Origin: Gammaproteobacteria bacterium
GTDB taxonomy: Bacteria > Pseudomonadota > Gammaproteobacteria > Eutrophobiales > Eutrophobiaceae
Reading direction: 5' to 3'
Assembly (NCBI GenBank): GCA_040905045.1
Contig: JBBDSH010000073.1
Coordinates: 2,535 to 66,534, forward strand
DNA length: 64,000 nucleotides
Below, one piece after another: positions 1 through 64,000 of this stretch. The notes under the pieces were generated by a model that saw only the letters and a list, made by a program, of their open reading frames with translations, searched no databases and had not been told where the DNA came from. The position numbers and the translations under genes were made by a program. Position 1 is the stretch's first letter, and each line of letters opens with the position of its first letter.

Positions 1-2
1 AC

Positions 3-701
3 ATCGGTAACGAGAAAGTGTTCTTGAAAAACGACCGTTCCAAAAGCCTGACCTACGCCGAGGCGGCGCAGTGGGCGATTGAACTGGGCGGCCGTTACAG
101 CGGCGGCGAGATGCCGGATAACCTGAACGACATGACCAAGCGGTCGGTGAACGCCCTGGCGGGCAGCGGGCTTATCGGTGTGGCCAAGGACACGCTGGAG
201 AGCGAGGGCACGCCGCCGGCCTTCGCCGTGGGCTTCATCCAGATCGAACTGGACCTGGAGACCGGCGTCTATGACATCGTAGATTACGTCAGTATCGCCG
301 ACTGCGGGCGGGTGTTGCATCCGCAGAGCCTGGCAACGCAGATCAAGGGCGGGGCGGTGATGGGCTTCGGCATGGCCGCCTACGAGCGCCATGTTTACGA
401 TCCGCAGAACGGTCTGCCGGCCAACGTCGGCCTGTATACCTGCAAGCCGCCGACGTATCTGGATGTGCCCTCGGTGACGCGCTGGGGGGCGGTGGATCAG
501 CCGGATCCCTACAACCCGGTTGGGTCGCGGGGGATCGGCGAGCCGCCCATGGGCGCGGCCTCGGCGGCCTTGTTGTGTGCCATTTCCGACGCCCTGGGCG
601 GGCATCTCTTCAACCGCATACCGGTGACGCCGGACATGATCGTCAACGCCGCCGCCGGCCGGCCCCAGTCCCATAAACCGCTGCAAGTGAATACGTATTA
701 G
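3..701 (+). CDS. Xanthine dehydrogenase family molybdopterin-binding subunit, C-terminal part (5' truncated by window edge)
   Basis: Motifs DCGRVLHP..QIKGGAVMGFG, YTCKPPT and GSRGIGEPP typical of the Moco-binding C-terminus; frame is open to the window start; followed by the FAD subunit. Confidence 0.92.
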   Translation: MGNEKVFLKNDRSKSLTYAEAAQWAIELGGRYSGGEMPDNLNDMTKRSVNALAGSGLIGVAKDTLESEGTPPAFAVGFIQIELDLETGVYDIVDYVSIADCGRVLHPQSLATQIKGGAVMGFGMAAYERHVYDPQNGLPANVGLYTCKPPTYLDVPSVTRWGAVDQPDPYNPVGSRGIGEPPMGAASAALLCAISDALGGHLFNRIPVTPDMIVNAAAGRPQSHKPLQVNTY

Positions 702-713
702 GGAGCGTCTGCG

Positions 714-1706
714 ATGATGAAAGACATGATGCGGTCCTTCGAGCTGTACCAGCCGGCGGACCTGGCTAACGCCCTGGAACTGGCAAAGCGGTTCGGAGAC
801 GACGGCTGGCTCATGGCCGGCGGTAACGACAGCCTGGACTGGTTCAAGGACCGGGTGAAAAATCCGAAAGCGGTGATTGATCTGGGCGGTGTGAAGGAGC
901 TGCAGGGCGTCACCGAAACGACCGACGGCATCGAGATCGGCGCCCTGACCACGCTGACGGAAGTCAGCGGGAACACAATCATCCGGGACAAGTTCTCGTT
1001 GCTGGCCGAGGCGGCGTCCCGGGTCGCCAGTCCGCAGATCCGCCACTCCGGCACCATTGGCGGGAATCTCTGCCAGGACACGCGCTGCTGGTATTACCGC
1101 TCGGGGCTGGACTGTTACCGTGCCGGCGGCAACACCTGCTACGCCGACACGCCGGAGGGCATGAACCGGGAGCACTGCCTGTTCGATGCGGATCGCTGTG
1201 TCGCCGTGACGCCGTCGGACACGGCGCCGGCGGTGGTGGCCCTGGACGGCGAGATGGTGATCGTGGCGCCGGGCGGCAAGGAACGTGTGGTGAAAGCCGA
1301 AAACTTCTTCATCGGCCCGAAGGTGGACATCACCCGCATGACGGTGCTGAAACCGGGCGAGATCCTGAAAAGCGTCCGCATCCCCGGCACCTTTGCGGGT
1401 GCGCGCTTTTATTTTGAAAAGGTCGCCGACCGCAAGGCCTGGGATTTTGCCCTGGTCAACATCGCCTCGGCCATGATCGAGGAGGGCGGCAAAATCAAAG
1501 ACGTGCGCGTGGTCTGCGGCGGCGTGGCCTGCGTGCCCCGGCGATTGAAGGTGGTCGAGGACGTGGTCAAGGGCGGGGCCCCGGACGAGGAGGCCGCCAC
1601 CCTGGCCGGGCAGGGGGCCATCCGCGGTGCCTCTCCCCTTAATTACAATCACTTCAAGATCCCGCTCATGGAAAACCTGGTCAAGCGGGCCATCCGCAGC
1701 GTTTAA
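714..1706 (+). CDS. Xanthine dehydrogenase family FAD-binding subunit (PaoB/YagS type, with 4Fe-4S insert)
   Basis: MAGGNDSL, IGALTTL, ASPQIRHSGTIGGNLCQDTRCWYYR plus further Cys (DCY, TCY, RCVA), as in PaoB/HcrB-type subunits. Confidence 0.92.
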   Translation: MMKDMMRSFELYQPADLANALELAKRFGDDGWLMAGGNDSLDWFKDRVKNPKAVIDLGGVKELQGVTETTDGIEIGALTTLTEVSGNTIIRDKFSLLAEAASRVASPQIRHSGTIGGNLCQDTRCWYYRSGLDCYRAGGNTCYADTPEGMNREHCLFDADRCVAVTPSDTAPAVVALDGEMVIVAPGGKERVVKAENFFIGPKVDITRMTVLKPGEILKSVRIPGTFAGARFYFEKVADRKAWDFALVNIASAMIEEGGKIKDVRVVCGGVACVPRRLKVVEDVVKGGAPDEEAATLAGQGAIRGASPLNYNHFKIPLMENLVKRAIRSV

Positions 1707-1723
1707 TTTTTAGAAGCACCCTA

Positions 1724-1885
1724 ATGTCAGAATTTATAGAACTTCTACGTTACAGCAGCAATGCCTGGGGCCAGCGCACCCTGGAAGGGGTGTCCTGGGA
1801 TCTGCTGCCGGTGTTCGTCGGCCTGGCCGTGGTCTTCATCGTCGGGCACGCGTTGCTGGCACATTTTCTTGGCCGCAAAGATTAG
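1724..1885 (+). CDS. 53-aa single-TM protein, probably the separated N-terminal segment of the downstream cytochrome b
   Basis: Read by hand (below the ORF track cutoff): MSEFIELLRYSSNAWGQRTLEGVSWDLLPVFVGLAVVFIVGHALLAHFLGRKD*; starts 17 bp after the FAD subunit stop; one hydrophobic helix. Confidence 0.7.
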   Translation: MSEFIELLRYSSNAWGQRTLEGVSWDLLPVFVGLAVVFIVGHALLAHFLGRKD

Positions 1886-2004
1886 AATCCGTGTGCAATC
1901 CGGAAGCCTGACGCAGACACGCGGTGAATACATCCATGTAGCTCGAATGCGGCATCCCTGCCGCATACGGTCTGCTTACAGGTTTCCGGATTGCACACGG
2001 ATTC
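1885..2004. repeat. Palindromic element, family A, copy 1 (uninterrupted core)
   Basis: Arms gaatccgtgtgcaatccggaa (1885-1905) and ttccggattgcacacggattc (1984-2004) enclose the core acgcggtgaatacatccatgtagctcgaatgcggcatccctgccgcatacgg, which is shared with the 22.9 kb and 55.2 kb copies. Confidence 0.9.
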
Positions 2005-2027
2005 GGAACCGATAATATAGTCGTCTA

Positions 2028-2654
2028 ATGTCCGAAAATATTCTTCGACACGCTCTGAGCGATCGCGTTTTTCACTGGGTCACGGCGGTGGCCGTGCTGG
2101 TGCTGCTGGGCACGGCGTTCCTGCCCATTATCGGCCTCAAGTTTCCCTGGGTGACCGCGCACTGGGTCGCCGGTGTGGTGCTGACCCTGGCGGTGGTTTT
2201 TCACATACTGCGTTCCCTGTCCCTGCGGCGCCTGCGTCACATGGGGATCGGCCCGCGCGATATGCGCGAAGGCCTTGCCGCCGTGGCCGGTCTGTTCGGC
2301 CGTCGAGGCGGAGCGCCCCAGGCAGGCAAATACTCCGCAGCACAGAAACTCATGCATCATGTGGTTGCGGTGCTGGTCCTTGTCACCGTGGCGACGGGGT
2401 TGCCCATGATGGTCAAGGTGGACACGCCGTTCTGGGAACGGGATCCCTACTGGCTGGAAACCGGTACCTGGGGCATGATTTATGTTTTGCACGGCCTGGC
2501 GGCGCTGTGCCTGCTGAGTGTGGTGATGGTGCATATATACTTTGTCCTGCGGCCGGAAAAGCGGCCATACCTGCGCGCCATGATCCGCGGCTGGATGCGT
2601 CGTGAGGAAGCCCTGGCGGATCATGATCCGCAACGCTGGCCGGGGGACGCCTGA
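2028..2654 (+). CDS. Cytochrome b/b6 domain membrane protein (FdnI/Ni-hydrogenase cyt b-like)
   Basis: RHALSDRVFHW, TAHW, GKYSAAQKLMH, LHGL...VHIY: four TM helices with heme His residues. Confidence 0.88.
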   Translation: MSENILRHALSDRVFHWVTAVAVLVLLGTAFLPIIGLKFPWVTAHWVAGVVLTLAVVFHILRSLSLRRLRHMGIGPRDMREGLAAVAGLFGRRGGAPQAGKYSAAQKLMHHVVAVLVLVTVATGLPMMVKVDTPFWERDPYWLETGTWGMIYVLHGLAALCLLSVVMVHIYFVLRPEKRPYLRAMIRGWMRREEALADHDPQRWPGDA

Positions 2655-3064
2655 TGCCGGACGCTTCCCGCCGGGATCTGGATCGCTGCATTGAGGCTGT
2701 CGAGGCCGGTTATGAATTCCTGCTGGCTTACGCGGCCCAGGGACATGAGAGTGATCGTCATGCCGGTGCCGGCGGTGAAGTCCGCCGCTATCTCGCTGAT
2801 ATGGATGAAGCCCTGAACGGACTGGGTGAACTGGCCCTGGCCTGTGCCGAACAGGTGGACGGCGAGAGCGTGACAGAGTATCGCGGGTTTCTCGACGCCC
2901 TGGATGCGGACGCCCGCAAGGCCCGGGCGGCCGTTCGCCTGGTCCTGAGCCGGGACGATATCAGCTCACAGTTGGTCGACAACCTTAACGCCTCCAGCCA
3001 TCTGCGCGCCCTGTTGACCGACTTGTTCCTGATTGATGAAGCACTGAAAGCGAGTGAGGAGTGA
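2654..3064 (+). CDS. Conserved helical hypothetical protein at the end of the molybdoenzyme operon
   Basis: Start overlaps the cyt b stop (TGATG); all-helical sequence with EAGYEFLLAYAAQG and SSQLVDNLNASSHLRALLTDLFL blocks. Confidence 0.75.
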   Translation: MPDASRRDLDRCIEAVEAGYEFLLAYAAQGHESDRHAGAGGEVRRYLADMDEALNGLGELALACAEQVDGESVTEYRGFLDALDADARKARAAVRLVLSRDDISSQLVDNLNASSHLRALLTDLFLIDEALKASEE

Positions 3065-3126
3065 GGCGTGAGGAGTGAGGCGTCGAGTTCATTTATACTC
3101 CTCACCCCTTACTCCTTACTCCTCAC
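3052..3126. repeat. Paired inverted heptamer arrays (GAGGAGT-type / ACTCCTC-type)
   Basis: gtgagga/gtgaggc units followed by tactcct/cacccct units; the two arrays can fold back on each other. Confidence 0.85.
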
Positions 3127-3181
3127 CGGTTGCACCTGAACGTCATAACGAACCAACTTGAAATACTGAACGAGTCCATTC

Positions 3182-4489
3182 ATGTCTAAAGAAACCTTCA
3201 ACAAGGGGTTACTGGATTTTATCAATGCCTCGCCGACGCCGTTTCACGCGGTGGACAATATGTGTGCTCAATTGCTGGAGGCGGGATTTCAGAAACTGCA
3301 GGAAGGCGATGTCTGGAATTTACAAACGAACGGCCGTTATTTCGTTACCCGCAACGACTCGTCCATTATTGCGTTTCGCATGGGCGACTCGCCGCCGGAG
3401 GAGAGTGGATTCCGCCTGGTCGGCGCGCACACGGACAGCCCCTGCCTGAAACTCAAGCCCAATCCGGTAGTGGAGGCGAACGGTTACGTCAAACTGGGCG
3501 TCGAGGTCTACGGCGGTGTGTTGCTGAATCCATGGTTTGATCGGGATCTGTCGTTGGCGGGCCGGTTAACCTTGCGTGACGGCGATGGCAAGTTGATCAA
3601 TCGTCTTGTTGATTTCAGGGAACCCGTCGCGATCATTCCCAGCCTGGCCATTCATCTTGATCGCGAGGTGAACGAGAACCGCAGCATCAATAAACAAACC
3701 ATGCTGCCGCCGGTACTGGCACTGAGCGGCGATCAGCCCCTTGATCTGAAAGCGGTTCTGAAAGAACGCCTGGGGCAATCCGAACCCGAACTGGACAAGG
3801 CCGAACTGCTGGATTTTGAACTGTCGCTGTATGACATCCAACCGGCCGGCTACACAGGTCTGAAACGGGAATTCATCGCCGGGGCGCGACTGGATAATCT
3901 GCTCAGCTGTTACGCCGGACTGCGGTCGTTACTGGACAATGAGGCCGGGACCGGGCAATTGCTCGTTTGCAACGATCACGAGGAAGTGGGCAGCGGTTCC
4001 GCCGCCGGCGCGCGCGGGAATTTTCTGCGCAGCGTGTTGGAACGCATCAGCGGCGGCGATGAAAACTATGCCCGCATGACGGCCCGCTCCATGCTGGTTT
4101 CCACCGATAACGCCCATGGCCTGCATCCCAATTTCACCGACAAGCATGACGAGAAACACGGCCCGCTGCTCAATGCCGGTCCGGCGGTCAAGGTCAACAG
4201 CAATCAGGCCTACGCCTCCAACAGTGAGACCGCGGGTCTTCTGCGGCATGTAGCGGATCGTGCCGAAGTGAGCCTGCAGGCGTTTGTCTCCCGCGCCGAC
4301 ATGGCCTGCGGCAGTACCATCGGTCCACTGACGGCGACGGAACTGGGCGTGCGCACGGTTGACGTGGGCGTACCCACCTTTGCCATGCATTCCATCAGGG
4401 AACTGGCCGGCAGCGACGACGCCCATAATCTGTACAAGTTGTTGCTGGAGTTCAATGCAACGAAGAATGTAAGTGCAGTTTCAATGTAA
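3182..4489 (+). CDS. M18 family aspartyl aminopeptidase
   Basis: SPTPFH, GAHTDSP, RLDNL, DHEEVGS, DNAHGLHPN, CGSTIGP and AMHSIRE motifs. Confidence 0.95.
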   Translation: MSKETFNKGLLDFINASPTPFHAVDNMCAQLLEAGFQKLQEGDVWNLQTNGRYFVTRNDSSIIAFRMGDSPPEESGFRLVGAHTDSPCLKLKPNPVVEANGYVKLGVEVYGGVLLNPWFDRDLSLAGRLTLRDGDGKLINRLVDFREPVAIIPSLAIHLDREVNENRSINKQTMLPPVLALSGDQPLDLKAVLKERLGQSEPELDKAELLDFELSLYDIQPAGYTGLKREFIAGARLDNLLSCYAGLRSLLDNEAGTGQLLVCNDHEEVGSGSAAGARGNFLRSVLERISGGDENYARMTARSMLVSTDNAHGLHPNFTDKHDEKHGPLLNAGPAVKVNSNQAYASNSETAGLLRHVADRAEVSLQAFVSRADMACGSTIGPLTATELGVRTVDVGVPTFAMHSIRELAGSDDAHNLYKLLLEFNATKNVSAVSM

Positions 4490-4546
4490 TCGTCTCGCCG
4501 GATGCGGCTGCAGTGCATTTCCGGAGTATTGATGTCGTCTCCATGA

Positions 4547-5056
4547 TTACCGGCCTTTATGGATATGCCGGAGTATACGTTCGCAATTTTCGGCCGCGGT
4601 AATCAGCCATAGATGTTCGGTATATTGCAGCGGTTCGTTCAGCATGGCGTTGTAGAGTAATGTCATGAATATTTCATCGTCGAAACGGCCGTGGACCGTG
4701 CCAAGTAACGGCATGGCGACGGAATGTACCCTGTATTCAGTGAGTTTCCTCAGCAGGTTTTCAAGGGCAACGGCAATGGAGCCGGCATTGCAACTCGGAT
4801 CCTGGTCCAGGTCATGGATCACAGCCAGAAAGCGCAGGGGTCTGCCTGTTCGAACGATAACATCGCCGGGTATAAGCGGTTGCTGCTCAATCATCTCATC
4901 GACCAGGGCTGAATAATTCTCCTCCGGTTGTCGAATGACCGGCTCGATATCCAGCACCAGCGCGGTGTCCTGTTCCTCCACAATCGCATCAAACGACCGA
5001 GATATCGAATCAGGCGGGGAAACAGTAATACTGACTCCCTGTAAGTGTGTTTCCAT
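4547..5056 (-). CDS. Hypothetical protein with macro-domain-like features
   Basis: DAIVEE, AVIHDLD and SVAMPLLGTVHG resemble macro-domain elements (sIAfP.lGtG); start taken at METHL. Confidence 0.55.
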   Translation of the reverse strand: METHLQGVSITVSPPDSISRSFDAIVEEQDTALVLDIEPVIRQPEENYSALVDEMIEQQPLIPGDVIVRTGRPLRFLAVIHDLDQDPSCNAGSIAVALENLLRKLTEYRVHSVAMPLLGTVHGRFDDEIFMTLLYNAMLNEPLQYTEHLWLITAAENCERILRHIHKGR

Positions 5057-5117
5057 AACAGTCCCCGGACAATTGAAACCTGTGAAACCTGTCTCAGCGC
5101 AATTATTCAATGACGGG

Positions 5118-5588
5118 TCAGTCCCCCCGGAACATCTCATGGCAGGCCTGGCAGGTCCTGTCCAGTTGCCGGTAGGCCTCATCCAGTTGCCGGACTTGTT
5201 GGTTGTTTACCAGTTGCTGCAGATGCAGGGCCCCTGTGTACAACTCACTCCCCAGCGCCTTGAAGACAACCATTTCCGTCCTGGTCAGATTGGTGACCGG
5301 CATGCCTATGGACATGAGCTCGGCGTGGTAAAGGAGTTCTTCCACCTGCTCCACCAGATCGTCGAGCAATTCCTGGTCCATGCCCGGCTGCTTCAGTTCG
5401 TCGGCGGGATTTTCTTCGCGCCATTCCCGGATATTACCCATAATCTCGCGCAGTTTGGCGCTGTTAACCGAATGCATGCGTATGATTTCGGCGGGATCGG
5501 CGTCATTATCAGGTTGTCGTGCGTTACCGGGAGCACCGATGAGCAACAGAAGAGGCAACAGAACAACCAACAATAGTCTTTTATACAT
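5118..5588 (-). CDS. Exported monoheme four-helix cytochrome c (class II-like), paralog 1
   Basis: Signal peptide; C-terminal CQACH; similar to 15890-16366 and 17891-18346. Confidence 0.85.
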   Translation of the reverse strand: MYKRLLLVVLLPLLLLIGAPGNARQPDNDADPAEIIRMHSVNSAKLREIMGNIREWREENPADELKQPGMDQELLDDLVEQVEELLYHAELMSIGMPVTNLTRTEMVVFKALGSELYTGALHLQQLVNNQQVRQLDEAYRQLDRTCQACHEMFRGD

Positions 5589-5842
5589 TGGCAAGCTCCC
5601 GCATTTGTCAGGTTAATCGAAGTGTAATCGAATAAATTGGCAATGTTTTGATCGCCGTCAACCGGTCCCGGTATTATCTGGCACGGGTGGTACGGAATTG
5701 TTGAGCAACGTACCGGTATTGGGTCATAGTATGACATCTGGCCCTGCCCCGTTGGCAGATTCCCAGGTTGTATGGCGAGTTAATAATGAATTTCAAATAG
5801 TTATAAAGTATTCCTCGTATACGAGGTAAGGACGGAAACCGT

Positions 5843-6697
5843 ATGAGCCAGCCCCGGATCGCCACCCGGCAAGCAGCCCCGGGCATTGGTCAGGCCGTTG
5901 TCGCCGTGATCGATGATCTGATGCGGCAACTGCAGGATCCCGAGGAAAAGAAAGCCGTCCATCGCATCCGCGTCGACATCAAGCGCCTGCGCGCCTGGCT
6001 GCGTCTTGCCCGCTGCAGCGGTGAAGACTTTGACTGGCGCGGCCGGGATAGGCGCCTGCGCGACCTGGCCCGGAGCTTGTCCCGCAGGCGCGACGTCCAG
6101 GTGACCCTGGACACCCTGACCTGGCTGGAAAAGAAGGCGTGTGATGATACGCAAAGGCAGGCCATCGATAAGATCCGTTCCCATATCCGTTTTGAACCGG
6201 GACGCTACGACATCGACTGGCCCGCTATGAAGCAGGCCCTGTCGCTGGAAATGGACGACCTGCGTGAACAGGTCGGCAGACTGGATAATCCGGGAATGAT
6301 AAAGGAAGGATTGAAACGCACTTACAGGCGAGCCGACAAGCGCGGCGGCCGGGCATTTTCGCGTGAAGGCACTGTCGATGATCTGCATCAATTGCGTAAA
6401 TGGGTGAAGTATCTTTACTACCAGGTCCGGTTTATCAGGGACATCGACACGGAGAAATTCCGCAAGTCGAGCAGGCGGCTCGATGAACTGGGCGACAAGC
6501 TGGGACGTATCCACGATCTCGACATACTACGGCACAGGCTGGCGAAGCTTGCAGACACGGAGGCATGCGTCGGAGCCGCGCCCGTTTTGGGCAAGCTCAT
6601 CGAACAACGTATGAAGCGGCTGAACAGGCGCTGCGACGGTTTTTATCGAAAGGTATTCAACAAGTCACCGGTCCGCTTTGTCCGTTGCCTCGACTAG
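5843..6697 (+). CDS. Stand-alone CHAD domain protein (polyphosphate-binding family)
   Basis: VHRIRVDIKRLRA, RRDVQV, LHQLRKWVKYLYY and LGRIHDLDIL; very basic. Confidence 0.9.
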   Translation: MSQPRIATRQAAPGIGQAVVAVIDDLMRQLQDPEEKKAVHRIRVDIKRLRAWLRLARCSGEDFDWRGRDRRLRDLARSLSRRRDVQVTLDTLTWLEKKACDDTQRQAIDKIRSHIRFEPGRYDIDWPAMKQALSLEMDDLREQVGRLDNPGMIKEGLKRTYRRADKRGGRAFSREGTVDDLHQLRKWVKYLYYQVRFIRDIDTEKFRKSSRRLDELGDKLGRIHDLDILRHRLAKLADTEACVGAAPVLGKLIEQRMKRLNRRCDGFYRKVFNKSPVRFVRCLD

Positions 6698-6956
6698 TCA
6701 ATCCCGAACATTTACTTTGCCACCCAAACAGTGAAACATTTATCAGCAGTACAACAATACCCAGCGATGCCGGATCCATACGCCATATGTATTATCATGC
6801 TCCGGCACAGGTGAATTTGTTCGGGACCGATACCAGTACGATCGGAAAGGCAATAATCAGAAGTAAAAAGTGAAAAATTAAAAGAAGGGGATGAGAGCCA
6901 GAGATACGTTGATGCTCGCTTCCTTCAGGCCGGCAAATAAACGACGGAGAAACAGC

Positions 6957-7367
6957 ATGTCCGAGAAAACACGCGCCCGCTGGTATACTTTCCTGGTTTT
7001 CGCCCTGTTCTGTGTGCTCAGCCTGATCGCGGGCGGTTATATCGGCGCGCATCTCGCGTCCAGCGCGATTGTCAATAACTGGGTCAATAGTCAGACCCAC
7101 TACGCCCAGTCCCACGTGCTGATCCTTGGACAGCTGAGAAACAGCGAAACCGCCGCGGCGATTGAACAACTGGAAGCACAGCTGGACAGGGATATTGTGT
7201 CCCTGTCGCCGGATTACTATGAGGAATTCAGAGTTTCCGATAACACCAGGGCCAGGATTGAGGCGGTTCTGGACCAGGTTCGGCAATATCGGCGAAGTTA
7301 TCCGCGAGAGAAAAGGGGTACCGCCATTGAACAGGATGTGGAAAGAACACTGGAGACCAGCGATTAA
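6957..7367 (+). CDS. Hypothetical membrane-anchored protein
   Basis: GGAG RBS before MSEK; N-terminal TM helix then a helical soluble region. Confidence 0.65.
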   Translation: MSEKTRARWYTFLVFALFCVLSLIAGGYIGAHLASSAIVNNWVNSQTHYAQSHVLILGQLRNSETAAAIEQLEAQLDRDIVSLSPDYYEEFRVSDNTRARIEAVLDQVRQYRRSYPREKRGTAIEQDVERTLETSD

Positions 7368-7397
7368 TTTTGAATATTGATTTTTGAGGAGAAGCAG

Positions 7398-7814
7398 ATG
7401 AATGCCTTGATCGTTGTTGCCGACGCCGTGCATGCGCGTATATTCAGAACCAGAAAGGGCCTGAAAAACCTGGAGGAGCAAGAGGATTTCATTCATATGG
7501 AATCACGCCGTCGTAATCGTGAACTGGATTCGGATTCCGCCGGACGGACGGGCGACCAGCAATCCACCATGTCACGGTCATCCACCAGGGATAACGAAGA
7601 ACATGCCTTTGCGCGGCAACTGGGGAAACATGTCAAGGAATTGTACAATCATGACAAGTTTGACGAACTGATTTTGATTGCCGCGCCCCGTTTCCTTGGT
7701 CTATTGCGTGAGGGACTGCCGTCGCCGCTGGATCGACTCGAAACCCGCTCGTTCAGCAAGGAACTGATCCATTTGAGTGCCGATGAAATCGGACAATATA
7801 TCTGGAACCGATGA
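7398..7814 (+). CDS. Host attachment protein (AtsE / baeRF-like family)
   Basis: LIVVADAVHARIF, FARQL, LILIAAPRFLGLLR and KELIH motifs; GAGGAG RBS. Confidence 0.85.
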   Translation: MNALIVVADAVHARIFRTRKGLKNLEEQEDFIHMESRRRNRELDSDSAGRTGDQQSTMSRSSTRDNEEHAFARQLGKHVKELYNHDKFDELILIAAPRFLGLLREGLPSPLDRLETRSFSKELIHLSADEIGQYIWNR

Positions 7815-7823
7815 CGATCTATG

Positions 7824-7965
7824 AGGAGTAAGGGGTAAGGAGTGAAAGCGATTGCCGGTTATTCGTTACTCGTGACTGGTTGGGAATATATGCATTTTCT
7901 ATGCTTTTCCATCCGAGAACCACGAACTACGAGCCACGAGCCACGAGCCACGAACCACGAACCAG
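7824..7965. repeat. Heptamer tandem arrays (AAGGAGT-type and GAGCCAC-type)
   Basis: gaggagtaaggggtaaggagt near 7824; gaaccac/gagccac about 6 times at 7917-7965. Confidence 0.85.
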
Positions 7966-7977
7966 AGTCTTTAACCG

Positions 7978-8487
7978 ATGAACGAATCAATACAGCCAAT
8001 CCGGGTCCTGTTCGTCTGCATGGGAAATATATGCCGTTCGCCGACCGGGGAAGGCGTCTTTCGTCATTATGTCATGCAGGCCGGGCACGAACCGCTCATT
8101 CATATCGATTCGGCCGGCACCATCGGGTTTCACGCCGGTAATCCGCCGGATATCCGCATGAGCGAGGCGGCATCGCGGCGCGGCTATATGCTCGACTCCC
8201 GAGCGCGACAGGTGCGAGCGGAGGATATCGAAGGGTTCGATCTCATTATCAGCATGGATCATGACAATCTTATGGATCTGCATAATCTTGCCGGTGGTTC
8301 GCGGCCGCACATCCGCATGCTGGGGTCGTATCTGGACGGCCAGGACAGCAACGAGACCGCGCCGCCGGTGCCGGATCCCTATTACGGCGGGCCGTCCGGT
8401 TTCGACGAGGTTCTGGATATGATCGAATCGGCCTGTCCGGCGATACTGGAGCACTGCCTGGAATTGATGCGCGAAAAGCAGCGATGA
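7978..8487 (+). CDS. Low-molecular-weight protein-tyrosine phosphatase
   Basis: VCMGNICRSP P-loop, DSAGT and DPYY. Confidence 0.95.
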   Translation: MNESIQPIRVLFVCMGNICRSPTGEGVFRHYVMQAGHEPLIHIDSAGTIGFHAGNPPDIRMSEAASRRGYMLDSRARQVRAEDIEGFDLIISMDHDNLMDLHNLAGGSRPHIRMLGSYLDGQDSNETAPPVPDPYYGGPSGFDEVLDMIESACPAILEHCLELMREKQR

Positions 8488-9359
8488 AGTTGCAGAAGCG
8501 CATCGAAGACGCCATAACCGCGGCTACATGCGAGAAGGCGGAATTCGATCAGGCGCGCATCGCGGCCGGCGGCTGCATCAATGACAGCCGGATTGTTACC
8601 CTGCGGGACGGGCGTGAATTTTTTATCAAGACCGGTGGCGGCGAGGTGCTTTATCCGGGTTTTTTCGAGGCTGAATTTGTCGCCCTGTCATTGCTGGGTG
8701 AGCCCGGTGTTATCCGTGTGCCCCGTCCTGTTATTTTCGAGGAGGAATTCATTGTTATTGAAGCCTTTCGCGAAGGACGCCCGGCGGATGACTGGCATGA
8801 ACGCATGGGCCGGCAGCTTGCGGAATTGCACTTGGCCACGCAGTCGGATCGTTTTGGATTCGAACGCGACAATTATCTTGGCACCACCCGGCAGCCCAAC
8901 GACTGGTCCGATGACTGGGTGACGTTCTGGCGCGAGCAACGGCTGGGCTGGCAACTGGATCTGTTCGCGCGTCGGACCGACACCGGCGATCCGCTTCTGG
9001 CCATGGGTGATCGCCTGCTTGCGAAACTGGATGAATTCCTCGGTGATGTGGATGAACGCGCGGTACTGCTGCACGGCGATCTCTGGTCCGGCAACGCGAG
9101 CGCGGATGAACGCGGCATACCGATTATTTTTGATCCGGCCAGCTACTTCGGGCACCGGGAAGCGGAAATCGGCATGATGCGTCTGTTCGGGGGCTTTGGT
9201 CCACGCTGTGAGACCGCCTATCAGGAAGTATGGCCGTTGCCGCCCGGCGCCGACGATCGCATCACCCTGTACCGGCTCTATCATGAACTCAATCACCTGA
9301 ATCTGTTCGGGCGAAGTTATTACGAGACCTGCCTTTCAACCATGAAATCGTTGTTGTGA
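8484..9359 (+). CDS. Fructosamine kinase family protein
   Basis: GGCIN, FFIK, FGFERDNYLG, LLHGDLWSGN, FDPASYFGHREAE and LNHLNLFG; ATGA overlap with the LMW-PTP. Confidence 0.93.
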   Translation: MKLQKRIEDAITAATCEKAEFDQARIAAGGCINDSRIVTLRDGREFFIKTGGGEVLYPGFFEAEFVALSLLGEPGVIRVPRPVIFEEEFIVIEAFREGRPADDWHERMGRQLAELHLATQSDRFGFERDNYLGTTRQPNDWSDDWVTFWREQRLGWQLDLFARRTDTGDPLLAMGDRLLAKLDEFLGDVDERAVLLHGDLWSGNASADERGIPIIFDPASYFGHREAEIGMMRLFGGFGPRCETAYQEVWPLPPGADDRITLYRLYHELNHLNLFGRSYYETCLSTMKSLL

Positions 9360-9520
9360 GGGATTATTCCGGTATCCCCCGGCGGAATTTTGCTCGTGCC
9401 GGCTGCGGAAACCCGCGGGTCTCGGGTAATAGGCGGGTATTCATTGATACGGGTCAAATCGAAACCGTGGCTGATAGGGTACATTTCCAAGTATGTAATT
9501 TCAGAACAAGGAGATAAACT

Positions 9521-10597
9521 ATGTCTGAAAAAATGCGTGCACTGGTTTTTGTGGAAAAAGACCGTGTTGAACTGAGAGAGAAGCCGATCCCCGACGTGGG
9601 ACCGAACGATGCGTTGATTCGCGTAACCACCACCACAATCTGCGGAACGGATGTGCATATTCTCAAGGGTGAGTACCCCGTCGAGAGTGGATTGACCATC
9701 GGGCATGAGCCCGTGGGTATTATCGAGAAGCTGGGCAGTGCCGTGCAGGGTTACGAAGAAGGTCAGCGGGTCATCGCCGGCGCCATTACCCCGTCCGGGT
9801 ATTCCAATGCCTGTTTCTGCGGGCAAAGCTCCCAGGACGGACAGATGGAAGCTCACGGTTTCAAGCCCGCCGGCGGCTGGCGGTTCGGCAATACCATTGA
9901 CGGGGCACAGGCCGAATTCCTGTGCGTGCCGGACGCCATGGCCAACCTGGCACCCGTGCCGGAGGGCCTGACGGATGATCAGGTGCTGATGTGTCCCGAT
10001 ATCATGTCCACGGGATTCGCCGGCGCGGAAAGCGGTAATATCCGCATCGGTGACTCCGTGGTGGTATTCGCGCAGGGACCCATCGGTCTGTGCGCGACGG
10101 CCGGCGCGAAACTGAAGGGCGCGACAACCATTATTGCCGTGGATCGGGTGACCGAACGGCTGGAAATGGCGAAACGCATGGGCGCCGATCACGTGATCGA
10201 TTTCAGCAAGACGGATCCGGTCGATGAAGTGATGAAGATCACCGAGGGACGCGGTGTGGATGTGGCCATTGAGGCACTGGGACTGCAACAGACATTCGAG
10301 GCCTGTTTGCGAACGCTGCGCCCCGGCGGCACGTTGTCGAGTCTGGGCGTGTATTCCAGCGATCTGACCATACCTCTGCAGGCCTTCACCGCGGGGCTGG
10401 GTGATAACGTCATCGTCACGTCGCTCTGCCCCGGTGGCAAGGAGCGCATGCGGCGCCTGATGACGGCCATTGATTCGGGACGCGTCAGCCTGGAACCGCT
10501 GGTGACACACCATTATAAACTGGACGATATTGTGGAAGCCTACGACCTGTTTGCCAATCAACGGGACGGTGTTCTGAAGGTGTCCATTACTCCATGA
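9521..10597 (+). CDS. Zn-dependent NAD(P) alcohol dehydrogenase (MDR superfamily)
   Basis: ICGTDVH, GHEPVG, CPDIMSTG and AQGPIGL; AGGAG RBS. Confidence 0.93.
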   Translation: MSEKMRALVFVEKDRVELREKPIPDVGPNDALIRVTTTTICGTDVHILKGEYPVESGLTIGHEPVGIIEKLGSAVQGYEEGQRVIAGAITPSGYSNACFCGQSSQDGQMEAHGFKPAGGWRFGNTIDGAQAEFLCVPDAMANLAPVPEGLTDDQVLMCPDIMSTGFAGAESGNIRIGDSVVVFAQGPIGLCATAGAKLKGATTIIAVDRVTERLEMAKRMGADHVIDFSKTDPVDEVMKITEGRGVDVAIEALGLQQTFEACLRTLRPGGTLSSLGVYSSDLTIPLQAFTAGLGDNVIVTSLCPGGKERMRRLMTAIDSGRVSLEPLVTHHYKLDDIVEAYDLFANQRDGVLKVSITP

Positions 10598-11940
10598 GTG
10601 TAAAACAATCCGCGGCGTCGGCGGCGGGCGAGGATTCGTTTTCCGTACTGGGCCGTATCTACGACCATGTCACCGGTGATGAAGACGCGCGTGTCTGCAA
10701 GGATATTCCAGACAGTGCCTGCCGCCATCAGCCGATCAATTTTTTCGCCTACCTGGTCTCCAATACCTTCACCAAGATTGCCGATGAATTGGCCAGTGCG
10801 CGTCTGATCCTGCCCTGGCTGCTGGGCGTACTGGGCGCGCCGGCGGCCTTTGTCGGTTTCCTGGTGCCGATTCGCGAGGCCGGAGTCCTGTTACCACAAT
10901 TGCTGGTGGCCGCCTGGATCCGGCGCCTGGCCTTGCGTCGCGGGGTATGGATACTGGGCACGGGGCTGTGTGCCCTGGCCATGCTGGCGCTGGCATTTTC
11001 GATTCCACGGATCTCAGGCCCGCAGGCCGGCTGGATCGTGCTGGGATTGATCACCCTGTTCAGTCTGGCCAAGGGAATTTGTTCCGTCTCGGCCAAGGAT
11101 GTCCTCGGCAAGACCGTGTCCAAGACCCGCCGCGGCGTCCTCATGGGCTACAGTGCCGGAATCGCCGGCGGCGCCACCCTGGGCATCGGCCTGTACGTGG
11201 AATACGTTGCGGTGTATCAGCAAAGCACCGACCTGTTCTTCTGGTTCTTCATCGCCGCCGGGATTATTTATTTGTGCGCCATCGTAGTCTTCATGCTGAT
11301 CCGGGAGGAGGTCGGAAGTACGGAGGGCGGCGGTAATGCCATTGCCGTGGCACTGAAGAGTCTCGCCGTGCTGCGCACGGATCCGGTTTTCCGTCACTTC
11401 GTTATTGCACGGACGCTTCTGCTCAGCGTCGCTCTGGTCATCCCGTTCTACGTGCTGCTGGCACAGGAGTACAGCGACAATGCCGCCGGTCTGGGGTTGA
11501 TGATCATCGCCGGCGGACTGGCGGCATCGGTCAGTTCCCCGGTCTGGGGCCGTATCGGCGATTATTCCAGCCGCCTGACCATGGTCATTGCCGCCGTCGC
11601 CGCCGGTATTACCGGTATGGCGGTCTGGTTGTTCGAGGTCCTGGGCGTGCCGTTCCTGTCTTCCGTCTGGACATGGACCGGCCTGTTTTTTCTCATCTCT
11701 GCCTGGCATAACGGCGTGCGCCTGGGCCGGAAGGTTTATATTGTCGACATGTCCGGCAGTGACACACGGGCCACCTATGTTGCCGTCAGCAATACGGTGA
11801 TCGGCGCCGCCATGCTCATCGGCGGGGGCATCGGGATCCTGGCGGATATTCTGGACACGTCCTCCGTCATCGGTCTGCTGGGCATTGTTGCCCTGTTCTC
11901 CGCGCTTTATATAAACCGCTTGCCTGAAGTCAGCGGCTGA
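10594..11940 (+). CDS. MFS transporter
   Basis: About 12 hydrophobic segments; KTRRG and WGRIGDYSSR loops; overlaps the ADH stop. Confidence 0.85.
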   Translation: MSVKQSAASAAGEDSFSVLGRIYDHVTGDEDARVCKDIPDSACRHQPINFFAYLVSNTFTKIADELASARLILPWLLGVLGAPAAFVGFLVPIREAGVLLPQLLVAAWIRRLALRRGVWILGTGLCALAMLALAFSIPRISGPQAGWIVLGLITLFSLAKGICSVSAKDVLGKTVSKTRRGVLMGYSAGIAGGATLGIGLYVEYVAVYQQSTDLFFWFFIAAGIIYLCAIVVFMLIREEVGSTEGGGNAIAVALKSLAVLRTDPVFRHFVIARTLLLSVALVIPFYVLLAQEYSDNAAGLGLMIIAGGLAASVSSPVWGRIGDYSSRLTMVIAAVAAGITGMAVWLFEVLGVPFLSSVWTWTGLFFLISAWHNGVRLGRKVYIVDMSGSDTRATYVAVSNTVIGAAMLIGGGIGILADILDTSSVIGLLGIVALFSALYINRLPEVSG

Positions 11941-11945
11941 TGACG

Positions 11946-11996
11946 GTGAGGAGTGAGGAGTGAGGAGTAAGGAGTTAGGAGTAAGGAGTAAGGGGT
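11946..11996. repeat. Heptamer tandem array (GAGGAGT/AAGGAGT, about 7 units)
   Basis: gtgaggagtgaggagtgaggagtaaggagttaggagtaaggagtaagggg directly after the MFS stop. Confidence 0.9.
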
Positions 11997-12006
11997 ATAG
12001 AAGTTA

Positions 12007-12048
12007 CGTCATGCCGGAAGCGCGTTGTGTGCGCTATCCGGCATCCAG
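12007..12048. repeat. REP-like hairpin (cgtcatgccgga...atccggcatcca)
   Basis: Matches the right-hand unit of the REP-like doublet at about 55409-55450. Confidence 0.65.
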
Positions 12049-12201
12049 CTAAAGATAAATAGAAATACTAATACCAGAAGAATGTGTTTGTACGGCGGAA
12101 TCGCCAGTTGACAGTTACCGATGGTCTTGTTGTGATGCTGGTTCATTTCTTTAACAGTTCCGCTTGATAACCGGAATACGGGACATGCTGTAACAGTCAA
12201 G

Positions 12202-13233
12202 ATGGTCCTCATGAGCAAGAAAAAAAAACGTATACCCCTGTCCGTACTGGATCAATCTCCCATTCGCAGCGGCGGCAGCGCCGCCGATGCCCTGGGAGAA
12301 ACCCTGCATCTGGCGCGCTTGTGCGATGCCCTGGGCTATCATCGATACTGGCTGGCGGAGCATCATGCCTCCAGTTCCCTGGCGGGCTGTTCGCCCGAAG
12401 TACTGCTGGCGCGACTGGGCGCGGATACGAAACGGATACGCATCGGTTCCGGCGGCGTCATGTTGCCCCATTACAGCCCTCTCAAGGTGGCGGAGAATTT
12501 CAAGATCCTGGAGACCCTGTATCCGGGCCGGATCGATCTGGGCGTCGGGCGGGCACCGGGCACCAGTCAGTACATCGCCGCCGCCCTGGCCTATGGATCG
12601 CCCACCGCCGGGGGCGAGTATTTCCCGCAAAAGCTGGTCGACCTGGAAGCCCTGTTGCGTGACGAACCGCCCCTGACCCAGGGCATGGAAAAAGTGCGCG
12701 CCCGGCCGAAGACGGAACATATTCCGGAACTCTGGCTGCTGGGATCCAGCGAGGACAGTGCCGTGCTGGCGGCGCAGATGGGCCTGCCGTACAGCTTTGC
12801 GTTGTTTATTAATCCCGAAATCCGCGAGGATATCTTTCGCATTTACCGTGATCGCTTTCAGCCGGGCAAGTCGCTGGACAAGCCGCATACCTGCCTGACG
12901 GTATTCGCCATCTGCGCCGATACCGAAGCGGAGGCAATGCGGCTCAGGAGCAGCCGTGATCTCTGGTTTCTGAAACTGGCCACCGGCCATCGCGAAGTGC
13001 CTTTCCCCGATGTCGAGGAGGCGGAGTCGTATCCTTATACGGAACAGGACCGGACATTTCTGAAAGCGCGCATGCGGCATTCCGTTATCGGCGATCCGGA
13101 TCAGGTCAGGGCCGGACTGGAGGATCTGGCCGAGCGGTTCGGCGCCGACGAACTCATGATCGTGAGCATCACCCATGATTTCGAGGCGCGCTGCCTGTCC
13201 CATAAAATGATTGCCGAAAGCTGGCAGACTTGA
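12202..13233 (+). CDS. LLM-class (luciferase-like) flavin-dependent oxidoreductase
   Basis: LSVLDQSP, RYWLAEHH, RIGSGGVMLPHYSPLKVAE and GRIDLGVGRAPG. Confidence 0.93.
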   Translation: MVLMSKKKKRIPLSVLDQSPIRSGGSAADALGETLHLARLCDALGYHRYWLAEHHASSSLAGCSPEVLLARLGADTKRIRIGSGGVMLPHYSPLKVAENFKILETLYPGRIDLGVGRAPGTSQYIAAALAYGSPTAGGEYFPQKLVDLEALLRDEPPLTQGMEKVRARPKTEHIPELWLLGSSEDSAVLAAQMGLPYSFALFINPEIREDIFRIYRDRFQPGKSLDKPHTCLTVFAICADTEAEAMRLRSSRDLWFLKLATGHREVPFPDVEEAESYPYTEQDRTFLKARMRHSVIGDPDQVRAGLEDLAERFGADELMIVSITHDFEARCLSHKMIAESWQT

Positions 13234-13260
13234 AGGTCTGCCGCCAATGAAAAGTAAAAA

Positions 13261-13532
13261 GTTAAGGCTCTTTGGGAGAATTTGTGGATATCTGGAAAGG
13301 TAATGGTGGATCTCGCCAAGAGCGCAAAGCACGCGAAGGAATGATGGATTTTTACCTCTTTGCGACCTTGGCGCGCTCTGCGAGATCCTTTTGAAAAACC
13401 AGCCCTGAAAACTGGACATGATTTCTCACTCTGCAGCCTCAAAAATATGACTGCTTGTCATGGAGTTGGCGGTCCCCGGAACAAGTCCGGGGCAGGCATG
13501 GCGAGCAGGATATCACCCGCAGATTCTACTGA
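13261..13532 (+). repeat. Interspersed repeat family B, copy 1 (contains the 23-bp hairpin insert at 13474-13496)
   Basis: Aligns with 23762-24019 and with the reverse complement of 32114-32237; core ggatctcgccaag...gcgagatcc foldback. Confidence 0.85.
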
Positions 13533-13605
13533 CGGGCCGAAGTTAAAAGTAGGGTGGCCGATCTCGGACCGAATCAGATTATGGGACTATGCAAGTGGAG
13601 AGCCT

Positions 13606-13794
13606 GTGAATAGCAACCATTCTACACTGCCGGAAGGTGAGAATCTGCGGCGGGCGGTGCGCTGGCTCTCGGAACACGCCCCGGTAACATCGGCGACAAT
13701 TAACGATGCCGGCCTGCGATTTGATTTAACCCCCTCGGAAGAGGAATTCCTGCTGCGGGAATTCCGGCGGGAAGTATTGAATCAGGATGATTGA
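13606..13794 (+). CDS. Small hypothetical protein (62 aa)
   Basis: GGAG RBS plus GTG start; LPEGENLRRAVRWLSE...AGLRFDLTPSEEEFL looks like a conserved small helical protein. Confidence 0.65.
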   Translation: MNSNHSTLPEGENLRRAVRWLSEHAPVTSATINDAGLRFDLTPSEEEFLLREFRREVLNQDD

Positions 13795-13877
13795 AACTGT
13801 TCAATAAACTCTGAAATACTACACTTTGTATATGAAGTATCGGATACATTATTGATAGCGGGCCGGGAGGTGACGAT

Positions 13878-14099
13878 ATGACGAATCAGCAGGACGTGCA
13901 GACATTAATCGAAAAACGGGATGAGTTGCTGGATCGACTGGAACGTATCCGCGCCGATCTGGAAAGCGGCCTGGAAACGGACATGGAGGATCAGGCGATC
14001 CAGCTGGAGAATCGTGACACGCTCATGGAAATCGCCCGCGTTACCGAGGAGGAACTGGAGCGGGTGCTTAAGGATCTGGAAGCGGCCGGCGGCGGGTGA
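13878..14099 (+). CDS. TraR/DksA-like coiled-coil protein lacking the C4 zinc finger
   Basis: GGAGGT RBS; helix-DMEDQA-helix (DxxDxA tip motif); no Cys; ends where the Zn finger would begin. Confidence 0.6.
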   Translation: MTNQQDVQTLIEKRDELLDRLERIRADLESGLETDMEDQAIQLENRDTLMEIARVTEEELERVLKDLEAAGGG

Positions 14100-14109
14100 G
14101 TCAGGGATC

Positions 14110-14207
14110 AGGTACAAGGTGCAAGGTACAAGGCGCAAGGGGCAAGGAGCAAGGAGCAAGGAGTAGAATACCGAAATTCACCTCACTCCTTTCTCCTCAC
14201 GCCTCAC
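14110..14207. repeat. Heptamer arrays (GCAAGGN about 7 units; inverted CTCCTCA-type units)
   Basis: acaaggt gcaaggt acaaggc gcaaggg gcaagga gcaagga gcaagga, then cctcactcctttctcctcacgcctcac; lies between convergent genes. Confidence 0.85.
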
Positions 14208-14644
14208 TCAACGCCGGCTTGTTGCAGCCATTGCTGCAGTTGCGGCAGGGGCAGGGCACCGCTGGTGCGCTGTACTTCGCGGCCGCAGCGAAACAATATC
14301 AATGTCGGTATGCTGCGTATCTGCCAGCGTCCGCCTATATCCGGTTCGTCATCGGTGTTCAATTTGGCGAAACGCAACCGCGGTTCCCATGCGGCGGCGG
14401 CCTTTTCGAACTGCGGGGCGAAGCTGCGGCAGGGACCGCACCACGGCGCCCAACAATCCACCAGAACCGGCAGGTCGTTCTTTTGCAGTACCTGTTCCAC
14501 GTTGCTGCGGGTCAGTTCCAGCGGCTTGCCGGTAAAGACCGCTTCCTTGCATTTGCCGCAACGCGGTGAACGGTCCAGTTTTTCCCGGGGAATACGATTG
14601 ACCGTGCCGCAATGGCCACAGGTGGCGTGAATTGGTTCGGACAT
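14204..14644 (-). CDS. trxC: Thioredoxin 2 with N-terminal zinc finger
   Basis: CGHC...NR...CGKC followed by WAPWCGPC and IRSIPT. Confidence 0.93.
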   Translation of the reverse strand: MSEPIHATCGHCGTVNRIPREKLDRSPRCGKCKEAVFTGKPLELTRSNVEQVLQKNDLPVLVDCWAPWCGPCRSFAPQFEKAAAAWEPRLRFAKLNTDDEPDIGGRWQIRSIPTLILFRCGREVQRTSGALPLPQLQQWLQQAGVE

Positions 14645-14702
14645 GACCTGTATATGGGGCGGAAATTACCGATTACAAGCCGGTCAGCATCCCGCCGGTT
14701 GA

Positions 14703-15845
14703 TCAGTAACCTTTCTCGGTATCGACCACGTTCAGCAGCTTCTCACCGTTGATGTAGCGGCGCAGGTTCTCCCGGATGATGAGCCAGCCACGTTCGAAAC
14801 CGCGATCAGTAATACTGGCCACATGCGGTGTGATAATCACATTGGACAGGCTCCACAGTTCGTGGTCCGGCGGTAAGGGTTCCGGGTCCGTGACGTCAAG
14901 GCCGGCGCCGGCCAGCCGGCCGTCCTTGAGCGCCGCCATCAGAGCTTCCGTAACGGTGCTGCCGCCGCGGCCGATGGAGATGAAAAAGGCGCGGGGCCTG
15001 ACGTTATTGAAGAATTCCTCGTCGAAGAGATCGGTGGTCTCATCGGTCAGGGGCAGGGCGTTGACCACCACATCCGCCTGTTTCGCCAGTTTCAGGAGTT
15101 CATGGGACAGGCCGACGTATTCGACGAAGTCCGGTCCTTCGCGGCTGGAATGACGCGTCGCAAGCACCCGCATGCCCAGGGCGTTGGCCCGTTTGGCGAC
15201 TTCCGTGCCGATGCCGCCGAGACCCGCTACCAGCATGGTTTTGCCGCTCACCTCGATCATGGGGAAATCAATGCTGTTGCGACTTTGCCATTTACCTTCG
15301 GCCTGGTTGCCGTGAAACCGGGGCAGCGCACGCGCCAGGGCCATCATCATGGCAATAACGTGTTCGGCAATGGGTGGCGAGGCCGAGTGCTGATTATTGG
15401 TAAAAATAAAATCTTTCTCTTCAATCCCGGGATACATGCAATGGTTAATACCGCTGCCGTAATGCTGCAGCCAGCGGAGTTTGTTCGAATTCTTCAACAA
15501 TTCGACGGAACAAAAACCCAGTAACACTTCCGCGCTCTCGATGATTTCCCTGTCCATTGGCTGGCCGAATTGCTGGGTGAACGGCACCAGTTCCACATCG
15601 CCGGCCACCTGCCGGGCCTCGGTCAGGAGTTTCTCCTGTTGCTCCGGATCCGGCGTCGGCAGGGCGATGTAGACCTTGTCCGGCTTCCTCCAAAGCGGGG
15701 AATTGCGGACCGGTTCATCCGCTTCCTCGAGTCTCAGTTTCTCGATCAGGGCCTGTGTTTTTTCATCGGGGCCTTGCGCGTGTAACGACGACAGTCCTGT
15801 CAGGCCGAATAACAGCGGAATGAAGAGGAATTTTCGGTAATTCAT
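14703..15845 (-). CDS. D-2-hydroxyacid dehydrogenase family protein with predicted signal peptide
   Basis: IAEH, GLGGIG, ALPLT, IGRG, AGLDVTDPEPLP and ITPHVA; N-terminus MNYRKFLFIPLLFGLTGLSSLHA-Q. Confidence 0.9.
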   Translation of the reverse strand: MNYRKFLFIPLLFGLTGLSSLHAQGPDEKTQALIEKLRLEEADEPVRNSPLWRKPDKVYIALPTPDPEQQEKLLTEARQVAGDVELVPFTQQFGQPMDREIIESAEVLLGFCSVELLKNSNKLRWLQHYGSGINHCMYPGIEEKDFIFTNNQHSASPPIAEHVIAMMMALARALPRFHGNQAEGKWQSRNSIDFPMIEVSGKTMLVAGLGGIGTEVAKRANALGMRVLATRHSSREGPDFVEYVGLSHELLKLAKQADVVVNALPLTDETTDLFDEEFFNNVRPRAFFISIGRGGSTVTEALMAALKDGRLAGAGLDVTDPEPLPPDHELWSLSNVIITPHVASITDRGFERGWLIIRENLRRYINGEKLLNVVDTEKGY

Positions 15846-15889
15846 CGCGTCTTTCCGGATCAGGTTTCAGTTAGTGCAAAAATAAAGGC

Positions 15890-16366
15890 TCATCGCTCAC
15901 GGAACAAACTGTGACAGGCGCTGCAGGTCTCGTCCAGTCGGCGATAGGCGTCTCGCAGCTCCATGAAATTGCTGTTTCTTGCCTGTATTTCAATGTTGGC
16001 CGCTTCGACATAGAGCCTGTCCGCCATGGTATGAAAAACCGCCTGTTCGTTTCTGTCCATTTCATCACCGGCTCCTGATTTGCCCAGGGCTTCGGCTGAA
16101 ACAACCACTTCGCCCGCCAGATCAATCAGGCTTTGTAAATACTCGGTCCGCCATTCGTCGGATTCGCGCACGGGGGCCTCGCGGTTGCGCATCAGTATGT
16201 TCAGGCGCTGCATGGTATCGAGCAGTTCCTCGCTGTGAACGGCGTGCATGGCTGCATCACCCTTCGGATATTCAGCGGCGTCGGGTACCCCGTCCTCCGG
16301 TATACGCTGACAGGCGCCGGTCAGAAACAGGATCAATAACGCAGTCAGTGTTCGAGAGTATGACAT
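15890..16366 (-). CDS. Lipoprotein monoheme four-helix cytochrome c, paralog 2
   Basis: Lipobox-like LTGA-C; C-terminal CSACH. Confidence 0.85.
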   Translation of the reverse strand: MSYSRTLTALLILFLTGACQRIPEDGVPDAAEYPKGDAAMHAVHSEELLDTMQRLNILMRNREAPVRESDEWRTEYLQSLIDLAGEVVVSAEALGKSGAGDEMDRNEQAVFHTMADRLYVEAANIEIQARNSNFMELRDAYRRLDETCSACHSLFRER

Positions 16367-16460
16367 TGGCAGTAGTGCTGGAATGATCGGGATGTGTATC
16401 CGGAATATTATGACATGCTGTCTTGTTTCATAACATCACGGGATGGTCATTACTCAGGAT

Positions 16461-17894
16461 TCAGAATTTATAGGATGAGGTGAACTGGAACCGGTTCAGT
16501 TCACCGTCCCGGCCGTCTTCCAGCTTGCGATGGCCGTAGAGCCATTCGATGCCGATGGAAGTATTCAGGGTCGGGCTCCAGAGCAGGTTGATGTGAGCGG
16601 AATAGAATGACTTGTTTATTTCTGCCGGGGCAATCAGTAAATCATGATCGGCGCGGGCATAGCCGACGGTAAGGGAGGAGCGCAGTGTTTCATCCCACCA
16701 GTGCTGGTAGGAAAGGAAGCCGCCCAGTACATCGGTAAGGGTGATATTGCCGCGGCCATCCAGAACGCCGTCGTCAAAACTGTTGAAGGAAAGGTAGCGA
16801 CCCAGGGCATTGCCGTATGCCAGGGAGAAACGCAGATTGTCCCGGTCACCGATGTAAATACGTCCCGATGCGCTTACGGCACCGCCCCATTGGCTGTCCG
16901 CGGCGACGAAAGCCTCCGCACTATCGTGGCGGATCTGCCGAATGAGGCCGGCCAGGGACCAGTTGCCCCAATCACCGCTGAAATCCAGCCGGGTGACGAT
17001 GTCCGGAACACGATCATCGTCCACGGCCAGGCTTCCGCCTGCGGTGGTCAGTGTGGTTTCCGGCTGTTCCAGGCCCAGTGTCAGATCTCCCCAATGAAAA
17101 GGGTGTTGATAACGCAACAGGGGCTGGCGGATATTGAGTATACCCGCAGGACCGTTGCTGTCATTGGTTTCGGGATAGGCGGAGAGATTCAGAAAGCCGG
17201 TATAGGTTTGCCCGAGGGTGAGGCCTTTATAAACCGCATAGGCGTGGCGCAGGCGGGGATTATAGGAATTGCTGACCCTTTCATTACCTCCGCCGCCGAC
17301 AAAGTCGATTTCTATATATCCGGCCAGATCGCCGATGGCGGTGGGGGAATGAGCCTTGACCCAGAGGCGCGAATCACGGGCGCTGTAGGCGGTTTGATGG
17401 TCTTCACCGCTGCCTTCCACCGGTATGGCCGCGGGATTGAACGCCTGATCGGCCCGGTTGCTTCCGCCGCCGCCGCTGCGGCTGTTGTAAATGGCGTCAA
17501 AGTAGATCCGGCCACCGGCGGAAATATCCGGGCCGGGCGGTGGCTCCGTATTGACGACCTCGATACGCTCGTTATTCGTTGCCGGCTTCTCTGTTGCCGC
17601 CATCCGGTCGTCTGTTCCGGTTTCACCGGGCACGGTCCCGGCCTCTGCCGCTGCTTCCTTTTTTTCCAGTAAAAACTGCAGACGGGCCTCCAGTTCTTCC
17701 AGGCGCCGGCGCAGGTCGCCGACTTCACGCTGTATCGCCGATATTTCCCCGTCCTCCTCTGCCGGCAACGGGCTTGCGGTCACAATCAGCGCAAAAAGAA
17801 CCGTATACGCGGGGATACCCCTTCGCTGAATCCGTGGCGGCCGGTTGCCGGATCGGGCCGGCAGTGATAAGGGAATGGCCGGAAATAGGATCAT
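16461..17894 (-). CDS. DcaP-like outer membrane porin with N-terminal coiled coil
   Basis: Coiled coil after the leader; ARDSRLWVK, YIEIDF, PRLRHAY, LGQTYT, NLLWSP; C-terminal YKF. Confidence 0.85.
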   Translation of the reverse strand: MILFPAIPLSLPARSGNRPPRIQRRGIPAYTVLFALIVTASPLPAEEDGEISAIQREVGDLRRRLEELEARLQFLLEKKEAAAEAGTVPGETGTDDRMAATEKPATNNERIEVVNTEPPPGPDISAGGRIYFDAIYNSRSGGGGSNRADQAFNPAAIPVEGSGEDHQTAYSARDSRLWVKAHSPTAIGDLAGYIEIDFVGGGGNERVSNSYNPRLRHAYAVYKGLTLGQTYTGFLNLSAYPETNDSNGPAGILNIRQPLLRYQHPFHWGDLTLGLEQPETTLTTAGGSLAVDDDRVPDIVTRLDFSGDWGNWSLAGLIRQIRHDSAEAFVAADSQWGGAVSASGRIYIGDRDNLRFSLAYGNALGRYLSFNSFDDGVLDGRGNITLTDVLGGFLSYQHWWDETLRSSLTVGYARADHDLLIAPAEINKSFYSAHINLLWSPTLNTSIGIEWLYGHRKLEDGRDGELNRFQFTSSYKF

Positions 17895-18346
17895 TGCCGC
17901 CGAAACAGTTTATGGCAGGCATTACAGGTATGCTGCAAGCGCCGATAGCCCGCCTTGAGTGCGCTGTGATCGGCGTCATCGAGATGTTTCTCCAGGTTTA
18001 CCGTCTCCTGATACAATTGCCGGGACAGGGCCCTGAAGGTGATGCTTTCCTCGGATTCCGGTTCCATCCCTTCGGTGATATCCGGCAGTCGCTCCGCGCT
18101 CCGGTCCAGTTCCAGGGCCGCGTCCACTAGCGCCCGGATCTGTTCGGCCCGCATGCGATCCAGTTCCAGTTCGGGGTATTCGCGTTCATAGGACAGGCGG
18201 TTGAGGCGGGCCATGATGGTACGCAATTCGCTGCTGTGTACGGCATTCAGGACGGCATGACTGTCGGACGCAGGTGCCCGGGTTACGGATTCATCGGCAC
18301 GAGCGAGGGAGAAGACGATCAGCAACAGGCATGGCAATATTTTCAT
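17891..18346 (-). CDS. Exported monoheme four-helix cytochrome c, paralog 3
   Basis: Signal peptide ending ARA; C-terminal CNACH; ATGA-type overlap with the porin gene. Confidence 0.85.
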   Translation of the reverse strand: MKILPCLLLIVFSLARADESVTRAPASDSHAVLNAVHSSELRTIMARLNRLSYEREYPELELDRMRAEQIRALVDAALELDRSAERLPDITEGMEPESEESITFRALSRQLYQETVNLEKHLDDADHSALKAGYRRLQHTCNACHKLFRRQ

Positions 18347-18438
18347 GCAGACTGATATTCATTTATCTTGAATATGAAGTCAATAATCGGCGCCGTAATT
18401 GCCGTTTGTATTCTTGTCCATCAGAGAAAATTCCGGAT

Positions 18439-19002
18439 ATGTCCACAAATGTAAACAGGAAAACCGTGCCCGGTGAGGTGATCACCCCTATCGGTATCGA
18501 ACAGCGCAGGCAGGTCGATGCCCGTACGCAGGAATATCTGGAATATGCCGGACGGGAACTGGGCAGGGACTTCGCGACTATTACGGTCTCCTTTGACCTT
18601 TCGGGGCGCTCTGCGGGCATGTATTGCGTCCACGGGGACAATCGCGTCATCCGCTACAATCCCTGGTTGTTTGCACGTTATTTTGAAGACAGTCTCCGCA
18701 CCACCGTTCCGCACGAGGCGGCCCATTATATTGCCGATATCCTATACGGTATTCATTCAATTCGCCCGCACGGTCCTGAATGGCGAAGTATCATGCAGCT
18801 TTTCAGTGCCGAACCACGCGCCTGCGGAAACTATGATCTGGAGGGTATACCGGTCAGGAGACAACGGCGTTTTGACTATGCCTGTTCCTGCCGCAGCCAT
18901 GAATTAACCACGGTACGGCATCGTCGTGTTCAGCATCAGCGCATGAAATACATCTGTCGTTATTGCAAGGGTGCATTGGTTTATATCGGAGAGCTGACCT
19001 GA
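18439..19002 (+). CDS. SprT-like zinc metalloprotease
   Basis: AG...IRYNP, VPHEAAH (HExxH), PHGPEW, YACSC and YICRYC. Confidence 0.9.
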   Translation: MSTNVNRKTVPGEVITPIGIEQRRQVDARTQEYLEYAGRELGRDFATITVSFDLSGRSAGMYCVHGDNRVIRYNPWLFARYFEDSLRTTVPHEAAHYIADILYGIHSIRPHGPEWRSIMQLFSAEPRACGNYDLEGIPVRRQRRFDYACSCRSHELTTVRHRRVQHQRMKYICRYCKGALVYIGELT

Positions 19003-19248
19003 GACAGGGCCGGTCATTGCTTGAATGAAACAGCAATATCTGTACAATACTCAAACAGTTAGATGTGCCCGGAGTTGTTGATTCCCCCGGTCGGTTTGTC
19101 CCGTTGATCCCCCGGTTTCATTACCGTTGTCTTATCCTCAAATGCCGGAGTACGGTGCCTGTCATAGCGGTGGTCGATGATGTAAACATCGCTTCAGCAG
19201 TGAAACAGTATCCCGATGATTTATTTTTCAATTTCAAGGAGCCCTTAG

Positions 19249-19830
19249 ATGTCTTTTACATTGCCTGAATTGCCGTATGCGCAGAATGCGCTGGAACCCC
19301 GTATTTCCGGGGAAACCCTGCAGTATCATTACGGCAAGCATCATGCCGCCTATGTGACCAAATTGAACGCGGCAATCGACGGTTCCGGATTCGACGGCAA
19401 ATCGCTGGAGGAGATCATACTCAACGCCGAACCCGGCGGCCTGTTCAACAATGCCGCGCAGGTCTGGAACCATACCTTTTACTGGCACAGCATGTCGCCG
19501 GAGAAGACCGAACCACACGGCAAGGTGGCCGATGCCATCAAGGCCGCCTTCGGTGACTTCGACAAATTCAGGGACGCCTTTACCCAGGCGGCGGCCGGCC
19601 ATTTCGGCTCCGGCTGGGCCTGGCTGGTAAAGAACAAGGAAGGATCCGTGGAAGTCGTTTCAACCCACGATGCCGACAATCCCCTGCGCGCCGGCAGCAC
19701 GCCGTTGCTGACCTGCGATGTCTGGGAACATGCGTTCTACATCGATTACCGTAATGACAAGGCGTCTTATGTGGAAAATTTCCGGGAACTGATGAACTGG
19801 GATTTTGCCGAGCATAATTTTAATAGTTAG
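19249..19830 (+). CDS. sodB: Superoxide dismutase, Fe-type
   Basis: LPELPY, HYGKHH, NNAAQVWNHTFYW, FGSGWAWL and CDVWEHAFY. Confidence 0.95.
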   Translation: MSFTLPELPYAQNALEPRISGETLQYHYGKHHAAYVTKLNAAIDGSGFDGKSLEEIILNAEPGGLFNNAAQVWNHTFYWHSMSPEKTEPHGKVADAIKAAFGDFDKFRDAFTQAAAGHFGSGWAWLVKNKEGSVEVVSTHDADNPLRAGSTPLLTCDVWEHAFYIDYRNDKASYVENFRELMNWDFAEHNFNS

Positions 19831-19930
19831 TGGCTCGTGGCTCGTGGCTCGTGGCTCGGTATTTGAGATCGATCACTAATCAGTACTCACCGTACGAGTC
19901 CCGATCCTCGATCCCCGAATCCCGATTCCC
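19829..19930. repeat. Heptamer arrays (GTGGCTC x4; CCCGAT/CCCGAA-type)
   Basis: Between convergent sodB and PHP genes; the second array overlaps the PHP 3' end. Confidence 0.8.
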
Positions 19931-20735
19931 AAACCGGCCGGCATGCCGACGGCAGGGTCTCGAATCCGCCGGGCTCGGCGAAACCGGGCGCACTGCGGTG
20001 ATAATCCGAACCGCAGGAGGCCAGTAAACCCTGTTTCCGGCACAGATTGGCCAGGGTTGAGGTCATGTCCCGCGTCTGCCGGCCCGAGACCACTTCCATG
20101 GCGTCGCCGCCGGCGGCCTTGAAACCGGCAATCAGTGATGTCAGTTTGCTCCGGGTCAGTTTGTACGCCGCCGGGTGAGCCAGGACGGCCAGACCGCCGG
20201 CAGAGTGCGTCCATTCAATAACCTGTTCCATCGGCGCCCACTCGGTGCGGCAATACGCCGCCTTGCCCGCGGACAGGTACTTGTCAAAGGCCTGGCTTTC
20301 ATTACGGACAAAGCCGCAATCGACCATGTGGCGTGCGAAATGGGGACGGCCGATGTGGCGGTTTTGCGCCAGGCGCTCGGCGCCGGCCAGGGGCGTATCG
20401 ACACCCAGTTTCTCGAGTTTCGCCGCGATACGATCGGCCCTGTCCATGCGCGAGTGCTGTTGTTGCCGGATGCCGTCCCGGAGGTCGGCATTCTCCGGCC
20501 GCACGTTCAGGCCGACGATATGGATTTCCAGTTTTTGCCAGCGCGTCGACCATTCAATGCCGGGGATCAACCGCAGGCCGGTGTCCCTATCGACAAGATC
20601 CTCATAGGCGGCCATGGTGTCGTGATCGGTAATGGAGAGCACCCGGACCCCGCATTCACGCGCCTTTTGCACCAGTTGCATCGGCTCAAGCATGCCATCG
20701 GATGCGGTGGTGTGAGTGTGCAGATCAATATGCAT
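19887..20735 (-). CDS. PHP domain protein (YciV/TrpH-like phosphoesterase)
   Basis: IDLHTHTTASDG, ITDHDT, GIE, HIVG, GRPHFA, LAHP and GSDYH; real start at MHIDLH, not at 21392. Confidence 0.92.
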   Translation of the reverse strand: MHIDLHTHTTASDGMLEPMQLVQKARECGVRVLSITDHDTMAAYEDLVDRDTGLRLIPGIEWSTRWQKLEIHIVGLNVRPENADLRDGIRQQQHSRMDRADRIAAKLEKLGVDTPLAGAERLAQNRHIGRPHFARHMVDCGFVRNESQAFDKYLSAGKAAYCRTEWAPMEQVIEWTHSAGGLAVLAHPAAYKLTRSKLTSLIAGFKAAGGDAMEVVSGRQTRDMTSTLANLCRKQGLLASCGSDYHRSAPGFAEPGGFETLPSACRPVWESGFGDRGSGLVR

Positions 20736-20787
20736 GGTCAGGCGTGATTCATGGCTTGTAGCTCGTAATTCCCATATCGTACCATTT

Positions 20788-20843
20788 ACGAGCCACGAGC
20801 CACGAGCCACGAGCCACGAGCCACGAGCCACGAGCCACGAGCT
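20788..20843. repeat. Perfect heptamer array (GAGCCAC x7)
   Basis: Directly follows the uup stop codon on the minus strand. Confidence 0.95.
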
Positions 20844-22722
20844 ACTCCAATTCCTCCCAGCGTTCATAGGCCTGTTCCAGATCCCGGCGTATGCGTTCCA
20901 GTTCCGACAACGTTTCGGTAATGGCGGCCTTGTCCTGTTTATAGAATTCACTGTCGCTGATCTGTTTTTCCAGTGCAGTCTGTTCTTGCTCCAGTTCCTC
21001 GATGCGGTCGGGGAGATCAACCAGTTCCCTTTGCTCGTGATAACTGAGTTTGGTTTTGCCGCGTGACGCCGGATTTTTTTCCGTACCGGGACCGGGATTG
21101 TCTTGTCGGGCTTTCTTGTGCGTATCAACCGGCCGTTGCCGCAGCCAGTCTTCATAGCCGCCGACGTATTCCCGGACGCAGCCGCCGCCCTCAAAGGCGA
21201 TGGTGCTGGTAACGACGTTATCCAGGAAGGTACGGTCATGGCTGACCAGCAGCAGGGTGCCGTCAAAATCCATGAGCAAGTCCTCGAGCAGTTCCATTGT
21301 CTCCACGTCCAGGTCGTTGGTGGGTTCGTCCAGCACCAGCATGTTTGCCGGTTGCGTAAAGATACGGGCCAGCAGCAACCGATTACGTTCACCGCCGGAG
21401 AGGCTTTTGACGGGCGAATCGATGCGTTCCGGCGGAAAAAGGAAATCCTTCATGTAGCCGATGACATGACGTGAGCGGCCGCGGACAGTAACGTAATCAC
21501 TGCCTTCGGATATATTCTCCCGGACTGTTTTACCGGGCTGCAGCCGGGCGCGTTGCTGGTCGAAATAGGCGATTTGCAGTCGCGTGCCGTGAATGACCTC
21601 GCCGCTGTCCGGTTTGATTTCACCCAGCAGCAGTTTCAGCAGCGTGCTCTTGCCGGAGCCGTTGGGCCCGATGATGCCGACGCGGTCGCCGCGCATGAGA
21701 CGCGTGGAAAAGTCCCGGACTATGCAGTGATCGCCGTAGCTGAAGCTGACATGGCGCAGGTCCGCGACCAGTTTTCCGGATGCCATATCGTCGTTTACAC
21801 TCAGATTTACAGCGCCACTGCGCTCCATGCGTTGCTGTTTTTCACGGCGCATCTGTTCCAGTTTCCGTACGCGGCCCTCGTTGCGCGTCCGGCGCGCCTT
21901 GATGCCCTTGCGTATCCAGGCTTCTTCCTCGGCGAGTTTTCTGTCGAAACGGGCATTGGCTTTTTCCTCGGCGGCCAGCAGTTCGTCTTTTTTCTCCAGG
22001 AACTTTTCATAATTTCCCGGGAAGGACGTCAGGATGCCGCGATCCAGTTCGATAATCCGGGTCGACAGGTTGCGAACCAGCGTGCGGTCATGACTGATGA
22101 ACATCAGGGCGCCGGTGAAGGCAAGCAGGAACTCTTCCAGCCAGTGAATGGAGGCAATGTCCATATGGTTGGTGGGTTCGTCCAGGAGCAGCAAATCGGG
22201 ATCGCTGACCAGGGCCCGGGCCAGCATGACGCGCCTGCGGATTCCGCCGGAACAGGTTGCGAGAGGCTGGTCCGGAGGCAGGGACAGACGGCTGAGAACG
22301 GCTTCCACCTTGTGATCGATATTCCAGCCGTTTTCCACGTCGATTTGCTGCTGCAGCTCATTCAGGCGTTTGAGATCAGTGCTGTCATTTTCTTCCGGCA
22401 GGCTATTAACGGCCTGGTGGTATTCGGCCAGAAGCCGGCCGGGCGTACCCAGCCCGGAAGCCACCACCTGGTATACGGTTTCCTCCGTTTCCGGCGGAAT
22501 ATCCTGGAGCAGATAGGAAATACGCAAGGTATCCCGGTGCCAGACTTCGCCGGTGTCCGCCGCCGCCATACCGCTGATCACGCGGAACAGGGTGGATTTG
22601 CCCGTGCCGTTGCGGCCGACCAGGCAGACGCGCTCGCCCCGATCTATACTGAAATTGACATTCTGAAGCAGGGGTTGGTGGCCGTAGGCCAGGGAGATAT
22701 CGGTCAGGGTCAGCAGGGACAT
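20842..22722 (-). CDS. uup: ABC-F family ATPase Uup
   Basis: Two ABC domains (GRNGTGKST, GPNGSGKST, LDEPTN), linker GIKARRTRNEGRVR, and a C-terminal coiled coil ending RWEELE. Confidence 0.93.
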   Translation of the reverse strand: MSLLTLTDISLAYGHQPLLQNVNFSIDRGERVCLVGRNGTGKSTLFRVISGMAAADTGEVWHRDTLRISYLLQDIPPETEETVYQVVASGLGTPGRLLAEYHQAVNSLPEENDSTDLKRLNELQQQIDVENGWNIDHKVEAVLSRLSLPPDQPLATCSGGIRRRVMLARALVSDPDLLLLDEPTNHMDIASIHWLEEFLLAFTGALMFISHDRTLVRNLSTRIIELDRGILTSFPGNYEKFLEKKDELLAAEEKANARFDRKLAEEEAWIRKGIKARRTRNEGRVRKLEQMRREKQQRMERSGAVNLSVNDDMASGKLVADLRHVSFSYGDHCIVRDFSTRLMRGDRVGIIGPNGSGKSTLLKLLLGEIKPDSGEVIHGTRLQIAYFDQQRARLQPGKTVRENISEGSDYVTVRGRSRHVIGYMKDFLFPPERIDSPVKSLSGGERNRLLLARIFTQPANMLVLDEPTNDLDVETMELLEDLLMDFDGTLLLVSHDRTFLDNVVTSTIAFEGGGCVREYVGGYEDWLRQRPVDTHKKARQDNPGPGTEKNPASRGKTKLSYHEQRELVDLPDRIEELEQEQTALEKQISDSEFYKQDKAAITETLSELERIRRDLEQAYERWEELE

Positions 22723-22857
22723 AACAACTGTCTAAAACAAACTCATTTTCATGGGGGGATGATTGTACCGCGAAAAGCCGGGCCGACCGAAACGGGGTTG
22801 AAATCGACGTCACGGACCGCTGAGTACGGCTGGTTTCGCAATTATTAATGAGACCGG

Positions 22858-23060
22858 AAGTATCCCGACACTCCTCTGTGGGACACGCTGTGAATACGTC
22901 CCCTGGATCAAGCCTGTCCCGGCCAACGAGCCGGGGTCCAGGGCAGGCTCTGTACGCTCGACGGCCGCATCTCCCGGATCAAGCCTGCCCCGGTCAACGA
23001 GCCGGGGTCCGGGACAGGCTATGCGGGCCGACAGTCCCACAGAGGAGTGTCGGGATACTT
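22858..23060. repeat. Palindromic element, family A, copy 2, with two nested hairpin-in-hairpin inserts
   Basis: Perfect 27-bp arms at 22858-22884 and 23034-23060; two ~48-bp internal copies of ccYggatcaagcctgYcccggYcaacgagccggggtccRggRcaggct. Confidence 0.92.
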
Positions 23061-23182
23061 ATAACCCTCTTAATAAATCCCGTTTCTGGGAAGAAGATCA
23101 CGGTTTTTCCGGCGAATAGGCTATAGTTTGCATATTGAACGAGGAATACTCGATACGCGTTGCAGCTCTTAGAGGGGGAATT

Positions 23183-23722
23183 ATGGAGTTCACCATTGAT
23201 CGGAAGCCGCCGACAAGCGAAGAAATACTCGCGGAACAGCAGCGGCTCAACAACGCCGCCAGGCGGATAAAAACACGGGATACGCTGATTACGTTCGTTT
23301 TGATCCTGCTTACCAGCGGCGTGGTAGCCATGGTCGTTTACTGGTCCACGGCCAGCTTCAAGTACGCAGCCATAGCGTTCAGTATTTTCCCCGTCATAGG
23401 TGTGATAATGGGGTTGGCGGGCCTGATAACCGTCATCGGTTTCCGCAGCAACGCCATGCAGGTGATTGAACTGAAAAATAATCTGATCGCCCTGCTGCCT
23501 GTCGATTCCGGCAATGAGGACAGCATCCGGGAGCTGTGCCGGAAATACCCGCAGGTGGAGAATTACCGCCGTCAGGTGGAGGATATGGGACGTGCCCTGG
23601 TCAACGGTGAACTGGCCATGTTCTGGGAATGGGACGCCAGTACCGGAGCGAAGTCGGCCAAGCAACGGGCCTATTTCAATAATTCCGGCGGGGATGCCTC
23701 CGCCGATGCCAGTACCGCCTGA
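23183..23722 (+). CDS. Hypothetical membrane protein
   Basis: GAGGGGG RBS; two TM helices and a C-terminal soluble domain. Confidence 0.7.
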   Translation: MEFTIDRKPPTSEEILAEQQRLNNAARRIKTRDTLITFVLILLTSGVVAMVVYWSTASFKYAAIAFSIFPVIGVIMGLAGLITVIGFRSNAMQVIELKNNLIALLPVDSGNEDSIRELCRKYPQVENYRRQVEDMGRALVNGELAMFWEWDASTGAKSAKQRAYFNNSGGDASADASTA

Positions 23723-23761
23723 GAGCGGCTATACGATCTGTCTCATCTTTTTTTGGTTTTC

Positions 23762-24019
23762 AGCAAAATGTGTGGGTATCCGGAAAGGTAATAGTGGATC
23801 TCGCCAAGCCTGCCCCGGACTTGTTCCGGGGATCGCCAAGCCCGCAAAGTAAATATTGATGTTTACCTCTTTGCGAACTTTGCGCGCTTGGCGAGATCCT
23901 TTTGAAAAATCTGCCCGGAAGACCGGGGTCGATTTCGCGTGAGACGGACGCAAAAAAATCCTGTCTATCATAAAGTTGGCGCCCATGGCGAGCAGGATAA
24001 CGCCCACAGATTCTTCTGA
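23762..24019 (+). repeat. Interspersed repeat family B, copy 2 (contains the 23-bp hairpin insert at 23809-23831)
   Basis: Colinear with 13261-13532 apart from the position of the hairpin insert. Confidence 0.85.
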
Positions 24020-24172
24020 TGATTACTGGTAACACACATTCAGCGGCGAGCCGTGAAATCGCTCCGAATCGGTATTTCAAGGTTTGCTCCTTACCCCCTC
24101 CCTTATAAATCATTGATAATCCTTTGAGTTTCTTTACTATTATCGGCAGGTTATTGATACCGATGCCGATCC

Positions 24173-25417
24173 ATGAATGATACCAGAGAAGATGTGACCT
24201 TTCTTATCAGCGAGGCTGAAAAGGGGGACGTTTCGGCCCAGCTGACCCTGGCCGGCCTGTACGACTATGGTTATGGTATTGCCAAGGACATGGGGCTGGC
24301 CGCGCAGTGGTATCTGGAGGCGGCGAGACGCGGTTCGGTCGAAGCCCAGGCCGCGATCGGCAGGCGCTATTTAAAGGGGGTCGGTGTCGACCAGGACTTT
24401 GAGCTGGCGTTTCAGTGGCTGGAAAAAGCCGCCGCGGCGGGGAATGCCGACGCCGTCGCCGATATTGCCTGGAGTTTTCAGAACGGCCTGGGCGTAAAAC
24501 GGGATCTGGTCAAGGCCTTCGAGCATTACCAGCGGGCCGCGCAACTGGGTCATGCGCCTTCCCGCTACAATCTCGGTTATATGGCCGCCAACGGCCTGGG
24601 TACGGAAAAGGATCATGAAGAGGCCTTGTACTGGTATCGGCTGGCGGCCGGGCAGGGCCATAAAAAGTCCCAGGTGAATCTGGGTCTTTTTTACGCCATG
24701 GGTATCGGCACGAAACGTGATGATATCGAGGCGGTGGAATGCTTCCGTCGCGCGGCCGAACAGGATTATGCCAAGGGCCAGTACAATCTGGGTCGTATGT
24801 ATGCCCGTGGTAACGGGGTTCCCAAGGATTTACACGAGGCCGCCAGATGGTATGCGCTGGCGGCGGAACAAGGGTATCAGCGGGCCCAGTACGATCTGGG
24901 ATTGCTGTATTTGTCCGGCCGGGGCGTGGAGCAGGATTACGACATTGCCATGGAGTGGTTTTTAAAGGCAAGCTTGAATAATTACCCCAAGGCCAATTAC
25001 CAGATAGGTCGCATGTATGAGGAAGGCCTGGGAGTGGAAGCCGATCCCGGAGAGGCGGCCGATTGGTACCATAAGGCGGCGGATCACAATTTTGACCGCG
25101 CCCAGTACCGGCTCGGGAATCTGTATTTCAGCGGCGAGGGTGTGGAACAGGATTACGAAACCGCCTGGCAATATTATCTGAAAGCGGCCGAGCAGGGCTA
25201 CCAGCCCGCCCAGTACCGTCTCGGCGTTCTGTATCGGCAGGGATGGGGTGTTCCCAAGGATCTGGTACGTTCCTATGCCTGGTTATACGTGGCGGCGGAG
25301 ACCAATCACATCACGGCCCTGCGGGCCCTCAACAAGGTGCGGGAAAGGCTGAACTACATGCAGGTAATCGAGGCGGACAAGCTCGGCAAGCAATACCGTG
25401 CCGAATACGGCCTCTGA
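24173..25417 (+). CDS. Sel1-like repeat protein (about 10 repeats)
   Basis: 36-aa repeats AQYxLGxxYxxGxGVxxDxxxAxxWYxxAAEQG; no obvious signal peptide. Confidence 0.95.
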   Translation: MNDTREDVTFLISEAEKGDVSAQLTLAGLYDYGYGIAKDMGLAAQWYLEAARRGSVEAQAAIGRRYLKGVGVDQDFELAFQWLEKAAAAGNADAVADIAWSFQNGLGVKRDLVKAFEHYQRAAQLGHAPSRYNLGYMAANGLGTEKDHEEALYWYRLAAGQGHKKSQVNLGLFYAMGIGTKRDDIEAVECFRRAAEQDYAKGQYNLGRMYARGNGVPKDLHEAARWYALAAEQGYQRAQYDLGLLYLSGRGVEQDYDIAMEWFLKASLNNYPKANYQIGRMYEEGLGVEADPGEAADWYHKAADHNFDRAQYRLGNLYFSGEGVEQDYETAWQYYLKAAEQGYQPAQYRLGVLYRQGWGVPKDLVRSYAWLYVAAETNHITALRALNKVRERLNYMQVIEADKLGKQYRAEYGL

Positions 25418-25455
25418 GGATCATCATTAGCCCGCATATTGCACGAGGCCGCTGC

Positions 25456-25481
25456 AAAAGAAAACCCCGCATTGAGCGGGG
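25456..25481 (-). terminator. Rho-independent terminator of the cold-shock gene
   Basis: ccccgc-attga-gcgggg hairpin with an A-tract on the plus strand (U-tract on the minus strand). Confidence 0.75.
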
Positions 25482-25515
25482 CTTGAAGCAGGTTTTCTGT
25501 ACGTATTGTTCTCGT

Positions 25516-25722
25516 TTAATTCTTTATGGAAACGCGCGCCGCCTGAGGCCCCTTGGGGCTGTCCTGAACCTCGAATTCGACCTGCTGACCCTCTGCCAGG
25601 GTCTTGAATCCTTCACCCTCGATAGCGGAAAAATGAACGAAGACATCATCACCTCCGTCCGAAGGTGAAATAAAGCCATAACCTTTGGACTCATTAAACC
25701 ACTTTACTGTACCAGTAGCCAT
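25516..25722 (-). CDS. Cold-shock protein (CspA family)
   Basis: [24 protein letters not shown] and KGPQA. Confidence 0.97.
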
Positions 25723-26111
25723 GTAACTAACCTCTGAAAAAATGAATGTTGAATTGCAGATCAGATAAAGGTTGTACAGAAGGCACCGGTAAGGACGCTA
25801 CTGACAATCACCATACCTATTTGCAACCCCGCCAGTTTAACCGAGAAATTATGAAATGGGTACTCGTTGCAGTGAAATATCAGCCTCGCCGGGAATTCCG
25901 GTCTGGCATGAATTGTGATTGTATAAAAACGGCGAAAGGATTTGCATTGATGCGTATACAGCCGCCGGTCTGCATTGTGCCGGCCCCATGTTTCCGGATG
26001 CATGGAAAGGTGATAGGCCGGCACGCACAGAAGGAATGCAGTCCAGGCGGCGTTGCAACGGATATCCCGGCATCGGTATGCGGGCTGATTTCCGGGAACC
26101 CAGGACGGTAA

Positions 26112-26573
26112 TCAGGTGATGATTCTCGGGGCGTCTTCTTCGCCCTCGTTTTCGTTAACGTCCATAACATCAACCTCGAAATGCAGGCGCTCGCCGGCCA
26201 GGGGATGATTGAAATCCAGGATGACGGATTCATCCATGACCTCTTTTACCTGCACCACCATGGGGCCCTTTTCGGTTTCCACCCGAAACTGCATGCCCGG
26301 TTCGACCTTGTCCACGTTGGCAAACGTCTCCCTCGATACAGTCTGGATCATTTCGTCATTACGCTGACCGTAGGCTTCCTCCGGTTCCACGGTGACCTGG
26401 ACATTATCGCCGCTCGCATGGCCGTCCAGCGCCTTTTCCAGGCCCGGAATGATGTTCCCGGAGCCGTGTTCATACTGCAGGGGATCCTGGCCCTGGGAAC
26501 TGTCGATGACCTCGCCCTGGTCATCGGTCAGTGTGTAATGGATGGAGACAACTGCGCCTGAACTGATTTTCAT
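26112..26573 (-). CDS. slyD: FKBP-type peptidyl-prolyl isomerase, SlyD type (no His-rich tail)
   Basis: VSIHYTL, IIPGLEKAL, PEEAYG and DFNHPLAG. Confidence 0.9.
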   Translation of the reverse strand: MKISSGAVVSIHYTLTDDQGEVIDSSQGQDPLQYEHGSGNIIPGLEKALDGHASGDNVQVTVEPEEAYGQRNDEMIQTVSRETFANVDKVEPGMQFRVETEKGPMVVQVKEVMDESVILDFNHPLAGERLHFEVDVMDVNENEGEEDAPRIIT

Positions 26574-26766
26574 AAAAATACACCTTGTTTATCACTGTTT
26601 TCCCAGTCTAGCCCATGGTACCGGCGACAGCAACCGATGGCCGGGATATCCGCTTTGATCGGCGCGGGACGCCCCGGGGCTGGCGCCGGCCGGGGATGCC
26701 GATTACTATGACCGGCGCGTTTGGCGGCTGCCGGCGAGTCAAAACAAAAACACTGGAGATAAAGTA

Positions 26767-27297
26767 ATGAACCGAATGATACAGTTGACGATGATCCTGC
26801 TGCTTCTGGCTCCCGCTCTGGTAACGGCTCACGGGCCTTCCAGACAGAAAGTGGTGGAGGAAATCGAAATCAGCGCATCACCGGACAAGGTATGGGCAAT
26901 AGTGAGTGAATTCTGCTCCATCAAGGACTGGCATCCCATGGTGACGGCCTGTGAGAGCGACAAGGGCACCGCGGTGGATTCCGTACGCGTCATTACCCTG
27001 GAAAACGGTGCCGCCGTAAAAGAAAAGCTGGCCAGGCATTTCCCCGATCGCCGCCGCTTGCAGTACATGATGATCGAGCCCAGTCCCGAGGCCTTTCCCA
27101 TTAATACTCATGGCACCGGCATTATCGTCAAGGAAGGTGCAGAGGGCGGTGCCGTCGTCGAATGGAAAGGGGCCTTCTACCGCGCCTTCCCGGGACCAAA
27201 TCCGCCACCGGAACTGTCCGATGAAGCCGGGCGGGAGAAGATAACGGCCTTTTATCGCAGCGGACTGGAGAACCTGAAACAACTGGCGGAGCAATAA
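26767..27297 (+). CDS. Exported SRPBCC family protein (MxaD-like)
   Basis: Signal peptide then HGPSRQKV; I.ASPDKVW, WHP, VEWKGAFYR and YRSGLENLK. Confidence 0.8.
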   Translation: MNRMIQLTMILLLLAPALVTAHGPSRQKVVEEIEISASPDKVWAIVSEFCSIKDWHPMVTACESDKGTAVDSVRVITLENGAAVKEKLARHFPDRRRLQYMMIEPSPEAFPINTHGTGIIVKEGAEGGAVVEWKGAFYRAFPGPNPPPELSDEAGREKITAFYRSGLENLKQLAEQ

Positions 27298-27307
27298 ACA
27301 GTCCGCC

Positions 27308-28267
27308 ATGCTTCGCTCTTTCTTCCTGTTGTCCGGCATACTGATTCCGGTTGTCTTCAGCGGCAACACGGTTGCCGGGCCCCTGGCCTGGATCACCAAT
27401 CAGGGCGCGGATAATGTTTCCGTTATCGATACGGCCGATAATAAAGTCCTGGATACCGTTGCGGTGGGGCACCGGCCGGCAGGTGTCGCCGTTGCCTCCG
27501 ATGGCAGCCGCGTTTACGTCACCAATCCGGAAAGCCGGGACGTTTCCGTGCTCAATGGCCGTAACAGGGACCTGATAGCCACCGTTGCCGTCGGTGACGG
27601 CCCGCTGGCCATCGCCATCGGGCCCCATGACCGTTATGTCTATATTGCCGACTGGTACCGGCATGTGGTGTCGATACTGGATGCGAAAAGCATGAAGATT
27701 GTGGATGCCATTAAAGTCGGCCGTTCCCCCTCGGGACTGGCCGTCGGTCCCGACGGGCGTATTCTCTATGTCGCCAATCGTGACGATAACAATGTCATGC
27801 TGGTGGATCTGGAGTCGCGCGAAGTGATGGCAACCATCGGGGTGGGGACGGCGCCTTTCGGCATTACCCTGGCCCCGAACCGGCGCGAACTTTACACGGC
27901 CAATGTCCGCAGCGGTGATGTCAGTATCATTGACCTGGATCAGCGCCGGCTCGAAGCGACGGTCAAGGTCGGCCTTTTCCCTTATGCCATAGCCTATGAC
28001 GAACCGCGATCGCGGATCTACGTAACCAATCAGCGTGACGGTTCCGTCTCGGTGATTGATCTCGATGAACGTAATGTAATCGCGACGGTAATTACCGGTG
28101 AATACCCGGAAGGACTGTCTCTGCACCCGGACGGTAATCGTCTTTACGTTGCCAACTGGTTCGACGGCATGGTCTCCGTTATTGATACGACAACCCTGAA
28201 GACAATCGACGAGATTGAGACGGATGAAGGCAGCCGTGCCTACGGGCTTTTCATCGCTCCCCGCTGA
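27308..28267 (+). CDS. Exported YVTN-family beta-propeller protein
   Basis: Repeated YVTN/YVAN...VSVID...VG.xP.G units; signal peptide. Confidence 0.92.
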   Translation: MLRSFFLLSGILIPVVFSGNTVAGPLAWITNQGADNVSVIDTADNKVLDTVAVGHRPAGVAVASDGSRVYVTNPESRDVSVLNGRNRDLIATVAVGDGPLAIAIGPHDRYVYIADWYRHVVSILDAKSMKIVDAIKVGRSPSGLAVGPDGRILYVANRDDNNVMLVDLESREVMATIGVGTAPFGITLAPNRRELYTANVRSGDVSIIDLDQRRLEATVKVGLFPYAIAYDEPRSRIYVTNQRDGSVSVIDLDERNVIATVITGEYPEGLSLHPDGNRLYVANWFDGMVSVIDTTTLKTIDEIETDEGSRAYGLFIAPR

Positions 28268-28314
28268 CCCGTTCGGCGGGATTGAACACGGATCTGGAAC
28301 ACTTATCGGGAATT

Positions 28315-28806
28315 TCAGGAGTAGTCGATGGCGACCACCACGTATTCGCGCCGCCCTTCGGGCGTATTTACGCTGACCTCGTCATCCACGCATTTCCCCA
28401 GGATGGCACGGGTAAGCGGCGCGTCGATGCTGATATGGCCGGCATCGTGATCCAGCTCGTCGGCGCCGACAATGCGATAACGACATTCATTGCCGTCCTC
28501 GTCTTCCAGGGTGACGCGGGCGCCGAAGAACACCCGCGTATTGTCGCTGACCTGATCCACCACCTTAAGTGATGGCATGCGTTTCTGCAGGTAGCGGATA
28601 CGGCCGTCGATTCCGCGCAGTTCCTTTTTGCGATAGATGTATTCGGCGTTTTCCGAGCGGTCGCCTTCGGCCGCCGCCGCGGCCAGGGCACGGGTGACCC
28701 CGGCGCGCCGTTCCCATAACTGTTTCAGTTCTTCTTCCAGGCGTTTGTATCCCCCGGGCGTGATATGGGGGGAGGAACGTGGTGAAGGTGGCCGCCAGCG
28801 TGACAT
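28315..28806 (-). CDS. greB: Transcription elongation factor GreB
   Basis: [47 protein letters not shown] and ISIDAP. Confidence 0.93.
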
Positions 28807-28889
28807 AATGGGATAATCAAAAATTGCCAAGGAGTTAATAACCATGCCATGGTAATCATAACAATCCGAACACATTTTTGTCCCGTCCC

Positions 28890-30059
28890 ATGAATAAACC
28901 GCTTAATCCTGTCTTCTCCGGCCTGCCGACCACCATCTTTACCGTCATGTCGGATCTGGCCAATGAATACGAGGCGATCAACCTGGGCCAGGGCTTTCCC
29001 GACACGGACGGACCGGAAAGGCTGCGCCGGGCGGCGGCCCGGGCGATCATCGATGGTCCCAATCAGTATCCCCAGAGCCGGGGCACCGCGGAACTGCGCC
29101 GCGCCGTGGCGGAACACGACCGCCGCTTTTATGGAATTGATTTCGACTGGCGGGAGGAAGTGATCGTGACTTCCGGTGCTACCGAGGCGCTGGCCGCATG
29201 CCTGTTTTCGGTTGTCGGGGAAGGCGACGAGGTGATCGTCCTGGAACCGGCCTATGATTCCTATGCTCCCATTATCCGCGCCGCCGGCGGTGTGCCGCGT
29301 TTCCTGCAGTTGCAAACTCCCGACTGGCACCTCGATATGGAAGCATTGGCAGCCGCGATTAACGAGCGGACCGGGGCGATCATGCTCAATTCACCCATGA
29401 ACCCCGCCGGCAAGGTTTTTACCGAACAGGAACTGTCGTTAATCGCGGAACTGGCCTGTCGGCACGATCTCTATGTCATTTGTGACGAGGTTTATGAACA
29501 TCTCACGTTTGATCGCTGCAGGCATATACCATTGATCACGTTTCCCGGTATGCGGGATCGTTGCATGCGTATCGGTTCGGCGGGCAAGACCTTTTCCCTG
29601 ACCGGCTGGAAGGTGGGGTATATATGCGCCGGCCGTGAACTGGCCGATACCATCGCCCGTGCCCATCAGTTTCTTACCTTTACCACCGCGCCGGCCCTGC
29701 AGCATGCCGTCACCCTGGGGCTGGACAGCGACGACGGCTATTTTCATGACCTGGCCGCGGATATGCAATCGCGCAGGGACATCCTGGCGCAGGGACTCGA
29801 GAAAATCGGTTTTACACTGCTGCCTTGCCAGGGTACGTATTTTTTAGTGGTGGATTACTCACGTCTGGATGACTCGCGCAGCGACGAGGCCTTCTGCCGA
29901 ACCATCACCATGGAAGCGGGCGTTGCCGCCATTCCGCTGAGTGCCTTCTACCAGTCCGGTGCTGCTTCGGCGCCGCGTAACCTGATCCGGTTCTGTTTCT
30001 GCAAGAAGCCGGAAATCCTGAAGGAAGCCGTAAACCGGTTGAGTGATTACCTGGGGTAA
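28890..30059 (+). CDS. Class I/II PLP aminotransferase (YbdL/kynurenine aminotransferase-like)
   Basis: [53 protein letters not shown] and RFCFCK. Confidence 0.92.
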
Positions 30060-30067
30060 GGCGAATA

Positions 30068-30607
30068 TCAGGAGGGATTCGAGGTTTTTTTCTGGCCGCT
30101 GCGTTTGGCGGGTTTCCGGGGCTGCAGGGTAAACCAGTATTCCGGTGTGATCTCGTGGGTGTAATCGGCTTCTTCTACCAGAAGATGCGATGTAGTACTG
30201 GGGATTGATGCGAGCTCGACTCTGACGCCTTCCGATTTCAGATGGCGGACCAGTTCGATGTAATCGGAATCGCCGGACATGATAATGATGGTATCCACCT
30301 TGCTGGCCAGTTGCATGGCCTTGATGGTCAGCGGGATGTCGGCGCTCTTGTGACAGGGGCGCACGGACCCATGGTAATTCTGGTGCAGCCGTTCTTCCAG
30401 TTTCGAAGAGATATTCTTGCCCTCCCGGAAATAGACCATGCGGTTCAGACCGCGATTGTCGAGCAGTTTCGGGATGAGGGTATCGAAGTTCAGCATGGTA
30501 TGAGGATCACCGGTCACTTCGTGGATGCTGCGTTCGATGTTATTGCCGTCCACCAGTACGGCGACGGACTGGATGATTTTTACATCTTCGGGGCGGCTCT
30601 GGTTCAT
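30068..30607 (-). CDS. NYN domain protein (LabA/DUF88 family)
   Basis: VLVDGNN, KSADI, SGDSDY and EEAD acidic PIN-like motifs. Confidence 0.88.
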   Translation of the reverse strand: MNQSRPEDVKIIQSVAVLVDGNNIERSIHEVTGDPHTMLNFDTLIPKLLDNRGLNRMVYFREGKNISSKLEERLHQNYHGSVRPCHKSADIPLTIKAMQLASKVDTIIIMSGDSDYIELVRHLKSEGVRVELASIPSTTSHLLVEEADYTHEITPEYWFTLQPRKPAKRSGQKKTSNPS

Positions 30608-30718
30608 GCGGACAGGCTACCATGTAATGTCCGTAAAGTCACAGCTGTCATACGGTCGGGTTAATCGAGATTACTGATATGATAGAATGAATTTTTAATC
30701 TGTCATGTTTATTCCGTA

Positions 30719-32044
30719 ATGGTTACGCCGAGACAAAGATCTCCCTGGAATATAAAAGAGGTGCCGGAGGAAACAGCCCGGCCTTCCAGGATAGTCATGC
30801 ACTGTCCCGACATTACACTCAAGGGAAAAAACCAGGACGTCTTTCAGCATCAACTGGTGGAAAACATCCGCCGGCGGTTACACGGTCTGGGCATGGACTG
30901 GCCGGTCTATTCCGCCCGCGGCCGGGTCTACATCGATAGCGGCGGCCGCGATCGCGAAACCATCCGGACGGTTCTCAATGCCATGGCGGACACGGCCGGT
31001 ATCACCTCCATGGCGGCGGCTGTCTGGCTGCAGCCCGCGCGTTTATGGAGCAGCGGCAATGAACTCAACTGGCCGTTGATCGAAGACGCCATGGTGGAGA
31101 TGGCGGCGGAGACCTATCAATCCGGACGCAGCTTCTCGGTACGCGTCAATCGTGTCGACAAATCCCTGCCGGGGCGCAGCCAGGACATGGAGGCCCGCCT
31201 GGGAAGAGTGATACGCGAAAGGACGGACTGGGATGATGTCAACCTGAAAAACCCGGATCGGACGTTTTACATCGACGCCTACCCGGACGGCCTGTATCTC
31301 TATTCCGACAAGCGTCCCGGTATCGGCGGTTTGCCCGTGGGTACCGGCGGCCGTCTGCTGGCTTTACTGTCCGGCGGAATCGATTCGCCGGTGGCCGCGT
31401 TCATGATGGCCAAGCGGGGCTGCAGCATCGATTTGTTTCATATGACCGCTTCACATCTGGCGGGTTCCCGCATGGAGGAATCGGTGGTTTTCCGGCTGGC
31501 CCGGGAAATCAGCCGCTTCAGCCTGCGTACACGATTGTACACCGCTCCCTATACGTATTTTGATCTGGCATTGCAGGATCGCAAGAGCGGTTACGAGTTG
31601 GTGTTATTCCGTCGTTTTCTTATGAGCATGGCGGAACAACTGGCCCGGCGTATCGGTGCCGGCGCCCTGGTAACCGGCGACAGTCTCGGCCAGGTTGCAT
31701 CGCAGACCATGGAAAACCTGACTGCCGCGTCACAGCATATTCAGATACCCGTTATGCGGCCCCTGATCGGCATGAACAAGCAGGAGATCATCGCTCAGGC
31801 ACGCTCCATCGGTACCTACGACATTTCTATTCAGCCCTACAAGGATTGCTGTGCCCTGATCGGACAGAATCCCAGGACGCGTTCCCGGCATGAGCAACTG
31901 CAACACCTGGAAGAGCATGTATTCGATGATTACGACAGGATGGTCGAGGATACCTTCCGGGATATGATGTGTTACGAATTCCGATGCGGTGAGTTCACCG
32001 GAGTCACGGAATCGGACAAGGCCGATTCGGCACATGAATCATAA
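30719..32044 (+). CDS. thiI: tRNA 4-thiouridine(8) synthase ThiI, short form without rhodanese domain
   Basis: ITLKGKN, THUMP region, GGLPVG, LLSGGIDSPVA, TGDSLGQVASQTMEN, RPLIG and PYKDCC. Confidence 0.92.
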   Translation: MVTPRQRSPWNIKEVPEETARPSRIVMHCPDITLKGKNQDVFQHQLVENIRRRLHGLGMDWPVYSARGRVYIDSGGRDRETIRTVLNAMADTAGITSMAAAVWLQPARLWSSGNELNWPLIEDAMVEMAAETYQSGRSFSVRVNRVDKSLPGRSQDMEARLGRVIRERTDWDDVNLKNPDRTFYIDAYPDGLYLYSDKRPGIGGLPVGTGGRLLALLSGGIDSPVAAFMMAKRGCSIDLFHMTASHLAGSRMEESVVFRLAREISRFSLRTRLYTAPYTYFDLALQDRKSGYELVLFRRFLMSMAEQLARRIGAGALVTGDSLGQVASQTMENLTAASQHIQIPVMRPLIGMNKQEIIAQARSIGTYDISIQPYKDCCALIGQNPRTRSRHEQLQHLEEHVFDDYDRMVEDTFRDMMCYEFRCGEFTGVTESDKADSAHES

Positions 32045-32113
32045 AACAATATTCAGAGGTCACAGAGAATGGTCGGGAATTGTGTTTGATCGCAGGGTCT
32101 CAGAAAATTGTTA

Positions 32114-32237
32114 ATCTCGCCAAGCGCGCAAAGTTCGCAAAGGATAAAAGTCTATGATTCCTTTGCGTGCTTGGCGATCTTGGCGAGATCCGCCACTACT
32201 CTGCCAGATACCTACAAATTTTGCCAAAGAGCCTTAA
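32114..32237 (-). repeat. Interspersed repeat family B, copy 3 (partial, empty of the hairpin insert)
   Basis: Reverse complement ttaaggctctttggcaaaatttgtaggtatctgg...ggatctcgccaagatcgccaagcacgcaaagg matches 13262 onward. Confidence 0.85.
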
Positions 32238-32240
32238 TAT

Positions 32241-33194
32241 TCAACGAGGTTTAGCAATGAGATTTGCCGGCAGCGATTCGAGGAAGCGCTGGTTTTCCAG
32301 ATAACCGTCGGGATTGCGCCGCAGGTGGTGGCGGATCAGCGTCAGCGCCACGATAACGGGCAGTTCTCCGGTCCGGTAACCCTCTATGGCTTCGCCCAGT
32401 TCGCGGCGGTCATTCTCGTCCAGGTCGTTCTTGAAAAATCCGGCGATGTGCTGCAGCGTATTTATCTGGTTGCTGCGCCGGACCGGCTTTTTTACAGTCT
32501 GCATCAACAAGATGAAATATTCTTCCATGACCCGCGCCGGATCCTCGGCGGCACGCGCCACCATCCGTCCCATGGCGCGCATGGCATTCTGGTCATGTGC
32601 CATGATGAGAAACTTGTGCGCCGTATGGAAAGCAACCAGATCCCGCACACGCTCTGATTCCGCGACCAGATTCTGCCAGCGGGAATAGATAAACACCCGT
32701 TCGAGGAAATTATCGCGCAGATCGGGATCGTTGAGCCGGCCTTCTTCCTCCACGGGTAACAGCGGCCGGTTTTCCATGAGGGCACGGGCGAAGATGCCGT
32801 TGGCCGAAGCCGATGGCACGTTGTTGTGATCGTAGATCTTGACCCTTTCCATGCCGCAACTGGGAGAACGCGATTTCAGGATATAACCGCTGATATCGGT
32901 TGCGGCCGCGGCGATATTGCGGCCGTATTCCCGCAACGGTTCTGTTACATCCCTGCGATTGTCATCCTGGACGACGGCTCTGGGTTGATCCGGTTTCCCT
33001 TCCAGGCGGATGGTGGGGCGCGGCACGCCCAGACCGATGGCCACTTCGGGACAGCAGGGGACGAATTCGAAATACCGGGACAGCGTGTCGGTGATGTAGC
33101 GGTCACGTTTGTGATCGCCGTTGTAACGCACATTTTCTCCCAGCAGGCAGCTGCTGATACCGATTCGTATGGGTTTGACGGTGTCTTCTGCCAT
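32241..33194 (-). CDS. DUF523 (TudS) plus DUF1722 fusion, YbgA/RudS-like desulfidase
   Basis: ISSCLLGENVRYNG, CPEV...LGVPR, LKSRSPSCG and EEEGRL, followed by FHTAHKFLIMAH and NTLQHIAGFF. Confidence 0.9.
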   Translation of the reverse strand: MAEDTVKPIRIGISSCLLGENVRYNGDHKRDRYITDTLSRYFEFVPCCPEVAIGLGVPRPTIRLEGKPDQPRAVVQDDNRRDVTEPLREYGRNIAAAATDISGYILKSRSPSCGMERVKIYDHNNVPSASANGIFARALMENRPLLPVEEEGRLNDPDLRDNFLERVFIYSRWQNLVAESERVRDLVAFHTAHKFLIMAHDQNAMRAMGRMVARAAEDPARVMEEYFILLMQTVKKPVRRSNQINTLQHIAGFFKNDLDENDRRELGEAIEGYRTGELPVIVALTLIRHHLRRNPDGYLENQRFLESLPANLIAKPR

Positions 33195-33212
33195 GATGAC
33201 GGCGATTTATAC

Positions 33213-33941
33213 TCAGGAGGTGACCACAGGTAGTGGTGTATCCAGTTCGATGGATTGCGGATTGATACTGGCCCGATAGGCAAGTGCTTCAACGCCGTTG
33301 TTCATGACCTGCCTGAGGGTGCGGCCGTATTCGGCGTCGATGTCGTCCGCCGGGCGGAATTCATCGGTATCCATGCGTTGCACGCAGAAGACGATAATGC
33401 CGCGTTTCCCGTCCCGTACAACGCGTTCCAGTTCCCGCAGATGCCGCGTACCGCGCTGGCTTACGGCATCGGGAAACCGTGCAATACCGTTATCAGCCAG
33501 GGTAACGTTCTTGACCTCCACATAACAGTCCGGATCCGAATCCAGCAGCAGGTCGATGCGGCTGTTTTCCTCACCGTATCGAACTTCGCGCCGCAGGGAA
33601 AGGTAGTTCCGGAGTTCGCTTATCACCCCGTTTTCTATGGCTTCGCAAACCAGGGTATTGGCCAGTGAGGTATTAATGCCGACAAGAACGCCCGGTTCGG
33701 TCTCGACCATTTCCCAGCCGAGCCGGTATTTGCGTTTCGGGTTGCCGGAATCACTCAGCCATACCCTGGAGCCGGGAGTACAGCAGCCGAGCATGGAGCC
33801 GGTATTGGGCGTATGCGCGGTAATCATTTCGCCGTTCTCCAGTTCCACATCGGCGAGGAAGCGTTTGTAGCGCTTTATCAGCGTCCCTTCGATGAGAGGC
33901 TTCTCAAACTTCATTAGAACCATTGAAACTTGATACGGCAA
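33213..33941 (-). CDS. sfsA: DNA/RNA nuclease SfsA
   Basis: RYKRFLADV, HTPNTGSM, SRIDLLL, VEVKNVTL and FPDAVSQRG.RHL.EL. Confidence 0.95.
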   Translation of the reverse strand: MPYQVSMVLMKFEKPLIEGTLIKRYKRFLADVELENGEMITAHTPNTGSMLGCCTPGSRVWLSDSGNPKRKYRLGWEMVETEPGVLVGINTSLANTLVCEAIENGVISELRNYLSLRREVRYGEENSRIDLLLDSDPDCYVEVKNVTLADNGIARFPDAVSQRGTRHLRELERVVRDGKRGIIVFCVQRMDTDEFRPADDIDAEYGRTLRQVMNNGVEALAYRASINPQSIELDTPLPVVTS

Positions 33942-33944
33942 GCA

Positions 33945-34032
33945 GTGAGGAGCGAGACGGGAGGCGTGAGGTGTCGCAAGTTTAAACCTGGTCTGTGTTA
34001 TTCCTCACCCCTTACCCTTCACGCCTCACTTA
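33945..34032. repeat. Paired inverted heptamer arrays
   Basis: gtgaggagcgagacgggaggcgtgagg ... ttcctcaccccttacccttcacgcctcac. Confidence 0.75.
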
Positions 34033-34311
34033 CCTTCGGAATCCACGGCCATGGCGCCTTGGTTCCTTTTCCTTGGCCATGCTGACGCTGAGCTTGCGGC
34101 CGTTGATCTCCGTGCCGTTCATCTTCAGGGCCGTTTCGGCGCTGTGTTGTTTGACGAACGTGATAAAGGCGAAGCCGCGCGAGTCACCGGTGAGACGATC
34201 GGTAATCATGTTAATGTTGTCGATATCACCGTAATCGGCAAAGGTGGACTTGAGATCGTCTTCCGAGAAATTGAAAGGCATATTGCCGACATAGATTTTA
34301 TTTTGAGACAT
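34030..34311 (-). CDS. Single-RRM RNA-binding protein
   Basis: RNP2 IYVGNM, RNP1 RGFAFITF, and a basic C-terminal tail. Confidence 0.93.
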   Translation of the reverse strand: MSQNKIYVGNMPFNFSEDDLKSTFADYGDIDNINMITDRLTGDSRGFAFITFVKQHSAETALKMNGTEINGRKLSVSMAKEKEPRRHGRGFRR

Positions 34312-34336
34312 TAATGTGGTTTCCTGAATTATTAAT

Positions 34337-34840
34337 TTATTTCACGGACAAGACCGTAACCTTGTAATGCAGGGTCTGGCCTGAAAGGGGATGGTTCATA
34401 TCAATTACCGCCTTGTCCTCTTCGATTTTACGAACGCTGATGGTTTGTTGCCGGCCTTCTTCATTGCTGATGATCAAAATGGCTCCTTCCTGTCTTGCAT
34501 CTTCGGGCAATTTTCCCAGGTCAATTTCCTGAATCGCCTCGGGATCCGGATTCCCGAATCCGTCTTCCGGCGCCAGCGTGATTTCCCTTGTCTCGCCCGC
34601 TTCGGTACCTTCCAGAGCCTTTTCAAGCGCCGGCAGTATGCTGCCTTCGCCCTGTTTGAATGTCATGGCGTCCTCACCGACATTGGAATCAACCACGGTA
34701 CCGTCATCCAGCGCTAGGGAGTATTCGATTGTCACTGTACGTCCCTGACTGACAACTGCTTCCGCTGCACGGGAACCGGTATACAGAAAAGACAACAGGA
34801 TTAGTGAAATAAAAATCAGTGCTCTGCTTTGTCTTGGCAT
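34337..34840 (-). CDS. SlyD-type FKBP isomerase with predicted signal peptide
   Basis: Start MPRQ after GGAGG; hydrophobic leader; VTIEYSL, ILPALEKAL, PEDGFG and DMNHPLSG. Confidence 0.85.
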   Translation of the reverse strand: MPRQSRALIFISLILLSFLYTGSRAAEAVVSQGRTVTIEYSLALDDGTVVDSNVGEDAMTFKQGEGSILPALEKALEGTEAGETREITLAPEDGFGNPDPEAIQEIDLGKLPEDARQEGAILIISNEEGRQQTISVRKIEEDKAVIDMNHPLSGQTLHYKVTVLSVK

Positions 34841-35125
34841 ATACTGCCTCCCTTGATAGTGAAGGAACATCAGCGGCGGAAAAATACCTGTTGTTCTGTC
34901 CGATGCGCCGCGTTCCGGGTTACAGGCGCCCGACAGGCCAAAAGAAAACCGTATCGAATACACCGGGACCATTGTGTGGCGAACCGGAATATATCTACAG
35001 GTATGCACGCGCAGGTTCTGGTACTATAGCATTCGCCGCCCGGAGTTGACAGGGGAAAATCCGGTTCAGGGTCAATTAGAGGCGGCTTTATCCAGGGTAT
35101 TTTTCTTGTAAGGTGCTCCCTTCTC

Positions 35126-35875
35126 ATGGCAATCCTGTGGCAGAAAACCATCCGTGGTCAACATTATGAAATCCGTTCCGCCGGAAGGACGCGACGGTTG
35201 TATACCAATGGTGTCTGCCACAGCGAATTCAACCCTTTCCATATCTTCAGCGGCAGTATCTGGGATCTTTTGATATTGCCGGCCTGGTTTTATTCCGCAT
35301 CCGACATTCGGCGTATCCTGGTTCTGGGTGTCGGCGGTGGTTCCAATGTCCTGCAGCTGGAGCATCTGCTGGAACCGGAACTCATCCTGGGTATTGAACG
35401 CGACCCAGTCCATTTGCGTCTGGCCCGAAAGTTTTTCGATATCGAAAACTCGTGCAGTGAAATAATCGAAGTGGATGCCCGGGGCTGGCTGGCGAATTAT
35501 AATGGCGAGCCGTTTGATATGATCATCGACGATCTTTTCATGGATTGTGGCAATGAGCCGGTACGAGCGGTAAAAGTGAACCGGGAATGGTCGCAATTAT
35601 TGATCCGGAATTTGAAGAAAGGCGGCCTGCTGACGATCAATTTCGCTTCCGGGGAGGAACTGACGGCATCGGCTATTGTCCGACAATCCAGGTTCCATCA
35701 TCGCTTTCCCTCCATGTTCCGGATGACAACCCCGCTGCTTGATAATAACGTCGGTGTCTTTATCGGACGGCAGGTGAACAGCCGCTATTTGCGCGAGCGA
35801 CTCAGGCGGCATCCGGTGGCGGAAAGGGCCATCGCCAACCGTCGTATCCGTTACCGTATCAACCAACTCGTGTAA
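35126..35875 (+). CDS. Spermidine-synthase-like SAM-dependent transferase
   Basis: LVLGVGGG, IERDP, DAR.WL, FDMIIDDLF and LKKGG. Confidence 0.8.
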   Translation: MAILWQKTIRGQHYEIRSAGRTRRLYTNGVCHSEFNPFHIFSGSIWDLLILPAWFYSASDIRRILVLGVGGGSNVLQLEHLLEPELILGIERDPVHLRLARKFFDIENSCSEIIEVDARGWLANYNGEPFDMIIDDLFMDCGNEPVRAVKVNREWSQLLIRNLKKGGLLTINFASGEELTASAIVRQSRFHHRFPSMFRMTTPLLDNNVGVFIGRQVNSRYLRERLRRHPVAERAIANRRIRYRINQLV

Positions 35876-35920
35876 CATGCACTTATGCATATCGACAGCC
35901 ATGCCGGATATCTGCACGTA

Positions 35921-36679
35921 ATGAACGATATACTTTCATTGGAAAACATTACCAAGCGATTCGACAATACTTCAGCCGTTGACGGACTGTCGCTGCCAAT
36001 CGCGGAAGGCGAGACCACCGTCCTCATTGGTCCCAGCGGCTGCGGCAAATCCACCATACTGCGGCTTGTTACAGGCCTGATCCGTGCCGACCAGGGCCGG
36101 GTTCTGTTCCAGGGGCAGCCACTGGAAAGGAAAGATATGGAATCCTTTCGCCGGCATATCGGTTACGTTATCCAGGACGGCGGTTTGTTTCCCCATCTGA
36201 CAGCACGGGATAACGTAACCATCATTGCGCGTTATCTGGACTGGCTCGATTCCACCATGGCCGAACGCCTCGTGGAGCTGGCCGAACTGGTAAAACTGAA
36301 TGATGAAATACTGGATCGCTATCCTGCGGAATTATCCGGCGGCCAGCGCCAGCGCGTCAGTCTCATGCGCAGCCTGATGCTGGATCCGGAAATCCTGCTG
36401 CTGGACGAACCCTTCACCGCGCTCGATCCCCTGATCCGTTTTGAACTGCAGGCGGATATGAAAGACATATTCCGCCGCCTGAACAAAACCGTGTTGTTCG
36501 TGACTCATGACATGAATGAAGCCGCCTGGCTGGGCGATAGCATCGTACTGATGCGCGACGGCCGTGTCGTGCAGAAGGGCGGTTACCGGGATCTGGCAGA
36601 CCGGCCCGTGGATGAATTCGTGCGACGGTTCCTCCGCGCTCAGCGCCCGCCCGAAGCGGGGAACGGGGGAGGGCCATGA
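35921..36679 (+). CDS. Osmoprotectant (OpuA/OsmV-like) ABC transporter ATPase
   Basis: GPSGCGKST, IGYVIQDGGLFPH, YPAELSGGQRQR, LLDEPF and VTHD. Confidence 0.92.
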   Translation: MNDILSLENITKRFDNTSAVDGLSLPIAEGETTVLIGPSGCGKSTILRLVTGLIRADQGRVLFQGQPLERKDMESFRRHIGYVIQDGGLFPHLTARDNVTIIARYLDWLDSTMAERLVELAELVKLNDEILDRYPAELSGGQRQRVSLMRSLMLDPEILLLDEPFTALDPLIRFELQADMKDIFRRLNKTVLFVTHDMNEAAWLGDSIVLMRDGRVVQKGGYRDLADRPVDEFVRRFLRAQRPPEAGNGGGP

Positions 36680-38175
36680 AACGATCGCGCTCGTTTGCTG
36701 TTCTTCTGTTTGTACTGGTATCAGCGTGTCTTTCACCGGAATCACAGGCGTTGACCGTGGCGTCGAAAAAGTTCACGGAAGGCGTCATCCTAGGCGAGAT
36801 GGCGAGGCAGATGCTGGAGAGGGACGACATGGAAGTGCGGCATCGGCGCGAACTGGGCGGGACGCGCATTCTCTGGAGTGCCCTGGTACGGGGGGATATC
36901 GACGTCTATCCGGAATACACGGGAACGCTGAAGAACGAGATATTCGCCGGGGAGGGTATCTCCGACATGGAGGAACTGCGGCGCGTTCTCGAACAACACG
37001 GCATCGGTATGACCGAATCGCTGGGTTTCAACAACACCTATGTTCTCGGTATGGTCTGGAACCGGGCCGAACGCCTGAACATTACCCGTATCTCGGATTT
37101 GAAGCGTTATCCGAAGTTGCGATTCGGGCTCAGTGATGAATTCATGGATCGGGAGGACGGCTGGCCGGCTTTGCGCGAACACTACGGTCTGCCCCATGAG
37201 GGTGTGCGCGGTCTCGATCATGATCTGGCCTATCGCGGACTCGCCGCTGATCGCCTGGACGTGGTCGATCTCTACTCTACGGATGCGGAGATCCAGTACT
37301 ATGATATCCGGCCGCTGGTCGATGACCGGGATTTTTTCCCCGATTACCATGCCGTTTTTCTCTACCGGCTGGAGGCGGCGCGGCAGTATCCGGAGAACTT
37401 TCAACGTCTGCGCAAGCTTGAGGGCAGCCTGGACGAGCACCACATGAGTATCCTCAACGCCCGGGTCAAGGTCCAGCACCAGCCCGAAGGCAGCGTCGCC
37501 GCGGATTTTATCTGGGAGAATTTCGGGCAGGAAACCCGTGTACCGACCTCCTCGCGCCTGGATCGCTTCCTGACCAATACCGTCGACCATCTCTTTATGG
37601 TGGCCGTTTCGTTGCTGGCCGCTGTTGTCATTGCCATACCGCTGGGTATCGCCGCGGCACGGTACCGGCGCCTTGGCCAGGTGATACTGGGCGGTGCCGG
37701 CATTATCCAGACGATTCCGGCACTGGCGTTGCTGGTTTTCATGATTCCGTTGTTCGGTATTGGCGCCGAACCGGCCATCGCGGCGCTGTTTCTTTACAGC
37801 CTGCTGCCGATCATACGCAACACCTGCAGCGGCCTGCAGGACATCCCCGCGTCCCTGCGGGACTCGGCCGTTGTTTTGGGACTGCCGCCTCTGGCAAGAT
37901 TGCGTATGGTGGAACTGCCGCTGGCCATGCGCTCTATCCTTACGGGCATCAAGATTTCCGCGGTGATCAATATCGGCACCGCCACCCTGGGTGCGTTGAT
38001 TGGCGCCGGCGGCTACGGCCAGCCGATACTCACCGGGATACGACTGGACGACATCAAACTGATAATGGAAGGGGCCGTGCCCGCCGCCGTACTGGCGCTG
38101 CTCGTTCAGGGATTCTTTGAGTTACTGGAACGTTATATGCTGCCAAGAGGCTTACGTTTGAAAAGCGAGGCGTAA
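36676..38175 (+). CDS. Glycine betaine/choline ABC transporter, fused substrate-binding and permease protein
   Basis: SKKFTE, DVYPEYTGT, GFNNTY and YSTDA, then permease motifs QTIPALAL and IGAGGYG. Confidence 0.92.
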   Translation: MKRSRSFAVLLFVLVSACLSPESQALTVASKKFTEGVILGEMARQMLERDDMEVRHRRELGGTRILWSALVRGDIDVYPEYTGTLKNEIFAGEGISDMEELRRVLEQHGIGMTESLGFNNTYVLGMVWNRAERLNITRISDLKRYPKLRFGLSDEFMDREDGWPALREHYGLPHEGVRGLDHDLAYRGLAADRLDVVDLYSTDAEIQYYDIRPLVDDRDFFPDYHAVFLYRLEAARQYPENFQRLRKLEGSLDEHHMSILNARVKVQHQPEGSVAADFIWENFGQETRVPTSSRLDRFLTNTVDHLFMVAVSLLAAVVIAIPLGIAAARYRRLGQVILGGAGIIQTIPALALLVFMIPLFGIGAEPAIAALFLYSLLPIIRNTCSGLQDIPASLRDSAVVLGLPPLARLRMVELPLAMRSILTGIKISAVINIGTATLGALIGAGGYGQPILTGIRLDDIKLIMEGAVPAAVLALLVQGFFELLERYMLPRGLRLKSEA

Positions 38176-38179
38176 CTAT

Positions 38180-38252
38180 GTGGGGATCGGGACTCGGGGA
38201 TCGGGGAGGTGATGTTGGAACGAGCCCCGAGCCCCGAGCCCCGAGCCACGAG
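38180..38252. repeat. Heptamer arrays (GGGATCG-type; GAGCCCC x3 then GAGCCAC)
   Basis: Between convergent genes. Confidence 0.75.
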
Positions 38253-38260
38253 GAACGCGG

Positions 38261-38872
38261 TCAGCTTGCCTCCTGCATAATCTCTTCCGTGGCATTACGA
38301 CGCTGCTCGACGATGCGCATGAATTCGTGGGCCACCCGGGGGACATGCTCGAAGTAATGGGTGAGGGCATTATAATCAGCCCGCAGCAGTATCGAAGCCT
38401 CGATCGCCCGGACCGATGCGGTGCGGATACCGCCCTGGAAGTAACCCATTTCACCGATGGGTTCCGGCGGTTCCACGTAGGCAATATGAATATGGCTGCC
38501 GTCAAGATTGGTACGATAGACCTCGACCTTGCCGCTGCAGAGGATATACAGGGTCGGATCGGGTTCGTCCTGGAAGATAAACTGATCACCGGTATCGACG
38601 ATCACCTCGGTGAAACGGTTGCCGATAGCGGCCAGTTCCGAATCGGACAGCATGCTGAAGACAGGACTGGCTTTAAGGCGTTCGGCCCGCTGTCTGCGCA
38701 GGGCGCTGTCCAGTTCTTCCTGACTGATAACGCCATCTTCCAGCAGGATTTCACCGATATGCTTCAGCGGCAGACGTCGTTTCAGCAACTGGCCCTGTTT
38801 TTTAACGGCATTCTGCAGAACGCCCGGAGAACAGACGAGATAGTCACCCAGTCGTTTTGCAGTCATCATCAT
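38261..38872 (-). CDS. MshEN-like c-di-GMP-binding motif fused to a cNMP-binding domain, no output domain
   Basis: RLGDYL...Q and HIGEILLEDGVISQEELDSALRRQ, then PVFSML, FQDEP..LYILCSGKVEV and GEMGYFQGGIRTASV. Confidence 0.8.
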   Translation of the reverse strand: MMMTAKRLGDYLVCSPGVLQNAVKKQGQLLKRRLPLKHIGEILLEDGVISQEELDSALRRQRAERLKASPVFSMLSDSELAAIGNRFTEVIVDTGDQFIFQDEPDPTLYILCSGKVEVYRTNLDGSHIHIAYVEPPEPIGEMGYFQGGIRTASVRAIEASILLRADYNALTHYFEHVPRVAHEFMRIVEQRRNATEEIMQEAS

Positions 38873-38933
38873 TCAGGCGTGCAGGTTCGGGATAATGTGA
38901 ATAAAGAAAGTATGTTTGATTGTAATTCGTTTT

Positions 38934-40928
38934 TCAGACAATTTCGAACGATTCGATATTCGTCTGATCGTCGAGTTGATCGACCGGCTCGCCTATAAAC
39001 GGTCCCATGGCGTATTCGGCTCCCGTGCCGATGGTCGCCGTTAGTGACATGGCATCTTCAATATTATCGGCAATTATTTGAATCCCCTGGGCTTTCACGG
39101 ATTCAATCGGGAAACCGGCCGCGGCCTCCTGTTCCGGGGAGGGGTCTTCCGCTTCATTCAGGAGTCGGTGGTCCAGCCTGAGGAAGCTGAATCGGCCTTG
39201 GGAACACAGGGAGGTTGCGTCTTCCTCCTTGCCGAGGCCGTTCAGCACAAACCGGAAACCGTGATTTTTTTCCAGGTACGACATGAGGGCGCCGGCGGGT
39301 TTTTGCAACGCGGCGAAGTCGGCGGCGTCGATTTCCAGGGCGATGGATCGTCCCGGCCTGGCCTGATCAAACCCCGACAAAAGATTGCGAAGCCAGTTGA
39401 ACAGGGAAGCGTCCGCCAGGGAGTCCCTGCTGAGATGGATCAGGAAGAGATGGCTGCCGTCGCTGTTGACAACGCGGCCCATGATTTCGCGCAGCATCCA
39501 GCGGTCGATGTGCTGCCGGATATCGGAACTGCCCGTTGCCGGGATGATTTCGTCCGCGCCGGTGATGGTGCCGTCCTTGTTCAGCATTTGCAGGGAAACA
39601 TAATAAGTATCGCCGCTTTCTGCTTCTTCAGAACTCAGCAGTGAAATGATCGGCTGGAATGTCTGGGTGATTCGCTGTTCATCGAAGGCAAGCTTTATCC
39701 GCCGGGCTTCCTCTTCATGGTCCGGTTTCACCGGCTCATCCTGTTCCTGTTCCGTCGGCGGCTTTCCCGCACTTTCTTCCAGCGGGGTGGAGGTGTTCCC
39801 CTCGCTGCCGGTCTGCTCTTCCGTTTTTGGTGTTTCAGGCGCCGGCTTGTCCGCCGATTCCGACGGGGATTCCGTGGCGGGTACCGGTGTTACAGTTTCG
39901 GGCCCGGTTGCCGCGGGCACTTCCGTCCCGGCGGCCGGTGCGGTTTTGTCCGGGCCGGCTTCGCCGCTCTCTTGTCTTGATTGTTCTCCCGCCTGCCCGG
40001 CTGGTTCCGGTGGCCCCCTGAAGATATGGTAGCTGTTACCGCTTTGTTCCCCCGCCCGGGCGCTGCCGACGCGTGCCGTACGGATGACACTTTCGGCGCC
40101 GTCGAATCGATCATCCAGTTGAACCACACCGATACTGACGGAAAACCGGAATTTCCTGTCTTCGTATTTGTACGGCCGCTTCTTGAGATGATTGCATAAG
40201 CCCTGCAGATTAAAATTCAGGGTCTTGTCGGAGCCGGGATCATCAATAAGGAGCGCCACGGATATGTCACTGAACCGGGTGACATAGGGATTGCAGTTGC
40301 CCAGTTGAAAAATATCGTAACTCTGCCTGGCGATATGACGAACGATGTTGTCCCGGATAATGGGTCCCGCCTGTTCCTCAATGAGCTTATTGTTATCCAG
40401 GTTGATCAAAAGCAGCACTCTGTCCGGGCCTTCCCTGGCTTTCTGTTGTTGTTCCAGCTCCTGGTAGAACAGTGCCTTGTTGAAGGCACGGTTTTGTATG
40501 GTGAGTTCGTTGATTCTTTCGCGCTCGGATTTTTTCTTTTCGAATGCTTCGATAATCGCGAGGCGCAATTTGTCCTTGTCCAGTTTTTCCTTGCGCAGAT
40601 AATCATGGACACCGGCCTTGAGAGCACGAACGGCCACTTCCTCATTGCCTGCACCGGTAAGCATGATGGTGGCGGGAAACAGCAGGTTCTTGCGATTGGC
40701 CTGGAGAATGTCGAGCCCGGTTACTCCATGGGGAGAGAGATAATAATCCAGCAACAGTACGTCATATCGGGACCAGTCGAAATCGTCTCCCGGGATGCCC
40801 CGTGCCGCCGGATCGTATTCCTCCAGTTCAACCCCTTCGAACTGTGTGCCGAGATGCGTCTTCAGAAGATTGCGGAAGTCCGCGTCATCGTCGATGAGGA
40901 GTATATGTTTCAGACCGTCTTGTGACAT
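38934..40928 (-). CDS. REC - degenerate GGDEF - Pro/Glu/Thr linker - degenerate EAL protein (FimX-like architecture)
   Basis: ILLIDDD, LLDYYL, MLTG and DYLRK; RFSDIS in place of GGDEF with SVSIGV; FQPI..YVSL, IDRW and IALEI. Confidence 0.82.
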   Translation of the reverse strand: MSQDGLKHILLIDDDADFRNLLKTHLGTQFEGVELEEYDPAARGIPGDDFDWSRYDVLLLDYYLSPHGVTGLDILQANRKNLLFPATIMLTGAGNEEVAVRALKAGVHDYLRKEKLDKDKLRLAIIEAFEKKKSERERINELTIQNRAFNKALFYQELEQQQKAREGPDRVLLLINLDNNKLIEEQAGPIIRDNIVRHIARQSYDIFQLGNCNPYVTRFSDISVALLIDDPGSDKTLNFNLQGLCNHLKKRPYKYEDRKFRFSVSIGVVQLDDRFDGAESVIRTARVGSARAGEQSGNSYHIFRGPPEPAGQAGEQSRQESGEAGPDKTAPAAGTEVPAATGPETVTPVPATESPSESADKPAPETPKTEEQTGSEGNTSTPLEESAGKPPTEQEQDEPVKPDHEEEARRIKLAFDEQRITQTFQPIISLLSSEEAESGDTYYVSLQMLNKDGTITGADEIIPATGSSDIRQHIDRWMLREIMGRVVNSDGSHLFLIHLSRDSLADASLFNWLRNLLSGFDQARPGRSIALEIDAADFAALQKPAGALMSYLEKNHGFRFVLNGLGKEEDATSLCSQGRFSFLRLDHRLLNEAEDPSPEQEAAAGFPIESVKAQGIQIIADNIEDAMSLTATIGTGAEYAMGPFIGEPVDQLDDQTNIESFEIV

Positions 40929-40999
40929 GGAGCCGTATTTCCGTACTGTTGAATCAGTGCCTGATAATCCAGGCAATATAAAAAATTGCTGCGGATAAA

Positions 41000-41857
41000 T
41001 TATACAATGCTTTGATGATCCAGGTGCGGTATTCGCAGGTATTCCTCCAGGATACTCAACACTCTGCCGCATTCGTCATTGATCTTGAGATCGTACAGAT
41101 CATCGCCACGCGTTCGGCCGAAATTGATCGCCGCTACGGGTATGCCGCGTCTTGCCGCTTCACGGCAGTAACGATAACCGGAAAATACCATGAGTGACGA
41201 ACCTGCCACCAGCAGGCAGCCGGCTTTTTTCAGAACCTCGTGGCAGCCAGCACGGCGTTCAGAGGGAATATTTTCTCCGAAGAAGACCACGTCGGGTTTC
41301 AGGATGCCGCCGCACTGCATGCAGGCGGGTACATTAAATTCCGAATAATCCCGCTCTCCGAGCAATGCGTCTCCGTCCGGTGCAACGGCGGTTCTTTCCT
41401 GCAGAAAGTCATGGTTTGTCTCCAGCAGCCATTCCTGAATACGGGACCGTGAATACAGTACTCCGCATTGCAGACAGATGACCTTTTCCAGATTGCCGTG
41501 CAGTTCGATTAAATTGCGACTGCCCGCCTTACGATGCAGGCCGTCCACGTTCTGGGTTATGAGGGTATGGACATGACCGCTGTGTTCCAGCCTGGCCAGG
41601 CTTTGATGGGCAGGATTGGGCCGGGCCGTCTCGATACGATGCCAGCCGTTCATGCTCCCGGCCCAGTAGCGCCGGCGCACATGAGCCTGCTTGACGAAAT
41701 CCCCGAACATGACCGGCTGCCGTTGCTTCCAGTCGCCGTTCTCGTCCCGGTAATCCGGTATGCCGGAGCGGGTGCTGCAGCCGGCGCCGGTCAGAACCAG
41801 AGCGGGACCGTTATTGCCCAGCATCTCCGCCAGCCTTTCAATGGAAGTCATATCCAT
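41000..41857 (-). CDS. NAD-dependent protein deacylase, sirtuin (class II / SIRT4-like)
   Basis: [34 protein letters not shown], CxxC...Cxx[11 protein letters not shown] and GSSLMVFSG. Confidence 0.93.
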
Positions 41858-42026
41858 GCCCGGTATTGTCCGGTTTCAAGAGGGCAGTGCAACCGCTATA
41901 CCGCAGGCCGGAACCGATTGCCATACGTTTGCATATTATGGCCGTTTTGTATAACCTTCGCGCCTTTCCGGCATCCCCGCCGCAGGTTACAATCGTCGGC
42001 AGACTGGCCCGCTGGTATTATCAATA

Positions 42027-42082
42027 GTACTCGTGGCTGGTGGTTAGTGGCTTGTAACTTGTGACTTGTAACTTGTAACTGC
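42027..42082. repeat. Heptamer array (CTTGTAA-type) just upstream of the tRNA
   Basis: cttgtaa cttgtga cttgtaa cttgtaa. Confidence 0.8.
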
Positions 42083-42088
42083 AGTATT

Positions 42089-42179
42089 GGAGAGGTGGCC
42101 GAGCGGTCGAAGGCGCACGCCTGGAAAGTGTGTATGGGTCAAAAGCCCATCGAGGGTTCGAATCCCTCCCTCTCCGCCA
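42089..42179 (+). tRNA. tRNA-Ser (anticodon GGA)
   Basis: Acceptor GGAGAGG/CCTCTCC-G-CCA; anticodon arm cacgc-ctGGAaa-gtgtg; long variable arm atggg-tcaaaag-cccat; GTTCGAATC T-loop. Confidence 0.97.
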
Positions 42180-42187
42180 AATACAAA

Positions 42188-42215
42188 CAGGGGCCTTGCG
42201 CCCCTTTTTGTATTT
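42188..42215 (+). terminator. Terminator after tRNA-Ser
   Basis: aggggc-cttgc-gcccct hairpin followed by a T-tract. Confidence 0.8.
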
Positions 42216-42378
42216 GTTGATGGAATACCGAAGGAAAAACCCGTATCCCGTGCCTTCTGCTTGTAACGCAATGTCTTTTCCGGCATCACAGTTGTAATAA
42301 CATTCCGATTCATCCTGAAAAACTGGTTGGAAAAGGTATTCGAGTCGGTAATTACGATTGTATTTCGGGGAGGAGAGT

Positions 42379-42957
42379 ATGCAGCCTGTAATTCGAAGAA
42401 TCATATACATACTTCTGCCTGTCGTATTGTGGCCGTCGGCAGCACTGTCGGATGAAGGGGCGCCGCCGGATAATGCGTCAGAAATGGAAAAGAAGGAAAC
42501 TCGTGCAATGGATAATGAGCGGTTGCAGCGGCTCATCCGGCGAGTCGATCCCGAATTCACCGGACGCCCCGGGCTGTGGCAACTGCAGGTTGCGGGTATC
42601 GGTGTCCGCATTGTCACGGATCCGAAGAATGACCGCATGCGGATTTTAATCCCCATACGCGAGACCGATGATCTCTCCAGAGACGACCTGTACCGCCTGT
42701 CCCAGGCCAACTTCGATACCACCCTTGATGCCCGCTACGCCATCGCTCAGGGTGTGCTTTGGAGCAGTTTTGTGCATCCACTGTCATCATTAACCGACGA
42801 GGAGTTTCTTTCCGGTCTCGGTCAGGTAGTCAATATCGCCCGGACCTACGGAGAAACCTATTCGTCGGGGTTACTGAATTTCAGTGGCGGAGACAGTGAA
42901 AATATCATTGAACGCGAGTTGCTGGAGGAATTGAAAAAGAAAGGCGAGTTGATTTAG
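42379..42957 (+). CDS. Exported hypothetical protein, possible YbjN / T3SS-chaperone-like fold
   Basis: GGAGGAG RBS; signal peptide; RMRI..PI, ANFDTTLDARYA and TYGETYSSG. Confidence 0.65.
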   Translation: MQPVIRRIIYILLPVVLWPSAALSDEGAPPDNASEMEKKETRAMDNERLQRLIRRVDPEFTGRPGLWQLQVAGIGVRIVTDPKNDRMRILIPIRETDDLSRDDLYRLSQANFDTTLDARYAIAQGVLWSSFVHPLSSLTDEEFLSGLGQVVNIARTYGETYSSGLLNFSGGDSENIIERELLEELKKKGELI

Positions 42958-43003
42958 CCCGATTTTTTACCTCCACTTCGCGCGACCTCGTGCAATATGC
43001 GGG

Positions 43004-43858
43004 TTAGCTCCGCCGTTTCCGCAACAGCCCTTCCTGCGCCACCGAAGCCACCAGCCGCCCGTCACGTGAATAGATCTTTCCCCAGCTCAACCCGCGGGCA
43101 TTGTTAGCGTTGGGGCTCTGAATATCGTAAAGCAGCCATTCATCCATCCTGAACGGGCGGTGAAACCACAGGGCATGATCCAGGCTGGCACCGAACACCT
43201 CGTGGCGCGGATTGGTGATACCGTGGGGCCGCAGGGCCGTGACCAGCAGTTCGAAATCGGAAGTATAGGCGAGCAGGGCCTGATGGATCCTGTTGTCATC
43301 CGGCAGCGGGATGGTTGATTGGAACCAGTTCCGGCTGATTGCCTCAGTTTCTGTTGCATCGTCGCGTTGGAAGGGAATGGGGCGAATCTCCACCGGCCGT
43401 GAAACCACCAGCGCTTCCGGCAGCCGGGCATCCCGGCCTTTATTGAGCTCCTGCTGATTCTTGAGTTCCTCCGGTCCGGGAACATCGGCGGGGAAGGGAT
43501 CCTGATGGTCGAATCCTTCTTCCGGGACCTGGAAGGATGCCGACATGTCGAATATGGGACGGCCGTGCTGAATGGCCAGTATATGACGCGTGGTGAAGCT
43601 GCCGCCGTCACGGATGCGGTTAACCTGGTAGACCACCGGTGCCGAGGCGTCACCGGGCCGCAGGAAATAGGCATGGCAGGAATGGGCGATGCGGTCCGTT
43701 TCCACGGTATTCGAGGCAGCCATCAGAGCCTGTCCCAGTACCTGTCCGCCGAACAGGTTGGGCAGTCCCAGGTCATAGCTGCTGCCGCGGAAAATATTTT
43801 GTTCAATGCGTTCCAGTTCAAATATCCGTAACGCATCCGAGTTTTTCAATGGATTCAA
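43004..43858 (-). CDS. tesB: Acyl-CoA thioesterase II
   Basis: LFGGQVLGQAL, HAYFLRPG, RDGGSFTTR, ASLDHALWFH and SVAQEGL. Confidence 0.95.
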   Translation of the reverse strand: MNPLKNSDALRIFELERIEQNIFRGSSYDLGLPNLFGGQVLGQALMAASNTVETDRIAHSCHAYFLRPGDASAPVVYQVNRIRDGGSFTTRHILAIQHGRPIFDMSASFQVPEEGFDHQDPFPADVPGPEELKNQQELNKGRDARLPEALVVSRPVEIRPIPFQRDDATETEAISRNWFQSTIPLPDDNRIHQALLAYTSDFELLVTALRPHGITNPRHEVFGASLDHALWFHRPFRMDEWLLYDIQSPNANNARGLSWGKIYSRDGRLVASVAQEGLLRKRRS

Positions 43859-43961
43859 CGGGAATACTCCTTTCGTTTACAGCCATTCAACTATAATGAC
43901 CGTCGGATAGGTATTGTCGATTTTGTCTCTCATGCGCGTGGATTCCGCGTAACGCAACAGA

Positions 43962-43999
43962 TTGACAGATTGCCACTATGATCACAGAATGTAATCATA
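43962..43999 (+). promoter_or_regulatory. Sigma70 promoter overlapped by a TATGATCACA operator pair
   Basis: TTGACA at 43962-43967; boxes tatgatcaca (43977) and tgtaatcata (43990). Confidence 0.7.
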
Positions 44000-44204
44000 A
44001 ATTATGGACGTAATTCACATTATACTGCTTCGGGCCGGACTCGGCGCAGTCAATCAATTCGTCCCGGATTGATACCTGTATTCCGCTTGCCATGAAGATT
44101 CCCGGGTTTCTGTCGTCGCGACATGCAGCCAATACGGCCATGAACGGCCGGGCGCTTGCCGGTCAGGGTTCCAACACATTCAAAATCATGCAATGTAAAT
44201 CACT

Positions 44205-45644
44205 ATGAAGACACTAATCGAGCATCTTGATTTTATATTCACCGTCGACAAAGAGGATACCCTCCTCCATGACGCCGCCGTTGTTGTGGAGGATGACAGG
44301 ATTATCGACCTCGGGCCGACGAGAGACGTTCTGGCGAGACATGACAGGGACAGTTTTGCGACGACAAAAGACGGCACCCTCAAGGGCATGTGCCCTGGAT
44401 TCATCGATTCCCACGTGCACTTGTCAGAGACCCTTTCCAGGGCGGTTTTCCCGGATAACCTCAATACCCGTGCCTGGGTCTTTCACTGGGCAAAACCCTT
44501 CTATGCTCATATCACCGAGGAAGATGAATACTGGGGGGCGTTGCTGGGTATCACTGAAATGCTTCGGGCCGGCACCACCTGTTTCCTGGACATGGGGTCT
44601 CAATACGATCCCGGCATTACCGTCAAGGCCATGGAAAAAACCGGTATGCGCGGAATTACCGGAAGGCATGCGGCGGATAATCCCCCCGAAGTACTGCCCA
44701 GGGGTTGGGACGAGGATATGGTCAGGCATCATTTTTTCCGTGACGCCCGCACCGCCCTCAAGGAACTGGAATCCTGTGTTGAAAAATACCACGGTGCCCT
44801 TGATGGACGGGTACGCTGCTGGGTCAATATTGAAGGCAAGGAGCCATGCACGCTGGAACTCCATGTGGGGGCGCGCGATCTGGCGGAGAAGCTGGGGGTC
44901 GGCACGACCTACCATCTGGCCACCAGTATCGAAGAGGCCCACGTCTGCGAGAAAAAGCATGGCGTGTGGCCCATTACACGTATCGAACAGGCCGGCGGCC
45001 TGGGTAATAACCTGGTGATCGCTCATGGTGCCGCGGTCAGGGACGAGGAGATCAATACGCTGGCCGATTATCAAACCAAGGTGGCGTTTTGCCCGTCTTC
45101 TTCTTTCAAATTGGGCAAGGGTGCCACCTCAATCGGTAAATACCCGGAAATGGTTCAGGCCGGTGTCACTGTCGGTCTTGGCACCGACGGTGTTTCCGCG
45201 GCCGGTAATCTCAACCTCATGCGCCAGATGTTCCTGGTGGCGGGGATGTTCAAGGATGCCCGCGTCCAGCCGGACATCTTTCTGGCTCGCCAGGCATTGC
45301 GGGCAGCCACGATCGAAGGCGCCCGGGCTCTGATGTGGGACGACGAAATCGGTTCCCTGGAGATTGGCAAGAAAGCGGATTTCATTCTCTTCGATCTGGA
45401 TAACATCGAATGGACGCCATACCATGATCCGTTACAGGCTCTGGTGTTTTCGGCATCCAGTAGCACCATTGAAGAAACCTGGGTCAATGGGATGCCCCTG
45501 TACGAGAACGGGCAGGTGAATAATCTGGATGAACGGGATATCCGCCGACAGGCGCGCAGGCTGGCCGCGGAAACGGTCAGGCGTGCCGGTCTTGATGAGG
45601 GCAATGTCCCGGTGACCACCACCCTTTACGACTCGGGCAATTAA
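44205..45644 (+). CDS. Amidohydrolase family protein (MTA/SAH deaminase / Atz-Trz-like)
   Basis: PGFIDSHVH, EMLRAGTT, YHLAT, AHG, FCPSS, LGTDG, AATIEGA and GSLEIGKKAD. Confidence 0.9.
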   Translation: MKTLIEHLDFIFTVDKEDTLLHDAAVVVEDDRIIDLGPTRDVLARHDRDSFATTKDGTLKGMCPGFIDSHVHLSETLSRAVFPDNLNTRAWVFHWAKPFYAHITEEDEYWGALLGITEMLRAGTTCFLDMGSQYDPGITVKAMEKTGMRGITGRHAADNPPEVLPRGWDEDMVRHHFFRDARTALKELESCVEKYHGALDGRVRCWVNIEGKEPCTLELHVGARDLAEKLGVGTTYHLATSIEEAHVCEKKHGVWPITRIEQAGGLGNNLVIAHGAAVRDEEINTLADYQTKVAFCPSSSFKLGKGATSIGKYPEMVQAGVTVGLGTDGVSAAGNLNLMRQMFLVAGMFKDARVQPDIFLARQALRAATIEGARALMWDDEIGSLEIGKKADFILFDLDNIEWTPYHDPLQALVFSASSSTIEETWVNGMPLYENGQVNNLDERDIRRQARRLAAETVRRAGLDEGNVPVTTTLYDSGN

Positions 45645-45678
45645 AAAAATGGCTGCATGGCAAAGACCATGCAGCCAT
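45643..45678. terminator. Terminator between the convergent amidohydrolase and TBDR genes
   Basis: 12-bp perfect stem atggctgcatgg/ccatgcagccat with a flanking A-tract. Confidence 0.85.
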
Positions 45679-45705
45679 CATGGACTGCTCTCCGTTTCCG
45701 TTAAA

Positions 45706-47928
45706 TCAGAAACGGTATTTCACACGTCCGATCACCTGCCTGGGCGGCACGAAACTCTGAACTGTCGCGCCGATGCCAAAGGCGTCGGTGAATTGCCCCT
45801 GTATCGCATCGTCGTTGTCCGTCAGGTTGTATACGGACAGGCTGGCTTCCCAGGGCTGGTTGGCCGGTTCATACTGCAGGTACAGATTGAAGATGCTGTA
45901 AGACGGTACCTTGTCGATGACCGGGTCATTGAAGTAACGGTGGAAGAACTCACCCCGGTGCTTGAACTGGAAGGCTGAATTCAGAGTACCGTATTTTCCC
46001 AGTGCCAGCGCATGCCGTAACGTGATATCCAGCGTCACATCGGGGGACTTGGCCAGTTCGTTGCCCTTCAGATTCTGAATCTGCGCCGCCCGGCCCGGCT
46101 CATTGAATGTGCCGGCGGATTGCGCGGCCACGTTATCAAGCTGGAACGCGTCGGCGGTAATCTCCGTATCCAGGTAAGAGGCAAGTATTTCGAGGCGGAG
46201 ATTATCCGTCAGGAACGCCGTGAATTCGCCTTCCAGCCCGATTGACTCGGATTCGGGCAGGTTGGTGACGCCCCCGGAGAAGGGGTCCGGGTCCGTGCCC
46301 ATCAGCTGGGCATTATCGAACTGGTAAAAGAAGGCCGCGACATTGGCGCGCAGACGGCCGTCAAGAAAATCTCCCTTCATACCGATCTCATAGGCATTGA
46401 CCGTCTCGGATTCAAAGGTGGGCTGCACAATGGCCGGTATGCCGTCGGTGTCGTCGCCAAAGGTCAGGTTGATACCGCCGGGCCGAAAGCCGCGCGACCA
46501 GGTAAAGTAAGTCATGATATCCCTGCTCAGATCCCATTCCAGTCCGGCTCTGCCAGTCACGGCCGTATCCTCCGTTTTGAAAAGGGATGCGGGATTGAAG
46601 AATACGACACCTCTGATTCGCTCCAGCGTATCGTCGGTATAACGGATACCGCCAATCAGGCGGAGTCTGTCGTTAAAATGAAACGTACCCTGACCATAGA
46701 CAGACCAGGAGCGTCGTTCCTGCAGGGACGCGGCCTGGAACGACAGGACGTTAAAGGCGCCGGTATTCGGCGGGAAATCGAGAAATTCGATGAAATCCTG
46801 CTCGGTTTCATGATTCAGATAGAAAAATCCCGCCAGCCAGTCGACCTTGCCGAATAACCGTTCATTGGAGATAAGGTTGATCTCTTGGGTCACGGTCTTG
46901 CGAAGCTGGGCGTTATCGGCGTTATCCTGGACAGAGGGACCCACCACGGCGGGGTCGGTCCTGTCATTGTCGCGTTCTATGTCCTGATCTTCCCACTGAT
47001 AACTTGTAATAGATTTGAATGTCGCAACGGGAAGCTCCCACTCGATAGTGCCGTGAACGGACCAGGTATCCAGTGCATAGAGTGAACGCCTGTCCTGGGC
47101 GACCCGTCTCGGCCCCGGGGTCGGGTCGACGATGCTCTTTGCCGCGGCGCCGTTGGCGCGGCCGTGATAATAATCGCCGCCGATGGTAATGCTCAGATTA
47201 TCGGTCGGTTCCCACAGCAGCTTCGTGCGTCCCATGATATCGTCGGCATCATCCAGATCCTGGCCGTTGGAAACATTTTTCGTAAAGCCGTCATGAGCGT
47301 AATGCCTGAAGGCACCGCGCCAGGCCAGGTTATCGGTTAACGGTACGTTCAGGACGGCATCAGCCTGGACCGTGTCGTAATTGCCATAGGAAAAACCGAC
47401 CTCGCCCTTGACTTCGTCAAACTCAGGGTCCTTGGTAATAACGTTGATGGAACCGCCGATGGAATTCTGGCCGTACACCGTCCCCTGGGGACCACGCAGG
47501 ACCTCAATGCGTTCGACGTCGAGAAATCCCGTATCCATGGAGAAGGGCGCTGCGATATAGACGCCATCCACGTGATAGGAGACACCGGGTGTGGCGGAAC
47601 CGTTCTGGTTGGCTTCCTGGCCGATGCCCCGGATGGAGACAATCGTTCTGAAGCCCTCGTTGCGGGTGGCATTAAAACCGGGCGCGACGCTGGTCAGGTC
47701 GATCACGGAGACAACATTCTTGACCTCAAGATCCTGTTCCCGGACAGCTGAAACAGACAGGGAAATATCCTGCAGGCTTTCTTCCTTCTTCTGGGCGGTA
47801 ACGACGACTTCTTCCAGACGGGCCTGGGAGGCGCTGGTCTGTGCCAGAGTCGTAAATGGTTGGAACAGGCAAATGATCGTCGAAAGCGGGATCAGATGCC
47901 GGAGTCGGAATGTTGAGATTATCATCAT
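45706..47928 (-). CDS. TonB-dependent receptor
   Basis: Signal peptide, LEEVVVTAQK, IRGIG, ERIEVLRGPQGTVYGQN, and C-terminal YRF. Confidence 0.95.
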   Translation of the reverse strand: MMIISTFRLRHLIPLSTIICLFQPFTTLAQTSASQARLEEVVVTAQKKEESLQDISLSVSAVREQDLEVKNVVSVIDLTSVAPGFNATRNEGFRTIVSIRGIGQEANQNGSATPGVSYHVDGVYIAAPFSMDTGFLDVERIEVLRGPQGTVYGQNSIGGSINVITKDPEFDEVKGEVGFSYGNYDTVQADAVLNVPLTDNLAWRGAFRHYAHDGFTKNVSNGQDLDDADDIMGRTKLLWEPTDNLSITIGGDYYHGRANGAAAKSIVDPTPGPRRVAQDRRSLYALDTWSVHGTIEWELPVATFKSITSYQWEDQDIERDNDRTDPAVVGPSVQDNADNAQLRKTVTQEINLISNERLFGKVDWLAGFFYLNHETEQDFIEFLDFPPNTGAFNVLSFQAASLQERRSWSVYGQGTFHFNDRLRLIGGIRYTDDTLERIRGVVFFNPASLFKTEDTAVTGRAGLEWDLSRDIMTYFTWSRGFRPGGINLTFGDDTDGIPAIVQPTFESETVNAYEIGMKGDFLDGRLRANVAAFFYQFDNAQLMGTDPDPFSGGVTNLPESESIGLEGEFTAFLTDNLRLEILASYLDTEITADAFQLDNVAAQSAGTFNEPGRAAQIQNLKGNELAKSPDVTLDITLRHALALGKYGTLNSAFQFKHRGEFFHRYFNDPVIDKVPSYSIFNLYLQYEPANQPWEASLSVYNLTDNDDAIQGQFTDAFGIGATVQSFVPPRQVIGRVKYRF

Positions 47929-48066
47929 AGATTGGTCTCTCTTTAGGAATATTATGATTGGTTTGTATTATTCAACCACAAGTAGCTGTTTTATAAATGC
48001 AACAGGCGTTGAATAATAACCCCTTTAAGCCAATAGTCTCGCAATGTATCTTTTGAACAACACCAT

Positions 48067-48102
48067 TGCAATCATATATTGTAATCTAATTATGTGATCA
48101 TA
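48067..48102. promoter_or_regulatory. Three operator boxes at 13-bp period upstream of the TBDR
   Basis: tgcaatcata (48067), tgtaatctaa (48080), tgtgatcata (48093). Confidence 0.65.
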
Positions 48103-48248
48103 AAAATGTTCCCACAAGTATTTTCGAGTTTAAGTCCCGGTTATCTTCAAATCAGATTTGAAGGGTTTCCAGGCAATCGGCTGGTGATTTGACCGATTGC
48201 TGTATGAATGCAGTTTTATAGCTGGTTCGGGAACCGGTACTCATTATC

Positions 48249-48281
48249 TTGACACTAATGAGATCACAAAATATGATCACA
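48249..48281 (+). promoter_or_regulatory. Sigma70 promoter with operator pair upstream of the Rieske oxygenase
   Basis: TTGACA (48249) - 17 bp - TATGAT (48272); boxes tgagatcaca (48259) and tatgatcaca (48272). Confidence 0.75.
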
Positions 48282-48400
48282 ATATAGCATGGATTTCAAT
48301 CCATTTTGTTCCGGTTTTCCAGTGTGTCTTGTCTCAACCGTATTCGCGCGGGCACGATGCTTTCGTAACACATGACCTGAATAACAGGAGTTTTATACTA

Positions 48401-49738
48401 ATGATCAGCGCCAAAGAGAACCGCTTACTGACGGATATTCTTGGAGACAGCCCGGCGGCGGGGGTGCTGCGCAATTACTGGCAGCCGGCGGCGCTGGTGG
48501 AGGAGTTGACCGAGACCCGGCCGGTGGTGCCGGTGCGGCTGTTCGGCGAGGAACTGGCGCTGTTTCGGGATGAGCAGGGCCGTTACGGCCTGGTGGGGCG
48601 GCACTGCCCGCACCGGGGCGCGGACCTGTGCTACGGGCGGCTCGAGGACGGCGGTCTGCGTTGCGCCTTTCACGGCTGGCTGTTCGATGTGGCCGGTCGT
48701 TGCCTGGAGCAGCCGGCGGAACCCAAGGGCAGCCGCTTTCATGAGAAGTTGCGGCACCGTTCCTATCCCTGCGAGGTGCGCAGCGGTATTGTCTTTGCCT
48801 ACCTGGGCGAGGGGGAGCCACCGCCGCTGCCGGAGTTCGATTGTTTGACGGCGCCGGACAGCCATACGTTTGCATTTAAGGGCTTATGGGAATGCAACTG
48901 GCTGCAGGCGCTGGAAGTGGGCATCGATCCGGCGCACGCCTCGTTTCTGCACCGGTTTTTCGAGGATGAGGACACCAGTGAGTCCTACGGCAAGCAGTTC
49001 CGCGGCGCGGCCGCGGACACGGACATCCCGCTGACAAAAATCCTGCGCGAGTACGAACGCCCCGATATTCAGACGGAGGAGACCGATTACGGCTTTCGTC
49101 TGATCACAACGCGCGATATCGATGAGAAGACGGTGCATTACCGCATTACCAACCTGGTGTTTCCCAACGCCATCACGATTCCCATGAGCCGGGACATGAC
49201 CATCACCCAGTGGCACGTGCCCATCGATAACGAGACCTGCTACTGGTACTCCATCTTCACCAGCTTCGGCGGCCCGGTGGACAAGGCCACCATGCGTGAG
49301 CAGCGCCTGAAGGAGCACACCCTGCCGGAATACCGGCCGGTGAAGAACAAGCACAATTACTACGGTTTCGACCCGCAAGAGCAAAAAAACCAGACCTATA
49401 CGGGGATGGGCATGGACATCAACGTGCACGACCAATGGGCGGTGGAATCCCTGGGCCCCATCCAGGATCGCACCGACGAGCATCTGGGCCAGTCGGACGT
49501 GGGGATCAAGCTCTACCGTCGCCTGTTGAAAGAGGCCATGGAGGCCGGGTCGGCCACAGCATTGCCGTTTCGCCCGGACAACGGCCGGGTCCTGAACCAG
49601 CGCGGCCCGGTGGCGGTGGACGCCCTGGGCCCGCCGGAGGAGCCGGACTGCTGGAAGACCTACGACCGGGAGCGGCGCGGGGCGAGCGACTGGGCACCGG
49701 ATCCCTGGACGAGCACTGAGTCCGCGCATGGCGAGTGA
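48401..49738 (+). CDS. Rieske non-heme iron oxygenase (phthalate dioxygenase/LigX/VanA-type alpha subunit)
   Basis: CPHRG...CAFHG Rieske ligands; NW...E..IDPAHASFLH; HDQWAVESLG; AGGAG RBS. Confidence 0.93.
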   Translation: MISAKENRLLTDILGDSPAAGVLRNYWQPAALVEELTETRPVVPVRLFGEELALFRDEQGRYGLVGRHCPHRGADLCYGRLEDGGLRCAFHGWLFDVAGRCLEQPAEPKGSRFHEKLRHRSYPCEVRSGIVFAYLGEGEPPPLPEFDCLTAPDSHTFAFKGLWECNWLQALEVGIDPAHASFLHRFFEDEDTSESYGKQFRGAAADTDIPLTKILREYERPDIQTEETDYGFRLITTRDIDEKTVHYRITNLVFPNAITIPMSRDMTITQWHVPIDNETCYWYSIFTSFGGPVDKATMREQRLKEHTLPEYRPVKNKHNYYGFDPQEQKNQTYTGMGMDINVHDQWAVESLGPIQDRTDEHLGQSDVGIKLYRRLLKEAMEAGSATALPFRPDNGRVLNQRGPVAVDALGPPEEPDCWKTYDRERRGASDWAPDPWTSTESAHGE

Positions 49739-51176
49739 CAGCTTTGTAGCCCGTCACGGCCTGTGGAGCGAGGCGCAGGCAACGGCGGCCGGGGAAGTTC
49801 TGAAACAGATCCGCGAGGCGGATCTGACGACGATCCGCGTATCCTTTTGCGATCAGCACGGCGTCCTGCGCGGCAAGACCATTACGGTGCGGGCCTTTGA
49901 AGAGATCCTGTACAACGGCTGCGGGATCACGACGACGCTTTTGCTCAAGGATGTGGCGCACAAGACTGTCTACCCGGTGTGGGAAAGCGGCGGCGGCTTC
50001 GACCGTGCGGAACTGACCGGAGCGAGTGATTTTCTCATGCTGCCGGATCCGGCCACCTTCCGGGTGTTGCCGTGGGTCGAGAAGACCGGCTGGGTGCTGA
50101 GCGATTGCTACTTCCCGGACGGGACACCGGTGCCGTTTTCGACGCGGTCGCTGTACCAGTCCGCGCTGTCGCGGTTGCAGGAGCAAGGGTACGCCTTTCT
50201 GTCGGGGATGGAACTGGAATGCAATCTCTACCGCATTAACGATGCACGTCTCACCCACGCCGACTGCGGTCAGCCGGGGACACCGCCATTGGTGAGTCCG
50301 CTGGCGCACGGCTTCCAGTACCTGACCGAAACCCGTTTCGACGAACTGGAACCGATCCTGGAGATCCTGCGCCGGGACCTGCTGGCGCTGGGCCTGCCGC
50401 TGCGGACGCTGGAAGCGGAGTTCGGTCCCAGCCAGGTGGAACTGACCTTCGACCCGGAGGCGGGGCTGGCCGGCGCGGACCATGCCGTGCTGGCGCGCAG
50501 CGCCATCAAACAGATCGCGCGGCGGCACGGTTACCTGGCCACCTTCATGTGCCGGCCGGCGCTGGCGAACGCTTTCTCCAGCGGCTGGCATCTGCACCAG
50601 TCGCTGCTGGACGCGAAGACGGGGGCCAACCGGTTTGTCTCGGCGGACGGTCAGGCGCCGCTCTCGCCCGAGGGCGGCCACTATCTGGCCGGACTACTGG
50701 CGCACGCCAAAGAGGCGTGTCTGCCGGCCACGCCGACCCTCAACGGCTACAAACGCTACCGGCCGTTTACCCTGGCGCCCAACCACATCGTCTGGGGCCG
50801 GGACAACCGCGGTGCCATGCTGCGGGTGGTGGGGTTGCCCGGGTCGGCCTCGACCCATATCGAGAACCGGGTCGGGGAACCGGCCGCAAACCCGTATCTG
50901 TATTTTGCCGCCCAGGTCCTGTGCGGACTGGATGGCATCGAGAAACAGACGCCCTTGCCGGAGGCGGTGGATACGCCTTACAGCGATCGCTGGGAACGGC
51001 TGCCGCGGAACCTGTACGAGGCCATCGGGCATTTCCGGACCAGCGCCCTGTTCCGGGCAGGCTGGGGCGATGCATTCGTGGATTATTACGCCACCCTGAA
51101 AGAGTTTGAACTGAACCGCTTCCTGTCCGAGGAAGTGACGGATTGGGAACAGCGGGAATACTTCGAGAATCTTTGA
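49728..51176 (+). CDS. Glutamine synthetase-like protein (putative gamma-glutamyl ligase)
   Basis: DQHGVLRGK, GMELE, EAEFGPSQVE, SSGWHLHQS, NGYKR, DNRGAMLR and ENRVGEPAANPY; overlaps the Rieske gene. Confidence 0.92.
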   Translation: MASDSFVARHGLWSEAQATAAGEVLKQIREADLTTIRVSFCDQHGVLRGKTITVRAFEEILYNGCGITTTLLLKDVAHKTVYPVWESGGGFDRAELTGASDFLMLPDPATFRVLPWVEKTGWVLSDCYFPDGTPVPFSTRSLYQSALSRLQEQGYAFLSGMELECNLYRINDARLTHADCGQPGTPPLVSPLAHGFQYLTETRFDELEPILEILRRDLLALGLPLRTLEAEFGPSQVELTFDPEAGLAGADHAVLARSAIKQIARRHGYLATFMCRPALANAFSSGWHLHQSLLDAKTGANRFVSADGQAPLSPEGGHYLAGLLAHAKEACLPATPTLNGYKRYRPFTLAPNHIVWGRDNRGAMLRVVGLPGSASTHIENRVGEPAANPYLYFAAQVLCGLDGIEKQTPLPEAVDTPYSDRWERLPRNLYEAIGHFRTSALFRAGWGDAFVDYYATLKEFELNRFLSEEVTDWEQREYFENL

Positions 51177-51236
51177 TTCAGGAGTAAGGAGATGGAGACA
51201 AGTTCGATTAACCGGGGTCTCTGCGGGATGAGATAG

Positions 51237-51719
51237 ATGCAAACTCGATTAAGCAAAATTTTACTGGTGGCCTGCGCGGCTTTGTTCGCCACTCTCGTGG
51301 TTTTCAATAACGTAACGGATTATGACTCCAATTTTGAATTCGTACGCCATGTCCTGAGCATGGATACCACCTTCCCGGACAACAACGGCATGTGGCGCCG
51401 CATAGAATCTCCTCTGCTGCATCATTTCGCCTACGTGTTCATCATCCTCACCGAATTCGCTATTGCTCTGCTTGGCTGGATTGCCGTCTGGCGCATGTGG
51501 CGCACGCGAGCCGATGCCGTTGCATTCAGACAGGCCAAAGTTCCGGCGGTATGGTCGCTATCCATCGGTATCCTGCTCTGGTTCGGCGGATTTATCGCCG
51601 TCGGTGGAGAATGGTTCCTCATGTGGCAATCCGATACCTGGAACGCCCAGGAGGCGGCGGCCAGGTTCACGATTATTTACACAATGATATTGATCTATCT
51701 CGTTCAGGAGGATAACTGA
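51237..51719 (+). CDS. DUF2165 family membrane protein
   Basis: FNNVTDYDSNFEFVRHVLSMDT and GGEWFLMWQS.TWN. Confidence 0.88.
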   Translation: MQTRLSKILLVACAALFATLVVFNNVTDYDSNFEFVRHVLSMDTTFPDNNGMWRRIESPLLHHFAYVFIILTEFAIALLGWIAVWRMWRTRADAVAFRQAKVPAVWSLSIGILLWFGGFIAVGGEWFLMWQSDTWNAQEAAARFTIIYTMILIYLVQEDN

Positions 51720-51838
51720 CGATACTGCCGATATTCGGGCACAGGTGTATCAGCGGGAGATGTGTAGTGATGTTTTAGCGGGAGATGTTGATATGGCTAT
51801 AATAATAAAAACAAATATTATTACTGTAGTAGCGTTGA

Positions 51839-51867
51839 AGGCGGGTTTAAACACCCGCCTGTTTTTT
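51839..51867 (+). terminator. Rho-independent terminator
   Basis: aggcgggt-ttaaac-acccgcct stem followed by gtttttt. Confidence 0.8.
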
Positions 51868-51888
51868 CTATGAGGATGGATTAGCCGG

Positions 51889-53685
51889 ATGACGCACATG
51901 AATCGCACTGAAAGCGGCCACGGGATACTCTTCAGGCTGTTCGTCGTCACCTGCCTCGTTACGGGGGTAATGTTTATACAGGCATGCCGTAATGATGACT
52001 CGGCCACGATGCATGCCGATCGTATTTTCCACAACGGCGAAATCATTACCGTTGATAAGGAATTTTCCATGGCCGACTCGCTGGCCGTGAAAGACGGCCG
52101 CATCATTGCTGTCGGTGATCGGGGCTCTGTTTTCCGGCATCGCGGCGGGGACACGGATATGGTAGATCTCCACGGCAGAGTCATGATGCCGGGATTGATC
52201 GACTCCCATACCCATCCGACGGATGCTGCCCTGTTCGAATTTGATCACGCGGTTCCGGCCATGCATTCCGTGGCCGACGTGCTGGATTACGTGAAGCAGC
52301 GTTCCCGGGCTGTGCCGGAAGGTGAATGGATTTGCGTGGATCAGGTATTCATTACCCGTCTCAGGGAACGCCGTTTCCCGAGCAGGAAAGAGCTGGATAC
52401 GGTCGCGCCGGAGCACCCGGTTGTCTTCGCGACGTTTCCCAGCGCCCCGGCCGCCTCACTGAACAGCGCCGCTTTGAAAGCACTGAATATCGGGGCGGGA
52501 AATCATGAAGATTTTGAAGTCGATTCCGGGACGGGGAAGCTCACCGGTATTGTCCATAATCACACGGAATATATCCCTGCCACGGCGTGTTCAAACGGGA
52601 CGGGACCGGACGAGGCCGATATTGAACAGCGCCTGGGCAAACTGTTTCATGATTACAACTCCGTGGGCCTGACGACCATCGCCGATCGCAACGCCGACCG
52701 ATCCGAGGTGGAACGTTACCGGCGCATGCTGGAGAAAGATGCGCTTTCGGTTCGCATGGCGATATCCCACGGTATCGATACCGGCAAACAGCGTTCCGTG
52801 GATGAAATTGTCGCGGATATACGCGACATCGCCGCGCATCCGTTGCGGCGGGGCGATCCCATGCTGCGGATTATCGGCGTCAAGGGACTGGTGGACGGCG
52901 GCATGCTGACCGGAACCGCCTACATGAAGGAGCCCTGGGGCAAAAGTGAGCTCTATGCCATCGATGATCCGGAATACCGCGGTTTCTACCGGTTGCCGCC
53001 GGAACGATTACTGCCGATTGTCAGGGCGACTATTGAAGAAGGCATGCAGTTTGTCGGTCATGCTGTCGGCGACGGCGCCGTGAATACCCTTGTGGAGACC
53101 TACGCAAGCGTGGCCGAGGACATGCCCATCGCCGCCACGCGGCCGTGTATCGCCCATTGCAACTTCATGACGGTAAAAGCGCTTGAGCGCATGGCCCGAC
53201 TGGACATCGTGGCCGACTTTCAGCCCGCCTGGCTGTATCTGGATGCGCCGACACTGATTGATCACTTTGACTATAAGCGGCTGGAATATTTTCAGCCTCT
53301 GAAAACAGTGTTCAACAAGGGGATTATCGCGGGCGGCGGCTCCGATCACTGGCAAAAAATCGGATCCCTGCGTTCCACCAATCCCTACAACCCGTTCCTG
53401 GGCATGTGGATCGCCATTACGCGGAATGCAAGGGATTACCCGGAACAAGTCCACCCCGAACAGGCACTGAACCGGGAACAGGCAATTCGGCTGTATACCG
53501 CGAATAACGCCCATCTGCTTTTCCTGGAGGAGGAGACCGGTTCACTGGAGCCGGGCAAGGCCGCCGACATGATCGTTCTCGATCGGGACATACTGAGTTG
53601 CGAAATTGAGGATCTTAAGGATACCCGGGTCCTGAGAACCTATCTGAACGGTGAGCTTGTCTATTCCAGCGGTACCGGACTCTGA
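51889..53685 (+). CDS. Amidohydrolase 3 family protein (YtcJ/NfdA-like), possibly a lipoprotein
   Basis: NGEIIT, PGLIDSHTH, VK..VDG, HAVGD, IAHC, GSD, YTANNA and GSLEPGKAAD; leader ending FIQA-C. Confidence 0.9.
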   Translation: MTHMNRTESGHGILFRLFVVTCLVTGVMFIQACRNDDSATMHADRIFHNGEIITVDKEFSMADSLAVKDGRIIAVGDRGSVFRHRGGDTDMVDLHGRVMMPGLIDSHTHPTDAALFEFDHAVPAMHSVADVLDYVKQRSRAVPEGEWICVDQVFITRLRERRFPSRKELDTVAPEHPVVFATFPSAPAASLNSAALKALNIGAGNHEDFEVDSGTGKLTGIVHNHTEYIPATACSNGTGPDEADIEQRLGKLFHDYNSVGLTTIADRNADRSEVERYRRMLEKDALSVRMAISHGIDTGKQRSVDEIVADIRDIAAHPLRRGDPMLRIIGVKGLVDGGMLTGTAYMKEPWGKSELYAIDDPEYRGFYRLPPERLLPIVRATIEEGMQFVGHAVGDGAVNTLVETYASVAEDMPIAATRPCIAHCNFMTVKALERMARLDIVADFQPAWLYLDAPTLIDHFDYKRLEYFQPLKTVFNKGIIAGGGSDHWQKIGSLRSTNPYNPFLGMWIAITRNARDYPEQVHPEQALNREQAIRLYTANNAHLLFLEEETGSLEPGKAADMIVLDRDILSCEIEDLKDTRVLRTYLNGELVYSSGTGL

Positions 53686-53713
53686 ACATCAATCTCACAG
53701 GAACATTAAAGAC

Positions 53714-55183
53714 ATGCAGTTACGGCGAAACTTTCTGAAGCAAACACTGGCAACCATCGGCGCTGGACTGTTCGGTGTCGTCAAGCCGGGTCTGGCGGCG
53801 GCCAGTGGTTATATCAATCAACTGCCCGGACTGAAGGAACGCCTGCAGGGACTGGTGGTCCGGCGTGGTGATCCGGATTACGGTTTATGGCGGCAGTCCA
53901 TGCTCTGGAAGACGTCTCTTCCGAATCGTTATCCGGATGTCATCGTTCAGCCACGTTCCGAGGAAGAAGTCATTCAGGCAATACGTTTTGCGGCAGACAA
54001 TGATCTCAAGGTGGCGTGTCGCTGCAGTGGCCATAACACGGCCGGTGCCGCGATGCGGGACGGAGGGTTGCTGATGGATCTGTCATTGTTCAGGGAAACG
54101 AGGATCGACGCGGCTAACGGGTCCGCCTCCATTCAGCCGGCTGTGACCGCTCATGAACTCATGGGACACTGTCTTGAGCAGAAGCTGGCGTTTCCCGTCG
54201 CCACCTGTCCCGGTGTTGCCATGGGCGGTTATCTCCTCGGCGGGGGCATGGGCTGGAACAAGGCCGCCTGGGGTGACGTGGCCTGCTATTCCGTAAAAAG
54301 CGCGGATATCATTCTGGCCGACGGACGTAAAATAACCGCGAATCAACAGCATCATACGGACCTGTTCTGGGCGGTGCGCGGCGCCGGACCGGGTTTCTTT
54401 GGTCTTGTCACCCGTTATGAATTGTCCCTGTATGACGCACCGGGGGCCATACTTAGCAACACGTATTTCTGTTCCCTGGACAATCTCGAAAATGTACTCG
54501 GGATACTGGAAGAGCGCCAGGCCGACAAGGATGAACGGGTCTCCCTCATGTTGATGTTGATGCGCAATCCGCGCGGCGAATCCGACGATAGCAGTGCAGC
54601 GAGCAAGGTTTGCATGATCGCCATGAGTGCCTTTGCCCGTGATTCGCAGGAAGCCTCCGCGTTACTGGCTCCCTATACCGGCAGCAAACTGGCGGAGTTG
54701 AGTCTTTTCAGTTACGAGGAACAACCCAACTCGTTCGAGAAACTGTTCAATGCGGGCGGTGACGGCTCCGTGCGGACGCGCGGCGCGGCCGATAATATCT
54801 GGACGAACAGCATGGATGCCCTGCTCGACATGGCAGATCTTTACCGGACGGTGCCATCATCCCGTTCCAGGGTATTGTTTTCCTATGGCACGGAACCGGA
54901 ATTGCGTGACGATGCCTGTTTTTCCCGTATCGGCGGGAGTTACCTGGCCAATTATCTGGTATGGGATCAACCCGCCGATGATGAAGCCAATTACCGCTGG
55001 CTCGACGAGGCCAGTCAAAGATTGCGGAAATACGCCGTCGGGCATTACATCAATGAACTGGAAACACAACGCTACCCGGAAAAGATCGACATGGCTTTTT
55101 CGGATGACGCAATGAATAAGTTGGCTGCATTGCGGCGCCAGTACGACCCGGACGGGCGTTTCCATGACTATCTGGGCCGTTAA
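53714..55183 (+). CDS. Tat-exported FAD-linked oxidase (BBE/VAO family, probably bicovalent FAD)
   Basis: LRRNFLK Tat motif; RCSGHN (His), TCPGVAMGG (Cys), DLFWAVRGAG, YINE and YDPDGRF. Confidence 0.9.
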   Translation: MQLRRNFLKQTLATIGAGLFGVVKPGLAAASGYINQLPGLKERLQGLVVRRGDPDYGLWRQSMLWKTSLPNRYPDVIVQPRSEEEVIQAIRFAADNDLKVACRCSGHNTAGAAMRDGGLLMDLSLFRETRIDAANGSASIQPAVTAHELMGHCLEQKLAFPVATCPGVAMGGYLLGGGMGWNKAAWGDVACYSVKSADIILADGRKITANQQHHTDLFWAVRGAGPGFFGLVTRYELSLYDAPGAILSNTYFCSLDNLENVLGILEERQADKDERVSLMLMLMRNPRGESDDSSAASKVCMIAMSAFARDSQEASALLAPYTGSKLAELSLFSYEEQPNSFEKLFNAGGDGSVRTRGAADNIWTNSMDALLDMADLYRTVPSSRSRVLFSYGTEPELRDDACFSRIGGSYLANYLVWDQPADDEANYRWLDEASQRLRKYAVGHYINELETQRYPEKIDMAFSDDAMNKLAALRRQYDPDGRFHDYLGR

Positions 55184-55189
55184 AGTATG

Positions 55190-55595
55190 TGTTGCGGCTC
55201 CAAGTTCACTCCCGAGACATAACGCGGACACGCTGTAAATACTTTCCCCGGATCAAGTCCTGACTCTTCTACACATTTAATGAAGTCCGGGAAGGAGGTA
55301 ACGATTTATCCGGTTGAACTGAAATGAACTTTGGATACCGGCTCCCGGCTCTTCGGCCGGGACCGGACTCGCACGCGACGCTTGACCGGCATGACGGCAA
55401 CCCGAGGCCGTCATGCCGGAGGCGCGCCGTCCAGCGCCATCCGGTATCCATTCATTTGTGTAGAAGAGACAGCGATCAAGCCTGCCCCGGCAGGTTGTTA
55501 GCCGGGGTTCGGGGCAGGCTCTGTAGCTCGAATGCGGCGTCCATGCCGCATACGGTCCGCTCATATGTCTCGGGAGTGAACTTGGAGCCGCAACA
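55190..55595. repeat. Palindromic element, family A, copy 3, with multiple nested inserts
   Basis: Perfect 32-bp arms at 55190-55221 and 55564-55595; family A core split by hairpin units, a ctcttctacac/gtgtagaagag-bounded segment and a REP-like doublet at 55332-55450. Confidence 0.92.
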
Positions 55596-55627
55596 GCTGT
55601 ATCACTGACAGGCCGCGTGGCGCATCG

Positions 55628-56665
55628 TCACTGACCATGCAGGACCTGCTGGATACGCAGCATTTCAACATGGCCGTTGATGATCTCCCGCAAGCCGCCA
55701 TAGCGGCCGTACTTGTCTTTCATCTTCTCGTATACCTTATCGGCCAGCGCCGCCATGAAATTCCTGTAACTTTCGTAAGGATGAAAGCCGGGACCGTAGA
55801 ATTCCCCTTTATCGACCGTTTTTGAAGCAGTGCGGATTGCATTTGCAAGGTCATCGTAATAGTCCAGGCTCAGGCGGATATCCGAACGGTTACCGACATT
55901 GCCGTGGCCCGCGTCGAGGAAATCCCAATCCAGGGAGCGCATCAGTTCCAGGTTGTCCCGGAATGCTTTCGGATCCATGGCCCAGTTGAAGCTGAAATAG
56001 GGCAACTGCCCCGGGGTAATCAGGTCCACCGCCTGGATAACGCGTTCTTCCGGCAAATAATACAGCGAGGTATCGGGGCGATGGGCATAGGCTTCGGGAG
56101 TATGAATCCGTATATCCAGGCCTTGCAGGGACAGGCGATCCTCGGGCACGGAGGCCACGAGCGTCGGGGCGGGAACATCCAGTGAAAAGCGGCCAATTTC
56201 CTCGATCACCTTGCTCGTTGCCACGATCTCCAGGTCCCGGCCCCGGTCCCGGGCATGCCGGGCAATCGTCTTCGCTCCGCCGATATGGTCCAGGTGACTG
56301 TGGGAGTAAATCAAGGTGGTGACCGGCCATTCCGTCACGGAGGCGATGGCGTCCAGAATAGCCCTGCTGCGACCGTCCCCGGGGCTGTCGAACAGGACAA
56401 CGCCGTTTTCGCCGACATGAAACAGGATCGAGTAGCCGCGCACCGAGACCCAGTAGGTCTTTTCCGTCAGGCGCTGGATGACGTAATCCTGCTGATAGGT
56501 GAGGCGGTTCAGATCGGCCACTCGTTCTCCGGGCTGCAGCATGCGTTCCGCGGACGGGTCTGGCGGTGGATCCGATGCCCGGGCGGCCGAGCACAGCAGC
56601 AGTAGCACCAGTGATAATGCCAGTGGAAGGGGACGGTGTGGTCGCAGGGATGTGGTCAACGTCAC
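55628..56665 (-). CDS. Exported metallo-beta-lactamase-fold hydrolase
   Basis: Signal peptide; VLFDSP, YSHSHLDHIGG, AHRPD, AVDL and AGHG. Confidence 0.88.
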   Translation of the reverse strand: MTLTTSLRPHRPLPLALSLVLLLLCSAARASDPPPDPSAERMLQPGERVADLNRLTYQQDYVIQRLTEKTYWVSVRGYSILFHVGENGVVLFDSPGDGRSRAILDAIASVTEWPVTTLIYSHSHLDHIGGAKTIARHARDRGRDLEIVATSKVIEEIGRFSLDVPAPTLVASVPEDRLSLQGLDIRIHTPEAYAHRPDTSLYYLPEERVIQAVDLITPGQLPYFSFNWAMDPKAFRDNLELMRSLDWDFLDAGHGNVGNRSDIRLSLDYYDDLANAIRTASKTVDKGEFYGPGFHPYESYRNFMAALADKVYEKMKDKYGRYGGLREIINGHVEMLRIQQVLHGQ

Positions 56666-56802
56666 TTTTTTCTACTCTCTTGATTTGCGGGGTGTTCGAA
56701 ATCGCCGATCCATTCATTCATGGCTTGCGATCCTGATGTAACCGGATTATCGCATATGAACTGCAGGTGGTTGCCAGCGCGGTTTTGCAGTGCACAATAT
56801 CA

Positions 56803-56847
56803 TTGACATATCGGAAAAATTTATTATGATCACTAATTATGATCACA
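56803..56847 (+). promoter_or_regulatory. Sigma70 promoter with operator pair upstream of the second TBDR operon
   Basis: TTGACA (56803) - 16 bp - TATGAT; boxes tatgatcact (56825) and tatgatcaca (56838). Confidence 0.75.
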
Positions 56848-56972
56848 TATTTGGATTTCATTTTGAAACCAAATTTTCCCAGAGTGATCATGCGGTGGTT
56901 TCCGATGGCTGCAGGTACGGTGTGCGGTAATGCGAAATCGGGGGATATTGTGCTTGCTATGAGGAGAAACAA

Positions 56973-59144
56973 ATGAAAATTTCCAGTCGTACGATCCTTT
57001 TATTACTCGGCTTCGGCCTGAGTGGCAGTGCCGTTGGACAGAATATTCTGGAGGAAGTGGTGGTGACCGCCCAGAAGCGGGAACAGTCGTTGCAGGATGT
57101 ACCCATCAGCGTGACCGCTTTCAGCGGCCGTGATATCCGCAGCCTGGGTTTCAACAGTACCATTGACCTGGCGGCGTTTACCCCGGGCATGTCCATCGGC
57201 CAGAACTCCGGAGAAGGGGACTTTCCCTTCATTTCCCTGCGCGGTGTCACTCTGCGTGATTTCGCCGATACCAACGAGAGTCCGTCTGCCGTCTACATCG
57301 ATGAATTCTACAAGGCCAACCTTATGGGCCTGGATCAGCAGATCTTCGATATGGATCGCGTCGAAGTTCTGCGCGGGCCGCAGGGTACGCTGTACGGCCG
57401 GAACGCCACGGGCGGACTGATTCACTACGTCACCCGTAAACCCACGGAAACTTTCGAGGGATACGGCGAGTTCGAAGTGGGCGAGTACGACACCTACAAG
57501 TTCGAGGGTGCCGTAGGCGGTCCCCTGACTCAGAACCTGTCCGGCCGGTTATCTGTGCAACACCATCAACACGACGGTTATACGGAAAATATCTTCCCGG
57601 GCAACGCCGATGGCAATGCACTGGATTCCACTTCCGTGCGCGGACAGTTGTTGTTCACACCGACGGAGGACTTATCGGTTTCGGTTCTCTTGCAACGCAA
57701 CGCCAACGATAACGATGCCGGCAATATGTTTCCCCATGTGGCCGTGGTACAGGATCCGGTCACGGGTCTTGCCGTTGATAATCCCGGTGGTCCCGGCTTT
57801 GCCGGTTACATCGAGCCGACCCCGAACGACCCGCGCGATACCAATGCCAACCGGGATATCTATCTCAGGACCGAGCAGTACACCGGAATCGGCCGGATTG
57901 AATGGAATGTCAACGGCATTGATGTCGTCTCCATAACCGGTTACGAGAAAACCTCCAAGGATGCGGCCTTCGACAGTGACGGCACGCCCTTTACCCGCGG
58001 CACCGAGGCGCATCCCAATGGTGAGCAGTTCTCCCAGGAGTTGCGTCTCTCCGGGCAGGCAGGCCCTGTCGAATGGCTGGGCGGCTTCTATTACATTGAC
58101 TATGACGTGGACGGTTTCCAGTCTCGCTGTACGCCGGCAACCTGTGACGTACAACGGGCGCCGGTCATCTATGACCTGCAGACGGAATCATGGGCCTTCT
58201 TCGGCAACGTGGACGTGGAACTGGCGCCGCAATGGAGCGTAACCGCGGGGCTGCGTTATACCCAGGAGGACAAGGAATATCTGCTGGATAACCAGGATTT
58301 CGGTATCGAATTTTCACCGGCGACCGTGGGTGATCAGGCCCGGCTGGATGATGACAACATCAGTTTCAATGCCCGGTTGAACTATACACCGACCGAGGAT
58401 CTGCTGTTCTACGGGGGTGTTTCCCGCGGCCACAAGTCGGGGACGTTCAATGTCGGTTTCACGCCCATTGCTTTCGATGCCATCCCCGTGGAGGCGGAGC
58501 AATTGACCAGCTATGAAGTCGGCTTCAAGTCGACGTTGATGCAGGGTCTGTGGCGTGTCAACGGCGCCGCCTTTTATTATGATTACGATGACTCGCAGGC
58601 CTTCCAGTTCGACGGCCGCACGCTCAGTGCTACCGCCTTCAATCGCGATGCGGAAGTCTACGGAGCCGAGCTGGAGGTCACTGCCAGCCCGACGGAAAGA
58701 CTCGATCTGATGTTCACGGCCACCTATCTGGACGCCACACTAAAAGACGTGGAACGTCCGGGACCGTTGTTCACGGGTCTGCCGCCCGTCGACACTGTGA
58801 TGCCGCTGGCGCCGGACTGGGATCTCAGTCTGCTGGCACGCTACTACTGGCCGGTGCCTTGGGGCGGGGAAATGGCACTACAGGGCAGTGTGAATTACAA
58901 ATCCAAGCAGTATTTTGATGCCTTCAACAGTCCCAGCCACCTGGAAGGCGGTTATGCCGTGGGTAATGCCAGACTTACCTGGACCAGTGCGAATGACAAC
59001 TGGGAGGTTGCCGTCTTTGCCAACAACATAACCGATACGGAATACAGGACCTATGCATTCGACCTGGCATTCCTGGGCTTCGCGACCGATGTTTACGGAA
59101 AGCCGCGTTGGGTTGGAGGATCAGTAAGGTACAGTTGGCAATAA
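56973..59144 (+). CDS. TonB-dependent receptor
   Basis: LEEVVVTAQKREQSLQDVP, DRVEVLRGPQGTLYGRNATGG, and C-terminal YSWQ. Confidence 0.95.
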   Translation: MKISSRTILLLLGFGLSGSAVGQNILEEVVVTAQKREQSLQDVPISVTAFSGRDIRSLGFNSTIDLAAFTPGMSIGQNSGEGDFPFISLRGVTLRDFADTNESPSAVYIDEFYKANLMGLDQQIFDMDRVEVLRGPQGTLYGRNATGGLIHYVTRKPTETFEGYGEFEVGEYDTYKFEGAVGGPLTQNLSGRLSVQHHQHDGYTENIFPGNADGNALDSTSVRGQLLFTPTEDLSVSVLLQRNANDNDAGNMFPHVAVVQDPVTGLAVDNPGGPGFAGYIEPTPNDPRDTNANRDIYLRTEQYTGIGRIEWNVNGIDVVSITGYEKTSKDAAFDSDGTPFTRGTEAHPNGEQFSQELRLSGQAGPVEWLGGFYYIDYDVDGFQSRCTPATCDVQRAPVIYDLQTESWAFFGNVDVELAPQWSVTAGLRYTQEDKEYLLDNQDFGIEFSPATVGDQARLDDDNISFNARLNYTPTEDLLFYGGVSRGHKSGTFNVGFTPIAFDAIPVEAEQLTSYEVGFKSTLMQGLWRVNGAAFYYDYDDSQAFQFDGRTLSATAFNRDAEVYGAELEVTASPTERLDLMFTATYLDATLKDVERPGPLFTGLPPVDTVMPLAPDWDLSLLARYYWPVPWGGEMALQGSVNYKSKQYFDAFNSPSHLEGGYAVGNARLTWTSANDNWEVAVFANNITDTEYRTYAFDLAFLGFATDVYGKPRWVGGSVRYSWQ

Positions 59145-59314
59145 ACCTCCCCCCGGTTCATTGTCAACTTCACGGGCCGGATAATGTATTCTGCATTATC
59201 CGGCTTTCTTATATGCGCGGTTAGGTAACGGCGGGGAAAAAGGAATAACCGGTAAAGATTACACCTGATATTAACCATGCAACTTCACAATACATTCAGA
59301 ACCGAATCCAGGCT

Positions 59315-60154
59315 ATGAAAAACCTTCTGACTATTTTATGCGCCTGCTTTTTGTCGGCCGCCGTTGCCGGGGGGAATGACAAGCCGGAACATATTTTGAC
59401 CATTGTCACCGAGGATGGCCGGGAACATGAATTTCCTGCGGAAGAACTGCTTGCAAGACCGGATGTGGAAAATGTCGTCATCGCGAATACTCCGGCTTAT
59501 CCGAAAGACAAGTTAACGGTCAAGGCAATCCGGTTTCACCGGCTTATGGAAGATTTCCGGGTCTCCCCGGAGGCTACTATGGAATTCATGGCAACGGACG
59601 GATTTACATCGCCCATGGATGCGGCGCTTGTAATGAATTCCGATGAGGACAACTCCATAGCCTATCTCGCCATTGAGGATCCGGACAACCAATGGCCGCC
59701 GCACAGATCGGGGAAGGGAACGTCCGGTCCTTTTTATCTGTTCTGGATTAATCCTGAACTGTCCGGTATCAGCCGGGAAGAGTGGCCGTATAAAGTAGAT
59801 ACAATCAGTATAAACAAGTCGGTCAGGGAACGTTATGCGGGAATCGTTCCGCCGGAGAGTTTCGGTGAAGAACATCCCGTCGCCCGGGGATTCCGGGTTT
59901 TCATGAAAAACTGTATGGCATGTCATAAACTGAACAGGGTAGGCAGCGGAATCATAGGACCGGATCTGAATTACCCCATGAGTCCCGTGGAGTATTTCAG
60001 GGACGGTGTTCTGAGACAATTTATACGGCAGCCGCAGTCCGTAAGATTGTACCCCGGCAGTAAAATGATCGGTTTCGGGGAGGGAGCCCTCTCCGATACG
60101 GAACTTGATCAATTGATTGCATACCTGGAATACATGGCTGAGCGGGATAAATAA
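59315..60154 (+). CDS. Exported protein: minimal molybdopterin-oxidoreductase-like domain fused to class I cytochrome c
   Basis: Signal peptide; F.ATDGF, YLAIE, GPFYLFW and WPYKV in the N-domain; CMACH, GPDL and distal Met (SKM). Confidence 0.78.
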   Translation: MKNLLTILCACFLSAAVAGGNDKPEHILTIVTEDGREHEFPAEELLARPDVENVVIANTPAYPKDKLTVKAIRFHRLMEDFRVSPEATMEFMATDGFTSPMDAALVMNSDEDNSIAYLAIEDPDNQWPPHRSGKGTSGPFYLFWINPELSGISREEWPYKVDTISINKSVRERYAGIVPPESFGEEHPVARGFRVFMKNCMACHKLNRVGSGIIGPDLNYPMSPVEYFRDGVLRQFIRQPQSVRLYPGSKMIGFGEGALSDTELDQLIAYLEYMAERDK

Positions 60155-60702
60155 TGAAAAATATATCTGATTTGAAAGTCTGTTTTAACTATCTGTTGTT
60201 GATGACGTTTCTGCTTGCGGGACAATCCGTCCCGGCAAGCGGCGATGAAAAAGCTACGAGCGAGGAAATCAGGACCCTGGTAAAAAACTCTTTACAGGCA
60301 TGGGAGACAGGTAGTGAGGAACTGCTTCTTTCCACGGCGCATCCGGACATGGAATTCTCTTTCCCGACCACCCGGACCGATGCGCAAGGCGCGCTTCGTG
60401 TCCTGCGCTACTGGAATGAACACTACGAGGATACGAAAGTGTATATTCACTGGATACTGGTGGATGGAGATCGGTTTGCCGCCGAGTACCAGTTTGCCAC
60501 CACGGAGAAGGCAACCGGCAAGAGGACGGCCGCGGGAACAGTGGCTATCGGCCGGGTGCAGGACGGGAAGATTATTACATTAAAGGAGTATGTCGACGGT
60601 CGCGTGGGACGTCTTCAGAACGAGGGTGAACTTCCTCTGGAGGAGGGCGAGGAACCGTATCCCTGGCCGGAATATGATAAAACAATGCCCTGGTCGGACT
60701 GA
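60154..60702 (+). CDS. Exported NTF2/SnoaL-like protein
   Basis: Signal-like leader; AWETG, HPDMEF, VDGDRFAAE and VQDGKIITLKEYVD. Confidence 0.82.
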   Translation: MKNISDLKVCFNYLLLMTFLLAGQSVPASGDEKATSEEIRTLVKNSLQAWETGSEELLLSTAHPDMEFSFPTTRTDAQGALRVLRYWNEHYEDTKVYIHWILVDGDRFAAEYQFATTEKATGKRTAAGTVAIGRVQDGKIITLKEYVDGRVGRLQNEGELPLEEGEEPYPWPEYDKTMPWSD

Positions 60703-60707
60703 GCCGT

Positions 60708-61055
60708 ATGCCGCACCTGGTTATAGAATATTCCAAAGGTATTGAGGGAAAAGTCAGCATGGAATCCCTGATGGAGCGGACCTATCAAGCCGCCGTGGCC
60801 GCGCAAGTCATGAATCCGGATGATATCAAGGTCAGGGCGTTGCCCTATTCACATTACCGGCTGGCCCGTCAGGACGGGGATTTCGTTCACGTCACCTGCC
60901 GGCTCCTCGAAGGACGAACAAGTGAAGAAAAGGTACGATTGTCCACGGAAATACGCGGTTATCTCTCGGAATTGCTCCCCGATGTATACAGCCTGTCCGT
61001 CGATATCGTGGACATGAATCCGGATGCCTATAAAAAAAGGCTGCTCGATCACTGA
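60708..61055 (+). CDS. 5-carboxymethyl-2-hydroxymuconate isomerase-like tautomerase
   Basis: Pro-1 MPHLVIEYS, DIKVRA, FVHV and LLEGRT.EEK. Confidence 0.9.
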   Translation: MPHLVIEYSKGIEGKVSMESLMERTYQAAVAAQVMNPDDIKVRALPYSHYRLARQDGDFVHVTCRLLEGRTSEEKVRLSTEIRGYLSELLPDVYSLSVDIVDMNPDAYKKRLLDH

Positions 61056-61063
61056 GCCTCCTT

Positions 61064-62152
61064 ATGACGATCACAGACACCAATACAGTGATCGTCGGGG
61101 CCGGAATCATCGGGGCCGTTGTAGCGTATAATCTGGCAAAAAACGGGGACCGGCCGGTATTAATTGACAAAGACGGTCCCGCGGCAGGGATAACCGGTGC
61201 ATCATTCGGCTGGCTGAACGCCTACAATGCCGGGGACCGGGCGTATTTCGATTTCCGTCGCCGGAGCATGGCTGAGTACAAGTCGCTGGTTGAAGAACTG
61301 GATTCGTCCATCGACATCAACTGGAACGGCAGTCTTGTCTGGCTGGATGGAGACACGGAGTCAAACGGTCTGGTTGAGCGCTTACAGGTCTGGGGATACC
61401 CTGTTGAGATTGTTGATGAAAACAGGGCCGGGCAGCTTGAGCCCGGCCTGGCCACGCGGCCGTCCAGGGCTTTTTATGCTGCCGAAGAGGGCAGTGTCGA
61501 TCCGGTCTCGGCCACCCGTTCCCTGATGGATGCCGCGATTCGACTGGGCGCGGAATTCCGGTTTCCCAGCCGTGTTACCGGGATCAACATACGCAATTCC
61601 CGGGTGACTGGTGTAGAAACCGATAAAGGTTCTGTCCGGTGTGATACTGTCGTTGTGGCCGCCGGTCATGGCGCGGAAACACTCTGCCGACAGGTTGGTT
61701 TCGAGCTGCCTGTGACAAAGTCCGAAGCCCTGCTGGTGAAAACGCAGCAGGTCGGTGAGGTTGTCAGGCGAGTGATAGCGGCTCCGGGCGTTCGCCTGTG
61801 GCAGGCCGCGGACGGCAGTATTCTGACCTGCGATGATTTTGACGGCAGTCGTCTTGCGGACAGGCCGAATGATCTGGCCGTGGAGTTGATCGACAGGGCC
61901 AATCGCCTTGTTGCGTTCTCCGAACCGCTTGAGGTCGTCGAGGTCATGATCGGGCGGAGACTTTTGCCTGGAGACGGGTTGCCGGTGATAGGTGAATTCG
62001 CTTCTACAGGCGGTTTGTACCTGGCGTTGATGCACAGTGGTATTACTCTGGCGCCGCTGGCCGGGCGATTGATAGCCGGGGAAATCACGTCGGGAATCGA
62101 TCAGCCGCAATTGATGCCATATCGGCCGACCCGATTCAGTCCGGCGGCTTGA
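61064..62152 (+). CDS. FAD-dependent oxidoreductase (DAO/glycine oxidase family)
   Basis: VGAGIIG, TGASFGWLN, EGSVDP, VVVAAG, R.LP.DG.PVIG and MHSGITLAP. Confidence 0.9.
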   Translation: MTITDTNTVIVGAGIIGAVVAYNLAKNGDRPVLIDKDGPAAGITGASFGWLNAYNAGDRAYFDFRRRSMAEYKSLVEELDSSIDINWNGSLVWLDGDTESNGLVERLQVWGYPVEIVDENRAGQLEPGLATRPSRAFYAAEEGSVDPVSATRSLMDAAIRLGAEFRFPSRVTGINIRNSRVTGVETDKGSVRCDTVVVAAGHGAETLCRQVGFELPVTKSEALLVKTQQVGEVVRRVIAAPGVRLWQAADGSILTCDDFDGSRLADRPNDLAVELIDRANRLVAFSEPLEVVEVMIGRRLLPGDGLPVIGEFASTGGLYLALMHSGITLAPLAGRLIAGEITSGIDQPQLMPYRPTRFSPAA

Positions 62153-62295
62153 TTATGGGGGACCGATTCCCCACAATATATATAATATGATTTTAATATT
62201 TAGCAAAATCAGTCAGTTAAGCGATTTTTCTGATGTTTCACGGGGGTTGCGTACAGGTCACATACATTACGATTACATATACAGAGTCAAAGGGT

Positions 62296-62988
62296 ATGAC
62301 AAACACCAAATCCAGTAAAAACAAAAGCGCCATCGTTGACATGGTCTATTCGGAAATCAGGCAGAGCCTGATGATGGGGCGTTTCACACCCGGCCAGAAA
62401 GTCAGCCTCCGAAGCCTTTCGGAGGAAGTCGGTACCAGCCTGACACCGGTCAGGGGCGCTGTTAACCGATTAATAGCGGAAGGTGCGTTCGATGTTCTGC
62501 CCAATCGCTGGATCGTTATTCCGGCCATGACCCGGGAAAAGTTTGATGAAATCACCTACTGGCGCGTGCAACTGGAATCGGATGCCGCTCGCCGGGCGGC
62601 AAGAAACCGCACCAGTAAGCTGATCAAGGAAGTCGAAGCGATCAACCGCGATATGATCAAGACAGGCAAGGACGGTGGTGACCGTAAATCCCTCTTGAGT
62701 CAGAACTACAAATTTCACTTTGCCATATACACGGCTTCCGATTCCTCGATTCTGCTTCCCATGATAGAAAGCCTGTGGCTGCAGGCCGGGGCATTTACCT
62801 ATTATTCACTCCTTTCTCCCAAGGATCTGTGGGACGCAAAATATCATATTGATATTATCGATGCCCTGAAAAAAGGTGATGAGGATGCCATCGCCGAAGC
62901 GGTAACCAATGATATCGTCAACACGGCCAATTTTCTCAGGGAAAAAGGCGAATTCGAAAAACCGAAGATGAAAAAGATTGTTGCCTAA
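62296..62988 (+). CDS. GntR family transcriptional regulator (FCD domain)
   Basis: wHTH PGQKVSLR.L....GTSLTPVR.A..RL..EG; R..LE, NYKFH and H..II.AL. Confidence 0.93.
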   Translation: MTNTKSSKNKSAIVDMVYSEIRQSLMMGRFTPGQKVSLRSLSEEVGTSLTPVRGAVNRLIAEGAFDVLPNRWIVIPAMTREKFDEITYWRVQLESDAARRAARNRTSKLIKEVEAINRDMIKTGKDGGDRKSLLSQNYKFHFAIYTASDSSILLPMIESLWLQAGAFTYYSLLSPKDLWDAKYHIDIIDALKKGDEDAIAEAVTNDIVNTANFLREKGEFEKPKMKKIVA

Positions 62989-62989
62989 G

Positions 62990-63143
62990 GGAGTGAGGCG
63001 TAAGGAGTAAAGAGTGAGAAGTAAAAACTCCTCACGCATAAAATCGAAACAATCTTCGCAGCCAGAAAGTAACGAGCCGACAAGATGAACTGCATTCCGG
63101 TTTCGCCGGAATAGACTCCTTACCCCTCACACCTTACTCACCT
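62990..63143. repeat. Paired inverted heptamer arrays
   Basis: gagtgaggcgtaaggagtaaagagtgagaagt ... actccttacccctcacaccttactcacct between convergent genes. Confidence 0.75.
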
Positions 63144-64000
63144 CTTTCCGTTTCGCTAATCGCGGCAATGGCCAGCTGATAAGGTTTCAGGGCCATGAAA
63201 TAGAAAATGAAGGCCAGCAATTGTGCAACCGCACCGATGATGGCAATTGAAAAGCCCACCATATAAAGATTCTCGAACACCTGTTCCGTCATGAAGGCAA
63301 CCGCCGTGGGGCCGATGGCCATTCCGATAAGACTGATCACCAGATAATACAGGGCCGTCATCTGGCCACGCATGCGGGCCGGCGACATAACCTGTATGGC
63401 GGCGCCGATGACACCATACGGTACCGATTTGAGTAATACGGCGGGTATGATCAGAGCCAGGGACAGGTGCTCGTTGGGCATCAGTGGATAAAAGAGACAG
63501 AACCATATGCAGGCGAAGGCGCCGAGGGTGACAACCACGATCTTCGAGTCCTTGCCCCGTTTGATGGAAAGATAGTCGGCAAAATAACCGCCGCCCAGAT
63601 TCCCCATCATTTGTCCGACGATGGTAAGCAGCCCGTAATAGATGCCGGCCTGTGCCGGCGGCCAGTCGAAAACCCTGTCCATCATGACAATATCCCAGAA
63701 GCCGCCGGCGTATACGGACAGGGAAACAAAACCGGTGGCCAGATAGATGTACAAATAGGCACGCCAGTGGGAGCGGGCGTATATCAATACTTCCTTGATG
63801 CTCGGGATTTGGTTTTCGGAAACGGCGCCGGGCGTTGTCGGCGCGACCAGGTTTTTCCGGGCCGGTTCCTTGAAGGTAAATATCAAAAACGCGAGAAGCA
63901 TGCCGGGGACGCCGACCACCAGCAGAACAAATCGCCAGGGAGCCAGGTCTCCCAGCAGCGGTATGCTGACTGTGCCGTCATCATTGGCCAGATAGGTGGC
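63134..64000 (-). CDS. MFS transporter (5' truncated by window edge)
   Basis: PWRFVLLVVG.PG...KEPAR, GGYFADYL, PARMRG and GMAIGPT; frame open to the window end. Confidence 0.9.
   Translation of the reverse strand, partial: ATYLANDDGTVSIPLLGDLAPWRFVLLVVGVPGMLLAFLIFTFKEPARKNLVAPTTPGAVSENQIPSIKEVLIYARSHWRAYLYIYLATGFVSLSVYAGGFWDIVMMDRVFDWPPAQAGIYYGLLTIVGQMMGNLGGGYFADYLSIKRGKDSKIVVVTLGAFACIWFCLFYPLMPNEHLSLALIIPAVLLKSVPYGVIGAAIQVMSPARMRGQMTALYYLVISLIGMAIGPTAVAFMTEQVFENLYMVGFSIAIIGAVAQLLAFIFYFMALKPYQLAIAAISETERGE

Follow-up and report, generated by a model that had tools for sequence, protein, structure and literature searches.

Insertion sequences of the IS200/IS605 group do not duplicate their target, depend on hairpins at their ends and carry a short guide at the hairpin's 5′ foot that pairs with the target. 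The small dispersed repeats (SDRs) of the Nostocaceae, which Elhai et al. are said to have described in 2008, are reportedly 21–27 nt long, share a fold maintained by compensatory changes, nest within themselves and lie within short tandem repeats; they are also said to be a precedent for RNA copy-and-paste. According to one article, SDRs are reported only from the Nostocaceae (PMC5861425). REPIN–RAYT systems are described as mostly vertically inherited. The CGTC-tagged REPs form a palindrome superfamily whose dedicated transposase was not apparent to the authors, and their article gives stems of 8–9 bp starting with A/T pairs, loops of 4–5 nt and a tail resembling CCA (Di Nocera et al., 2013, PMC3733652). 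Yeast mitochondrial GC clusters are short GC-rich mobile hairpins with AG as target nucleotides and substitutions mostly in their loops; their mobilizing enzyme is not known, and GC42 has AG on both sides, a putative duplication (Wu and Hao, 2015, PMC4478555).

The hairpin analyzed here, five copies of which lie in the window (a 64,000-nt stretch of gammaproteobacterial DNA, to whose positions the hairpin coordinates refer), we file as a REP-like or SDR-like tiny mobile hairpin that has spread horizontally. Like IS200/IS605 elements it leaves no target duplication, and its 5′-foot CCTG could pair with a CAGG target; however, it consists of a single hairpin and has no distinct left and right ends, its target is apparently cut inside CAN^G rather than after a tetranucleotide, two copy-rich chromosomes lack TnpA, and its orientation shows no clear strand bias. 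By description it resembles the SDRs in size, compensated fold, self-nesting and tandem-repeat embedding, but it crosses phyla. With REPs and REPINs it shares a short GC-rich stem-loop with a variable loop and a one-sided, unpaired tag of 4 nt, a mostly intergenic position toward 3′ gene ends, a copy number in the tens to hundreds and the lack of target duplication. It differs in that its tag is CCTG instead of GTAG, no RAYT examined has it in its flanks, some genomes that carry it have no Y1 match at all, loops, its own among them, serve as insertion sites, and its sequence is identical in many phyla. It is, like the CGTC REPs, a tagged palindrome without an apparent dedicated transposase, yet the stem, loop and tail given for those elements all misfit it, and CCTG and CAGG have no occurrence in the text of PMC3733652. 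The GC clusters are similar by description, as short GC-rich mobile hairpins with AG at the target, but they live in an organelle, and the AG of the present hairpin lies only 5′ and is largely element-borne.

Hairpin copies in the window and their hosts

The five hairpins of the first-pass annotation are all present where it placed them and on the strands it gave, four preceded by CAAG and one by CATG, as it claimed. The pattern CCCCGG-N5-11-CCGGGG has four matches in the window against 0.15 expected (at least four in 0 of 100 shuffles); the fifth copy has TCCCGG and is therefore missed. Two copies, both of 23 nt, sit in family B, which had been taken for a three-copy repeat and is a palindrome-rich element of ~270 nt, for which 28 HSPs reach 150 nt or more (61 HSPs in all, on 32 contigs). 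Family B copy 1 (13279–13532, approximate limits) hosts the hairpin at 13474–13496 (minus strand), which reads CCTGCCCCGGACTTGTTCCGGGG on that strand, lacks the extra A discussed below and occupies the site cgccat^g; the empty paralogues of this site in the genome are one identical sequence, GCTCGCCATG|ACCGCCAACT, and several that are nearly so. Copy 2 (23735–24039, homologous core about 23750–24022) hosts the hairpin at 23809–23831 (plus strand) in its left arm, between ctcgccaa^g and atcgccaag, and this site has eight identical empty paralogues in the genome. In the partial, family B-like copy 3 (32114–32224) this site is exactly empty: the minus strand there reads ctcgccaag|atcgccaag, with the junction at 32178|32179. 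This empty site and the one at 23983|23984 in copy 2 are both real. At 13320|13321, in the left arm of copy 1, the hairpin is indeed absent, but the 9-mer atcgccaag is missing as well, so this is not an exact empty allele. The statement that no flanking duplication is visible also needs qualification: there is no target duplication, but the hairpin of copy 2 does have a direct repeat, tcgccaag, around it, which is not a target duplication because TCTCGCCAAG|ATCGCCAAGC is already present at the eight empty paralogues. In a related contig from an independent run, both of whose unique flanks are ~94% identical, 37 other bases stand in place of the whole family B copy 2 segment.

The remaining three copies had been described as loop variants; they are present, but each lies within the loop of an outer, inverted hairpin of the same family, and the idea that the hairpin targets itself is thereby upheld. 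The 24-nt copy at 22913–22936 (plus strand; CCTGTCCCGG-CCAACGAG-CCGGGG) is preceded by ATCAAG and interrupts, in its loop, an outer hairpin at 22901–22947 (minus strand) with the compensated stem CCCTGGA/TCCAGGG and a CAGG tag, and outer loops without interruption are found 5–13 times per variant in the genome. Its 24-nt neighbor at 22984–23007 (plus strand; loop TCAACGAG) interrupts a second outer hairpin at 22972–23018 (minus strand; compensated stem TCCCGGA/TCCGGGA), and ten identical empty loops, CCGGATCAAG|TCCGGGACAG, occur in the genome. These two nested pairs lie in a MITE-like host palindrome at 22860–23058 with ~25-nt inverted ends (gtatcccgacactcctctgtgggac ... gtcccacagaggagtgtcgggatac), which thus has three levels of nesting and whose context recurs in the genome. 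The 27-nt copy at 55481–55507 (plus strand; loop CAGGTTGTTAG) follows ATCAAG in a degenerate outer hairpin at about 55470–55518 (minus strand).

Abundance, structure and genomic placement

A genome-wide pattern search, which the first-pass annotation had proposed, yields more copies than it reported: CCTG-CCCCGG-loop-CCGGGG occurs 116 times in the 2.9-Mb genome, as against 0 for the reversed control, and taking out 114 copies exposes 10 more strict copies in which others were nested. The hairpin measures 23–27 bases, with the unpaired 5′ tag CCTG preceding the stem CCCCGGA/TCCGGGG and a variable loop that falls into subfamilies of 5, 6–8 and 9–11 nt, correlated with host context. Among 126 CCCCGG-N5-11-CCGGGG stem-loops, the tag stands on exactly one side in 108 and on both sides in 2. 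The stem occurs in compensatory variants (CCCCGGA/TCCGGGG, 43; TCCCGGA/TCCGGGA, 17–20; CCCTGGA/TCCAGGG, 7–8; TCCTGGA/TCCAGGA, 2), so the structure matters; intermediates on the tag strand are T.G about 4 times and C.A about twice.

For the 111 copies with full flanks, on which the flank analyses are based, 105 lie in intergenic DNA, gene calls covering 83% of the genome, and sites lean toward 3′ gene ends, convergent spacers outnumbering divergent ones (23 and 21 vs 13 and 9). Behind genes the sense orientation is slightly in excess (33 vs 24 and 29 vs 17), both orientations being common. Leading and lagging orientations are unbiased in this genome (53 vs 58); across phyla, strand orientation shows a weak bias among sites that are not independent (41 vs 65, p = 0.025), and skew samples of the chromosomes with 71 and 68 copies are too noisy to place the origin. 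The distal flanks define 48 contexts, 37 of them unique and the largest a cluster of 33 copies; many copies sit in repeated host elements, so some share of the copy number is composite amplification. Insertions frequently have inverted repeats on either side and so lie within another palindrome, in some cases in a loop of the hairpin's own family. Flanks that pair perfectly over 7 bp or more within 20 nt occur at 30 of 111 sites here (null 7.1%) and at 35 of 114 cross-phylum sites (null 5.6%). In folds of the joined flanks, the junction falls in a terminal loop in 33% of cases in this genome vs 17% in flank-swapped controls, and the cross-phylum sites show no excess (10% vs 15%).

The inserted unit, its target and its spread

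A paralogous site spanning the junction exists for 88 of the 111 copies. Exact insertions of 23 or 24 nt are seen in the family B left arm, with its 8 identical empties, and in the hairpin's own loops (10–13 identical empties), while four further host families of this genome gain one extra A (CCGGCCAG-G|GATTGG, CCACAGAG-G|ACACAGAG, TACAN-G|GA and GCGGCCGG-G|TGG). Filled sites in the Alphaproteobacteria, gaaaaAG|H|tgg, where H is the hairpin, show the same A: of 150 listed empties (218 counted, in four genomes) 2 begin GAAAAAGTGG, with five A like the filled sites, and nearly all others listed begin GAAAAG, with four, mostly GAAAAGTGG. Hairpins were counted in one of these four genomes, G043, which has 31 empties vs 3 copies. 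The filled sites of a Dehalococcoidia chromosome, ctcagAG|H|gagaggg, again have the extra A; among 100 listed empties (149 counted, alongside 71 hairpins) none reads CTCAGAGGAGAGGG and most read CTCAGGGAGAGGG. From these empty paralogous sites in three phyla it follows that the inserted unit is (A)G-CCTG...CCGGG: tag, stem, loop and stem minus the last G, 24 nt in its commonest form and 23 without the A. Placement is precise, directly 5′ of a G and without target duplication, and the target G then closes the stem, which agrees with the first-pass view of a very small, precisely inserted, non-autonomous element.

The fixed CA(A/T)G flank of that annotation is true of the five window copies, but genome-wide only G at −1 (110/111) and A at −2 (91/111) are conserved. 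Since empty sites lack the A or AG, this flank is largely carried by the element; that A or AG arrives with the hairpin in this genome, the Alphaproteobacteria and the Dehalococcoidia contradicts insertion 3′ of a fixed tetranucleotide. Judged from the sequences, the target cut is better read as CAN^G, before the G and most often CAG^G: the trinucleotide reconstructed before insertion is CAG at 45 and NAG at 84 of 161 AG sites, related sites being counted many times. The tag, CCTG, is complementary to CAGG. Some 5′ junctions have the A and others lack it, those of alphaproteobacterial sites show no homology, and one nested class has a substitution instead (CTTACG|H|GCATG vs CTTAC[A/T]GCATG); the heterogeneity and the substitution class are not predicted by a simple fixed-site cleavage model.

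The hairpin has crossed from phylum to phylum and is present on phage or prophage contigs too: at least 117 stretches, drawn from many phyla, contain the exact 23-mer, and 19 viral-contig stretches carry it. Five named genomes have 71, 68, 21, 5 and 3 copies, the first two being complete chromosomes of a Dehalococcoidia member and a Binatia MAG. Host elements across phyla number dozens and are unrelated and lineage-specific. Among 41 relatives of the source genome, the hairpin is present in 7 and absent from 34.

Mobility and candidate mechanisms

We consider a single-hairpin, non-autonomous mobile DNA element, made of the stem-loop and its CCTG tag, the best explanation (probability roughly 0.55), and that the hairpin is really mobile seems to us very likely. 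It would move as a folded single strand into transiently single-stranded DNA, such as extruded loops; a trans-acting enzyme may cut on the 5′ side of a G, at the two ends of the element as well as at the target, and the tag could help choose CAG^G targets through pairing, like the guide sequences of IS200/IS605. HUH-like single-strand chemistry is the best precedent, offered tentatively and at somewhat less than even odds. That the hairpin is instead immobile alone, a passenger of larger repeats spread by amplification and gene conversion whose "empty" sites are deletions, is hardly credible: loop subfamilies do track host context, one context accounts for 33 copies and the related strain differs by the whole family B copy rather than by the hairpin, but against this stand the 37 unique contexts, the dozens of unrelated hosts in other lineages, the copies nested in their own loop, and empties that are uniform and far more numerous than filled sites (218 in the four alphaproteobacterial genomes, 149 in the 71-hairpin chromosome).

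The first-pass annotation favored a REP-type hairpin that a resident Y1 HUH transposase (RAYT or IS200/IS605 TnpA) mobilizes in trans, reading the hairpin and a 5′ tetranucleotide, which we now judge unlikely. The tag and stem-loop match the architecture of GTAG and CGTC REPs as given in PMC3733652, target duplication is absent, sites lean to 3′ gene ends, and the source genome has two RAYTs (192 and 206 bits), the REPs of one of which have CTGCCCCGGAT in common with the hairpin. However, every RAYT examined in the source and five other genomes (G000, G039, G042, G043, G044 and G045) has GTAG palindromes of its own on its flanks, and none has the hairpin there. No transposase lies beside the hairpin, in line with the first-pass remark that the window holds none: the neighborhoods of 117 loci contain no RAYT and no recurrent protein family (the largest occurs in 9 loci), and the hairpin is not encoded next to any recurring gene. 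The Y1_Tnp and RAYT models have no match in the complete 71-copy chromosome (G041) or in a 99% complete genome with 4 copies (G024), and their sole match in the 68-copy Binatia chromosome is a sub-cut-off (63 bits), stop-interrupted one flanked by GTAG palindromes. Among the 41 relatives, RAYT-like matches are about equally common with the hairpin (5/7) and without it (20/34). The CCTG tag, the unbiased leading/lagging orientation and the sequence identity across phyla, set against the mostly vertical inheritance described for REPIN–RAYT systems, also speak against such a mobilizer.

Movement without a dedicated enzyme, by template switching where replication or repair stalls at palindromes, or by snap-back synthesis that primes itself, after entry through gene transfer, is improbable. 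It would accommodate the two complete chromosomes in which the Y1_Tnp, RAYT and RVT_1 models found no enzyme, the enrichment of sites between inverted repeats, a possible G-run microhomology at the 3′ junction and the rare perfect long palindromes tagged on both sides (2/126), but one and the same exact unit of 24 nt, its 5′ end defined, enters unrelated contexts in three phyla, alphaproteobacterial 5′ junctions lack homology, and stem and tag are conserved while loops are free, which points to protein recognition. Polymerase-made junctions show one-nucleotide heterogeneity of the kind seen with the extra A, and an RNA copy-and-paste route, in which the hairpin is transcribed, reverse-transcribed and inserted, could also draw on the slight sense excess behind genes and on the precedents of the yeast GC clusters and cyanobacterial SDRs. 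We rate this route slightly lower still: none of the genomes with 71, 68 and 21 copies has a match to the RVT_1 model, which finds one gene each in the source genome and in a hairpin-free relative, both gene-relative orientations are common, and T.G intermediates on the tag strand barely exceed C.A.

The CACAGAG arrays here are comparable to the short tandem repeats in which SDRs reportedly lie.

A hairpin family with a conserved tag and stem

The element is a stem-loop of 23–27 nt, CCTG-CCCCGG-loop-CCGGGG, in which CCTG forms an unpaired 5' tag, and all five copies that the first-pass annotation had reported are present in the window. One 23-nt copy, CCTGCCCCGGACTTGTTCCGGGG, lies at 23809-23831 (+) and its exact reverse complement, also a 23-nt form, at 13474-13496 (-). 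Two 24-nt copies start at 22913 and 22984 and a 27-nt copy at 55481, all on the plus strand; each of these three follows ATCAAG and interrupts the loop of another family member that encloses it in inverted orientation. Two nested hairpin pairs fall within a palindromic element of ~200 nt, so that nesting is three levels deep. The stem pattern CCCCGG-N5-11-CCGGGG is matched four times in the window against 0.15 expected, a count reached by none of 100 shuffles. An Rfam search of the window and 18 loci at gathering thresholds returned tRNAs only and no family covering either the hairpin or its hosts; the sole match in the window is a tRNA gene at 42089-42176 (+).

The family extends through the whole of the window's own genome (2,887,385 bases in 105 contigs, 56.7% G+C), where CCTGYCCCGG-N5-11-CCGGGG has 116 matches (plus strand 55, minus strand 61) and its reversed control none. 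CCTG stands on exactly one side in 108 of 126 CCCCGG...CCGGGG stem-loops, on both sides in 2 and on neither in 16. Tag and stem are conserved and the loops are free: ACTTGAT (23 copies), ACTTGTT (11), ACTGGAT (10) and ACCCCGAT (8) are accompanied by 8-nt loops, CCAACGAG or CCGAAGAG, and by 10-11-nt loops such as CATGCTGTAAG. When the arms were left free in the search, CCCCGGA paired with TCCGGGG was found 43 times, TCCCGGA with TCCGGGA 17-20 times, CCCTGGA with TCCAGGG 7-8 times and TCCTGGA with TCCAGGA twice, and half-changed intermediates were few. These compensatory double changes indicate that pairing has been maintained and that the family exceeds the strict count. Deleting 114 strict copies reveals 10 more that had been interrupted, and loops identical to theirs also occur empty, which bears out the earlier suggestion that the hairpin inserts into its own loop.

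Copies are overwhelmingly intergenic: a crude gene call, under which 83% of the genome is coding, leaves 105 of 111 between genes and puts 23 in convergent-gene spacers versus 13 in divergent ones. Their distal flanks sort the 111 copies into 48 contexts, with unique DNA in 37. Most copies are single or nested, and several form inverted pairs 37-261 nt apart. The only tandem array seen, at C10:12131-12182, consists of two head-to-tail 24-nt copies followed by CAGG and enclosed in a third hairpin's loop.

The inserted unit and its landing sites

A defined unit of 23/24 nt is inserted precisely 5' of a G, without target duplication. A paralogous site spanning the junction exists in the own genome for 88 of the 111 copies, and comparison of filled sites (with the hairpin) and empty sites (without it) reveals two kinds of junction. 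The first is an exact 23/24-nt insertion: in the left arm of family B, a host repeat, eight empties read TCTCGCCAAG/ATCGCCAAGC (the slash marking the insertion point), a second family B site has one identical empty counterpart and the hairpin's own loop has 10-13. Because the eight empties show that the repeat predates the insertion, the tcgccaag that flanks the 23809 copy left and right is not a duplication. The second kind is found in four other host families of the own genome (CCGGCCAG-G/GATTGG, CCACAGAG-G/ACACAGAG, TACAN-G/GA and GCGGCCGG-G/TGG), in which every filled site has one A more than any empty site. In Alphaproteobacteria the empty host repeat is GATCCCGAAAAGTGGAAACCGGTTTTCGG (218 counted in four genomes); five A occur in only two of the 150 empties listed, and filled sites read gaaaaAG/hairpin/tgg. 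In a complete Dehalococcoidia chromosome (G041) 149 empties were counted, with an extra AG in none of the 100 listed and most reading CTCTCCCTCAGGGAGAGGG, and filled sites read ctcagAG/hairpin/gagaggg. The alphaproteobacterial junction can be split in one way only, with the 24-nt AGCCTGCCCCGGACTTGATCCGGG between A and G and the target G completing the stem. A serine-recombinase crossover and a 1-nt duplication were both rejected as models, since these alphaproteobacterial junctions (A^AG...GGG^GTGG, ^ being the cut position) fit neither.

Taken together, the junctions of the own genome, the Alphaproteobacteria and the Dehalococcoidia define the unit as (A)G-CCTG...CCGGG, placed 5' of G, the leading A being present in most independent insertion events and missing in a few. 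As the extra A or AG arrives with the hairpin, the conserved AG flank (91 of 111 own sites; 118 of 137 loci from species genomes and viral contigs; 161 of 185 with the loci of G041 and of a Binatia chromosome, G042, added) belongs in large part to the element. Reconstruction of the target gives CAN^G at most own sites; of 161 sites in other genomes 84 give NAG^G, with CAG commonest (45). The CCTG tag has CAGG as its complement. The first-pass annotation had proposed insertion 3' of a fixed tetranucleotide without duplication. Precise junctions in every host family with empties (own genome, Alphaproteobacteria, Dehalococcoidia) uphold the lack of duplication, but the supposed flank is in part an element-borne A or AG and the cut is reconstructed as CAN^G. 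One nested class fits less well, with filled sites reading CTTACG/hairpin/GCATG versus empties reading CTTAC(A or T)GCATG.

Insertion also prefers palindromic surroundings. At 35 of 114 cross-phylum sites (5.6% in flank-swapped controls) and 30 of 111 own sites (7.1% in controls), the arms of a perfect inverted repeat of 7 bp or more bracket the insertion, each within 20 nt of it; this simple stem count discriminates, whereas minimum-free-energy folding of the joined flanks does not. The hosts are of three types, namely lineage-specific palindromes, short tandem arrays (CACAGAGGAN) and the hairpin's own loop.

Family B, ~270 nt long and palindrome-rich, gives 61 HSPs on 32 contigs, 28 of them of at least 150 nt, and occupies 23735-24039, 13279-13532 and 32114-32224 in the window. 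The CACAGAGGAN arrays, built of 9-10-nt units, lie in otherwise unique AT-rich spacers (for example C8:11284, C30:38100, C80:9145 and, on the window's contig, C73:86042); about 20 of them in the own genome hold the hairpin and others are empty. The palindrome GATCCCGAAAAGTGGAAACCGGTTTTCGG, variable in its central triplet, is present 17-136 times per genome in four Alphaproteobacteria (G043, G046, G047, G048). A second cross-phylum micro-repeat, CCCTCTCCC-N4-GGGAGAGGG followed by TTAG-GGTGAGGG, has 149 matches in G041 (for example C1 580138-580156), where its strand keeps one direction over long blocks of the chromosome; it is also present in G042 and in many cross-phylum hairpin loci, and is a frequent hairpin host in Chloroflexota, Binatia and Gammaproteobacteria.

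Distribution across phyla and the search for a mobilising enzyme

The exact 23-mer, with two loop positions degenerate, occurs in at least 117 stretches of a species-genome collection. Among the matches listed are Alpha- and Gammaproteobacteria (including isolates of Luteimonas, Lysobacter and Dyella), Burkholderiales, Dehalococcoidia and other Chloroflexota, Binatia, Chitinophagaceae, Terracidiphilus, Syntrophaceae, Desulfobacterales and Rhodothermales; 19 viral-contig stretches carry the hairpin as well. Whole-genome counts with the general pattern gave 71 copies in the 3.76-Mb chromosome of G041, 68 in the 4.19-Mb chromosome of G042, 21 in Dyella flava, 5 in Luteimonas and 3 in Nitrobacter, with 0-1 in controls, and most copies are identical to the consensus. 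Six of 40 relatives of the own genome hold 3-9 copies. The lineage-specific host repeats around the copies, the complete chromosomes and the isolates argue against a binning artefact. Genomes of Pseudomonadota, Chloroflexota and Binatia have each seen an independent expansion of this 23-mer. The hairpin may belong to a larger population of micro-hairpins found across phyla.

Tiny palindromic repeats are usually viewed as tied to one lineage and to a transposase resident there, whereas this one nests in itself and lacks the expected enzyme. It works like a REP but departs from REP/REPIN-RAYT systems (repeats linked to a Y1 HUH transposase, RAYT) in three defining respects: 110 of 126 stem-loops bear a CCTG tag in place of GTAG (or CGTC), no single-copy RAYT flanked by the same palindromes accompanies it in the genomes inspected, and its 23-mer is identical across phyla where REPs are described as lineage-specific and mostly vertically inherited. 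The own genome does have two intact RAYT genes outside the window, at C105:33369-33905 (+) and C7:247-768 (-), to which the NCBI RAYT model gives 192 and 206 bits; each is flanked by arrays of its own GTAG palindromes (GTAGCCCGGAT... and GTAGGGTGGGTTA...), and one of these two REP types has CTGCCCCGGAT in common with the hairpin. The hairpin flanks no RAYT of the own genome (G000) or of five other hairpin-bearing genomes (G039, G042, G043, G044, G045), the latter being flanked by other palindromes, and among 41 relatives a RAYT-like match is found in 5 of the 7 that carry the hairpin and in 20 of the 34 that lack it.

Mobilisation in trans by a Y1 transposase, RAYT or TnpA, had been the initial interpretation. 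Mobility does act in trans, but resident genes of the copy-rich genomes lend the Y1 enzyme no support: non-autonomous IS200/IS605 elements are accompanied by a Y1 TnpA in the genome, whereas G041 yields no match to the Y1_Tnp (PF01797) or RAYT (NF047646) models, and G042 yields a single 63-bit match with an internal stop. Within ~4 kb around the hairpin at 117 loci there is no RAYT and no recurrent protein family, the largest being found in 9 loci, and only ordinary housekeeping genes lie between hairpin pairs in the own genome. The reverse-transcriptase model RVT_1 has no match in the genomes with 71, 68 and 21 copies; the sole match in the own genome is at C50:24924-25517 (-), with 61.6 bits. 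Neither a Y1 route nor an RNA route is therefore supported by resident genes, and we consider a resident RAYT or TnpA an unlikely enzyme. The mobiliser may belong to another family or be supplied by phages or plasmids, and the copies could also be relics, although most keep the consensus sequence. Orientation relative to GC skew divides 53 to 58 in the own genome and 41 to 65 across phyla. In G041 and G042, 20 windows of 20 kb per chromosome gave too noisy a skew to locate origin or terminus, and the strand runs in G041 are common to the host repeat and thus uninformative on the hairpin.

A MITE of a DDE transposon would show terminal inverted repeats and a target-site duplication, but the hairpin's junctions are free of duplication in every host family with empties. 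CGTC REPs are orphans with no apparent transposase (PMC3733652), and it is only in this lack that the hairpin resembles them. Yeast mitochondrial GC clusters have AG target nucleotides and an unknown mobiliser in common with it (PMC4478555). The hairpin sequence had no match in the literature searched, its 11-mers occurred only in 12 papers on unrelated subjects, judged by title, and nothing equivalent to such a cross-phylum hairpin was found in bacteria. Closest are the SDRs of Nostocaceae, which reportedly measure 21-27 nt, keep a conserved fold through compensatory changes, nest in themselves and are embedded in tandem repeats; by that description the likeness holds for size, a fold kept by compensatory changes, self-nesting and tandem-repeat embedding. 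SDRs are reported from this one family only, and the distribution of the hairpin is clearly wider.

Proposed mechanism and turnover

The hairpin is very probably mobile in its own right. We suggest that the unit would leave its site as a folded single strand, by excision or by copying, and that a nicking-joining enzyme would join it into single-stranded loop DNA, cutting 5' of G at both ends and at the target. The CCTG tag may pair with CAG^G in the manner of the guide sequences of IS200/IS605 elements. Single-strand, HUH-like chemistry is a tentative reading that we hold somewhat short of even. To the full proposal we give roughly one chance in three (about 0.35), namely that the 24-nt hairpin ranks with the smallest mobile DNAs known, as a transposon of pan-bacterial range that travels horizontally, that its mobiliser is either a common host function or an enzyme class so far without a link to transposition, and that its CCTG tag picks CAG^G in single-stranded hairpin loops. 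The first-pass observation is confirmed with a scope far beyond the window, its interpretation in part only, and the means of mobilisation has a substantial chance of being new. Finding the mobiliser would establish a novel mode of DNA movement and offer a very small structure-guided insertion tag.

Turnover is visible at the level of the hosts. In a contig of an independent metagenome run both unique flanks are ~94% identical and 37 other bases replace window 23735-24039, which shows turnover of the host repeat (the family B copy with the 23809 hairpin), not of the hairpin alone. The comparison used assembled contigs from four runs, in which rare alleles are invisible, and joints near 22901-22950 in run contigs are probably of paralogue origin. 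Several copies in the own genome lie at most ~250 bases from a contig end and contigs of the likely source run terminate at the 13474 copy, both of which indicate that the hairpin breaks short-read assemblies; it can also create spurious similarity between unrelated genomes. Alignment with a genome of the same genus (G001; 66-83% identity over matched stretches, 72-80% in long ones) places spacers without the repeats at matching positions, which are not cleanly orthologous. At G001:C118 ~2830-3080, the spacer matching the own nested repeat cluster contains a small GIY-YIG-like gene.
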